From the human T2T-CHM13v2.0 reference genome, Homo sapiens, in NCBI RefSeq assembly GCF_009914755.1, contig NC_060926.1: DNA of 64,000 nucleotides; one strand, 5' to 3'. Of the stretch, positions 1 to 64,000 are shown piece after piece; position 1 is the first letter of the stretch, and each line of letters begins with the position of its first letter. The translations under genes and the position numbers were made by a program. The notes below the pieces were generated by a model. It saw only the letters and a list, made by a program, of their open reading frames with translations. It made no database searches and had not been told where the DNA came from.

Positions 1-204
1 CTATTTTAACAATTGAATAAGACGTAAATATTAATGATCTAAACGTTTTTGTTTATACATATTTAAAGAACATTATAATTAAATAGTAAATCAGTGAGCG
101 GTACTTGTGATGATTATTTTTAATTATCCATTGAATACTTGAGTTTGGAAAACTGTAATAGAAAATGGGGAGCCACTGTTGGCTACTTCATTAGAGAGGC
201 TATC

Positions 205-400
205 AAAGCATAGTGGAAAACAGCCTTGATTATGTCCAAGACCTAGTTCACATCTTTGCTGTCTGAGTTCTTATGTGACTCTGAGTTATTAATTTGCTTC
301 CACATGTTGAAAATGGAGATAATTATATCTCAATGTGGCAAAATTCAGTGAGATTATAATGTATTAAGTATCCCATATGCTACTTAAACTTAGTAATGTT
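205..400 (+). mobile_element. MIR SINE fragment
   Basis: Degenerate MIR core-like words (gcatagtgga..., tgtgactctg..., aaaatggagataatta, tgagattataatgta); highly diverged. Confidence 0.5.
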
Positions 401-957
401 AACTTCTCCTTTTATATCCCTGAATTTTCATTTTATTTTCTATAAAATGGAAACCTTAATACACACCTGACAAAGCTGTCGTAAGTGTGATGAAATATGG
501 TAGAATCATGTTCTTGTTAAGAAGGGATAAAAAATGGCTCCAGCTGCTCCTTTCCTATGAGAAGAGACAAAATGGTGATTTTTTCCATTATGGAACAAGT
601 ATCACTAGAGTGACTTCTTAGTATTATCCCTGTAAGATAAGTAGGCATGCATTTTCCTAGGGAAGAGGTATATAAACAAGAACTTTTTATGAGAGTTTAG
701 GTGTCTGTGTGGGTGAGACCTTTAAAAGGCTCTCCACCCTAACACATGTTGGTAAGCGAGATTCTGAAAAGGGGTGAACTAATTTTCATAATCACCTCAG
801 CAACCTATTGAAAGGAAGAAAATCTAGACACAAAAACTTTCTTCCGAAGCGTCAAATTTAGGGAAACTCGGCAAAGTGGACTAGGATCAGCTTTGATCAA
901 CTCTGATGAAGAAGGATGAAAAAATTATGATGAAGCAAGAAAGATTATTATATTGAC

Positions 958-1210
958 AATAGTAGCTACCATTTGTTGAAAAGTTCTATGAGTCAGATAT
1001 ATTTCTACATGCTTTGTATGCATTAAATTTATTTATTACCCATAACAGCCTTGTGCTACATGCATTTTTTATGTCTATATGTCTATTATAGAGGAGAATA
1101 TTAAGGCACAAAGAAAGTTAGGTAACTTCTTCAAAGACACACAGCTGATAGTTTACAGAGATGTTTGAACCCAGACAAATTGGCTTCGGAGTCTATCTTG
1201 CTAACCACTT
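958..1210 (-). mobile_element. MIR SINE
   Basis: aatagtagctaccatttgttga...gaggagaatattaaggcacaaagaaagttaggtaactt...tttgaacccagac...ctaaccact, the reverse-strand MIR pattern. Confidence 0.75.
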
Positions 1211-1619
1211 TGTAGGACTGCCTCTTTTCCATGGTGCCACATGGTTAGATTTTATCTAAGTGGGCAAGGAGTTAGGGTGGTACTTGATCCTGAATGTGAT
1301 GAATTATGAACAATGTCCTAATAGTGCAGAAAGGATGTGTGGACACAGGAAACCACATTATTCACCAGAGGACTTTTCTTGTGTTGAAGTCAATTTCTCA
1401 GTCCATGAAACAGGCCCTGGACTTGTTTTCAAATTGATGAAATAGGGGTCAACAGCAATAGCTTCTCGGATATCCTACATACTAATAGGCACACAGAAAT
1501 TTTTAAACTTACTGGATGGGAGGCAATGTAGTTGGAGAAGGTAGGATGAACCTGTGGTAACTGAAGCATGTGAAGGCGTAAGCATGGTAGTTTGGTTATC
1601 TAGGGACACAAGAATATTA

Positions 1620-1955
<336 letters not shown>

Positions 1956-2093
1956 TCAAACATCTAATTTATACAAATAACATCATTTTGCAAACCACAT
2001 GTCATTACATAAAGGTTAGTATCCTTTATCTCCCACTGCCTACCTGTATGAACATGCATGTTTGAAATAAAAATTGAATTTAACATATTATTA

Positions 2094-2172
2094 GTAAAAT
2101 GCATGGTTGGTAGTAGGAGGAAGGTTAATATAATCAATCCTGGTATCAGGAAGAGGGAGGTCTGATATGCTT
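2094..2172 (+). repeat. Unique-sequence segment duplicated at 3109-3187 (direct)
   Basis: 79 bp, 6 mismatches by manual alignment. Confidence 0.92.
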
Positions 2173-3108
2173 CTGTTCGATGTGTTGTTTGGACCCTTGC
2201 TGATGTCTGTGCCTATCAACCGATTTGGTCACTTGGTGACTTGACCTGTTGTTTCCTGAGTTGTGTGTCTTGAGGCTCCTGTTTTATTTGTAAATTACGC
2301 TGCACACACCTCTGAAGTCCATATGCTCTGCCATACCCTCTAGTTCTAACGTGCATGTTCTGTCTAGCCTTCTTATTCCAACCAGAGGCCTACTATGGAA
2401 TAATGATGCTCTGGGCCAAGATTTATATTTGGGAACCTAAAACTCTTTGCTACTATCTGTTTTCTGTGCTGGATTCTAGCTTGCAGGTTTTTTTTTTTTC
2501 TGTTTTTGTTTTTATTTTTTTGTAATGCTTCCTGTCAGTCCATCCTCCTGTATCCTTCCCTCAAGTCATTTCAAATCTATCTTTTGGTCAGCAGCATATG
2601 GTTAGTTCCTGCATCATGCTGAATACAAGGTTCCCTCTGAGGAGATTGGGGTTTCCCTGAGATGGCCACTGAGAAGCTGGAGAAAGACCTGCTCTAGGAT
2701 TCCTTCAGCGCTGTGGCTTTTATCTAACTCACCTCTGGGGATTTTAACCATTAGCATTCAGAAAGTAGTCCATTCAGGTCTGCCCTTTGCCCTCTAGCTT
2801 CCTCTCTTTTTTTGACCTCTACTTTCCCTGGTTTTAGAATCTTCCTTTGTCTCTAATCTGACTCCTGGCCTTGCCTTAATATTAGAGAGGCTACAGGGCT
2901 AAATCCCAATTTCAGAGAAGGGAATATATGTTGGGAAATATTTTAAAAATTACAGGCACATGATACAAATGTACTTAAATATCATTAATTTTCCTAAAAG
3001 TATTTATTGTAAGGCTATTTCATATTTTATAAAAGCAGAAAGAAAGAGGAAAGTCAGTCACCCAAATGACTTGTTGACTATATACAAAATACCTAACCTT
3101 TTATGTTG

Positions 3109-3390
3109 GTAAAACGCATGGTTGGTTGTAGGATGAAGGTTAATACAATCAATCCTGGTATCAGGAAGAGGAAGGTCTGATATACTTTTGTGTATATGCT
3201 TATGTGTTTTTGCCTGTAAGTGCCAAATGGAACCATTAACTTTTAAAATGACGAACAGAAAACTGTGCATTTTGCAATCAATTACTTTAGGAATCATTTT
3301 TAAAACTTTCGTATAAGATCCGACTAACTGAGCACTTACTATTTACTATATTATGGAATACATATACATATATATATTCATAATATAAAA
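3109..3390. repeat. Composite templated insertion: direct copy of 2094-2172 plus inverted copy of 4035-4215
   Basis: 3109-3187 matches 2094-2172; 3210-3390 is the reverse complement of 4035-4215 (ttgcctgtaagtgccaaatggaacc vs ggttccatttggtacttacaggcaa). Confidence 0.9.
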
Positions 3391-3794
3391 ATCCCAAGCT
3401 CTTCAAAGGGAACCTTGTATTCAGCATGGTGCAGGAACTAACCACATGCTACTGACCAAAAGATAGATTCGAAATGACTTGATGGAAGTATAGAGGAGGG
3501 TGGACTGTTAGGAAGCATTAAAAATATCAATCAATCCTAACCTCTTATGTTCAATCTAAACATATCTGCATTTTCTGCCTAATAGCTCTCAGTGGTCATA
3601 TTGGTGCCATGTAACAATGCCTAGACTGGTGAGAAATACAAAAATTTCAGTTCTGCCCATGATAATCCTTAACACTTGGACTCATTTAGGATTTTGACAG
3701 TTCAGAACATTCACTAAAGAAGAAAGTGGATATAGTACAGACTGTCACTATATTCATCTTTATCTTTAGTCTATTCAAATGTTTAATCTGCTAG

Positions 3795-4100
3795 TATTAG
3801 TATGACAGTTAAGGGTACAGTGAATGGAAATAGCTTGCACTTTTTATTCTGGATTAAACTCCTAGCTTCATTATACCTGATTACAGCTATATTATAGCTG
3901 ATTATAGCTGAATACATTGGAAGAAATTGTCTCTTTGAATCACAATTTTTTCACTTGTGTAACAAGGTTAATAACATGCACCTTGTAAGATTGGCATGAA
4001 GAGGTATATATGTATATGTGTGTATATTTATATGTTTTATATTATAAACATATATGTATAGGTATTCCATAATACAGTAAATAGTAAGTGCTCAATTAGT
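3795..4100 (+). mobile_element. MIR SINE interrupted by a (TA/TG)-rich tract
   Basis: ctggattaaactcctagcttc...tctctttgaatcacaatttttt...aataacatgcaccttgtaagattg...atagtaagtgctcaat. Confidence 0.6.
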
Positions 4101-4977
4101 GGGATCTTATATGAAAGTTGTTTAAATGATTCCTAAAGTAATTGATTGCAAAATGCATAGTTTTCTCCTTGTCATTTTATAAGTTAGGATGGTTCCATTT
4201 GGTACTTACAGGCAACGTGAAATACTAAAACAGAAAATTATTTGTATTGTGTTGGGTGTACCATGGTCATGCTAAATGCTATGTAGTTCTTTTATTTTTT
4301 CTCTAATATTAAATTAGATTGGAGTGAATAAGTTTCACAGGTAAGTTTTGAAAATAATTGCTTTTCAATCTTCTCTGTTGAGTGAGAAATCATTTTGTAT
4401 AATCAAATAATAAAACTTTGATAGTCGTCAGCTTCAGACTTAGTTGTAGTTAATGCTCTTAAAACCCTGTCACATACTTTCAGTGGGACAGAGCCATAGG
4501 GCATCTGTTTGCACAGTCCTTTTAAATTCTAATAAGGTTTTCTGAAGCATATTCTAATAAAGTTTTCTAATAAGGTTTTCTGAAGGTACTGGAAGTCCCT
4601 CCCCACTGCTTCGGTGCTGGCTCAGAGGCAAGTCTCCTCTTTCATCTTCAAACAACTTCAAAGTTTATTTTTGAAATAAGGGTTTCTTTTCCCATGGAAT
4701 TCAAAGATCTTTGTGGCCTCATGTGAGGAAAGGAGCTCCTAGCTTTCAGAAATGTGTTTAAACAACCGCTGATGTCTTAGTGCCTTGCTAGTAGGCCTTG
4801 CTGACCTTCAAAAGTGTTCAGTTTTCTTTACCTTTGTTTCTTGGTCAGCTTGATTGAAGCTGAAGGAGGACCCTGGGGCCTAAGAGAAACTGCTGTATCT
4901 GAAATAATGAAATGCCTGGAAAATGCCTTTCCCCGCTCTACCTATGGATTGTTGAGAGATTTAAAAATTAACTTTAG

Positions 4978-5115
4978 GGAGGATGGAAGGGAGAAAAGGG
5001 GAGGGAGGTAGAGAGGAAGGTAGGAAGAAAGGAAAGAAGAGAGTGAGTGGAAAAGAGGAAAGGAAGAAGAGAGAGAGGAAAGAAGGGAAGGAAGAAAGGG
5101 AGGATGGAAGGAAGA
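4978..5115 (+). repeat. GA-rich low-complexity tract
   Basis: Purine-dominated ggaa/gaga repeats. Confidence 0.9.
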
Positions 5116-5312
5116 AACTTTCCACTTGTGCACATTCCTTTCGTTTACCCTACACTGATTTTTTTTGTTTGTTTTCATTTGGAAGCTGAGCTATTCTCCT
5201 CCCACTCCTTCTCCATTTGAAAATTTCAATCCTCCCGGGATGACAGTTCGCTTGCCAGGAGGCTGTCAGGTGCTCTGCTCAGACCACACCCCTACTACTA
5301 TAATTAATGCAG

Positions 5313-5377
5313 GTGCTGGGACTGGGAGGACCACAGCAGCCAGTAATCCCTGGCTCTCTCATAGCATCTGCCTCCAG
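5313..5377 (+). pseudogene. Putative first coding exon of a PGBD1/2-like pseudogene, (M>I)ASASR
   Basis: Possible acceptor aatgcag| at 5312; ATA GCA TCT GCC TCC AG|gtaaac at 5361-5383 parallels the recalled PGBD2 start MASTSR with a phase-2 intron; ATG appears mutated to ATA. Confidence 0.6.
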
Positions 5378-6913
5378 GTAAACCTGTCATTTGCTGTAAC
5401 TCTCTGGTATTGACCTTTTTTAGCATCTGGAGAGATGTGATTCATTTTTGGGAGTGTCATTGGAGCTGATGAAAGAGAAAGGAGGAGAGAGGTCTCTTGG
5501 GGATTTTTGAAACCAATGTAGAATATTTCTGTCCCAATAACTCCTGTCAGAGAATTGTTGAAAGCTTTCCTTAGGCACAGAAAAACTGGATCTAAGGTCT
5601 TGCCCCATCCCCCTTTTTGTGTCTCATTTCTGTGTGCTTGTATCAGGATTATTATCACTCCTCATGTGATGTGTATTGTATTGTTTGCTACTTTTAATGA
5701 ATATATGCTTTCTCTCTACCAGTGGATCTTTAGCTTTTTCAGGGCAAGATGTCTTTTAATATCCGTTAGTGTTCCACACTTCTCTTTGCAGTGATCTTCC
5801 TAGTAAGTGCTTGAAAATAATCAATGACATTTTTTTCCTTCAGTCAAGAAGGATAGTATATTTAGCATGGAATTTTGCTTCTGTAGGAAAAAGGAAGAAA
5901 TCTGTGAGGGGCAATCTGTCTCTTTTTTGTGAGATGGTAAAACATACTCTTTAAAATTTTTACTTTTGTTTAGGGTCTGTCATTTAGTGTGGAAAAATAT
6001 GAGAAGTCACTGCAAACTTTTTCAAATAATATCAAACATATTACAAAATATAAAGCCTTTATCTTTCTCTGTTATTTTTATTAAAAATAGCCCAAACCAT
6101 GTAATACCTAATATAATAACTTCTGGAATTAATACTGAGTATAGCCTGAAATTTCAATTCATTAGTTTTTCTCTGTTCAAATTCAAGATATTAGAAAAAT
6201 AGACCAATGCCCAATTTTATATAAATGAAAAATTTTAGAACTGAAAAGGGCAAATCATATCTCATTAAGGGAGACAATAGATAGATAAAAGAGTGAAAGA
6301 GAAAGAGAGAGAGAAAAAAATCTAAATAACAGAATACACCTTGGATTTGATCATCCTCTTTATAGAGCAGACTCCTTTGGCCAACAGCCATAACTTTACT
6401 CTTAAGGAGCTGATTTTGCACTTTATACTCCGTGTAAGCTCACTATATTCTATGGGTGGATACTTACTTGGGTGGGCAAGTTGGGCTTTAGGCCAGCTTT
6501 TTAAGAAGAATGAAGTCTTTTGAGAAATAATAAATAGGCAAGTAGCCTAGTGTTTCCTGAGCTAAACATATGTCACAATCCATCCTGATCCAGTGTTTCA
6601 CCCAAACTAATGATGAAAGTGGATGTAGTAGAAACTGTCACTATATTCATGTACAGTCAGATTTTCACCATCTTGCAGCTTCCATTTGCATGTATTCATT
6701 TGTATTGAGTTGCCCTGCCTTGATGATTTTGAATCTCTCAAGGGAGCTTCAACTCAGCAGCAGCCAAGGGGATAAATGGCTGCTTTGCAGACAATCTGAT
6801 AAGCTTTCAGAAGACAAGCCCCTCTCGAGGCCCTATCTGTTAACACATAATATTTACTTTGCCCAGTTCTGGCTCACCTCTCTTTTCCTGTTAACTTGTA
6901 ACCTATATTTCAG

Positions 6914-8663
6914 GCACCTATCATCTGAGAGTCTTACCATATCTTCTGGAATGCCTTGTGAAACTGGAAGATATTCTGCTGCACTGGAAGAAGGTGCCCC
7001 AAGTCATGGAATCAGCCCACCTACGTCACTCCCACCCTCCATCCCAGACTACACCATGAGGATAGCAATGTTGAAGACTGAGGAGGAAAGGAGGCAGGCA
7101 AGAAAAACAACTTGCCCAGAAGCATGATTCAGAGGATTATAGTCCAGGTGGCAGCATCTCCGACCCAGGGATAGAACCTGTCGGGAAGAAGGCAAAGAAG
7201 TTAAGAGTTCCTATGCAGAAATTAATGAAAAGAGACATCAGACCAGATTTTTCAAAGTGGTCCACACTAGACTCTCAAATTTTAAGACTTCATAGCCAAA
7301 ATCTAAGTATAAAGAGATCATTTGTATTATTTCCAGATGAAGACACAATTAACATCATTGTGAATGAAACCAACCGTTATGCATCTCGAAAGAAGCTAGA
7401 CCTTGGGCTCACTTTAAAAAACTGAAGTAAGTTTGGGGTGTTCTTATTTTAAATGAATGTGTTCTGTATTAAAAGAAGAGGATGCTTTTGGAAAACTTTC
7501 CAGATATACATCATAGCTTAATCACAAATGCAATGAGAAGAGACAGGTTCAAAAGTCTTTTTCAACTTCTGATGATCATAGCCATATTGATGAAGTGAAA
7601 AAAATTAACAGTAATGATGTCTTTCACTACCAAAATAAGTTAAAAATTCAAATTATATACACCCTAACAAAAGTTCTACATCTTTGACAAGTCCATGAGT
7701 ATTTTGGGCATCACAGATTTAATCAATCCCTAGAGAGAAAACCATTTCAGTTTGAGCATAAAATTCGGCGACTGATAACTTAGATTGGCTATTTGGCTTG
7801 AATTGAATCCTACCAAGCAAAATCATTAGTTTCTATAAACATGGGGCTTGAGTTGGGAGACAGTCTGGGGATGAATACTGCTAATACTCTAGGAACAAGG
7901 CTAATACTTCTGTCACTTATGTTTCAATGACTCTTCACCAGCATCAAGCAGCTGACAGCTTTGAAGGGGAAAGGAATCCAGGCAACATGAATGATTCATG
8001 AAAATAAGACTGAACAGTGCTTTCTCAAAAACTGCACAGAACTAAAAAACTGGAAGAGAGGGATGTCTGATTTCCAAATGGACAAACAGAAAGATAGTAG
8101 TGTGCCAGTGACATGGCAATGACATCATTATCATCTGCTCTGAGGTGGTAGGTACTAAGACTTTGGAAAAGGTCATACACTATTCAACAGCAGCCAAAAA
8201 GAAGTTTAAGTCAATCAACAGAAGATGTGCACATTTTCAATGCATGCATTGAAAGAGAACACTGGGAATGTGAAATAGATGGATCAGAATATCTCCAAAC
8301 ACATTATTAAAGTTAGAGGTAAGAAGCAGTACTCCAGCTTCATCAGTTACATCAATCTGATCATTAACAATAATATCAGCTGCACAAGATCTATACCAGT
8401 GAGTCTGGGTTAGACCTGCTGACTTTCCAAAGATATGTTGCATATTTTTACTTGCAATACAATGAAGAACCACTAGGACAGGGGAACAGAGGGAAGTACA
8501 CCCAATTAGGAACAGGGATCAGATATAATTTGACATTATACTGGATACTCATTAAGATAAAAAAACACATAAGAAAACAGGCATGTGTCATTCTATACCA
8601 GGTATGAAAAATATCAGCTAAATTTACATGCAAAATGTTTCAGAAACATATTACAAAAAATAG
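6914..8663 (+). pseudogene. Degenerate piggyBac-derived transposase of the PGBD1/PGBD2 clade (main exon), with multiple stops and frameshifts
   Basis: Colinear motifs: KLEDIL..ALEEG (6961-7000); KRDIRPDFSKW...DEDTINIIVNETNRYA (ORF 7213-7425); MRRDRF (7533-7550); FDKSM (7683-7697); GYLA*IESYQ; HLCFND/FTSIKQLTALKGKGIQAT (7914-7987); MDQNISKHIIKVRGKKQYSSFISY (from 8279); LDLLTFQRYVAYFYLQYN; GMCHS..TRYEKYQLNLHAKCFR; TAG at 8661-8663. Pyrimidine-rich acceptor ...tatttcag| at 6913. Confidence 0.92.
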
Positions 8664-8789
8664 TTTCTGAGATATTGGCAGTTATTTGCATTCCAGAATT
8701 CCTGAGTATACCATTAATATTATGTTTTATTTTGTTATTGTGTGTTTCCTAGCAAAATATTAAGTTTTGGTATCTCATTGATATACATG

Positions 8790-8842
8790 TAGGAACAAGA
8801 GTAATACCTCTATAACTTATGTTTTAATGACTCTTCACCAGC
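8790..8842 (+). repeat. Direct copy of 7890-7942 (internal to the transposase fossil)
   Basis: 53 bp, 6 mismatches, offset 900 bp. Confidence 0.9.
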
Positions 8843-9032
8843 CTGGGCAACAGAGCAAAGGCTGGAGTATAGTGGCGTGATCACAGCTTACAGCAACCTC
8901 AAACTTTTGGGCTTAAGTGATTTCCTGTCTCAGCCTACTGAGTAGCTGAGACTATAGGTGCATACCACCATGCCTGGCTAATTTCCAAAACAAAGTTTTT
9001 GTAGAGACCAGGTATTGCCATACTGTCCAGCC
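8843..9032 (-). mobile_element. AluJ/FRAM-type fragment with a micro-inverted end
   Basis: ggctggagtatagtggcgtgatcacagctta...gtagagaccagg on the minus strand; the preceding cctgggcaacagagcaa is the Alu end in the opposite orientation. Confidence 0.85.
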
Positions 9033-9089
9033 TTATTATTTTAAAGAGAATATTAGTATTATTTCCCTGAGAAAATAATCAATGCATAA

Positions 9090-9375
9090 TTTAAAAAATT
9101 GATACATAATAGATGTACATATTTGGGGTTACATACGATAATTTAATACATTCATATGATTTGTAAAGATTAAATCAGTGTAATTGGTATATCTATCACC
9201 TTAAATATTTGTTATTTTTAATGCTAGAAACATTAAAATTATTCTCTTCTATTTCAAAATAAACAATAGATTATTGTAAATTATAGTCACCCTACAGATC
9301 TATCAAATAGTAGATCTTGTTTATTCTATCAAAGTGTATATTTGTACTCATTAATCAACCTCTCTCATCCCTTCT
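9090..9375 (-). mobile_element. L1MA 3' end fragment
   Basis: aattgatacataatagatgtacatattt...aatcagtgtaattggtatatctatcacctta...atagtcaccctac. Confidence 0.8.
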
Positions 9376-9467
9376 CCATAAATATTTTCACATTTTTGAA
9401 AGGCCTCGGCTTTCTGATAAAGAACACTAGTAAGCTGACTTAAAGGACTTTTGAATAATAAACATGC

Positions 9468-10178
9468 TATATTAGTCAAGATTCTCCAGGGGGACAGAAC
9501 CAATGGGATATATGTAAACGTGTGTGTGTATACATATACATACATATGTATTAGTGTGTGTACACATATACATACATATATATTAGTGTGTATATACATA
9601 TACATACATATGTATACATTTCTGTATGTATATGTATACACACACACAAATTTAGGAATTTATTAGGGAGAATTGGCTAACACAATTACAAAGACAAAAT
9701 TCCACGATAGGCTGTCTGCAACCTGGGGAATAAGAAAAGCTAGTAGCATGGCTCCCAGGAAAAGAGGTGCTGTTGCTCAGTCTAAGTTAGAAAGCCTTAA
9801 AACCCGGAAAACTGATGATGGCCTAAGATCCCCTGGGAGGGCAATGGTACAAGTTCCATCAGAGTCCCAAAGGCTGAAGAACCTGGAGTCTGATGTTCAC
9901 AGACAGGAGGAGAAAAGGCCTCCTGCTACAGAAGGAAGAGAGAGGAAGCCATACAAGCTGAATGCCCCCTTTCTTCCATCTGCTTTGTTCTAGCAGCACC
10001 CACAGCTGACTCAATGGTGCCCTCTCATATTGAGGGCAAGGCTCCCTCTCCCAGTCCACTGACTTGCATGTCAATCTCTTCTGGGAACACCCTCAAAGAC
10101 ACACCCAGAAACAATGCTTCATCAGGCATCGGGGCATCCCTCACTCCAGTTAAGTTAACACCTAATATTAGTCATCAC
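9468..10178 (-). mobile_element. MLT2 (ERVL) LTR containing a (TG/TA)n tract at about 9507-9648
   Basis: tattagtcaagattctccaggg..acagaaccaatggga; gataggctgtctgcaacctgggg; ends aagttaacacctaatattagtcatcaca. Confidence 0.85.
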
Positions 10179-10316
10179 ACACCTTGGAGGTTAGGAGTAT
10201 TTAAACACTTATCTTCTAGGAACCATTTGCTTACATTCCAGGTGCAATACACCTAACAACCTCACCCTCTCACTGCAGAGGATTTCATAGTAAAAATACA
10301 TATTGCTCCTCCTCTC

Positions 10317-10748
10317 TGTCTTAGTCTATTTTGTGTTGCTATAAGGGAAAACCTGAGCCTGGGTAATTTGTAAGAAAAAAAAAAAAGGTTTATTTGTGTC
10401 ACAATTCTGGAGAGCTCAAGTTTGGGCACCTGCATCTAGTGAGGGCCTCAGGCTGTCTCCACTCGTGAAGGAAGGCAAAGTAGAGCCAGATGTGCACTAC
10501 ATGGTGAGAAAGGAAGAAAGAGAGAGGGAAGGGAGATGCTAGGCTCCTTTTAACAACCAGTTCTTGCAAGAATGGATACAGTGAGAACTCAAGGACCCTG
10601 CCCAGCCCCCAAGGAGGGTATTAATCTGTTCATAAGAAATCCACCCCCATGACCCAAACATTTCCCATTTGGCCCCACTCCCAGCATTAGGAACCAAATT
10701 TAAACATGAGATTTGGTGGGGAAAAACAAACCATATCCAAACTATAGC
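10317..10748 (-). mobile_element. MST-type MaLR LTR
   Basis: tgtcttagtctattttgtgttgctataaggg...ctgggtaatttg...aacatgagatttgg...ccaaactatagca. Confidence 0.88.
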
Positions 10749-11689
10749 ACACCCCCACCCCAAGGGGAGGAGGGGCACTTTTGCCAGTCACACCATATAA
10801 GCTCTGACTTCCACAATTGTGTGTCTCCTGTCTGCTGTTAAGCCTCATGGCGTGCATTGGTAGCGGCAGCCCCTCATCGTGTTACCCCATGGAAAACTGG
10901 ATCTTGGGGAGCTAGTGCTGCTACGCTGCTCCAACCCAGAGGTCTGACGATTTTATTTCTATACATATATAATTGTGGCATGCTGACTTGTTAGCTTACA
11001 AGTAGGTAACATCTTAGACTTTTCACAATTTTGGACTTAATATTTATTCGAATGACTCCATGTAGTCACTAGCCTTGCCACTGTACTCTTTTTTAAGTGA
11101 AAGTTTTGGTAGATGGTATAATAGAATATTGTGGAAATCAGAGTATTTGTAAATTTTAGAGCAAAAGGTACTCTTGTTTTGTCCTCTAAGTCAACTTTCT
11201 CAATTAACAAATAAGGAATGGTGGCCAATGATATTTAAATGACTTTTCAGGACAAATAATCTTAGGGTCTAATGAAATCTTCAAGAAAAGTAGCTAGAAA
11301 TCCTCTAGTGAGACCCACTTCCTTCTTTCCTGAATCATACATTCTGGTACATTCTGTAAGTTATTATGTTTACCAGTCTTTCTCTCAAGGATACATCTCT
11401 CAAGGATCTCTCAAGGATGCATCTTCCAGTAAGATTTCAACTCCAATTGAGAAATGCATTCATCTAGTTTTGTTGTTTGATTAATGTTTTTTTTTTCTTT
11501 CATTCCTCCCTGCTTGTTTTCCCCCCTTCCAGCTGCAGTATTGTCACTGCCTGGGGATCTTACTGTCAGTCCATCTGTGTCCCAGCCACAGTAACTTGGA
11601 CAATTAATCTTGGCCTCAAAAATGCCCATGCATTCTGTAATAATATTTGGAGGGTGTCATAATGGCAATTCTCTGCGGATGAGGCTTTG

Positions 11690-12050
11690 AAAGAACTCCA
11701 ATTCCCTTCTCTCCTCCTCAGTTCAGCAGTTTCTAGGATGCTGGTTTTTACTGTGATTGTTTATGTTGCTCTTCAAGGCTATCTTGGAGCTGGAAGGAGA
11801 GTATCAAAGGGATAGGGCAAGTTAAAACATCACAAAGAATACTGCTCTTAATGAGCTTCGTTCATTTTTCTAGAATAAATGCTCCCCTGATTGTTTACCT
11901 CTGAAAAAAGTCTTCTGAAGAGTTTGGTTAATTTTCAAAGTTTTGAAAGAGTTGATTTTGACAATATTTTCCAGTCTTCTCCTTGCTTTTATGAGGGGGA
12001 GAGTTTTCAAAAGTCCTTACTCTGTTATTTTTGTTGATGGCCACTTGAGG
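11690..12050 (-). mobile_element. Ancient L1M 5'-end fragment
   Basis: tttttctagaataaatgctccc...gttgattttgacaatattttccagt...gcttttatgagggggagagttttc, resembling old L1M 5' ends. Confidence 0.55.
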
Positions 12051-12369
12051 TTGTTTCAATTTATATAGGTCTCTGCTCTTAGTGTGTGGATGTATGTAAG
12101 AAATATATATTATGTCAAATCTGGAATATAGTGTTTATTCATTCTATAAATAGTGATTCAGGACCTTTTAATTCAAGTCTCTCTGCTAGATACTGAGATT
12201 TACAAAGCTGACATATGTGCTCTCTACCTAAAAGAGCTTACAATTTTTGAGGAATACAGGTAAAATAGACAACTGCATTTCAGTGTGATCATTAACAAAA
12301 ACAAAAACACCAGTATCATGGAAAAGGAAGAATCTTGTGAATTAGGATGTTATGAGATATGTTATCAAT

Positions 12370-12370
<1 letters not shown>

Positions 12371-12406
<36 letters not shown>
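12371..12406 (+). repeat. (GT)18 microsatellite
   Basis: Perfect dinucleotide run. Confidence 0.97.
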
Positions 12407-12408
<2 letters not shown>

Positions 12409-12484
12409 CTATGAAGGGTGTGGATATTCTAGAAAAAAAATTACCAGAATCCATCAAGAGGGAGTATGTATAATTTTACTATAA

Positions 12485-12700
12485 GCAGCAGAGTATGATA
12501 CTTAAAAGCACAAACTCTGAGGATAGACTTCCAGGTTCAAACCCTGGCTTTGCTGTTTCTAAGCCATAAATTTAAGCAAATCACATAACGTCTTTGAATC
12601 TCAGTTTCCTCTTTGGTAGATGGAGTTCCTACAGGTAATTCATAGAGTTGCTGAGGATAGAATAAGTTAATATTCATGGCATACAACAGTGCCTGGTAAT
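12485..12700 (+). mobile_element. MIR SINE
   Basis: ggttcaaaccctggcttt...tctttgaatctcagtttcctc...gttgctgagga...acagtgcctgg. Confidence 0.75.
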
Positions 12701-13090
12701 GGTGTTATAGAAATAGTTATCATTTACATATAGAAAATATAAAAAAGAAAAAATTACAATATAAACTATAGTAAAGTAAAACTTAACAAAATGTTGTCAG
12801 TTGGTGAGAGCTCCCAGGAGAAACAATGATTGTCAATGTTGCAGGGGAGTCAGATACCTCTCAGAGTGTATGCAAATCTCTGGTCAAAAGCATAAATCTG
12901 TGATCATCTGGAGACCTCAGTGTAAAAAGGTGGAGAAACACAGTCCAAAGGTACATAAATGTTGGCATTTTCAACATACTCTATTAGCCTCCCTAACCTC
13001 TGAACAGTCGGTAGAAATGTAGTGTCTTTTTTTATCCAAATAATCAGTATTATGTCAGGAGTCAAACTTTTAACTATACACTTAAGATCC

Positions 13091-13990
13091 CCAGAATCTA
13101 CAATGAACTCAAACAAATTTACAAGAAAAAAACAAACAACCCCATCAACAAGTGGGCGAAGGATATGAACAGACACTTCTCAAAAGAAGACATTTATGCA
13201 GCCAAAAGACACATGAAAAAATGCTCATCATCACTGGCCATCAGAGAAATGCAAATCAAAACCACAATGAGATACCATCTCACACCAGTTAGAATGGCGA
13301 TCATTAAAAAGTCAGGAAACAACAGGTGCTGAGAGGATGTGGAGAAATAGGAACACTTTTACACTGTTGGTGAGACTGTAAACTAGTTCAACCATTGTGG
13401 AAGTCAGTGTGGCGATTCCTCAGACATCTAGAACTAGAAATACCATTTGACCCAGCCATCCCATTACTGGGTATATATCCAAAGGATTATAAATCATGCA
13501 GCTATAAAGATACATGCACATGTATGTTTACTGCGGCACTATTCACAATAGCAAAGACTTGGAACCAACCCAAATGTCCAACAATGATAGACTGGATTAA
13601 GAAAATGTGGCACATATACACCATGGAATACTATGCAGCCAAAAAAATGATGAGTTCACGTCCTTTGTAGGGACATGGATGAAGCTAGAAACCACCATTC
13701 TCAGCAAACTATGGCCAGGACAAAAAACCAAACACCGAATGTTCTCACTCATAGGAGGGAATTGAACAATGAGATCACATGGACACAGGAAGGGGAACAT
13801 CACACACCGGGGCCTGTTGTGGGGTGGGGGGAGGAGGGAGGGATAGCATTAGGAGATATACCTAATGTAAATGACAAGTTAATGGGTGCAGCACACCAAC
13901 ATGGCACATGTATACATATGTAACAAACCTGCACGTTGTGCACATGTACCCTAAAACTTAAAGTATAATAATAAAATTAAAAAACAAAGA
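13091..13990 (+). mobile_element. 5'-truncated L1PA (L1PA4/5-like): end of ORF2, 3'UTR and A-tail
   Basis: ccagaatctacaatgaactc...; ORF2 C-terminal peptide LELEIPFDPAIPLLGIYPKDYKS; G-rich 3'UTR; taccctaaaacttaaagtataata. Confidence 0.95.
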
Positions 13991-15852
13991 AGAGTTAAGG
14001 GTTTGCCCTAGGGAGTCGAGAAAGCCCACAAAGCTCACTGCTAACATGCATTAAATGACATACCATTCCTCAAATTTACTTTTGGACTAAAACCTCTTCA
14101 ATCATACAAGGCACAGGAAACGTATGGCCCCTTCAGTCAAGGTGACTCTAAGCTGTTGACTTGACAAAGAACTTATCTTGGACTGTGGGCAGAGAAATGT
14201 TTAACTGGGCAATGGCCTGATGCCATTTCTCTCCCAACATTTTGTTTTTCTTTTTCAGCTAGGGTTTTGAGACAGCAAGTCACAATACAAGAGAGAGATG
14301 AATTCCTTCATAAAAACAAATAGCAGTACTGAAATCTCAAATTTGGTTTGTATCTTAGGGGAGCCTCAGGCTTCTTTTTTTTCCAGTTAGAAAGCAATCT
14401 GATGGAGTGAGGTGAAATGCGAGAAATAAAGAGGCAATGCATGATTGCTCTGGATTATGTATAAATATATATTTTCATTTCAGTTTTCTGTGGTGAAAGA
14501 ATATAGGTCCAGAATATATGGTATCACTTGAGTCAGCTGTAAATGATGTATGAAATGAAAAATTCTCAGGGGCATGGCTCTGCAAACACTGTCATGCTAG
14601 GCCATTCACAGCTGTGTTAAGCTTAAAGACAACAGAAAAATCTAGGATTTTTTTCTTTTTGCCAAAAAGGACAGTTTGCAGGTATGCATATGAAAGTACA
14701 AAATACAAATATGCAAACACAAAATAACTCTTGAAGATTATTCATTTAAAAACGTTCATTCACAAAACAATTACAAGAATATTTTTTCTCTCAGAATGTG
14801 TTCTTTTATGTATCTCTTATATACAATTGCCAAGAACATAGAGAAAATGTTTAAAGTATATTTTTAATATATTGTTTTGGAACAGACACCAAAATGTAAG
14901 CAAAAATGAAACAAAAAGATGCAATTGCATAATTTTTTATCTGGAGTAGTTGATGAGGACGGAGTGTTAATGAAGCCAAGGCCAAGGTTTAGCCCCATGA
15001 AGTGTTGTTAAGAGCTCTTGGTTTTCTTATCGTATCATAGTTGGCCCTGCATATGGGGTTGGTCTCAAAGTACGCTGTGGGAGAGCAGGACTAGGTCAAA
15101 GAAAGGCTGATGGTCTCTGAGCTCTACCCATCCTAACCTGAAGGCTAAGTTACAGTCATCTCTTACATCTAGGAGATGGTTTCTCTCAGTGGAGTCTCAT
15201 TCTCCATTCCAGACTGCAATTGGTCAGCCCTCTTTGGGGCAAAATTGTGTCATATCTGAAAAAGTGTTATGTCACTCTGATACCTCAGTAGCTGTTTTCT
15301 TTGTATGTAAAGCCCCCTCAAGTAGTATAATTTGAGAGATTAATTTCATTCTTGGAGCATGTCTTATAATTGTGTTAATTCACTTTTTCCCATTAATTTC
15401 TGGCTTATCCAAAAAGTCAATGACAGATAATACTGTCACGTGAATATTCCATGTAATACTGTTCATGTCTCAGTTTCTTTTACTAGTGAAAGGGGAAAAT
15501 GGAATTGGTTCTGGGCGTTGGGCTGAGAGCAGAACCATTTAATAGCTGGCATACTACCTCTGTGTTGTCTCTCCCTGGGTTCTGAGAGCCATGTGTTCCA
15601 AATGGCCTAGCTACAGACAATAGGTCCTATACTAACTGTGCGTGTGGAGTAACCCCTACTCCATATTTGTCTTGTAAAATGAATGTAAAATAAACTTTAT
15701 TAAGTTAGCTATTGAGATTGGCAGTAAATTTGTTAACATCCATCTCCTATTTGACTCTGAATACCAAATTTCAAACGCTTTGCAAATAAATGCATACATG
15801 AATTTGGAGTGTCATTTTGAATGTGGGAAAGTATATTCACCTGTCATTTTTT

Positions 15853-18422
<2,570 letters not shown>

Positions 18423-18424
18423 GT

Positions 18425-19848
18425 GATATAAATATATACATATATGTATATATACATACATACATATAAATATATATACTAATATGTATATATAAATATA
18501 TAAATATATATACACGTGTATATATAAATATATATGTATATATAAATATATATACATATATGTATATAAAAATATATACGTATATACGTATATACGTATA
18601 TATAGATATATACGTATATACGTATATACGTATATATAGATATATACGTATATACGTATATATAGATATATACGTATATACGTATATATAGATATATACG
18701 TATATACGTATATACGTATACATGTGTATATACGTATATACACATATACGTATACATGTGTATATACGTATATGTATACATTATATATACGTATATATAC
18801 ATATATGTATACATGTATATATAAATATATACATATATGTATATATTATACATATATGTATATATAATATATATATTATATATAATATATATATTATATA
18901 TAATATATATATTATATATAATATATTATATATTATATATTATATATATATTATATATAATATATTATATATTATATATAATATATATATAATATATAAT
19001 ATATAATATATTATATATAATATATATATTATATATAATATATACATATATAATATATTATATATGTACATATGTACATAATGTATATATGTATATATAT
19101 AATATATATGCACATGTATATATAATATATGTATATTATATATACATATGTATATATGTACATATTATATATGTATATATGTACCTATTATATATACATA
19201 TGTATATATGTACCTATTATATATACATATGTATATATGTACATATTATATATACATATGTATATATGTACATATTATATATACATATGTATATATGTGC
19301 ATGCATATATAATATATAATATATTATAGATTATAATATTATATACATATCATATATTATATACTTATATATACATGTATATATTATATACATATTATAT
19401 ATTATATACATATAATATATGTATATAATATATACATATATTATATATTATATATAATACATTATGTTATATATTATGTTATATAATATATATTATATAA
19501 TATACATATATTATATATAATATATACATATATAATAAATAATATATAATTATATATATAATATATGCATATAAATATGTAATATATTTTATATTATATA
19601 TGATCATATATAATATGACATATTATATATGATTATATATATGATATATTATATATGATTATATATATTATATATAAATATATGATTATATATAATCATA
19701 TATATAAATATATGATTATATGATTATATATAAATATATATATATGATTATATGATTATATATAATTGATTATATATGATTATATATAAATATATGATAT
19801 ATGATTATATATAAATATATGATATATATGATTATAAATATATATACA
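18425..19848. repeat. About 1.4 kb compound TA-rich micro/minisatellite
   Basis: Successive blocks of tatatacg, tatataa, tatatacatatgtatatatgtacatat and tatatga units. Confidence 0.97.
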
Positions 19849-20493
19849 CAAGATTCAAGATGACAGGGATCTATTTTGTTTATTATGTAGTCCAAGCACA
19901 AAAGATGGTTTATAGTGCATTATAGAATATAAATATTTGATGGGTGAAAACTAACAGTGTAAAAAGGGCATATGTGCCATTCTAGAAGTCTGTAGATTCT
20001 CACAGAAACCACTGCAGGTGCAGTAGAAATGTCATGGAACAGAGGACAGCATCCTGGAGTGATAGCCCATGGGCTACCTGAATGTTAATAAATGAAAAAC
20101 ACAGGCTCAGAGGTCTGACACATAGCTGAAGATAAGCATATAGTAACCTTATTAGCACTTCGTCATTATTCTAAAGCCAAGTGCAATGGCTTGTCTCACT
20201 GAATGGGATAAGCCTGGGTGCTGTCAAATTCATATCATGAGTCACATATAACTTCAGATCCATGCTGATCATGCATGCACAGTAGTGTTACATTAAAACG
20301 TGACATTTTAAGATTAGTTTGCCAAATACAACCCCAAAGTATAAAATTGAATCCATGTTAAAAAATGTAACCGCTATTTATTGAAAAACTACAGGTGGGT
20401 GGTACTAATCTAGGGGATAAGTCATGAAGAAAACTAAGATTAAAAAGTTACATATTATTCCATAGTAACCCACAAAACTCCAGAAACCCCATT

Positions 20494-20870
20494 GCACATA
20501 TACACCATGGAATATTATGCAGCCATAAAAAATGATGAGTTTATGTCCTTTGTAGGGACATGGATGAAGCTGGAAACCATCATTCTCAGCAAACTATCGC
20601 AAGGACAAAAAACCAAACACAGCATGTTCTCACTCATAGGTGTGAATTGAACAATGAGAACACATGAACACAGGAAAGGGAACATCACACACCGGGGCCT
20701 GTTGTGGGGTGGGGGGAGGGGGGAGGGATAGCATTTGGAGATATACCTAATGTAAATGAAGAGTTACTGGGCAGAGCACACAAACATGGCACATGTATAC
20801 ATATGTAACTAACCTGCACAATGTGCACATGTACCCTAAAACTTAAAGTATAATAAAAAGTAAAAAAGAG
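20494..20870 (+). mobile_element. 5'-truncated L1PA 3' end
   Basis: gcacatatacaccatggaata...ggggtggggggaggggggaggg...taccctaaaacttaaagtataataaaa. Confidence 0.95.
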
Positions 20871-21049
20871 AAGTAAGGTATGTGGGCTATGCATTAATTT
20901 TGCTATTCTGTGGAAGAGTTTCCCCAAGGTCACTTTTGATGTTCTGCTGTTTTCTGTATACTTTTGTTTGAAGAAAATATGTAGCCATATTTCTTTATTA
21001 TCCTAGGAAGCTTGTAAGAAACTTTCCCTGAACTGATTTTTTCTTCTTT

Positions 21050-22000
21050 TTTTTTGGTAACAACTCTACTGAGATATAACTCACACACCATAAACGTTAT
21101 CTCATAAAGTGAACAATTCAATCATGTCTAGTATATTCACAATTAATTTAAGAACATTTCATTATCTCAGAAAAATATCCATACCTTTCAGCTACTACCC
21201 CAAATTTCCTCATTCTCCCAATTCCTAGGCAATCGTTAATGCACTTTCTGTCTTTATATATTTGACTATGGTGGAAATTTCACATAAATGGAATCATGTA
21301 ACACATGGTCTTACGTAGAATGGTTTCTGTCACTTAGCATAATGTTTTCAAGTTTCATCCATGATGCAACATGTATCAGCATCTCATTCCTTTTAGTTGA
21401 GTGATAGTATTTACACTGTATCCACTGTATGGATGTATCAGATTGTATTTAACTATTACTCACATAATAGCTATTTGGATTGTTTCAACTTTTTGGATAT
21501 TATTAACAATGCTCCTGTGAACATTCATGTATGAGTTTTTTTTTTGGTAAATATACTTTTTTCAGTTTTCTGAGGTATATAGGCAGGCTTATAATCACTC
21601 GGTCAAATGGTAATTCTGTGCTTACCTTTCAGAGGAATTTATAAGAACAAGTGGCTCTACCATTTTATATTCCCTCAAAAACGGTGTGAGGATTCTGATT
21701 TTTTCACATCCTTGACAAAACTTGTTACCTTACTAATTTCAGTAGTAGGTGTTGAGTGGTACTTCACTGCTGTTTTGATTTATATTTCCCGGATGATTAA
21801 GTATGTCAAGCATCTTTTCATATGCTTGACTATTGGCTATTTGCATATTGGCTATTTGCATATCTTCTATAGAGAAACGCCTATTCAGTTAATTTGCCTA
21901 TTTTTAAATGGGATCATGTTGATTTGTAAGAATTATTTTTGTATTTTAGATACAGGTTCCTTATCAGATATATAATTTGCAAATATTTTCTCCTATTCAA
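21050..22000 (-). mobile_element. L1MB-type 3' fragment
   Basis: gagatataactcacacaccataaa...tttcacataaatggaatcat...cacttagcataatgttttcaag...ccttatcagatatataatttgcaaatattttctc. Confidence 0.85.
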
Positions 22001-22019
22001 TGTAATGTATTGAGCTGGT

Positions 22020-22655
22020 ACTCAGCAGAATGGAAGGCAACTGTAGTCTAGTCTTCATAAACTAAACTTAGACTGCTTCACAGACTTCTTAGACTGCTTC
22101 TCCTAACAAGGAATCTCAGCTTTACAAACAGTCTACAGCACGGGGATGAGAACCCCAATATTCTCAATGTGTTGCACCTAAAATAGAGCTTCCATTTTAT
22201 CAGCGGCGCCTGAGCAGAGAAAAAAACCCCTCTCTTGGTTGTAATTGCTAAGAAGTTAGCCTCTGCAACTGGCAGCTGGGGAAAGGATGAGAAATGCTGA
22301 CATCCCCATTTTATAAAGATATGATTTCCCTCTGACTGGGATCTGGGGAAAAGGGAGTCCTGTGTTCTCAATCTTTTCTGCTTTGCTTGTAGGTGGCCAT
22401 ATTATTCCTATGTCTTCACATGGGCTTTCCTTTGCACCTGATTTCTACTGAATTTTAGTAGCTTTTATAGTTATCCTTAAAGGTTATTCTTGAAGTAAGC
22501 TTTCTTGAAGAATAAATGTTCCTTCATTCACTATATTCTCATAGAATTGTTTCCATAGACTTTAAACAAATGTTTGGTTTTGAAAATGGTTTTCATTAGT
22601 TTTATCAGGGAGGATATCCATGGATCTCTTCACGTTGCCATCTTGAATTGGAACT
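22020..22655 (-). mobile_element. Probable ancient L1M 5' fragment
   Basis: Ends gaataaatgttccttc...ttttgaaaat...cttcacgttgccatcttgaattggaac, similar to the 11690-12050 fragment type. Confidence 0.45.
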
Positions 22656-23013
22656 TCTGAACTCATTCTCTCAAAATCCATTTTTAATGAAAAGATAGTA
22701 TACATGTAACTAGAAGCTGATGAAATAGATTGTTGGAGTTAGCTGCTTATGAAGGAATCTGCTATCTGATCCACCTAGAAAATTGCCTGATTTTGCCATC
22801 ACAGTATTGTTGCATTTGAATTGGAGTGACTTTTTCATACAAGTGCTTGTCATTGAACTAAAAGAAAATAAGCAGGAATTGCAATTGCACCAAGCTTAAA
22901 CTAGTTTAGCTGTTTTTATCAGGAAATCAAAAGAGGTTTACATATAAGAGGGTTAAATAAGTATATCATGTGAGCCCATTCTGCCACACTTTTCCGTCTG
23001 GGTAAAAGGGTGT

Positions 23014-23065
23014 GGAAAAATCCACATATAAGTGGATTCATGCAGTTCAAATCCATGCTGTCAAT

Positions 23066-23115
<50 letters not shown>

Positions 23116-23317
23116 AGAGAGAAAGAGAGAGAGCATAAAAATCATGATAAGTAATGTACATCCTCTGCATCCGTTTTTTTCTTAGGGTTTCCATTCTCCA
23201 ATGTGTACAACTCACTTGTTTCCTTGGATTATTTTTCTGGCCAATTCCTTGAAAGTTATAAATTGTGTTTTGTAAATAACTGGCTTCGATTTCATGATTC
23301 CACCCGATATAATTAAA
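23014..23317 (+). repeat. Direct duplicate of 24168-24460 (MER8 3' end, (GATA)n and unique flank)
   Basis: ggaaaaatccac...(gata)n...gatataattaaa present in both copies. Confidence 0.93.
23066..23113 (+). repeat. (GATA)n tetranucleotide STR
   Basis: About 12 units. Confidence 0.95.
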
Positions 23318-23696
23318 GGGGTTTCCCATCATCCCTCACTCTGTTTTCTATGAGAGACACAATTCATACGTTACCCACGTGGAGGGTGACCTCCCTGATA
23401 CCCCACTTCTATTCCAGACTGCTCTGTGTGCTCCCATATCACTGCGCTTACTTGCACCATTAGATTTTCCACCCTCTGTTAAAATTTCCCATTTATTCTT
23501 TTGAATTACACTGTAACTTTTCTTGAGGGAAGCAGCAATGTCTTATTCATAACTTTAAGCACAGGACCTCATACAATACATGGCAAACTATAGGTATTCA
23601 GCAAATATTCATTAAATTATATGGTTTAAATTTGCTCCCAAATTATTCGTGCATGCACACACACACATACACATATTATATATATATTCTTCCTAT

Positions 23697-23783
23697 GTAT
23701 ATATTCTTCATATATATATTCTTCATATATATATTCTTCATATATATATTCTTCATATATATATATTCTTCATATATATATAT
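23697..23783 (+). repeat. 15-bp minisatellite (atattcttcatatat), about 5 copies
   Basis: Read directly from the sequence. Confidence 0.9.
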
Positions 23784-23867
23784 AATCATCCTGTCTTCAC
23801 ATGGACTTTCATTTGCACCTCATGTTTACTGAGTTTTAGTAGGTTTTATTGTTATAAATCATGTTAT

Positions 23868-23945
23868 GAATCATGAATTCGAAGCCTGTTACTTACAAAA
23901 CACAATTTGTAACTTTCAAGAAATTGGCCAGAAAAATAATTCAAG
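23868..23945 (-). repeat. Inverted third copy of 23223-23300 / 24366-24443
   Basis: gaatcatgaattcgaagcc...ccagaaaaataattcaag is the reverse complement of cttgaatta..tctggcc...ggcttcgatttcatgattc. Confidence 0.92.
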
Positions 23946-23992
23946 TTTTATCAGCTTTATTATATATATATAATATATATATTTATAGATAA

Positions 23993-24222
23993 ATAGTTGT
24001 TCCTTGGTATATGTGGAAGATTGGTTTCAGGACCCCTGCAGATACCAAAATCTGTGGATACCCAAGTCCCTCAGTCTGCCCTGCAGAACCCGCATATAAA
24101 AAGTCGGCCCTACATATTTGCAGGTTTTGTATCCCATGAATGCTCTGTTTTGATCCCCATTTGGTTGGGAAAAATCCACTTATAAGTGGGTCCATACAAT
24201 TCAAACCCATGCTGTCAACGAC
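23993..24222 (+). mobile_element. MER8-like TcMar-Tigger MITE
   Basis: tagttgttccttggtat...gattggtttcaggaccc...gataccaaaatc...caagtccctcagt...aaaagtcggccct...ttcaaacccatgctgtcaa. Confidence 0.85.
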
Positions 24223-24224
24223 AA

Positions 24225-24225
<1 letters not shown>

Positions 24226-24268
<43 letters not shown>
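24226..24268 (+). repeat. (GATA)n STR, paralog of 23066-23113
   Basis: About 10-11 units. Confidence 0.95.
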
Positions 24269-24269
<1 letters not shown>

Positions 24270-24894
24270 AGAGAGAATAAAGATCATGATAAATAATGTG
24301 CATCCTCTGCATCCATTTTTTTTCTTATGGTTTCCATTCTCTAATATGCATAACTCACTTGTTTTCTTGAATTAGTTTTCTGGCCTATTTCTTGAAAGTT
24401 ATAAATTGTGTTTTGTAAATAAATGGCTTCGATTTCATGATTCCACTCGATATAATTAAATTGGAAAGGCTTCACTTTGATGACACTAATTTGCTGGTCC
24501 TGCTTTGACCATTGATAAGAATCAGTTCAAGATATACCCCCACATTGCTAAAGGAAGCAGTAATTTGCCACATTTATCATTTTCTGTCTCCTGTGGAGCA
24601 TACTCACCAGGGTTTCTAAATTAATATGATGGAATTGAAGGTAACTGTAATTACAATATTCTATCTCATCCTCCATCATTCTTCATCCACAATGTTCCAT
24701 TGAACTATATGAGAAAAGGAAAGACTACTTTCTTGTGTTATTATTTGCCATCAAACTGATTCATTATGTTTCTCTTTTGTTCCTAATTATAGTTATCCAC
24801 CTTCCCCATCTCTAAAAGTAGAAACAATATGTCTTTGGCTCTTTGACATCTTTTATCTCCATATAATGCAAAGCTGTGTATAGCATGTAGGTTA

Positions 24895-25350
24895 TAAATC
24901 AACAGATATTGAGAGAGAACCTATCATATGCAAAATATGGTGGAGAATTTGATAGCTATAAAATGACATACCTGATACTAGGGAGGTTAAAATCCAGTTG
25001 GAATAATGAGGCATGCATTAATAGCCAAAGAGATAAATATAGAAGAGTGGTGGTAATAACATCTTAAGGTTAAAGATTTAAGTAAGACTCTTCTTTAAGA
25101 GGCCAAGGAGATTTCATGGGAAAAGAAAGGTTTCAGATGGGAAGTTTATGAATAGGTACTTCAGGATAAATAGAGAGGATGGATATTAGGTACAAAGAAT
25201 GTTATAAGAAAAAGTCAGAAATGAGCAAGTCACGTTATGGAGATGGCGCTCTTAAATAGAGAGTTTGTGTAGGTGTAAAATAAGAGATGGAGTTGTGCAC
25301 ACTGGGCTTGGGGACAATTGCAGAGGGTGTGGTGAGGCTGAAGACACTGA
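24895..25350 (-). mobile_element. L2 fragment
   Basis: aacagatattgag...acctatcatatgcaa...ggaggttaaaatccag..., a degenerate L2 pattern. Confidence 0.45.
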
Positions 25351-25439
25351 TGTCTTTTGAACAGAAAACTCACCTGTGGACTGGAAAGTTTAAAGGAAAT
25401 TGTGATTTCTTCCTGAACTGACTTATTTTTCTAATGTTC

Positions 25440-25625
25440 TCTTCTATTTTATCAACATCATTGTGGTATAATTTATATAAAATGAACTGCACCCATTTTA
25501 AGTGTATGCTTATCAAGTTTTGACAAATATGTACACTGTACTCACACAACAATCAAGACACATAATATTTTAATCACCTCCAAATTTTCTCCATGCCCCG
25601 TTGTAATCAACTTTCTCTTCTTACC
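25440..25625 (-). mobile_element. L1MB/MC 3' end fragment
   Basis: ggtataatttatataaaatgaactgcacccattttaagtgta...ttttgacaaatatgtacac...acaatcaagaca. Confidence 0.8.
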
Positions 25626-26221
25626 ACTATACGTTAATATACATTTTCTATTTTGAAAGGTTTTTACTTGGGATTTTCCTTGTATAAGTCCCAAGCAACA
25701 TTTGATCATTTTTACTGTTAACCAAAACAAAAACAAATACATTTTCAACGTCCTAGTAAGACAGGATGGTACGATATGTATGTGGAGTGTGACTGCTGAC
25801 TTACTGTAATTTGAGAGATCATATTGAATAATCTTCCATAAAATAAAATCCTGACTACATTTGCTTATGTCTTTATTTTACTTGGATATTAATAAAAAGT
25901 AACAATGTCAAGAATGTGACTAGGTACATGAGCAAGAGGTTGGCCATTGATAATTTATATCTTTTGTAGGCATTTAATTAAAAATTCATTTCTAATTGTT
26001 AGGGTTTTCTTCAAAGAAAACCCTCTGAAAACCCTTTGGTCTCTGAAAAGAGACCAAAGTCTCTCTTTTCAGTTTCATATATTTTTGTAAGTCATAGGCT
26101 TATAGAGTTTATATGCTGAACTTACGAAATTTTCTAGCATCCTTAAAGTTTCCAGCCATAGAAAAACAAATATTTAGTACACAATTAATCTAATTATCCT
26201 TAATCTGGATGACTTCCTTAT

Positions 26222-27558
<1,337 letters not shown>

Positions 27559-27769
27559 TGAAATTCTTATCATTAACTTATTGTTTAGTGACTGGAGACA
27601 AAAGAAGAGTAAGACCGTACCACACAATGGAAGCCATCTCAATCAAATGATTTTTTTTTACAACTTTGTTTTTTCTAAATGTAATAGTAGAACGAAACTT
27701 GGAAGATAATTTAACACATACATTTTAAGAAGCAAAAAGCAAAGTGTAAAAACAAAAATCACCTACATT

Positions 27770-28170
27770 TGTTTGTCAATTTATTCAAAAACCCTTTATT
27801 AACTGTCTACAAAAGGCCAGGCAACAATGTGCAGCAGGGTATAGAGTAGAAAACAAAGTAGACCTTCATCGTTGTCCTCATGAAAGATACATTCTTGTGG
27901 GAAACAGCAAATAGAAATTTTTGATAATACAAAAAAAAAATTAGTGAATCTATGCTATGGCCGCTAATAAGAAGGAAGCAGCTACAAGAGAGAGAAAAGT
28001 GCTAAGATGTGAATTTTTAAAAGAATAATCATAGAAAGACTCATTGTGGTGATAATATTTAGGCAAAGGCCAGAAGGAGGTAAGTGAAGCTAATATTTGG
28101 GGGAAAATAATTCCAAAGGTCAATGCCCTGAGTGAGAAGTTGCCTAGCTTGCCCACAAATGACTGACAAT
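27770..28170 (-). mobile_element. L2 fragment
   Basis: ttattcaaaa..tttattaactgtctac..ggccaggc...gtcctcatgaaag.tacattcttgtgg...taagtgaagctaatatttgggggaaa. Confidence 0.6.
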
Positions 28171-28989
28171 GCCAGTGAAATCCAATGACTAGCATTATAC
28201 ATCAAATATATATGTTTGATCTATACCTAAATATATACTTCATATGCATCAAAATGAAGTATATATATTTTGGATCCATTGGTTTTACTTATTTCTCCCA
28301 TTTATAGCTTGTGTATTTTTTTTAACCAACCATGTAATTTTTGCCAATATCATTAAAAACAGGCTTAAAAAACAGTTTTCAAAAACATTTTTGAAATGCA
28401 AAACACACCATAATGGACATACCATTATTTACTTAAACATTACTTCTGCTATGTATTTATTTATTATTGAAAATCATTATAAGAATTACTGCAATGAACA
28501 TCCTTACATAGAGATATTTGCCCATATTTCAGATTATTTGTTTAGCCACAGTGAGCAGAGTGGTGGCTAACTTTGGAATTTAGAATGATGTTCAATGGAG
28601 TAATTAACCCATTTCACATCCTCAGCATGTAGTAACAGTTCTTTCTGGAGATTCCATTATGTGCATAAGAAAGACAGTAAGAGGAGAGAGATATCCTTAA
28701 GTCATCAAAACTAACTGGATTATCTTTTCCTCAAAGGAGAGAAAAATAGCACATTCTGGTATCAGTTGATGCAAATTGGCATTTAAAAAATCAGAGTTTT
28801 TGGGTTTTGGAGGAAATGTTCTCTTAGATTATAGAGACAAACAAAAAAATTGCCACTAGTGCAAATTGCAAACAAACCAAATATATTAATGAGTTGTTAC
28901 CTAGTCAATAAGTTGTGAGTGGAGAACAAATAAACATCTAATTTGTGGGATATAAATTTAAATTTTTCCCCTGTGTGTTCTTCCTTCTA

Positions 28990-29262
28990 GGAGGGAAGGA
29001 AAGAGGGAGAGAAGAAATGAGGAATGGAAGGAAAGAAGAAAGGAGGGAATGAGGGATGCAGGGAGGGAGGGAGGAAGGAAGGAGAGAGAGAAAGAGAGAA
29101 AAAGAGAAAGATAGAAAAAGAAAGAAAGAAAAGAAAGAAAGAAGAAAAAAGAAAAAAAGGAGCAAAAGAGAAAGAGAGAAGCAAAAGAGAGGAAGAAAAA
29201 AGAAAGGATAAAAGGACAGAAGGAAGCAGAGAAGAAAGGAAGGAAGGAAGGCGAGAGAGAGA
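28990..29262 (+). repeat. GA-rich low-complexity tract
   Basis: gaaa/ggaa/gaga runs. Confidence 0.92.
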
Positions 29263-30617
29263 TACCGAATTTAAAGGCCAACTTCAGAGAATGAGTGTCT
29301 AAAATTAGACTTGTTCACCTTCACAATAACCCAGATACCCTTAAACTCCCACCAATTCTTTGTTGGTAAGAAATAGGGAAAATATAAATAAAAAGTAAAA
29401 ACTCATGATCACTGGAGACCAGTAGATATGGGAAGACTGACAATAAACTATGAATAAAACAACAAGTATGTGGGGCTTGGACAGAGATGGCCCATAGCTC
29501 AGCTCTCTCCACTTTGGAGAATGCAGTCATACAGAATTACACAAGAGAGCTCAAGGCTTGCCTAGAAACCTGGCTGTCCAACCTGCAGTGAAGGACTGTG
29601 CTGTTTGGTGAACACCCAAAATTACAGAATTACAGTACCACCTTTCTCAGATTGTCTCCTAAAATGCTGTGAAATTCAGGTGGTGGTAGTGGTGATATTT
29701 GTAAGATATTAACTCACACCTTCGGACAGCCTCCTGACAGCCTGAGTTTCTCCTAGTTTTTATAAAGTAGTTATTATAGTGGCCACAACAAAAGATCCTA
29801 ACATTTCTTGAACTGCCAATTAGGCCCAAAAGCAAAAAACTTTTATTTTTCGCTTTTTAATAAAAGGATAGTTGTAAGTCTTTTATTTCACTGGTTTCAG
29901 TTAAATGGATAGCTTCATTTTCTCTTTCAAAATGTTGTATGGAAATCACGACCCAAACTCAAAAATGTGGTGAAGGATACAGAGAGAAAGAGTTAAACAT
30001 AAAAGTAACAGTGGTCTAAATAGCATGGTTTTATTGGATTATAAGGAGAGCAACGGATAATATGGTTGGTTGGCATGTCGCCTACATCCATCCTTCTGGG
30101 GTATTAGTGTAAAACCTTCTTAATTAAGAAATGATACTTTTCCCTAAATGGCTCATGGAAAATGGATCAAGGTCTTAGATAGCATCTGGTGACTGAGCTG
30201 CTCAGAATTGCCGAAGACAATTTTCTTTATTTTCAATCACAGCCTGGACATGATACAAAAATCACTGAGGAAACATTCCTAAAATATTCACTTTTAAATA
30301 TTAGTGAATAAAACCTTCGTCTGGTAGAGTTGAGTGTTAGAATAATCAGAACATGAATTACAGTTCTGGGCTTTCCTATGATTAGCAATCTACATCAAAA
30401 AATTTAATTTCAGGTGTCATCTTTAATATTGAATTTTTGACATCTAGTCAGGTAAAGTTGTTGGGTTATATAGAAATACACAAGAAAAAAAAGTTCATCA
30501 TTCAATGACTGTACCTAACAGACTCACAGTAAATGGCATATATTTCTTTTTTTCTTCTACCCCAATCCAGAAACAACGTAATGCCTCAGAATTTTTCTGT
30601 AAAGTTTTCCTCCGTAG

Positions 30618-31710
30618 CATAGGTTCTCAAATTTTGCTGGGATTTTGTACAAAATCACCTGAAAAACTTTCTTGAAATGTACAGATAGCAACAGGAGGCA
30701 GCCAAATGCCTAGGCAGATAGGATCAGGTACACAATGAAACCCCACCTCCAAGCTGAAGACTAGTTTAAAGCCCCAAAACCAAGCTATGAGTTAAACCCT
30801 TGGACCAGAATGAGAACTTGTCTTTCTGTTTGGTGCGCTTTCCTCTGATTGATCCCCACCTTTCACCTATTTAAATATACCTACCCTTTCCTAATTGCTT
30901 TTCTACACTGTCTTACCCACCTTTGAGTGATATCTTTGCTTCAACCTTTTTTGCATACTCACCAACCAATCAGCACACACTCCCCATCCTGTGTCTATAA
31001 AGACCCCAGAGTCAGTCAGTAGAGGAGGAGATGGCCTGACTTTAGGCAAGAGACAACATGACTTAGGGGAAGACAACCTGTCCTTTCTGTTCCCTCTCCA
31101 GATCCCCTCTCTGCTGAGAGGCATTTTCATCACTCAATACAATTCTCTGCCTTCACCAATATTCAACTGTCCATGTGACCTCATTCTTTTAGGATGCTGG
31201 AAAAGAGCTCGGGACCCACCAAGTAGGGGTACCCAGAAAAGGCTGCCACAGTGGTCCTTGCTCTTGCTGGTGGAGGACAGCTGCCCCATGCAACAAGACA
31301 AGGGGCCAACTGAGCTGCCAACATGCCACCATCCATCACACTGGGGATGGTGGAACTAAAGGAGCACTGTAACACCCTCTCTGCGGCTTCAGGGTCACAG
31401 GCATCCTCGCACCTGGTCTGGTCATGGGCCTTGCATGAAGCTTGCTCCTGTGTCAGTGCCCAGAGCTGCTGGCTGGATCCTTTACTCACTTGCTCACGTG
31501 TTCCCTCCCACAAGGGACCGAGTGCAAGTGTGGCGGGCCAAGTAGGGGGGGCACCCCTGCTGTGAGTCAGATGAAGGGGATGAGAAAAATCCTGCATCAG
31601 TACCTTTCCCAAATTCTGTGCTTAGAGATTTTGATTCAGGCAGTTTTGAGTGTAGCAAGATTCTACATTTTATCAAATTCTCCCTGTGACTCTAATGGTA
31701 TTTTAAAGAC
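30618..31710. mobile_element. MER5-like hAT fossil split by an LTR insertion
   Basis: ggttctcaaatt...aaatcacctg before the LTR; agagattttgattcag...ctccctgtgactctaatg after it. Confidence 0.5.
30683..31599 (+). mobile_element. MER50-type ERV1 solo LTR with 4-bp TSD GTAC
   Basis: gatagcaacaggaggcagccaaatgcctaggcagatagg...aaatcctgcatca; gtac at 30679-30682 and 31600-31603; ccaatc about 30967, ctataaa about 30995. Confidence 0.88.
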
Positions 31711-32035
31711 ATTAACATTTGCTACCCTTGGTCTATTTACAGTGAATTTCCTTTGTATTACCAAATAATTGCATTTTCCCCAATTACTGAAAATTCTTTT
31801 GTGAATTCATATATGTGTCTTTTAATACATTTGTTTATGTATTTATTAACAACTTTAACATCAGCTCTTGAGTTGTTATTATACTTGTCAGAATCATTCC
31901 TGAACTGTTAACTTCTGATACTTTATACTAAACTGGAAAGGGTATTTATGTCTTTATTTTTCAACAAAAGAAAACAGAGAAATTAAGAGCAAATATTCTT
32001 TATTTAGGAGAAGACCTGTAACTGACATATAGCAG

Positions 32036-32692
<657 letters not shown>

Positions 32693-33487
32693 ACAGGACA
32701 CTCCTTAAACATTCAAACTTACAACAAAAATATTTTAAATGAGACATCTACAAGATGCTTCCTAAAAATGTATGTTTGCGTTTAAGTGGTCTTGGGCATT
32801 CAAAATGGCTTAGAAAAAATGCAAACATGTAGGACATGTTTTTTATGAATTTGGAACCAATCTCAAAGAACAGTAGCAAAAACAAAGAAAAACAAATCAA
32901 AGGCCACACAAGAAAACAAGAAGTAACCAAAATCTAATGTTTTTCCTTGGAAAGAGATTGCTCAATGTTTTCTATTGGATTGAGTTGATAAATTGTGGTA
33001 AGCAGAAAATGTTGACTGCAAAATATAAATTCAACTAATATAGACTTGGGGATAACTTGATTCATTCAAGAAAAATTTGAGCCAAGTATTGATTAATTCG
33101 TCTGATTTTAAACTTGATCTTTATAGGATTATAGCGCAATTGACAACACTTAGTAATAGATCCTTTACTACGTATGGGCATGAAAATGCTAAATTAAATT
33201 GAAATTGACATTTCTATTTGAATTTTTCTTTAAACAATCAGATTATTGTCACTATTGAGTCAGCTGATCACATTTTTACTGGACAATTCCCTATTTTTTC
33301 CCTCTTTCTTTTTCTTTTTCTTTTCTGTCCTTATTCTCCTCTTTCCCTTCTTTCCTCTCTCCCCTCTCTCTCTTCCTGCCCCCCTTTTTTCTTCCTCCCT
33401 CCCTCTCAGAATTAAAGAATTCATGGACGGTATGGCAAGCTACAAATCATGAATTCATAATTATAAAAAATAACAATAAAACATTCA

Positions 33488-33777
33488 TTTTTTTTTTTTT
33501 TGAGACAAAGTCTTGCTCTGTTGCCCAGCTCTGTCACCCCGGCTGGAGTGCAATGATGTGATCTCAGCTCACTGTAACCTCTGCCTCCCACCTCAGCCTC
33601 TCGAGTAGCTGGGATTACAGGCGTGTGCCACCATGCCCAGCTAATTTTTGTATTTTTTAGTACAGACAAGATTTCACCATGTTGGCCGGCTGGTCTTGAA
33701 TTTCTGACCTCAAGTGATGCGCTCACTTCAGCCTCTCAATGTGCTGGTATTACAGGCATGAGCCACTGTACCTGGCC
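33488..33777 (-). mobile_element. AluS with an internal deletion and duplication
   Basis: Minus-strand Alu; TSD aataaaacattc on both sides. Confidence 0.92.
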
Positions 33778-34904
33778 AATAAAACATTCTTTGTAAGAAG
33801 TTTTTATGTGCACTTTTTTTTTATTCCATTGAGATCTGGCTAAATAACAGTCTCCCTTAAGTAAATGATAGTTTTTTTTTTTTATAAAGAGGTCAAGATC
33901 AAGAATAATAATAGCTACTAGGGTGTGTTTCTGATTCAAAAATTAATGTAAGAACATTTAATGTTTTAATACATGGTTATAGCAATTGATTCAAAGTACA
34001 GTATAATTGTATGATGCATTAGTGTCCTCAAAACAAACTCTCTTTGCCTCACACTAATCTTTTGGGGTTATTTTCAAAATTCAAAGAAATAAATGCGATT
34101 TCTGAGGTTTTAAGACCTCAAAACTGCAAATTGAAAATATTCATTTAAATATAAAAATCAAACTGTTATAATATTTAAAATTCATTATCCCAATTAGTGA
34201 CATACAGAAGAAACCTTATCTTTTAACCCTCTCCAATCTTACTCATGAAATTTAATGTATTTGTTCAATGAATGTGTGACTAAACAAATGATATAAAAAC
34301 ACACAAATGAATAATTTACAGGTCTTAAGGCCACATTTGGCTCTTATTTTCTTTTTTCTTATTCACATAATGTATTAGATTATGAATATGCTGGAGTCAT
34401 TTCAAAGCTGTGAGGCCTCCTTCCTTGCTAGTACATGTTTCAATATCAACCTACTGCCCATTTCTCCATCCTCACAAAAATGAGAAATGAGTTGCTCTGA
34501 CAATAGAAATGAGTCAAAATAGCTTTAGTTTGCTAGTTTAGTTACATTCTATGCTTGCTTTATTCATGCATATAGGTATCCACCATAGCAGAAGTATTGC
34601 TGACTTTGTAGTTCTCAAACTTCAAATTAGAAATGAATATTAATGCTATTTTTGAGAACTCTTGACGTTTAATTCTATGCAAGTTAATTTAAATATTATA
34701 TCTCTAAGTGAGATGATTGTAATAAAAAGGAACTTTAGGATAAACCAAAATTGTCATCATAAAATTCTGCATCCGTACCTTCCTATACCTTAACAATGAG
34801 AGATTGGTGAAAATTTGTGAGATATCTGAACGTTTGTACTTTTCTAAGACTGAGAGCATCACATTAATAAAAGTGATACTCTCCTAGTAAATTTGATCAA
34901 GGAG

Positions 34905-35626
34905 ATAACAAGAATATTAATTCCTAATATCAAAAATGCAGAGGCAAACACTACTAAAAATTCTACAGACTCTAAAATCATAAGATGATATTATGAATAA
35001 CTTACTGCCAATATGTTTAACAACCCAGATGAAATGAACAAATTTCTTCAGAACACACTTTTGTCTGCTGAAACTGGTACAAAAAATGTGGAAAATTGAA
35101 TAATCCATCTATTGAAGAAATTCAAACAATAATTTAAAATGTTCTTTCAAAGAAAACTTTGGGCACAGATGACTACACAGTTTAATTTATGTTAGAATAA
35201 AACCAATCCTCACCAAATTTTTCAGAAAGCAGAAAAGAAATAAATATTTTTCAACTTATTTTATGAGGCAAGTATAGTCCTGACACTAAGGCCTGAGAAG
35301 AATATTATAAGAAAAGCAGACTGGGCACAGTGGTGGCTCGCTTTGGAAGTCTAAGGCAGGAGGAAGTCTTGAGTCTAGAAGTTTGAGAGTAGTCTGGGCA
35401 GCAACATAGTAAGACCTTGTCTCTGCAAAAATGTTTTTAAAAAATTAGCAGGGTGTCATTGTGCATGCATGTAGTCCTAGTTCTACTGGAGGCTGGGGCA
35501 AGAGGATTGCTTGAGCTCAGGAGATGGAGGCTGCAATGGACTCATGATAACGCCACTGCACTCCAGCTTGGGTGACAGAGTGAGACCCTGTCTCAAAAAA
35601 AATAAAAAAGGAAGGAGGGAGAGAGG

Positions 35627-35685
<59 letters not shown>

Positions 35686-37970
35686 CAAATTATAAGCTCA
35701 TATCACTGTGAACATAGATGCATAAAACTGAATTCAGTTATTTTAAAAAAGGATAATCCATCTGACAAAGTAAGATTTATTTCACACACAAGGTAAGACT
35801 AATATTTGAAAATCAGAGTATAATTCACTACATATATGTATGTGTCTGTTTATGTACATATTTACATACTCATTTGGATGGATTCAGAAAAAGAATATAA
35901 CACTTTAGCACTCATGTATTATAAAAACTCACACATAATTTGATAAAGGGTATCTAAAATATAGAAAAACTAAAATTAACATCTTTCTTAATGTTAAAAT
36001 GTTAAAAGCTTTCCTCAATATGAGGATATCTACTGTGATAACTTCTTTTTTACCTTACACTGGTAATGTTACCTATATCATAAGGCAAGAAAAAGAAATG
36101 TTAAGTACAAAGAAAGAGAAAGGAGTAAACTGAGATTTTTTTTGCAGGTGACATAATTTTATGCACAGAGTACTCAAAACTAACAAATATCAAGCTATTC
36201 TAAATAACTAGTGGATTTAACATAATCACTTGAATGAAGGTCAATATGCAAAAATCAATTGTATTTCAAGATATTACCAAAAAGCTATTCAAAAGTGGAG
36301 TTAACATAAAAATATCATATATGAAAACATCAACATAATTGTGTCTGTATATAAATCTAATAAAACATGTGAATTACCACAAGCTGGACGCTTCAAATCA
36401 TTATTGAAATAAACTAAAGCAGAAGATAATATTAATGATATATACTTTACTCATATTTAGAAAGATCCATTATTGTTAAGAAATAAATTATTTTCAAATT
36501 CACCTATAGATTCAATATAATTCCAAGCAAAAAACCGGCAAGCTTTTTTGTGTGTGTGGAAACATAAAATACTTTAAAAGTCATATAGAAAATTGAAGGA
36601 CCTGCCATATCCAAGATAAACTTCTAGAAAAGGAAATGTCACAGATACTATCCAACTGTGGCTCATTACAGAATTAAAGTAATTAGGATGATAGGGTGTT
36701 TGTGCAATGATATGAATAATACTGGAACAGAACAGAAGTCCAAAAATAGACTCTGAAATAAAATGTCCTTTAACTTATAACAAAAACATCACAGTAATTT
36801 TTCAAGAAACGATGTTGTGGCAATTAAACATTAATTTTAAAAATGAACCTTGCCTGTGTATTGTAACACTCATCTAATTAATTTGATTTAGATCACAGGC
36901 CCAAATACAAAAGGCAAAGCAACTAGTATTCTAGAAGAAAGCATAGAAACATATCTTCATGACTTAGTGTAGAAAAATTGTACTAAATTTGACACAAAGC
37001 ATTAATCATCAAATAATTTATAAATTGGATTTTAATAGGATTAAAACTTTTAAATCAAATGTATAATTAAAGGAGTGAAAGACAACTCACACACTGAGAA
37101 AAGGCCTTCATAATACATAATGTCTGATACGAACTTGTAGAAATCTAATTCAATAAATATGAATATATATTTCATATATATATATGAAAGATAAGACTAG
37201 AGCAGATATTTTATAAAAGTAGATATCCAAATAAGCATATGGGAAAATGATGCATATTGCCAAGAAAATGCGAATAAAAACTCGCAATGAGATAACACTG
37301 CACACCCAAAAGAATAGCTATATATGAAAAGTCTGACTACATTAAGTGTTGTTGTCATTACAGAACAACTGAAACAGAAATTCCATTTCTAATTATATTC
37401 TCAATTTAAATGAAAGGTATGAATATTTTAAATGAAAATATATGATCATAAGAAGATTTGTATAAAATCTTCATAACACCCTATTCACAATAGCCCCAAG
37501 TGGTAAACAATCCAAATATTTATCAAAAGGAAAATGAATAAATACATGATGATATTTTCAAACCATGAATTACCAAACAGCAGTAAAAGTAATGCACTCT
37601 ACACTCAACCACATGGATGATGTATCAACATTTTGTTGAGCTTAAGAAGCTGCACAAAGAGTACTCACTGCCTCATTAAATTTGTACAAAATCAAGAACT
37701 TGCACAACGAATTGATAGTAAAAGAAAGTCACAACTAAAATACACCCATTAACTTTTCCTAGAATACCACTGATTGTGAAAGAACGCTAGGTAACTTTAT
37801 GGTTTTCAGGAAGTGTTATATATCTTGCTCTTGTTCATGTTTACATCAGCGTATAAATATGTAAAATTTACTGACATGTAGACTTACAGTAGTGTATTTT
37901 GTACACTATATTGTTTACAGGATATCTCAATATCTATGAACAAATGTTTTTTAAAAGTTTGAAAAAAATA
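34905..37970 (+). mobile_element. Old L1M (MC/MD/ME class) ORF2-3'UTR fossil
   Basis: gatattatgaataacttactgccaata..aacaacccagatgaaatgaacaaattt; ttttatgaggcaagtatagtcctgacac; cacctatagattcaat; ctagaagaaagcatag; tattcacaatagccccaag. Confidence 0.85.
35320..35682 (+). mobile_element. AluJ with (GA)n tail
   Basis: ctgggcacagtggtggctc...ggaggctgcaatgg...gggtgacagagtgagaccctgtctc, then an A/GA tail; TSD-like agaaaagca / agaaaggca. Confidence 0.88.
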
Positions 37971-39269
37971 GCACATATCAGCAACAAAATGTAATAGAAA
38001 TGTCTCTCATTATTGTCATCTCCTGAACAAATCTCAAGATGACTGATTCACTTTGTGACCCATTGTAGGATTTATTGAAATCTCTTTCCTTACTTATTTC
38101 ACTTGCAATATCTCATACCTCACAGTTCATCAGAACTTCTCTCTAACCCTCCCTTACTTCGATTTCTACAAAGAAGTTGGGTTAAGTCCTGATTTATTTT
38201 GTGACCACCCATATTTCTACTTATATGTCTATGGATATGTTATTTTCTTATCTCATTTATTTTCTTTTACACCCAGTTCTACTTGATCATAAAAATTTCT
38301 ATCTTCTCAACAGTCTTTGTTCAGTGCTGATTGATCATCACACCTTCATATTATGGCCTTCGAAAATTTCTTCCCAAAATAGAGCGGAAGTAGGTTGAAA
38401 GGAGTTTCTCACATAAAAGAGAATGAAGATCAGTTGTTCATCCATCAGAAATGTTCTTTAAAAGAAACAGGGCTTAAATAAGATAGCTGTAAACTCCATT
38501 TCAAAACAAACTTCCTCTTCTAAGTGTTCCAGGTAAGGATGGGTGAAATAATCCAATTAAGATATACCGTTTAAAACCTGATTTTTAAAAAATCTTGCCC
38601 ACATCAGTTCATTGATGTAAATTATTAAAACACTTTTGTTGAATTTCTAATGTGAGTAGAGCCTAAAGATAAAAAAAATACTCTTAGGAAACAAACCAGA
38701 GGTGATTTTTATCATTTTATTTTATAAACTTTCACTCCCTAGACCTAGAGAGTATCCAGTTATTTGTCATAATAATTTCTCCAACTCTAAGTTCAGAAGA
38801 TATGATCAATTATTTAGGAATTCATGCTACAGACTCTACATCCTATACTCTGGCAGCATGAATTATCCTCCTTACATCTCTAGGTTAATTCCATGTCAGT
38901 GTCATTAATGAGCTCTTGGATCAAGAAGACCTCATGCAGAGTTAGACAAAAAGACAAATACTGGTGAGTCCTCTTCTTTCTACTCAGTGAGTAAATTTGG
39001 AGACTGCAAACCCAGACATGCTTCTGTGATTGAAATTACATTTGTATGTAATTTTAATATTAAGTTCTGAATACAATAGATACATTTGAAGACTTAGGTT
39101 TTTCTTACCTTTGATTTCATATGAACCATATAAACAAAAGTGATAAAATTATTAATATCAATTCTGATGTTTCCCAGCTTAATTTAATCACATCCTTTGA
39201 TTCTTCTAACATGTGTTAACATTTGACTCTCCGTCTGATGCTCATACTTCATGCAAATCTAATTTAGTC

Positions 39270-39465
39270 AGAATCACTAAGGATGAAATCTAAGTATTAG
39301 CAATTTTTAAAGTTTTCATAGGTGATTCTCATTGCTGTTATACTGATGCCTGATCCCCACCCCCAGCATCTGTGATGCAATTAGTCTGAAATAGAGCAGG
39401 GAATGACAATTTTTAAAACCTCCCTAGGTGCTTCTAATGTGAAGCCATGTTGAGAGCCACAAGGC
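39270..39465. mobile_element. MER5-like DNA transposon fragments
   Basis: ggtgattctc; gatccccacccccag; aaaacctccctaggtgcttctaatgtgaagcc..ttgagagccac. Confidence 0.6.
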
Positions 39466-39646
39466 TAATGGTGTTATAATCTTAGTGATAGATTTACTAG
39501 AAGTAAATTGATATCTGTGACAATTCTGCCCTATCTGGCCTTAGAATGTGCCTGATTTCTTTGAATTTTAAAGGAAAGAAGCTCAAAATATTAGAAGTTC
39601 TCAAAAATCAAATTATGACAAAATTACTAGAAATAAAATAAAAAGC

Positions 39647-40032
39647 ATTAAGGACTGAATCTTTGTGTCCCCACCTCCCCCAGATTCATTTATTACAGCC
39701 GTAACTTTCAAGGTGACAGTATTTGGAGATGGGGCCTTTGGGAGGTGATTAGGTTTAGATGAAGTCATGAGGTTGGGGCCTCATTAGGGGATGCGTGTAC
39801 TCATAAGATAAAGAGATTAGAGCTCTCTGTCTCCGCCATGTGAGGATACAACAACAACAACAACAACAAACACAGTTGTTTGCAAACCAGGAAGAAGAAC
39901 CTCATCAGAACCTGACCATGCTGCCACCCCGATCTTGGACTTCCCAGTCTCTAGAACTGTGAGAAATATGTGTCTGTTGCTTAAGCCAACAGTCTATGGC
40001 ATTTTGTTATAATAGCCAGAGCTGACTAATAC
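39647..40032 (+). mobile_element. MLT1A-type MaLR LTR
   Basis: ggactgaat..tgtgtcccc; gtatttggagatggggcctttgggaggtgattagg; gatcttggacttccc; ttaagccaacagtctatggcattttgttat; gactaataca. Confidence 0.9.
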
Positions 40033-40749
40033 AAAGAGCATCTAATACAACAGGAGAAGGGAGGAAACAAAATATTCTTAATGTATCCAGGTTAATTTGA
40101 ATCACACGTACAAACACACACCTACATATAACAGAAAAAAACCCCAAAATTTTAAAGTATAATTGCATATGAGAACATTGAAGAAGATGATTATCAGTGC
40201 CACTACACAGAACTTTCTGAAAGGATTGAATATTGAATGGATAAAAATATGTGTAAAAGATTAAAGAAAGGGCATCAAGTGAGGGAGAGTCTTAAAAATG
40301 TTTTCAATAAGGCTTTCAAAAATGTTGAATGATCAAATACTTTGCTGGTTATTCACAGAATTAGGAGAAGTACATAATTCCTCTACAGATATAAATAAAT
40401 TACAGAGAAAATTGGGCTTCCTCAATTCCAGTTTGTTTCTTTATAATGAACAATAATATTAAGAACAAAATGTCTGCAACTAAAATTGCTGTAAGGATAT
40501 TGAAGTCCATGGTGTGTTAGGAGATTGTAGGACAGCTCTTAGCCAGTCTAAATGATTTTAGGAACTGATGAGGCCAGAGAAATTCTAGGTGTTAAGAGAA
40601 TGTGCAAGTAACATTGATGCATTTCTGAAATAAAACCATTCATTCCCCAACTCTTTTAAAAATATAGATGTTAATTTAGAAGAAAAAAAAATTCAGTCGA
40701 TTCATATTAGTATCTTCATTTTGCCTCTGGTCAAGATTCTAACAGATTA

Positions 40750-41930
40750 TTTTTTAAAACCAAAGTATACATGCACATAGTTTAAGTAGTTTAACTTGTA
40801 ACCAAAAAAATGTTCTTCTCCTTGTTCTCCCCTTCCCCATTTTCCTCTTTCTGGAGGCAGACAATCTCAACTTTTAATTTATACTCAAAGTATTGCCATT
40901 ATATTTACAAATGACATGCTTAAATTGCTACTTTTAGATTTTGCCTATTTCAAGCATTATTAACTCACTCCACCACCACATTACCTCCATCTAACTCCTA
41001 AGTCACTTTAATTGTCCTACACTTTTGATGTTTTCACATGGTAATTTTGTTAGAGTACTATTAGATGTTTACATGTTATGTCAACATCCTTCAAAATGTA
41101 GTCATATTGTATGCACGATTACTTTTTCTTTCCTGTCTTCCTTCCAACTAGTACTAGTTTCATTATATTTGCTTAGTTTCCTGTATACATATTACTAATT
41201 CAACCCCAAACTGCCTAAATATTCACTAAGAATATCCAAATATATCAGATAATGTATTTCATCTTCTGAGTTGCTGCAATCTGAGCTGCTTGCCATTTTT
41301 TTTTAACCTAGTTCATAGTTGTCATTGTAATGTAGTATTTTACTTCTATCCTGGAGATTTTTCTTAAATTTCTGCTATTTTGAAACCCACTTTTCTAAGG
41401 TGTCATATTCTCTCTTTCTTATATTTATGGAGCATATCTCTATATGACTTTCAGAGAAATAGTACATGGGAGACGCATTTCTTGAGAATTCAGATGATAA
41501 GAAAATGTCTGAATTCACCCAGACTCACACTGGCCAGCAACCCACCCCAAGCCAACACCACCGGCAGTACAACTATGCACACAGTCTCCAGAAGGGGCCT
41601 TCTGGTGCTACTTCAGCTGCTTTGTCTCCTCCAGTTTAGTGAATGCCTGCAGGGAGGCAGGCACCCCTGTATCCATGGGCACCCTGCTGCAGCTGTCACA
41701 CATTGGCTCCCCCAGGACAGTAGACTCCAAATCTCAAGGAGCCAGCAAACAAAGATGGTGCCCAATACAATGGCTTATCCTTTTAATGAGAGTTTGTTGG
41801 AGTATAGAAGTATAGATTGGAAATCACTTTCAGTTAAAATTTTGAAATCATTGCAATGTTATCTGGGTATTACTGAACAGATTTAAGCCATTTTGTTTTC
41901 TAATCTTTATTTTGTGTGTGGTTCCTGTTT
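40750..41930 (-). mobile_element. Old L1M fragments hosting the 41516-41770 insertion
   Basis: gaaaatgtct...ttcaccc | ...gagagtttgttggagtatagaagtatagattgg..ttcagttaaaattttgaa, an L1M ORF1-like minus-strand pattern. Confidence 0.5.
41516..41770 (+). repeat. Ectopic copy of L1 5'UTR segment 43486-43741
   Basis: cacccagactcacactggccagca...cccaatacaa present twice, about 90% identical. Confidence 0.93.
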
Positions 41931-41954
41931 CATTTCCTGACTTACTTACTTATA

Positions 41955-42268
<314 letters not shown>

Positions 42269-42724
42269 TGTATACCATTTCTTGAAAAGAAAAACATAGC
42301 TTTCTGATCTTGTTTTATGAATGCATTTTCTATTTAAGAACATTAATGGATTTGGGGGATTTCGTTTTCTAAGTTTCTCAAAATCTCTGTTTCTTCCATG
42401 CTTGGTTACTGGTGTTCTGTTGATTTTCTTTCAGTTTTTCCTCTTTTTTTGGAAGGTCTCTCAAAGTGGTGGTATTATAGGCATGAGCCATCACACCCAG
42501 CCCATTCTGGATTTTTTTAATTTAAAAATCCAAATACATCTAAAGATATAAAATGTGTGGGATTGGAAGATTCAGTATTAAGATGTAAATTATTTGCAAA
42601 TTGATCTAAGAGTTTAATATAATTCCAGTAAAATTTTTTGCAAACTTTTTTTGTAGAAATGACAAGCATTCTAAAAATTTTATGTAAATTAAGAACTAAA
42701 ACAGCTTTGAAAGTGAAGAACAGA

Positions 42725-45700
42725 AGGGAAAGATGGCTGACTAGATGCAGATAAGTGGAACAAATAGCTCCCACAAGGGACTGGGATGACTCACATGCTT
42801 TTAACAGATCTTCAGAGGGAAGACACCTAGAGTGGATAGAAGGAAGACATAGAAGCTGGGCAGAAGGAGGAGAAAGCTGGGAACCCTGCATGGGCTACTG
42901 CACTGGGACTTATTTAGAAAATACAACCGCTCCAGGGGAATGGGTGAATTAAACTGGCAAGGAGCAACCCACTGTCACCAAAACCCTCTGGAATCCTGGT
43001 AGTAGGGGACCTCTCAACCATCATGGACACTTGGAGTGGCAGGGAAAGCTGCTTAGAGAATTGGTGCTTACAGGGCTTACAGGGCACTCCTAGGTACCCT
43101 GGGGCCCCATACCACAGCTTCTGTGCCGGTAGATCATACCTAACTGGTAGACAGCTCCAGTGAGGCGGCTCCTAGAGCCACACACCAGCCTGGATGCTCC
43201 CTCCCCGTACTGTTGCTTCCCCTCCACCCACAGCAACTCCCCACATCACTTTGCTGGCACTTTTCTGCACAGGGGGGTTTTGCTTTACTTGCCCTGCCAG
43301 CAATCCATAATGCAGTCTGCCCACACTCCCTGTGCTGACTGCCATTGCAGATGGAACCTTGGAGGTCACAGAGCCAGCAAGCCCCGCCCCTGCCTGTGCC
43401 CCACCCTTGCACTAACACTGTGCAGAGAACAACTGATCCTCCCACACCCTAATTGATCACTCCTGCTTTGGGATCATAGAGAAGGCACCCAGACTCACAC
43501 TGGCCAGCATCCAACCCCAAGCCAACACCACTACCAGTACAAACCGTGTACACAGTCTCCAGAAGGGGCCTTCTGGTGGTGCCTCAGCTGCTTTGTCTCC
43601 TCCAGTTTAGTGAATGCCTGCAGGGAGGCAGGTACTCCTGTATCTATGGACACTCTGCTGCAGCTGCCACACATTGGCTCCCCCAGGGCAGTGGACTCCA
43701 AACCTCAAGGAGCCAGAAAAGAAAGATGGGGCCCAATACAAGTATCCCAGAGTTAGAGCACACAGTACGGCAGCTGGGAGCTGAGCGTTGGCTCCCTAAA
43801 ATTTCCCAGGAATGCAGCAAGTTGGTTGAATCCACCTTATACCACAATCAAACCCTCAAGGCCATCAAATAGGATAAAAGATAAAACAACAATCCAAAGG
43901 TCAGCACCCTCAAAGATTGAAGGTAGATAAGCCCACAAATGTGAGAAAGAAATTGTGCAAGAATGCTGAAAACTCAACAAGCCAGACTGCCTTCTTTCTT
44001 CCAAACAAACACATCACCTTTCCAGCAAGCGTTTGGAACTGGGCTAAGATGGCTGAGATGACAGAAATAGAATTCAAAAATTGGATAGTAATGAAGTTCA
44101 TTGAGCTCTTAAAGACCTAAAAAGAGACTTAGACTCCCACGCAATACAGTGGTCTACTTTAACAACCCACTGACAGTATTAGACAGATCATCAAGACAGA
44201 AAATTAACAAAGATATACAGGACATAAACTCAGCACTGGATTAAATGGACTTGATAGGTATCTACAGAACACTCCACCCAAAAACAACAAAATATACATT
44301 CTTCTTATCACCACATGACACACTCTATAATTGATCACATAATCAGCAGTAAAAACTCCTCAGCAAATGCAAAATAACTAAAATCATAACAATTTATTTA
44401 ACCAGAACACAATCAAATTAGAACTCAAGAAATTCACTAAAAACCATACAATTACATGAAAATTGAATAACCTGCTCCTAAATGACTTTTGGGTAAACAA
44501 TGAAATTAAGGCAGAAATTAACAAGATATTGGAAACTAATGAGAATAAAGATACAACATGCCAGAATCTCCAGAACACAGCTAAGACAGTGTTAAGGGGA
44601 AATTTATAGCACATTTGGTGCCCACATCAAAAAGTTAGAAAGATCTCAAGTTAACAGACTAACATCACAACTAGGAGAACTAGAGAACCAAAAGGAAACA
44701 AATCTTAAAGCTGGCAGAAGACAAGAATAACCAAAATCAGAGCTGAACTGAAGGAGGTTGAGGCCCAAAAACAAAACAAAACAAAACAAAAATTCAAATA
44801 GCAAATAATCCAGGAGTTGTGGGGGATTTTTTGAAAAAAAATAAAATAAAATATATAGACCTCTAGCTAGACTAATAAGAAAAGAGGGAAGATTTTAATA
44901 AACACAATCAGAAGCAACAAGGGGGATGTTACCACTGACCCCACAGAAATACAACCAATGATCAGAGAATATTATGAACACCTCTTCCCACATAAACCAG
45001 AAAATCTAGAAAATGGATAAATTCCTGGACATATACACCATCCCATGACTGAACCAGGAAGAAATTAAATTCCTGAACAGACCAATAATGAGCTCTGAAA
45101 TTGAAGCAGTAATAAATAGCCTACTACCAAAAAAAGCCCAGGACCAGAGGCATTCATAGCTGATTTCTACCAGATGTAAAAAGAAAAGCTGGTACCATTC
45201 CTACGAAACTATTCCAAAATTGAGGAGGAGGACTCCTCCCTTGCTCATTCTATGAGGTCAGCATTGTCCTGATACCAAAACCTGGCAGAGATACAACAAA
45301 TTAAGAAAACTGCAGACCGATATCCTTGTTGAACATGTATGTAAAAATCCCTAATAAAATACTGGCAAACTGAATCCAGCAACACATCAAAAATCTTGTC
45401 CACCACAATCAAGTAGGCTTTATCCCTGGGATGCAAAGTTGGTTCAACATATGCAAATCAATAAATGTGATTAAGCACATAAACAGAACAAAGACAAATA
45501 ACATGATTTTTATCTCAATAGACACAGGAAAGGTTTTTGATAACATTCAACACCCCTTCGTGTTAAAAACTCTCAATTAAGTAGGCTTTGAAGGAATATA
45601 TCTAAAAATAATGAGTCATCAATGGCAAACCCAGACCCAACATCATATTAGATGGGCAAAAACTGGAAGCATTCCCCTTGAAAACTAGTACAAGACAGGT

Positions 45701-48035
45701 ATTTCCTCTCTCACCATTCCTCTTCAGTATAGTATTGACGTCTTGGACATGGCAATCAGGCAAGAGAAAGAAATAAAATGCATCCAAGTGGGAAGAGAGG
45801 ATTTCAACCCATCCCTGTTGGCAGGCAACATGATTCCATATCTAGAAAACCCCATAGTGTCTTCCCAAAAGATTCAGAAGATGATAAACAACAATTTTAG
45901 CAAAGTCTCAGGATACGCAATCAAAGTGCAAAAATCACTAACATTCCTATACATCACTAACAGTCAAGAGCCAAATCACAAATGAACTCCCATTCACAAT
46001 TGCCTCAAAAAGAATATGATTCCTAGGAATACAGCTAACTAGTGAGGTGAAAGATCTCTGCAAGGAGAACTACAAATCACTGCACAAAGAAATCAGAGAT
46101 GACACAAACAAATGGAAAAACATTCCATGCTCCTGGGTAGGAAAAACCGATATCATTAAAATAGCCATATGATTTATAGGTTCAATGTTATTTCTATTAA
46201 ACTACCAATGACATTCTTCAAATAACTAGAGAAAACTATTTTAAAATTCACACAGAACCCAAAAAGAGCCCAAATAACCAAGGAATCCTAAGCAAAAAGA
46301 ACAAAGCTGGAGGCATCACTCTCCCTGACTTCGAACTATACTACAGGGCTACAGTAACCAAAACAGCATGGCACTGGTAAAAAACAGGCACGTAGATCAA
46401 TGAAATAGAATACAGAACCCAGGAATAAGGCTGCACACCTACAACTACCTGGTCTTCAACAAACCTTACAAAAACAAGCTATGAGGAAAATATTCCCTAT
46501 TCAATCAATGACTGTGAGATAACTGACTAGCCACATACAGAAGACTGAACCTGGACCCCTTTCTTATATCATATGCAAAAATTAACTTAAGATGTATTAA
46601 AGACTTAAATGTAAAACCCACAACTATAAAAACTCTGGAATACAACCTAGGCAATACCATTCAGGACATAGGCACAGGCAAAGATTTCATAATGAAGACA
46701 GCAGAGGCAATTGCAAAAAAGGCAAAAATTGATAAATGAGATCTAATTAAACTAAAGAGCTTCTGCACAGCAAAAGAAACTATCAACAGAGGAAAGAGAA
46801 AACCTACAGAATGTGAGGAAATTTTTTCAAACTATGCATCCAACAAAAGTCTAATACCCAGCATCTGTAGGAAACAAACAAATTTACAAGAGAAAAACAA
46901 CCCCTTTTAAAAAGCGGGCAAAGTATATGAACAGACACTTTTCAAAACAAGACATACATATGGCTGACAATCACATGGAAAAAAACTCAACATCGCTGAT
47001 TATTAGAGAAATGCAAATCAAAACCACAATGAGACAGCATCTCACACAAGCGAAAATGGCTATTAAAAAATAAAAAAAGGGCCAAGTGCGATGGCTCATG
47101 CCTGTAATCTCAGCACTTTGGGAGGCTCAGGCAAGTGGATCACAAGGTCAGGAGATCAAGACCATCCTGGTTAACGTGGTGAAACCCTGTCTCTACTAAA
47201 AATACAAAAAAATTAGCTGGGTGTGGTGGCACATGCCTGTTAACCCAGCTACTCAGGAGGCTGAGGCTGGAGAATCGCTTGAACCATGGAGTCGGAGTTT
47301 GCAGTGAGCCAAGACTGTCACTGCACCGCAGCCTGGTAAAAGAGCAAGACTATCTAAGAAAAAAAAAAGACTAACAATAACAGATGCTGGTGAAGTTATG
47401 GAGAAAAAGGAGTGCTTAAACACTGTTGGTAGAGTGTAAATTGGTTTAAACGTTGTGGAAGACAATGTGGTGATTTCTCAAAGACCTAAAGATAGAAATA
47501 CCATTTGACCTAGCAATTCCATTACTGGGTATATACCCAAAGCAATATAAATAATTCTATTATAAAAACACATGCATGCGTATGTTCATTGCAGGACTAG
47601 TCACAAAGACATGGAATCAACCTAAATTACCATCAATTACACATTAGATAAAGAAAATGTGGTATATACACACCATGGAACACTATGCAGCCATGAAGAA
47701 GAATGAGATCATGTCCTCTGCAAAGATATGGATGGAGCTGGAGACCATAATCCTTAGCAAACCAAGGCAGGAACAGAAAACCAAATACTGCATGTTCTCA
47801 CTTATAAGTGTGAGCTAAATGATGGGAACACGTAGACACATAGAGGGGAACACACATACTGGGGCCAATAAGAGGAAGGTTTGAGGAAGGAGAAGATCAA
47901 GAAAACTAGTTAATAAGTATAAAGCTTAATACCTGGGTGATGAACTAATCTGTACAACAAACACCCATGACACACAGTTACCTATGTAACAAACCTGCAC
48001 ATGTACCCCTGAACTTAAAAGTTAAAAAAAAAAAA
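42725..48035 (+). mobile_element. Near-full-length L1PA13-16-like LINE with an internal deletion at about 44107 (most of ORF1 and the start of ORF2)
   Basis: 5' aagatggctgactagatgcag; ORF1 start-like EMTEIEFKNWIVMKFIEL joined to ORF2 endonuclease ..agacctaaaaagagacttagactccc; 3' cttaatacctgggtgatga..gtacccctgaacttaaaagtt plus A-tail; TSD-like gaaa(g)tgaagaaca. Confidence 0.9.
47079..47368 (+). mobile_element. AluSc-like insertion in L1
   Basis: ggccaagtgcgatggctcatgcctg...ggagatcaagaccatcctgg...ggagaatcgcttgaacc. Confidence 0.92.
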
Positions 48036-49846
48036 GGAAATGAAGAACAAAGTTGAAGGAATTATCTGATTCTAAGACTTACTCTGAACTTCCAGTAATC
48101 AAGATAGTGTAAGACAAAATAGATCAAGTGAAATAATGGTGTCCAGACATAGATTCACACATAACAAATGAAATTAGTTTTTATAATGAGATCAAATCAA
48201 TTTAATGGAGGAAATAAACAGTCTTCAAAGAATAGTGCTTGAGCAACTGGAAATCTGTATTTTGTAAAAAATGACCTTCAGTTCTTACTTCATACCCTAC
48301 ATAAAATTTAATGTGAGATGAAAAACAGACCTAAATGCACATGTTAGTACTATAAAGCTTGTAGAAGAAAACATTAAAGAATGTCTCCATGACTTTGGGG
48401 GAGGCAAATGTTCTTAAAAGCACACATTGAAAGCACTAACCATAGGGAATAAAATGATAAACTGACTTCATAAAATTAAAAATGTCGGCATATCAAATGG
48501 TATCATTAAAAAATAAATAGGCAAGTCAAGACTGAGAAAAATATCTAAATTACATATATTTGACAAAATATCTTTATTTGGAATATATAAAGAATTTCTA
48601 CAACTGAATAATATAAAGACAATCCAACAATATGGACAAAAGGCTCTAATAGACATTTCACAAGAGAAGGTACGTAAATGACCAATAAGCAATCCTAGCC
48701 ATTAGGGAGATGGAATTAAAATCACCATGATACACTACTATATACCTACTAGGATTGCTAAAACAAAACCCAGTCAGCATTAAATGGTGCAAGGACATGC
48801 TGTAACTGGAACTGTCAGACATTGTTTTTGAGAGTGTAAAAATGTATAAATTCTTTGTAAATTCTTTGGCATGCTATTAAAAATGTAAACACACATCTAC
48901 TCAGTGTCCTAGAAACTTTTATGTATTTTTTTTAGACGGAGTGAAAACATGTTGCACTAAAAGCCTTGCATGCCTATGCTAATAGCAGTTTTACTCATAA
49001 CAGGCAAACTGGAAACAGCCCAGATGGTCATTAACAACAATGAATAAACTATAGTATATTCATGCCATGAAATAATACTCAGCATTAAAATGAATGAACT
49101 ACTGTTGTACTTAACATCGGTCTTTCTCAAAAATATTATGCTGAGTGAACAAAGCTAGACGATACGGAATACATCTTTTATCATTTCATTTCTATGAAGT
49201 TTTAAAACAGGCGAAATCAATCTATTGTGATGGGAATCATATCATTGCTTGCTTTGAGGGAGTAATTCAATGGGCAATGGTATGAAAGAACTTCTAGGGT
49301 GATAAAATATTCTTAGTAAGAGTCAAGTTAAATATACGTATATATATATACACACACACACATATATATATCTGTATGTATGTCAAAATTGATGAAAAGA
49401 TATACATAAGACTTACAAATTTCATTCTGGGTGTACTATACCTCAATAAACTTAACACATAGGGATGAAAGAAGTTAAGGAATAAATCACAAGAATTTTG
49501 GGGCTGAGTGCCTTAATAGTAATATCTAAAAACAATCATATTTATTATCATCTACTTAGCTTATTACATCTTAAGTATGATAATGTACCTACTCATAATT
49601 TTTAAATCCGCCAATAAATTATCAAATAATTAGTCTTTGGAAGCATTATATATGACACATTACATATTCATAATATTTGGCATATAGTATTTATATTCCT
49701 ATTCTTAAAATTAAATAAATTCGAGGAAAAAGTAAAGAAAGAATTTGAAAAAACATAGCAGCATAAGAAAAGGTATGGTATTAGCAAGCACACACGGACT
49801 CCTTTATTCATTCAGCGCTGACATAACCTATTATGGTTAAACATAT

Positions 49847-49927
49847 CATTACCTATGGAGGGTTTATAATAACAACAAAAAAAGACATTACCTATGGAGG
49901 GTTTATAATAACAACAATAAAAGACAT
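49847..49927 (+). repeat. 39-bp tandem duplication
   Basis: cattacctatggagggtttataataacaacaa(a/t)aaaaga, two copies. Confidence 0.92.
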
Positions 49928-52900
49928 GAAGTAAAAAATTCTTCCTGACCTAACTTAATTTAGGAGTAAATTTTACACATACAATTCAGTATGTGATTAT
50001 TTGCCAAAATTAGTGGATGTGACAAATATGTAGAGAAAGAATGAAAAGTAATAGCCACATTAGTGGTTTTGTTTTGTTTTTATGAATATATATATTTATA
50101 TATACACACATATATACATATATGCATATTATATATATATTTATATATTATATATATATATATATATAAATTTTTGTTTGAAAACTTAAACTAAACTCTC
50201 AAGCAGGGGATGTTATGGTGAAATCTTTTTTCCTCCGGTCTCATGAAGCTACCTTCATCAGTTGATGGGAACAAGACCCCTGAGAAGAGGGTTGGGAGCT
50301 TAGTGTATGGGTCCCTAGATTAATGTATCCAAAAGAGATGTGTTCAGATTGTCGATACAGATTATTTGTCAAGAGTGTTCAAGGTTATCATTTGGCAACT
50401 AATACCACCAAAAAAGGTAAAGTGCAAGAAAAACTATTTGACCTTAAATTGTTGATTTTTTAAAATGGAAACAATTGGTTATGAAATATCAGGATGCTTC
50501 AGAAATGACAGACATGAATGAGATAACAACCTTGAGTAGATACACAGACAAACAGGAATTCTAGTCAGTGCCAATCCCCACTAACACATCGTTGTGCATA
50601 CACTGAGAATTTCATCTTTCTTCTCTTTGAATATCACACTATTATGTTTCATCTGTATTAAATAAATTAAGTAATTTGCTCTGTTGCCCTTCCTCATTTT
50701 CTTATTTCATTTCTTAAAACAAATGAAAATATGCTGTGATCATAATGCATGACAATATAATTCAGAAAATAGAAACTAAGCATTTAAAATGCTTTCATAT
50801 TTCATTTATGAGACTTTTTTTTTGTACTATGTATGTGTTTCTGTGGTTCCTGAATAAATGGCATCTTCCATCAATATTTAATTGTCATCTCCAGGATTCC
50901 TAGATTTTGGGAGCTAATAATGAAATATATCCCTTTATATCCTACAAAAGAGACAGCAAAGTTATGTTGCTTCCCGTAACATTTTAAATACATTAGTTGA
51001 TTCACTAAACTTCTTTTTCTCACCTACAAAGAGAAAGCAAATAATTTTAACCATCTCAATAATTCTGTTTAATTTTGTTTTTTAAATGCTTGAACATAAG
51101 CCCATCAAACTAACTGAAGTAACAAATGAAAGGCTCATTATTAGTATAAAGTGGTTTTATAGTACCAACAAAAAAGCAAGGAACTACAAGCAAATGCATG
51201 AGAAGTGGAAAGTCAGATACTTATGCCCCTTTCTGCATCTCTCTCTTCTCTGCTTCTCTCCAGGTGCCTACTCAAATTTCCTCCCATTGTGGGCAAGTTT
51301 CCTTTGCTTTCTCAGTTTACACGTGGCACAACATGCCCATCAGACTCAACTTTATTTGGGGACATTTTGGCTTTAAGCCAACATCAGTAATGACTTGGTT
51401 CAGATGTCCTTTCTTTAAGGGCCACTAAAATTCCCCTTGCTTCCAGGGAGCATGTATGCAGAAATGGATATCAAGGATATCAAAGCAAGGCCTTGTAGGC
51501 CTTGTAGGGCCTGCCTGGGTCTCTAATCCATTTCTGCACACATGAACATATCAAAGCCACTCTTAGAATCACTGAAGTGTGAGCTATTTGGACTGAGGAT
51601 AATAACCTTGTTCATGAATCACAGCTTAGAAGCAACCCTGCAAGAATGTTTTCTATTCCATGGGTTAGTGGAAAGTTTTTAGACCCAGGGAGAAATTTTG
51701 TATAAAAAGAGAAATTCCATAAGAAGAAACAGTTGTCACTTTTAAAATCTAATCATCAACTTTAGGTTAGGATGAGCGATCACTGATGATAATTCTTGGT
51801 AGTATATAGCCTGTTTAAATAGTTTACTAGATGTTTTGAACCAAATTTATCAGTAGTAACTTTAGAATTTGGTAAAGGCAGATAAGATTATTTTGGTACC
51901 TGAATCTACACTGAAATAAACTGGCTTCATCATCCTAACTGTGGCTATTTACCTGAGGATTGTGTGGCTTATGTCAGTGAAAATTCCCAAAGATATTGAA
52001 ATTAACTGGACTAATTCCAGTATATAATGGGCACATCATAAGCTGTATTCCATTCCCAGCTAAGCAAAATACAGAGATGTTTCCTAATCCTTGTACTACT
52101 ATATGACCCCTGTACTAATATATGGCATTGCCTTCATAGATTTGCAATAATTTACATAGCAGGATGCATTAGTTGGAGATAATTAAATATATTTTATCTT
52201 TTATATCTACATGCTGAAATTATTTTATTTGTTTACTTGTATGTGTGCTTCTCCAAGGCAATAGCATCTGCTTGTACTCATTTTCCCATTGCATTTCTAA
52301 TATGCACCAAATATGGATTATCCAATTCAGGACTGATATGTTTTTGAAGGGAATGCATTTACAGCTCATGGAATGATGCCTTCGGCTATTTACAGAAAAA
52401 GGGACTTTCTAGTGAAAGAATATCACTCATATCTCTTAAACAAATATTAATATTAGTTTACCCTATTAGGGTCTACAAATGGCTAAGGCATACCTTGCAC
52501 TTATTTATATCCTTAAAGAGAGCAAGAGAAAAAAACGACCCAATCAAACAATAAATACATTACAATTAAATATATACTTCATCAACACTTTCTCTTTCCT
52601 GGGTTAAAGAAAATGACCTGTGAAGTGGTGCATAGATCAACTTAATATATGGGATTTTTTATAATTTGGATTTGATGAGTTAAATATTGCTTTTGAATGG
52701 TTGATGATAAAAAACTTTAAAGAGTAAAAGCATTGAAAGTTCTATGAATTATTTTTATGTATGTTCAGCATCTAGGAGTAGATGACATTTAATAATTATT
52801 TCTTAATTTATTGAATGAGTGAAGGCAAAGGGAAATAAAAAGGACATTTACTTTATAGAATTGTTTTCAATGTCTACATCACAAATACAATAGACATACC

Positions 52901-53101
52901 TGTATTGAAAAGGCAGCCTCTGAGCACTCAATATCCTTATTATAAATGTCCTTTATCTCAGTGCTGCATAGATTCTATTGCTCAGTTTTCTTACTCAAAT
53001 TGATAGGTGTTACTCATTTTCTTAATCTCTATTCATAGCTTCCAAAATTGTGGTGAATGTGGACCTACACTTTATCCCACAAGCAATCGCCTGTCTACTT
53101 C

Positions 53102-53547
53102 TTTTTTTTTCTTTAATCGTTTTTTTATTATTTTTTATTTTATTATTATTATACTTTAAGTTTTAGGGTACATGTGCATAATGTGCAGGTTTGTTACATA
53201 TGTATACATGTGCCATGCTGGTGTGTTGCACCCATTAACTCGTCATTTAGCATTAGGTATATCTCCTAATGCTATCCATCCCCCCTCCCCCCACCCCACG
53301 ACAGTCCCCAGAGTGTGATGTTCCCCTTCCTGTGTCCATGTGTTCTCATTGTCCAATTCCCACCTATGAGTGAGAACATGCGGTGTTTGGTATTTTTGTC
53401 CTTGCGATAGTTTACTGAGAATGGTGATTTCCAATTTCATCCATGTCCCTACAAAGGAAATGAACTCATCATTTTTTATGGCTGCATAGCATTCCATGCT
53501 GTATATGTGCCACATTTTCTTAATGCAGTCTATCACTGGTGGACATT
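53102..53547 (-). mobile_element. 5'-truncated L1PA (PA3/4-like) with TSD
   Basis: tatactttaagttttagggtacatgtg...tctatcactggtggacatt; TSD tctacttcttt on both sides. Confidence 0.95.
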
Positions 53548-54849
53548 TCTCTACTTCTTTAAGACTCACAGATTCTCTAAATCAAATTGGGAAAAGGTTA
53601 GAAATTCATAGAAGTAACCATTTCCTATGAATCTCCACATTGTTGGTTCTGTGTTTGGCTTTTTTTATTCTGCTAGGAAAATCTTTGCAAACCTGTCTTT
53701 TGTCTTTATCAAGAATTGTACTTGTTCTCTTGGGCTTCCCTGAAATGGTATAAATTTTAAACAGAGCTTGTAGGTTGAATAATACCAGTCAATGCTGTTA
53801 ATTAACTGCAAGATATTCAGGTCTTTCTATAAGGCTCAAAGTAAACTAGGTACCTTAAAAATGTGTTGTTAAAACATATTTTGTTTAGTATCACCAAAGG
53901 CACAAGGGAACTTTTTTTAAAAAATACATTTGAGACAATGAAATAGAAAAAAAAACTAAGTCCCTGTTTATTAGAAATGAATATTTTAAAAACATAAGTT
54001 TAAAATCTTAATTATATTCTATTTTGAGCATAAATTAGTTATGTTTATTATTTTATTTTTCATATTTTTTATCTCTGAATTAGCATGCAGTTTACAGTCA
54101 TTTTCAGCTAAGTGGATTTGTGAAATAGTTGACATTTTCTGAACAAGAAAAGCACCATAAAATTTGCATGGTGCATATTAAAAACTTGGAAGAAAATATA
54201 GGGAAATTTTGGGTCATAATTTTAGGAAATGCTCCTCCACCAGTGCTCTTGATGGAGCAAACACAGGACCATACTCTGGGACAACATGGAGACCAACAAT
54301 TCAACAATTCATAATAGAAAAGTATTCAGAAGAGTTGGGCTTTGGTGAGAAGTTCTAAAAAAAAAAAAGCTTAAATTTGTCTTGCATATATTTTGCAAAA
54401 AAGACTGGATTTTATATTTCTACACTTATAGCTTTTTACTATTTCTTGAATTGGCTTCATTTATGTCCAAAATAACCACCATACTTAGTACAGTAGCCTA
54501 CTATGTGCTGGGTACAGGGGCAGGTACTTTATATGTATTTCTATTTTGTTGTAATAATATAATTCAGATATCATTAGACACATTTAGATATCATTAGACA
54601 CATAATCTTAGAGTATAAATAAATTGCCAAAGCTAATAGTGAATGGTGATTCTGGAATGTAGGGCTCAGTTTTCAGAAGCTCCATTGCTTATATTATGCT
54701 TTCACATATTAAAATTATTACAGGAGGAACTAACCATTCATTAATCTTCTAGTAATCATTAATTCCTTGGCGGCATCCTCAAATTTAATCGAACAATGTC
54801 TACTTAGCAACTATTGTGTTCATTTCTTAAGTAGTTAACGATTTTTTAG

Positions 54850-56330
54850 ATTGAGCAGCTACTATCTGCCAGACATAGTTCTAGAAACTGGGTATATAGC
54901 AATAAACAAAAGAGAACACAAGTCATGCTCTTATGGAGCTGACATTCTAGTAAGAAAGGGTCAAAGTATGAACAAAACATACTTGCATAAAGACAAAGTC
55001 TATAGAGGAAAAATAAAATAAGGAAGAGGGATAGACAGTCTGAGCTGGGAAGGGTCTTGCAATATTATACAAGGTAACGAAGTAGGTTCTCATAGAGAAT
55101 GTGGCATTTGAATAAAGACTTAATGTAGGCAAGAAGAAACTGTTGGATTTATCTGTGGAAAAGATGGGTGAGCATCAAGAGTAACATTTTAAAATTTAAG
55201 TAGCTGACATATTTGAAGAACAAGACAGCAGTCTGGCTAGAGCAGAGTAAGTTAAAACTAGTTATACTGAATGAGGTTCGAACAGTAATAGAAGGAAGGG
55301 GGCTACTGGGTAGGTCCTTAACAACTTTCTCTGGCGGTTACTGTGTATAAGATTAAAAACTATTGGAAGATTTTAAATAGATGTGTATCACAAGGTGCCT
55401 TCGATTTTTAAAAATATGACAGTGGCTGCTACTGTGTTGAGAATAGATTGAGAAGAGCAAAGACAATTAGGAAGACAAAGTAGATTATTGGCAACAAACC
55501 AGGCAAGGCATTGATAGTGGGCTTGGAGAAGTGATAGCAAGTGAAAATGACAACATGTAATTGGATTCTGGATATACTTTGAAGATAGAGCCTAAATTAT
55601 TTGCTAGTGGATTGAATGTGGGATGTGAGCAACATACAGTAGTAAAAAAAAAAAAAAAAAACACCCTAAAATTCTTGGATTGTAGAAGTGGAAAGTTCTA
55701 GATGATATTTACTGAGATAAAGGCAACTGCAAGAGCAGCAGATTTGGGGACAGGGTAATCAGAAGCTTAGATTTAAGCATGTTAAATCCCTATTCAATAT
55801 TCCATATAGACATAAAGTAGTCAGTAGGGAAAAAAGACTGGACTTCATGGAAAGTATGTGGGCAGAGATACAAATTTGGGAGTCATCAGATGGCTTGTGA
55901 AGACATAAGACTAGAGGAGATCTTCAAGGAAGCAATTTGCAGTGAAAGTAGCTGAGGCCAGAGGACACTCGACATTTAATGGTTAAGGAGAAGAAGTAGC
56001 AATGTGCTAAGGAGACTACAAAGGAAAAGCTAGAGAAATGTCCAATGAATATGGTATTGTTGGAGCCAGCTGACAACTGTGGCTCCAAGCAGAAGAGAAT
56101 GAACTATGATATATCCAGCTGATAACAGGAAGATGTAGGATTCACTTTGGAATTTAGCAACGTAGAAATTGTCAGTTTTGATAAGTGAACCTGGCAGAAT
56201 GGTAGGGGCCAAAACCTGATGAAAGTTGTGCCAACAGAGAACAGGAGAGGATCTGCACATAGTATGTACTGAAAACTCTTAAGAATTTTGTTATAAAAAA
56301 CAAGAGAATGAGGTAGTGGGTGGAAGTAAA
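54850..56330 (-). mobile_element. L2 LINE fossil
   Basis: ttgagcagctactatctgccag...gctcttatggagctgacattctag...gattctggatatactttgaagatagagcc...gagatacaaatttgggagtcatcag...ttggaatttagcaac. Confidence 0.88.
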
Positions 56331-59300
56331 CACGGGATAATGAGATGGCCAGAAATTGTGTTAGGCTCAAGCAATACAAAGATGTATAAAGTACAGGCCT
56401 ATTCTCAGTGAATAGGGTTCTTTATTTAATTTTTTTATTTCTTCTTAAACAAAAAATGGATACTAGGCAGAACGTGCATTTGTATACACACGGGCAAACA
56501 TGAGCCATGGTGGTTTGCTGCACCTACTGGCCTGTCCTTTAAGTTCCCTCCCCTCACCCCTACCCCTAGTAGGCCCTGGTGTGTGTTTTTCCCCTGTGTC
56601 CATGTGTTCTCATTGCTCGACTCCCACTTATGAGTGAAAACATGTGGTGTTTGTTTTTCTGTCCCTGTGTTAGTTTGCTGAGGATGATGGTTTCCAGCTT
56701 TCATCCATGTCCCTGCAAAGGACATGAGCTCATTCAATTTTATGGCTGCATAGTGTATATGTACCACATTTTCTTTATCCAGTCTATCATTGATGGGCAT
56801 TTAGGTTGGTTCCATGTGTTTGCTATTGTAAAGAGTGCTGCAATAAATGTATGTGTGCATGTGTCTTCACAGAAGAATGATTTATATTCCTTTGGTTATA
56901 TACTCAAGTAATGGGGTTACTGGGTTAAATAATATTTCTAGTTCCAGATTACTGAGGAAACGCCACACTGTTTTTCACAATGGTTTAATTTACATTCCCA
57001 CCAGCAGCGTAAAAGTGTTCCTATTTCTCCAAAGCCTCGCCAGTATCTATTGTTTCTTGACTTTTTAATAATTGTCATTCTAACTGGCATGAGATGGTAT
57101 CTCATTGTGGTTTTGATTTTCATTTCTCTGATGATCAGAGATGTTGAGCTTTTTTTTCATGTTTGGTGGACTTGTAAATGTCTTCTTTTGAGAAGTGTCT
57201 GTTCATACCCTTTGCCCACTTTTTGATGGAGTTGTTTGGTTTTTTTGTAATTTAAGTTCCTTGTAAATTTTGCATATTAGACCTTTGTCAGATGGGTAGA
57301 TTGTAAAATTTTTTTTCCCATTCTGTAGATTGCTTGTTCACTCTGAAGATAGTTTCTTTTGCTGTGCAGAAGCACTTTAATTTAATTAAATCCCATTTGT
57401 CAACTTTGCCTTTTGTTGCAATTGCTTTTGGCGTTTTTGTCATGAAGTCTTTGCCCATGTCTATGCCCTGAATGGAATTGCCTAGGTTTTCTTCTAGAAT
57501 TTTTACAGTTTGGGGTTTTACATTTAAGTTTTCAATCCATCTTGAGGTAATTTCTGTATAAGGTATAAGGAAGGGGTCCAGTTTCTGTTTTCTGCATGTG
57601 GCTAGCCAGTTTTCCCAGCACCTTTTGTGGAAAAGGAGATCCTTTCCCCATTGCTTGTTTTTGTCAGGTTTGTCGAAGATCAGATGGCTGCAGATGTGTG
57701 GCATTATTTCTGAGGTCTCTGATCTGTTCCATTGGTCTATATGCCTGTTTTGATACAAGTACCATGCTGTTTTGGTTACTGTAGCCATGTAGTATAGTTT
57801 GAAGTCATGTAACGTGATGCCTCCAGCTTTGTTCTCTTTGTTCAGAATTGTCTTGGCCATACAAGGTCTTCTTTGATTCCAAATTAAATTTGAAGTAGTT
57901 TTTTCCAATTCTGTAAAGACTGTCAATGGTAGTTTTATGGGAATAGCATTGAATCTATAAGTTACTTTCAGCAGTATGTCCATTTTCATGATATTGTTTT
58001 TTCCTATCTGTGAGGATGGATTGTTTTTCCATTTGTTTGTGTCCTCTCTTATTTCCTTGAGCAGCGGTTTTTAGTTCTTTTTGAAGAGGTCCTTCACATC
58101 CCTTATTAGCTCTATTCCTAGATATTTTATTCTTTTTGTAGTGATTGTGAATGGCAGCTCATTCATGATTTGGCTCTCTGCTTGTCTTTTGTTGGTGTAA
58201 AGGAATGCTTGTGATTTTTGCACAGTGATTTTGTATACTGAGACTTTGCTGAATTTGCTTATCAGTTTAAGGAGTTTTTGGGCTGAGATGATGTGGCTTT
58301 CTAAATATAAAATCATGTCTTCTGCAAACATAGACAATTTGGCTTACTCTCTTCCTATTTGAATATGCTTTATTTCTTTCTCTTGCCTGATTGCCCTGGC
58401 CAGAACTTCCAATACTACATTGACTAGGAGTGGTGAGAGAGGGCATCCTTGTTTTGTACCGGTTTTCAAAGGGAATGCTTCCAGCTTTTACCCATTCAAT
58501 ATGATTTTGGCTGAGGGTTTGTCATAAATACCTCTTATTATTTTGAGATACATTCCTTCAATACCTAGTTTATTGAGAGTTTTTAACATGAAGGGATACT
58601 GAATTTTATCAAAGGTCTTTCTACATCTATTGAGATAATCATGTGGTTTATGTCTTTGGTTCTGTTTATGTGATGGATTACATTTATTAATCTGCATATG
58701 TTGAACCAGCCTTGCATCCCAGGGATGAAGCCAAATGACCATAGTGGATAAGGTTTTTAATGTGCTGCTGAATTCACTTTGCCAATATTTTATTGAGGAT
58801 ACTTGCATCAATGTTCGTCAGGGATATTGGCCTGAAGTTTTCTTTTTTTATTGTGTCTCTGCCAATTTTTGGTATGAGGATGATGCTGGCTTCATAAAAT
58901 GAGTTAGGGAGAGTCCCTTCTTTTCAAATGTTTGGAATAGTTTCAGAAGGAATGGTACCAGCTCCTCTTTGTACTTCTGATAGATTTCGGCTGTGAATGT
59001 GTCTGGTCCTTTGCTTTTTCCAGTTAGTAGGCTATTAATTACTGTCTCAATTTCAGAACTTGTTATTGGTCTATTCAGGGATTCAACTTCTTCCTGGTTT
59101 AGTCTTGGGAGGGTGTATGTGTCCAGGAATTTATTCATTTCTTCTCAATTTTCTAGCTTATTTGTGTAGAGGTGTTTACAGTATTCTCTGATGGTAGCTT
59201 GTATTTCTATAGGATCAGTGGTGATATCCCCTTTATAATTTGTTATTATGTCTATTTGATTTTTCTCTCATTTCGTCTTTATTAGTTTAGCTAGCAGTCT

Positions 59301-60666
59301 ATCTATTTTTTTTTGTTTGTTTTTTCAAAAAGCCAGGTTCTGCATTCATTGATTTTTTTGCGGGGTGTTTTCTGCCTCAATCTCCTTCAGTTCAGCTCTG
59401 ATTTTGGTTATTTCCTGTCTTTTGCTAGCTTTTGGATTAATTTGCTCTTGCCTCTCTATCTCTTTTTATTGTGATATTAGGGTTTCAGTTTGAGATGTTT
59501 CTAGCTTTCTGATGTGCTGTAAATTTCCCTCTTAACACTGCTTTAGTTGTGTTCCAGAGATTCTGGTATGTTGGTCTCTTTGTTCTCATTGGTTTGAAAG
59601 AACTTCTTGAATTCTGCCTTAATTTCATTATTTATCCAGAAGTTATTCAGGAGCAGGCTGTTCAATTTCCATGTAATTGTGTGGTTTTGAGTGAGTTTCT
59701 TAATCCCAAGTTCTAATTTCATTGCACTGTGATCTGAGAGACTGTTTTATATGACTTCGGTTATTTTGTATTTGCTGAGGAGTGTTTTACTTCCAATTAT
59801 GTGGTCAATTTTAGAATAAGTGCCATGTGGCACTGAGATGAATGTATATTCTGTTGTTCTGGGCTGCAGAGTTCTGTAGATGTCTATTAGGTCTACTTGA
59901 TCCAGAGATGAACTCACGTCCTGAATATCCTTGCTAATTTCCTGTCTCATTGTTCTAATATTGACAGTGGGGTGTTAAAGTCTCTCACTATTATTGTGTG
60001 GGAGTCTAAATCTCTTTGTAGGTCTCTAAGAACTTGTTTTATAAATCTGGGTACTCCCATATTGGGTGCATATATATTTAGAATAGTTAGCTCTTCTGGT
60101 TGAATTGTTCCCTTTACCATTATTTAATTCCCTTGTCTTTTTTGATCTTTGTTTGTTTAAAATCTGTTTTGTCAGAGACTAGCATTGCAACCTTTGCTTT
60201 TGTTTTGCCTTCCATTTGCTTGGTAAATTTTCCTCCAACCCTTTATTTTGAGCCTATGTGTGTCTTTGCACATGAGATGGGTGTCCTGAATACAGCACAC
60301 TGATGGGTCTTGAATCTTTAACAAATTTGCCAGTCTGTCTTTTAATTGGAGTATTTAGCTCATTCACATTTTAGTATTGTTATGTGTGAATTTGATCCTG
60401 TCATCATAATGCTATTTGTTTGTTTTGCAAACCACTTGATGCAGTTTCTTCACAGTGTCCTTGGTCTTTATATTTTGATGCGTTTTTAAAGTGCCTGGTA
60501 CTAGTTTTTTCTTTCTATATTTAGTGCTTATTTTAGGAGCTCTTGCAAGGTGGGCCTGGTGGTAACAAAATCCCTTAGCATTCGATCGTCTGGAAATTTT
60601 TTTTGTCTCCCCATCACTTATAAGGCTTAGTTTGGCTAGATGTGAAATTCCGCGATGAAAATTCTT

Positions 60667-61573
60667 TTCTTTTTTTTTAATTATTTTTTATTTTATTATT
60701 ATTATACCTTAAGTTTTAGGGTACATGTGCACAATGTGCAAGTTAGTTACATATGTATACATGTGCCATGCTGGTGTGCTGCACCCATTAACTCATCATT
60801 TAGCATTAGGTATATCTCCTAAAGCTATCCCTTCCCCCTCCCTCCACCCCACAACAGTCCCCAGAGTGTGATGTTCCCCTTCCTGTGTCCATGTGTTCTC
60901 ATTGTTCAATTCCCACCTATGAGTGAGAATATGCGGTGTTTGCTTTTTTGTTCTTGTGATAGTTTACTGAGAATGACGATTTCCAATTTCATCCATGTCC
61001 CTACAAAGGGACATCATTTTTTATGGCTGCATAGTATTCCGTGGTGTATATGTGCCACATTTTCTTAATCCAGTCTGTCATTGTTGGACACTTCGCTTGG
61101 TTCCAAGTCTTTGCTATTGTGAATAGTGCCGCAATAAACATAGGTGTGCATGTGTCTTTATAGCAGCATGATTTATAGTCCTTTGGGTATATACCCAGTA
61201 ATGGGATGGCTGGGTCAAATGGTATTTCTAGTTCTAGATCCCTGAGGAATCGCCACACTGACTTCCACAATGGTTGAACTAGTTTACAGTCCCACCAACA
61301 GTGTAAAATGTCCCTATTTCTCCACATCCTCTCCAGCACCTGTTGTTTCCTGACTTTTTAATGATTGCCATTCTAACTGGTGTGAGATGGTATCTCATTG
61401 TGGTTTTGATTTGCATTTCTCTGATAGCCAGTGATGATGAGCATTTTTTCATGTGTTTTTTGGCTGCATAAATGTCTTCTTTTGAGAAGTGTCTGTTCAT
61501 GTCCTTCGCCCACTTTTTGATGGGGTTGTTTGTTTTTTTCTTGTAAATTTGTTTGAGTTCATTGTAGATTCTG
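60667..61573 (-). mobile_element. Young 5'-truncated L1PA2/3 nested in ORF1 of the older L1
   Basis: gttagttac..gccatgctggtg..tttagcattagg diagnostics; host ORF1 ...gaaaattcttttcttt | ttctttaaaaatgttgaatattggcccc resumes after it. Confidence 0.93.
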
Positions 61574-63649
61574 TTTTTCTTTAAAAATGTTGAATATTGG
61601 CCCCCAATCTCTTCTGGCTTGTAGAGTTTCTGCCGAGAAATACACTGTTAGTCTAAAGGGCTTCCCTTTGTAGGTGACCTGACCTTTCTCCCTGGTTGCC
61701 CTTAACATTTTTTCCTTCATTTTGACCTTGGAGAATCTGATGCTTGTGTGTCTTGGGGTTGATCATCTCATGGAGTATCTTAGTAGTGTTCTCTGTATTT
61801 CCTGAATTTGAATGTTAGCCTGTCTTGCTAGGTTGGGGAAGCTCTCCTGGATAATATCCTGAAGTGTGTTTTCCAGTTTGTTTCCATTCTCCCTGTCTCC
61901 TTCAGGTACTCCAATCAATTGTAAGTTCAGTATTTTTAAGAAGTCCCATATTTCTTGGTGGCTTTCCTCATTCCTATTCATTCTTTTTTCTCTAGTCTTG
62001 TCTGCATGCCTTATTTCAGCAAGGTGGTCTCCAAACTCTGATATTCTTTCTTCTACTTAGTTGATTTGGCTATTGAATCTTGTTTATGCTTCACGAAGTT
62101 CTCGTGCTGTGTTTTTCAGCTCCATCAGGTCATTAATACTCCTCTGTAAACTGGTTAGTCTAGTTCGAGGCTCCTCTAACCTTTTATCAAGGTTCTTAAC
62201 TTCTTTGCATTGGGTTAGAACATGCTCCTCTAGCTCAGCATAGTTTTTTATTACCCATTTTCTGAAGCTTACTTCTGTCATTTCATCCATCTCATTCTTT
62301 GTCCAGTTGTGCACCCTTGCTGGAGAGAAGCTGTGATCATTTGGAGGAGAAGAGGCACTCTGGCCTTTTGGGTTTTCAGCATTTTTTCATTGATTCTTTC
62401 TCATCTTCATGAGTTTGTCTATTTTCGATCTTTGAGGCCGTTGACCCTTGGATGGGGTTTTTGTAGGGTCTTTTTGTGGTTGTTGTTGATGCTGTTGTTG
62501 TTGCTTTCTGTTTGTTTTTCTTTTAATGGTCAGGTCCCTCTTCTGTAGGGCTGCTGCAGTTTGCTGGGGGTTCACTTCGGGCCCTACTCATCTGGTTTGC
62601 TCCCGTGTCTAGAGATGTCACTCAAGGAGTCTGGACAATAGCAAAGCTGGGTGCCTGCTCTTTCTTCTGGGATCTCTGACCTCAAGGGGCACCAACCTGA
62701 TGCCAATAGGATTACTCCTGTATAGGGTGTCTTGAGAACCCCTGTTCGAGGGTCTCACCCAGTTGGGTGGCACAGAGAACAAGATCCATTTAATGAAGCA
62801 CTTTGTCCCTTGGTGGAGTGGGTGTGCTTTGCTGGGAGTAAACCCACTCATCTGGGCTACCCAGATTCCTCAGAACTACCAGGAGGAAAGGCTAAGTCTG
62901 CTGGTCTGCAGAGACTGTGGCCACCCTTCCCCCTAGGGGTTCAGGCCCAGGGAGATCCAGGTTCTGTCCCTGAGCCTTTGGCTGGAGTTATTGGAGTTCC
63001 TTCAGGGAAGCCCCACCCAGTGAAGAAGGGTGAGTCAGGGTCAGGCCTGAAGAGGCACTCTGGCTGCAGTCTGCCACAGCCATTGTGTTGGTTATGGGAG
63101 ACATGTCTTGGGACCAAGATGTCCAGCCTCCCTGGCTCCAGCAGGGGAAAAGTGCAGCCTGGAGCTATAGAGATGAATGCCATCCTTCCCTCGCCCAGGG
63201 AGCTTAGCGTGTTAGGCAGTTTGGAGTCCCAGGGCTGGCTGCTGCCCCTCTCACAAGTAGCTTAAATGGCTTAGACAGCAGGCTGCCACAGCTGTGGGGC
63301 TGGCTGCCCCTCCCCTTGGGAGCTCGGTAGGCTTAAGCAGATTCCAACTGAAAGGCTGTTGAGAATCTGCACAGCTCCTGGGTTGGGATGCTAGGCCCTG
63401 GTGGCGTGGTTTCACAAGTGGGATCTTCTGCTCTGTGGGTTGCACAGTTCCATGGAAAAAGCATGGTTTCCCTAGCTGGGTAGCACGCTCACTCACCACC
63501 TCCCTAGCTGGGGTGAGAAGACTCCCTTGCCCCATGTGGTTCTCAGGTGGGCCACTGCACCACACTGTCCTTTTTTCCTCTCCAAGGATCACACCAGCCT
63601 CCTAGTCAGTTCTGATGAGAGAATCTGGATACCTTAGTTGCTGGTGAAG

Positions 63650-63708
63650 GATTCACATGCTTATTATTATTCACATGCTTATTGTTATTATTCACAAGCT
63701 TATTATTA
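63650..63708 (+). repeat. Three-copy 18-21 bp tandem repeat in the L1 5'UTR
   Basis: ttcacatgcttattatta / ttcacatgcttattgttatta / ttcacaagcttattatta. Confidence 0.85.
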
Positions 63709-64000
63709 TGGTTCTTTTCAATGAGAGCCTCCAAACACTGCTCTTTCTAGATGGCTATCTTGGCCCCACCCCACCAAACATAGGTCTTTAATACCTAATT
63801 AAGGTCCAGGAGAAAATCATTATCTCCTTGGGTAAATAATAATACAGTCTATTTTAAAATTAAATAAAAATATTCAGTAGCCTGTGCCCAGAGTGAATGG
63901 AATAACTGCTATGGGAAGATGGATAAGGGTGAGTCAGGTCAGTTTCAAGGTCTTCATTGAAGAAGAATAGCAGCAACTGAGCATTGGCATCTCAGCCTCC

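What the first reader, a model, noticed from the sequence alone, without database searches (positions are those of the whole stretch)
5313..8663. Fossil of an intron-containing domesticated piggyBac gene: a possible third PGBD1/PGBD2-clade paralog lost in this lineage
Seen in sequence: 6914-8663 translates, through stops and frameshifts, into a colinear piggyBac-type transposase running from an acidic N-terminus to a C-terminal Cys/His remnant (GMCHS..TRYEKYQLNLHAKCFR). It is preceded by a splice acceptor at 6913. About 1.5 kb upstream is ATA-GCA-TCT-GCC-TCC-AG|gtaaac. Splicing gives (M)ASASR-HLSSES...KLEDIL..ALEEG. Recalled knowledge: human PGBD2 starts MASTS-R split by a phase-2 intron and continues about 15 aa to KLLEVLNAMEEE, the same spacing. 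No TTAA-flanked terminal inverted repeats were seen. Inference: this is neither an autonomous transposon nor a retrocopy, since the intron is retained. It is a once-domesticated host gene whose ATG became ATA, and intact orthologs may survive in other mammals.
Basis: partly seen in the sequence, partly recalled or inferred. Interest (0 to 1): 0.85.

Follow-up and report, generated by a model that had tools for sequence, protein, structure and literature searches.

The report
Ancient dead third PGBD1/PGBD2-type piggyBac gene
This stretch of human chromosome 2 is the badly decayed wreck of a piggyBac transposase gene related to PGBD1 and PGBD2, broken long before primates arose, and of interest mainly as a lost sibling of two genes our genome kept.

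Summary
Window 6961-8644 aligns colinearly with PGBD2 residues 34-599 of its terminal open frame (38% identity, 16 frameshifts, 11 stops). It is single-copy, and it is the only PGBD1/2-like fossil the scans found in this genome. It is not a recent PGBD2 duplicate. It lies outside crown PGBD2 and crown PGBD1, in an unresolved near-polytomy with them. ORF fragments from other, unnamed mammals form a well-supported third clade with it (99/98). They read through the frameshift near 7416 in the human frame, so the gene was already broken in the common ancestor. Two large protein libraries held no intact member. The "intron" argument is weaker than claimed. The acceptor at 6913 does align with PGBD2's, but a 3' splice site upstream of the ORF is native to piggyBac (PMC2268245, PMC5381638). 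The upstream ATA exon matches PGBD2's ATG exon 17/23, the best hit in the window, but whole-exon similarity is not significant. Third-codon-position excess suggests some past protein-level constraint. The verdict is a real, ancient third lineage; former domestication is plausible but unproven.

The parts
5313..5377 (+). Candidate short upstream exon (65 nt; cag|GTGCTGG...CTC ATA GCA TCT GCC TCC AG|gtaaac). ATA at 5361-5363 sits where PGBD2 has ATG. The exon ends in phase 2, as PGBD2's 64-nt ATG exon does.
   Evidence: PGBD2's 23-nt stretch ATC ATG..CAG GTA has its only match of 17/23 or better in the 64 kb (both strands) at 5358-5380. One chance hit of 17/23 or better appeared in about 447,000 further positions of other loci. 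Whole-exon global alignment scores 4, and 8 of 127,870 positions do as well. The match is suggestive, not proven.
5378..6913 (+). Candidate intron (1,536 nt; GT at 5378, AG at 6912-6913). PGBD2's counterpart is about 2.7 kb.
   Evidence: No detectable similarity to the PGBD2 intron, apart from a weak signal in the last 60 nt (37/3762 window pieces score as high).
6914..8663 (+). Decayed transposase exon with an acidic N-terminal region, a DDE/RNase-H-like core and a Cys-rich C-terminal remnant.
   Evidence: tblastn. Frameshift-aware alignments to PGBD2, PGBD1 and PGBD3 give 219/573, 184/469 and 143/445 identities. RefSeq annotates 7219-8644 as a PGBD2 pseudogene (gene table given with the task).
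7416..7428 (+). Frameshift in the run TTTAAAAAAC, followed by an in-frame TAA at 7428. This is the earliest clear disabling lesion, about residue 189 of the PGBD2 open frame and upstream of the catalytic core.
   Evidence: shift at 7416. P0019 (aa 17-132) and P0022 (aa 65-216) from other mammals align to 7135-7488 and 7075-7518 in one human frame across this point. They are therefore colinear with the shifted human DNA.
7683..7697 (+). First catalytic-Asp motif, FDKSM (PGBD1 FDKSM, PGBD2 FGESM, PGBD3 FDEFM).
7901..7942 (+). Second catalytic-Asp region. It reads HLCFND in one frame and LFTS in another, and is broken by a frameshift or by TGA at 7928.
8261..8299 (+). Third catalytic-Asp region, GNVK*MDQNISK. 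The Asp position of PGBD3 (GGVDRADE) is Lys here, Gly in PGBD2 and Ala in PGBD1. The MDQ motif is shared with PGBD1 and PGBD2.
8550..8644 (+). Remnant of the C-terminal Cys-rich domain (CHS...TRYEKYQLNLHAKCFR), with several Cys replaced by Tyr.

Best explanation
This is the human copy of an ancient, single-copy, long-dead third lineage of the PGBD1/PGBD2 piggyBac-transposase group. It split from the PGBD1 and PGBD2 lineages at about the time they split from each other.

It most likely began as a sister copy of the PGBD2 progenitor with the same 5' layout: a short ATG exon (5313-5377), an intron, an acceptor at 6913, and one large transposase exon. In that layout it would be expressed the way PGBD2 is, by splicing of an upstream exon onto the transposon's own 3' splice site (the 'exon trap').

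It seems to have kept some protein-level constraint for part of its early history. A frameshift near 7416 then knocked it out before the mammals sampled here diverged, and it has decayed neutrally since (about 0.3-0.4 substitutions per site). The start codon is now ATA. It has no present coding function.

Shown here: homology, single copy, separate clade, orthologous wrecks in other mammals, the shared frameshift, and the aligned acceptor. Inferred: homology of the upstream exon, the period of constraint, and therefore the 'once a host gene' part. The confidence given is for the whole statement including that inferred part; the 'ancient third lineage, long dead' core alone I would put near 0.9.
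For: - Homology: colinear with PGBD2/PGBD1.
- Copy number: 5200-8842 has no second copy in the genome apart from a 45-nt local match. It is the only PGBD1/2-like fossil found. The other fossils examined are PGBD3-like (4 loci at 62-80% to PGBD3) or PGBD4-like (6 loci), and one Pfam-hit locus (L020) gave no tblastn hit.
- Phylogeny: it lies outside crown PGBD2 (100/99) and crown PGBD1 (99/100).
- Third clade: human plus P0019 plus P0022 is supported 99/98. Its stem is 0.58, against 0.51 for PGBD1 and 0.16 for PGBD2. Its tips are 0.37-0.57, against 0.04-0.18 in the living genes.
- Orthology of the fragments: P0028 and P0029 also match the non-coding DNA upstream of the acceptor (6746-6935).
- Shared frameshift near 7416.
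- Acceptor-anchored 90-nt alignment to PGBD2: 1/1000 shuffles and 1/1703 window pieces reach the score.
- Upstream exon: 17/23, the unique best hit in 64 kb, on the right strand, 1.5 kb upstream, in the same phase, with Arg restored across the junction.
- PGBD2 orthologs begin M-[A/T]-S-x-S (3 of 4 fetched orthologs plus the human gene). This fits the (M>I)ASAS read from the ATA exon.
- Constraint: on the fossil's own branch, third-position change exceeds first-plus-second-position change by 1.62 (PGBD2 guide; bootstrap 1.25-2.24), 1.82 (PGBD1 guide) and 1.98 (PGBD3 guide). Neutral-decay simulations through the same pipeline gave 1.12-1.20 (sd 0.22). They reached the observed value in 4/150 and 2/150 runs.
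Against: - A 3' splice site just upstream of the ORF is a native piggyBac feature (PMC2268245, PMC5381638; passages read). PGBD1 has CAG at the same spot inside its exon. The acceptor therefore does not distinguish a gene from a transposon.
- The upstream-exon probes were chosen after seeing the site. Whole-exon global alignment is matched by 8 of 127,870 positions, about 0.16 expected in 3 kb. Local alignment ranked the site 17th of 3194 windows.
- The first 60 nt after the acceptor alone are not significant (137/1000).
- The third-position excess could equally come from selection on an active transposon lineage before insertion, and its p-values are only 0.01-0.03.
- No intact member was found in any species.
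- The gene was dead very early, which leaves little time for a host function.
- The tree does not place it with PGBD2. Maximum likelihood puts it with PGBD1 at 68/78. The chr2+PGBD2 grouping is 1.95 lnL worse, p-AU 0.23.
- I could not name the species behind the fragments, so 'before the mammals diverged' rests on their inferred divergence only.
Confidence: 0.5

Rival explanations
1. It is a plain dead transposon copy, one insertion of the same piggyBac family that gave rise to PGBD1 and PGBD2. It was never a host gene. The acceptor is the element's own exon-trap site. The resemblance of 5361-5380 to PGBD2's ATG exon is chance. The terminal inverted repeats have decayed beyond recognition.
For: - The native 3' splice site in piggyBac, PGBD3 and related elements, and CAG at the same position inside PGBD1's exon.
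- Weak statistics for the whole upstream exon.
- No intact ortholog anywhere.
- It was already broken in the common ancestor of the mammals seen.
- Its numbers of stops and frameshifts (11, 16) match neutral-decay simulations at 0.39 substitutions per site with 25 indels (stops 6-15, shifts 9-17 in 12 runs).
- At this divergence 13-nt inverted repeats could not be recognised, so their absence says nothing.
Against: - The unique best 17/23 match lies in the expected place, strand and phase.
- There is an excess of third-position change on its own branch. Under a burst of transposition this should be about 1.
- The third-clade stem (0.58) is no longer than PGBD1's (0.51), although its crown evolves several times faster.
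- The PGBD2-protein scan of this genome found no other fossil of this subfamily. That scan used a stricter first look and may miss matches under about 60 bits.
Confidence: 0.4
2. It is a recent segmental duplicate or a processed retrocopy of PGBD2, as the RefSeq name 'PGBD2 pseudogene' might suggest.
For: PGBD2 is the top-scoring relative in protein searches. Of the 10 hits, 8 are named PGBD2 and 2 are unnamed (43-46% identity over 18-20% of the query). The tblastn E-value is 1e-33 against 2e-32 for PGBD1.
Against: - Only about 59% DNA identity and 38% amino-acid identity to human PGBD2.
- It is excluded from crown PGBD2 at 100/99.
- Orthologous wrecks exist in other mammals.
- Homology with PGBD2 appears to run about 60 nt past the acceptor into intron sequence (37/3762), which a processed copy would lack.
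- No poly-A tail was seen.
Confidence: 0.01
3. The wreck, or its upstream exon, now serves as something else, such as a non-coding transcript or a regulatory element, and that explains its retention.
For: None from these tools, apart from its survival in several mammals. Neutral DNA often survives as well.
Against: Its crown branches are 3-10 times longer than those of PGBD1/2 over the same columns. GC content is 37.6%, like its flanks at 36-39%. RefSeq lists no functional element in the window (gene table given with the task).
Confidence: 0.04

Closest known systems
Human PGBD2 (chr1q44), a domesticated piggyBac transposase gene
   Same: - Colinear over residues 34-599 of the PGBD2 terminal open frame, including the Cys-rich C-terminus that PGBD1 lacks.
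- The acceptor is at the same position, with 45 vs 46 nt to the KL..E.L motif.
- A candidate short ATG exon ends in the same phase, with Arg restored across the junction.
   Different: - 38% amino-acid and about 59% DNA identity.
- 16 frameshifts and 11 stops, with ATA in place of ATG.
- Outside the PGBD2 crown clade.
- Candidate intron of 1.5 kb against about 2.7 kb.
- It keeps Asp in the first catalytic motif (FDKSM), where PGBD2 has Gly.
Human PGBD1 (chr6p22), a SCAN-domain fusion with a piggyBac transposase
   Same: - Equally close (184/469 identities).
- The maximum-likelihood tree puts the fossil beside PGBD1, weakly (68/78).
- The first Asp motif, FDKSM, is identical.
- The MDQ.ISKY motif is shared.
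   Different: - PGBD1 has SCAN exons upstream, and its last exon starts about 40 codons earlier.
- It lacks the C-terminal Cys-rich domain, which the fossil retains.
- The 23-nt probes found no counterpart of the short ATG exon in the 10 kb upstream of PGBD1's last exon.
PGBD3 and its four human pseudogenes (decayed autonomous copies of the MER85 family)
   Same: They are decayed piggyBac transposase ORFs preceded by a 3' splice site. The pseudogenes are dead transposon copies in intergenic DNA (PMC2268245, passages read).
   Different: - Those copies are young, 62-80% amino-acid identity to PGBD3.
- They are multi-copy and keep TTAA plus inverted-repeat ends. GGGTTAA was found at the PGBD3 3' end.
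- The chr2 fossil is much older, single-copy, closer to PGBD1/2 (290 and 250 summed bits against 176 for PGBD3), and has no recognisable ends.

Membership tests
piggyBac transposase superfamily (Pfam PF13843, DDE_Tnp_1_7) | Significant sequence match to the transposase core | tested here: met
   Pfam on single-frame read-throughs is sub-threshold (E=0.005, 16.6 bits against a 22.4 cut-off). Homology to three family members is unambiguous (tblastn E 1e-33, 2e-32, 1e-23, colinear).
piggyBac transposase superfamily (Pfam PF13843, DDE_Tnp_1_7) | Intact DDD catalytic triad | tested here: not met
   The first Asp is kept (FDKSM, 7683-7697). The second region is split by a frameshift and a TGA. The third position is Lys. 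This is expected in a wreck and says nothing about the ancestor.
Autonomous piggyBac-like element (transposon copy) | Terminal inverted repeats flanked by a TTAA target duplication | tested here: inconclusive
   There is no TTAACC or GGTTAA in 4001-10500 (0 matches). No TTAA-adjacent inverted pair appears among the 25 pairs listed of 47 found. The flanks show no similarity to PGBD3's ends (z 0.3-1.2). At about 0.35 substitutions per site, 13-nt repeats would be unrecognisable.
Autonomous piggyBac-like element (transposon copy) | Several dispersed copies of the same subfamily | tested here: not met
   The DNA of 5200-8842 matches only itself plus a 45-nt local piece. The PGBD2-protein scan of the genome found no other PGBD1/2-like fossil. 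That scan may miss matches under about 60 bits.
PGBD2 orthologs and recent copies (the RefSeq label 'PGBD2 pseudogene') | Nests within the PGBD2 clade | tested here: not met
   Crown PGBD2 (5 sequences) excludes it at 100/99. A sister position to the whole PGBD2 clade is not rejected (p-AU 0.23).
Domesticated transposase gene (PGBD1/PGBD2 type) | Upstream host exon(s) spliced onto the transposase exon | tested here: inconclusive
   The acceptor is aligned. The ATG-exon match is 17/23 and the unique best in the window. The whole exon is not significant. No transcript data were available.
Domesticated transposase gene (PGBD1/PGBD2 type) | Purifying selection on the protein in the host lineage | tested here: inconclusive
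   Ratio of third-position to first-plus-second-position change on its branch is 1.62-1.98, against 1.12-1.20 in neutral simulations (4/150 and 2/150 reach it). The test cannot separate host selection from selection on an active element. The crown evolves at a neutral-like rate.
Domesticated transposase gene (PGBD1/PGBD2 type) | Intact orthologous ORF kept across species | tested here: not met
   The exhaustive search of 1.84 billion representatives gave 14 hits. The only third-clade ones are fragments of 53-216 aa. The word-indexed search gave 10 PGBD2-type hits and no closer protein. The fragments share the frameshift near 7416.
Processed pseudogene (retrocopy) | No intron sequence, a poly-A tail, and origin from a spliced mRNA | tested here: not met
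   No poly-A tract follows 8663. There is weak similarity to PGBD2 intron sequence just upstream of the acceptor (37/3762). Its age and clade position are given above.

The most novel reading that the evidence does not exclude
Stem placental mammals carried three, not two, exon-trapped piggyBac transposase genes of the PGBD1/PGBD2 type. The third shared PGBD2's ATG exon and intron and was under protein-level selection for a time. A frameshift then discarded it before the placental radiation. It would be a 'failed domestication', preserved as a single-copy wreck on human chromosome 2. If so, PGBD2's 5' exon-intron structure predates the split of the three lineages. An intact copy might still exist in a lineage that branched off before the frameshift arose.
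Probability: 0.4. Interest if true: 0.5.

Novelty: new member of a known kind. Interest (0 to 1): 0.35.

Why it matters
PGBD1 and PGBD2 are textbook domesticated transposases whose functions remain unknown. A third sibling lineage that died early offers three things:

- An internal neutral control for measuring selection on PGBD1/2.
- A second data point on whether PGBD2's upstream exon and intron arose before or after the copies separated.
- An example of a domestication that did not last.

In practice it also shows that the RefSeq label 'PGBD2 pseudogene' reflects best similarity and not descent from PGBD2. In addition, a 70-residue ORF from the wreck circulates in protein libraries as a predicted protein (P0014).

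I found no paper describing this lineage. The searches were 'PGBD2 + pseudogene + piggyBac' (6 papers), 'LOC100533709' (1 unrelated GWAS paper) and 'PGBD2 + PGBD1 + paralog' (6 papers). The library lacks most subscription journals, including Sarkar et al. 2003.

Tried and rejected
- Pfam on 14 separate ORF pieces gave only noise (one PF13843 hit at E=0.11).
- A PDB sequence search with a read-through frame gave 0 hits.
- My own rival start codon. The ATG at about 6951 reads 'MP..', like PGBD3's MPRT, and aligns with a GTG in PGBD2. I dropped it because the other-mammal fragments have W or L at that position.
- My eyeballed matches of the window flanks to PGBD3's subterminal repeats were not significant (z 0.3-1.2).
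- PGBD1 against the window around the acceptor was not significant (596/3762 upstream, 2894/3760 downstream).
- The simple count at sites where PGBD1, PGBD2 and PGBD3 agree gave differences of 0.28, 0.25 and 0.42 at codon positions 1, 2 and 3 (Fisher p=0.005). I set it aside because third positions among the three genes are near saturation (0.53-0.65 pairwise). Roughly a quarter of 'agreeing' third positions may therefore be coincidental, which alone could give about 0.39.
- The sampled null (0/5558) was over-optimistic. The full scan corrected it to 8/127,870.
- A search for cross-species ORFs over the upstream exon found nothing.
- The AU test of chr2+PGBD3 did not finish.
Full report
**What is there**

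The window is human T2T chr2:117,242,001-117,306,000.

A Pfam PF13843 scan of the window's own genome gave me the loci of PGBD4, PGBD1, PGBD2, PGBD3 and PGBD5, plus a set of fossils. I named these five loci from their chromosomal positions, which I recall; no tool labelled the human loci. I used their open frames as queries.

tblastn places PGBD2, PGBD1 and PGBD3 colinearly on 7132-8667 (E 1e-33, 2e-32, 1e-23). A frameshift-aware alignment extends this to 6961-8644 against residues 34-599 of the 604-codon PGBD2 terminal open frame. It has 219/573 identities, 16 frameshift steps and 11 in-frame stops. PGBD1 gives 184/469 and PGBD3 gives 143/445. DNA identity to PGBD2 and PGBD1 is about 59%.

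Pfam by itself is nearly blind to the fossil (E=0.005, below the cut-off), and PDB sequences gave nothing.

**It is single-copy and alone in its subfamily**

The DNA of 5200-8842 matches only itself in the genome, plus a 45-nt local piece.

The genome's other piggyBac fossils that I examined gave these results:
- Four are PGBD3-like, at 62-80% identity to PGBD3. These are presumably the four pseudogenes of PMC2268245 (passages read).
- Six are PGBD4-like.
- One locus (L020) gave no tblastn hit.

The chr2 locus alone is PGBD1/2-like (250 and 290 summed bits, against 176 for PGBD3). One caveat applies: the PGBD2-protein scan used a stricter first look and may miss matches under about 60 bits.

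**Phylogenetic place**

I built an 11-row tree of 592 columns, rooted on PGBD4. Crown PGBD2 (100/99) and crown PGBD1 (99/100) both exclude the fossil. It sits in an unresolved knot with PGBD1, PGBD2 and PGBD3. The maximum-likelihood tree puts it beside PGBD1 at 68/78.

AU tests reject neither chr2+PGBD2 (p 0.23) nor PGBD1+PGBD2 without chr2 (p 0.185). The chr2+PGBD3 test did not finish.

So it is not a recent PGBD2 duplicate. The RefSeq name reflects best similarity only.

**Relatives in other species**

The word-indexed search with read-through frame 2 gave 10 hits. Eight are named PGBD2 and two are unnamed, at 43-46% identity over 18-20% of the query. No closer protein appeared.

The exhaustive search of 1.84 billion representatives gave 14 hits (I grouped the sequences fetched by eye, since that library carries no names):
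- One full-length PGBD2-like sequence and six PGBD1-like sequences, one of them full-length.
- Two fragments of other piggyBac-like proteins.
- Five short ORFs that belong to this locus or its orthologs: P0014 (100%), P0023 (97%), P0019, P0022 and P0027.

A profile of the fragments added P0028 and P0029. All come from unnamed sources, and I did not try to identify them.

Three results show they are orthologs of this locus rather than PGBD2 relics:
- They share the signature D[YF].PGG.IS[DN]PGIEP, which is absent from PGBD1/2.
- P0028 and P0029 also match the non-coding DNA upstream of the acceptor, at 6746-6935.
- In a 171-column tree, human plus P0019 plus P0022 form a clade at 99/98. It is apart from PGBD1 (100/99) and PGBD2 (82/89).

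Their identity to the human translation is 39-47%, even in frames that are not coding. By inference this corresponds to roughly 22-27% nucleotide divergence, far beyond P0023's 97% identity.

**Already dead in the common ancestor**

Relative to PGBD2, the human reading frame shifts at 7416, in the run TTTAAAAAAC. P0019 (aa 17-132) and P0022 (aa 65-216) align to the window in a single human frame straight across this point. They carry Trp where human has stops. P0019 returns to the family frame only later, at LRRNRFEVIFAHLHFAN.

Their DNA is therefore colinear with the shifted human DNA, and the simplest reading is one frameshift in a common ancestor. This contradicts 'lost in this lineage' and makes surviving intact orthologs unlikely among descendants of that ancestor.

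**The intron argument**

PGBD2's ATG exon (64 nt, L021:7144-7207) and the start of its large exon (L003:1101) were located in the genome.

When both sequences are anchored at their acceptors, the first 90 nt align far better than chance (1/1000 shuffles, 1/1703 window pieces). The first 60 nt alone do not (137/1000). The last 60 nt before the acceptor show a weak signal (37/3762).

Two papers state that a 3' splice site immediately upstream of the ORF is native to piggyBac and ancestral to the PGBD1/2/3 group, the 'exon trap' (PMC2268245 and PMC5381638; passages read). PGBD1 also has CAG at the same spot inside its exon. The acceptor therefore cannot distinguish a gene from a transposon.

That leaves the upstream exon, where the evidence is mixed:
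- PGBD2's 23-nt stretch ATC ATG..CAG GTA has its only match of 17/23 or better in the 64 kb (both strands) at 5358-5380. The 19-nt ATG..GT probe has two matches at 14/19 or better, and one is this site.
- Across about 447,000 further positions of other loci there was one more chance hit.
- The phase matches, and so does the Arg codon restored by splicing.
- Against this, the probes were chosen after the fact. The whole-exon global score is equalled at 8 of 127,870 positions, and a local-alignment scan ranked the site 17th of 3194.

I put homology of the exon at a little over one half.

**Was it ever under selection?**

I estimated distance-based terminal branches from clean codons. The fossil has 0.39 substitutions per site at positions 1+2 and 0.63 at position 3. 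The ratio is 1.62 (bootstrap 1.25-2.24). With the other guides it is 1.82 and 1.98. The same ratio is 3.2 for PGBD2, 2.0 for PGBD1 and 1.8 for PGBD3.

Neutral-decay simulations run through the same alignment pipeline gave a ratio of 1.12-1.20 (sd 0.22). They reached the observed values in 4/150 and 2/150 runs. The simulated numbers of stops and frameshifts resembled the real ones.

The third-clade stem (0.58) is about as long as PGBD1's (0.51), although its crown branches are several times longer than those of the living genes.

Both results point to some protein-level constraint after the split. Neither can tell host selection from selection on a still-active element.

**Timing**

PMC3257199 lists PGBD1 and PGBD2 among Eutheria-specific domesticated genes with gained introns (passages read; the table's marks are lost in the text). 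A near-polytomy with them, about 0.3-0.4 neutral substitutions per site and the shared frameshift all fit one history: origin in the placental stem and an early death. This is inference.

**Verdict**

It is a real third lineage of the PGBD1/PGBD2 group, ancient and long dead. 'Once a spliced host gene' is plausible at about even odds, but it is not shown. The main rival is an ordinary dead copy of the founding transposon.

Noticed in passing
window 7890-7942 and 8790-8842: A 53-nt piece of the fossil, covering the second catalytic-Asp motif (..LMFQ*LFTS), is repeated at 89% identity 900 nt downstream, just past the fossil's end. The second copy abuts an Alu-like stretch at 8843. The first ~18 nt of that stretch look inverted relative to the rest; the Alu label and the inversion are my reading from recall. 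It looks like a small template-switch or repair patch.
   Followed up: partly
P0027 against window 7768-8155: An ORF from another, unnamed mammal reads LSLMFQWLFTS and then CFMFHDSS. These are the same DNA motif in two frames, one after the other, which suggests a tandem duplication of the same motif region in that species. This is an inference from protein sequence only.
   Followed up: partly
window 9087-9377 (and 8859-8984): A dispersed repeat with at least 40 copies at 80-83% identity across the genome. A related stretch lies about 600 nt downstream of the PGBD2 stop (L003:3462-3740, 66%). This first looked like shared 3' UTR but is just a common repeat. The family was not identified.
   Followed up: partly
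window 7213-7422: The 70-residue ORF MQKLMKRDIRPDF... from the wreck is present in both protein libraries as a predicted protein (P0014; 3 member sequences, 217 contigs). It is most likely a spurious gene call on a pseudogene.
   Followed up: no
window 6606-6650 and 3713-3757: A 45-nt local direct repeat at 89% identity, with one copy inside the candidate intron and one 2.9 kb upstream.
   Followed up: no
window 4979-5117: A purine-rich GGAA/GAGG low-complexity tract lies 200 nt upstream of the candidate exon (family D1).
   Followed up: no
L002 (PGBD1 locus), at the point equivalent to PGBD2's acceptor: PGBD1 reads ..GCTGCAG|GAGACATT.. in frame (A A G D I). It carries the same CAG that PGBD2 uses as its acceptor, and its exon continues about 40 codons further upstream. 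The 60 nt upstream in PGBD1 (coding) and PGBD2 (intron) are weakly alike (49/3762).
   Followed up: partly
whole genome (G000): Census of PF13843 matches (26 at E<=0.001). It comprises PGBD1-5, four PGBD3-like fossil loci (chr12:61.2M, chr12:126.5M, chr4:43.55M, chr5:29.99M), six loci checked as PGBD4-like, one checked locus (L020, chr5:128.83M) with no tblastn hit, and a few weak matches not checked. The chr2 fossil itself fell below this scan's threshold.
   Followed up: partly
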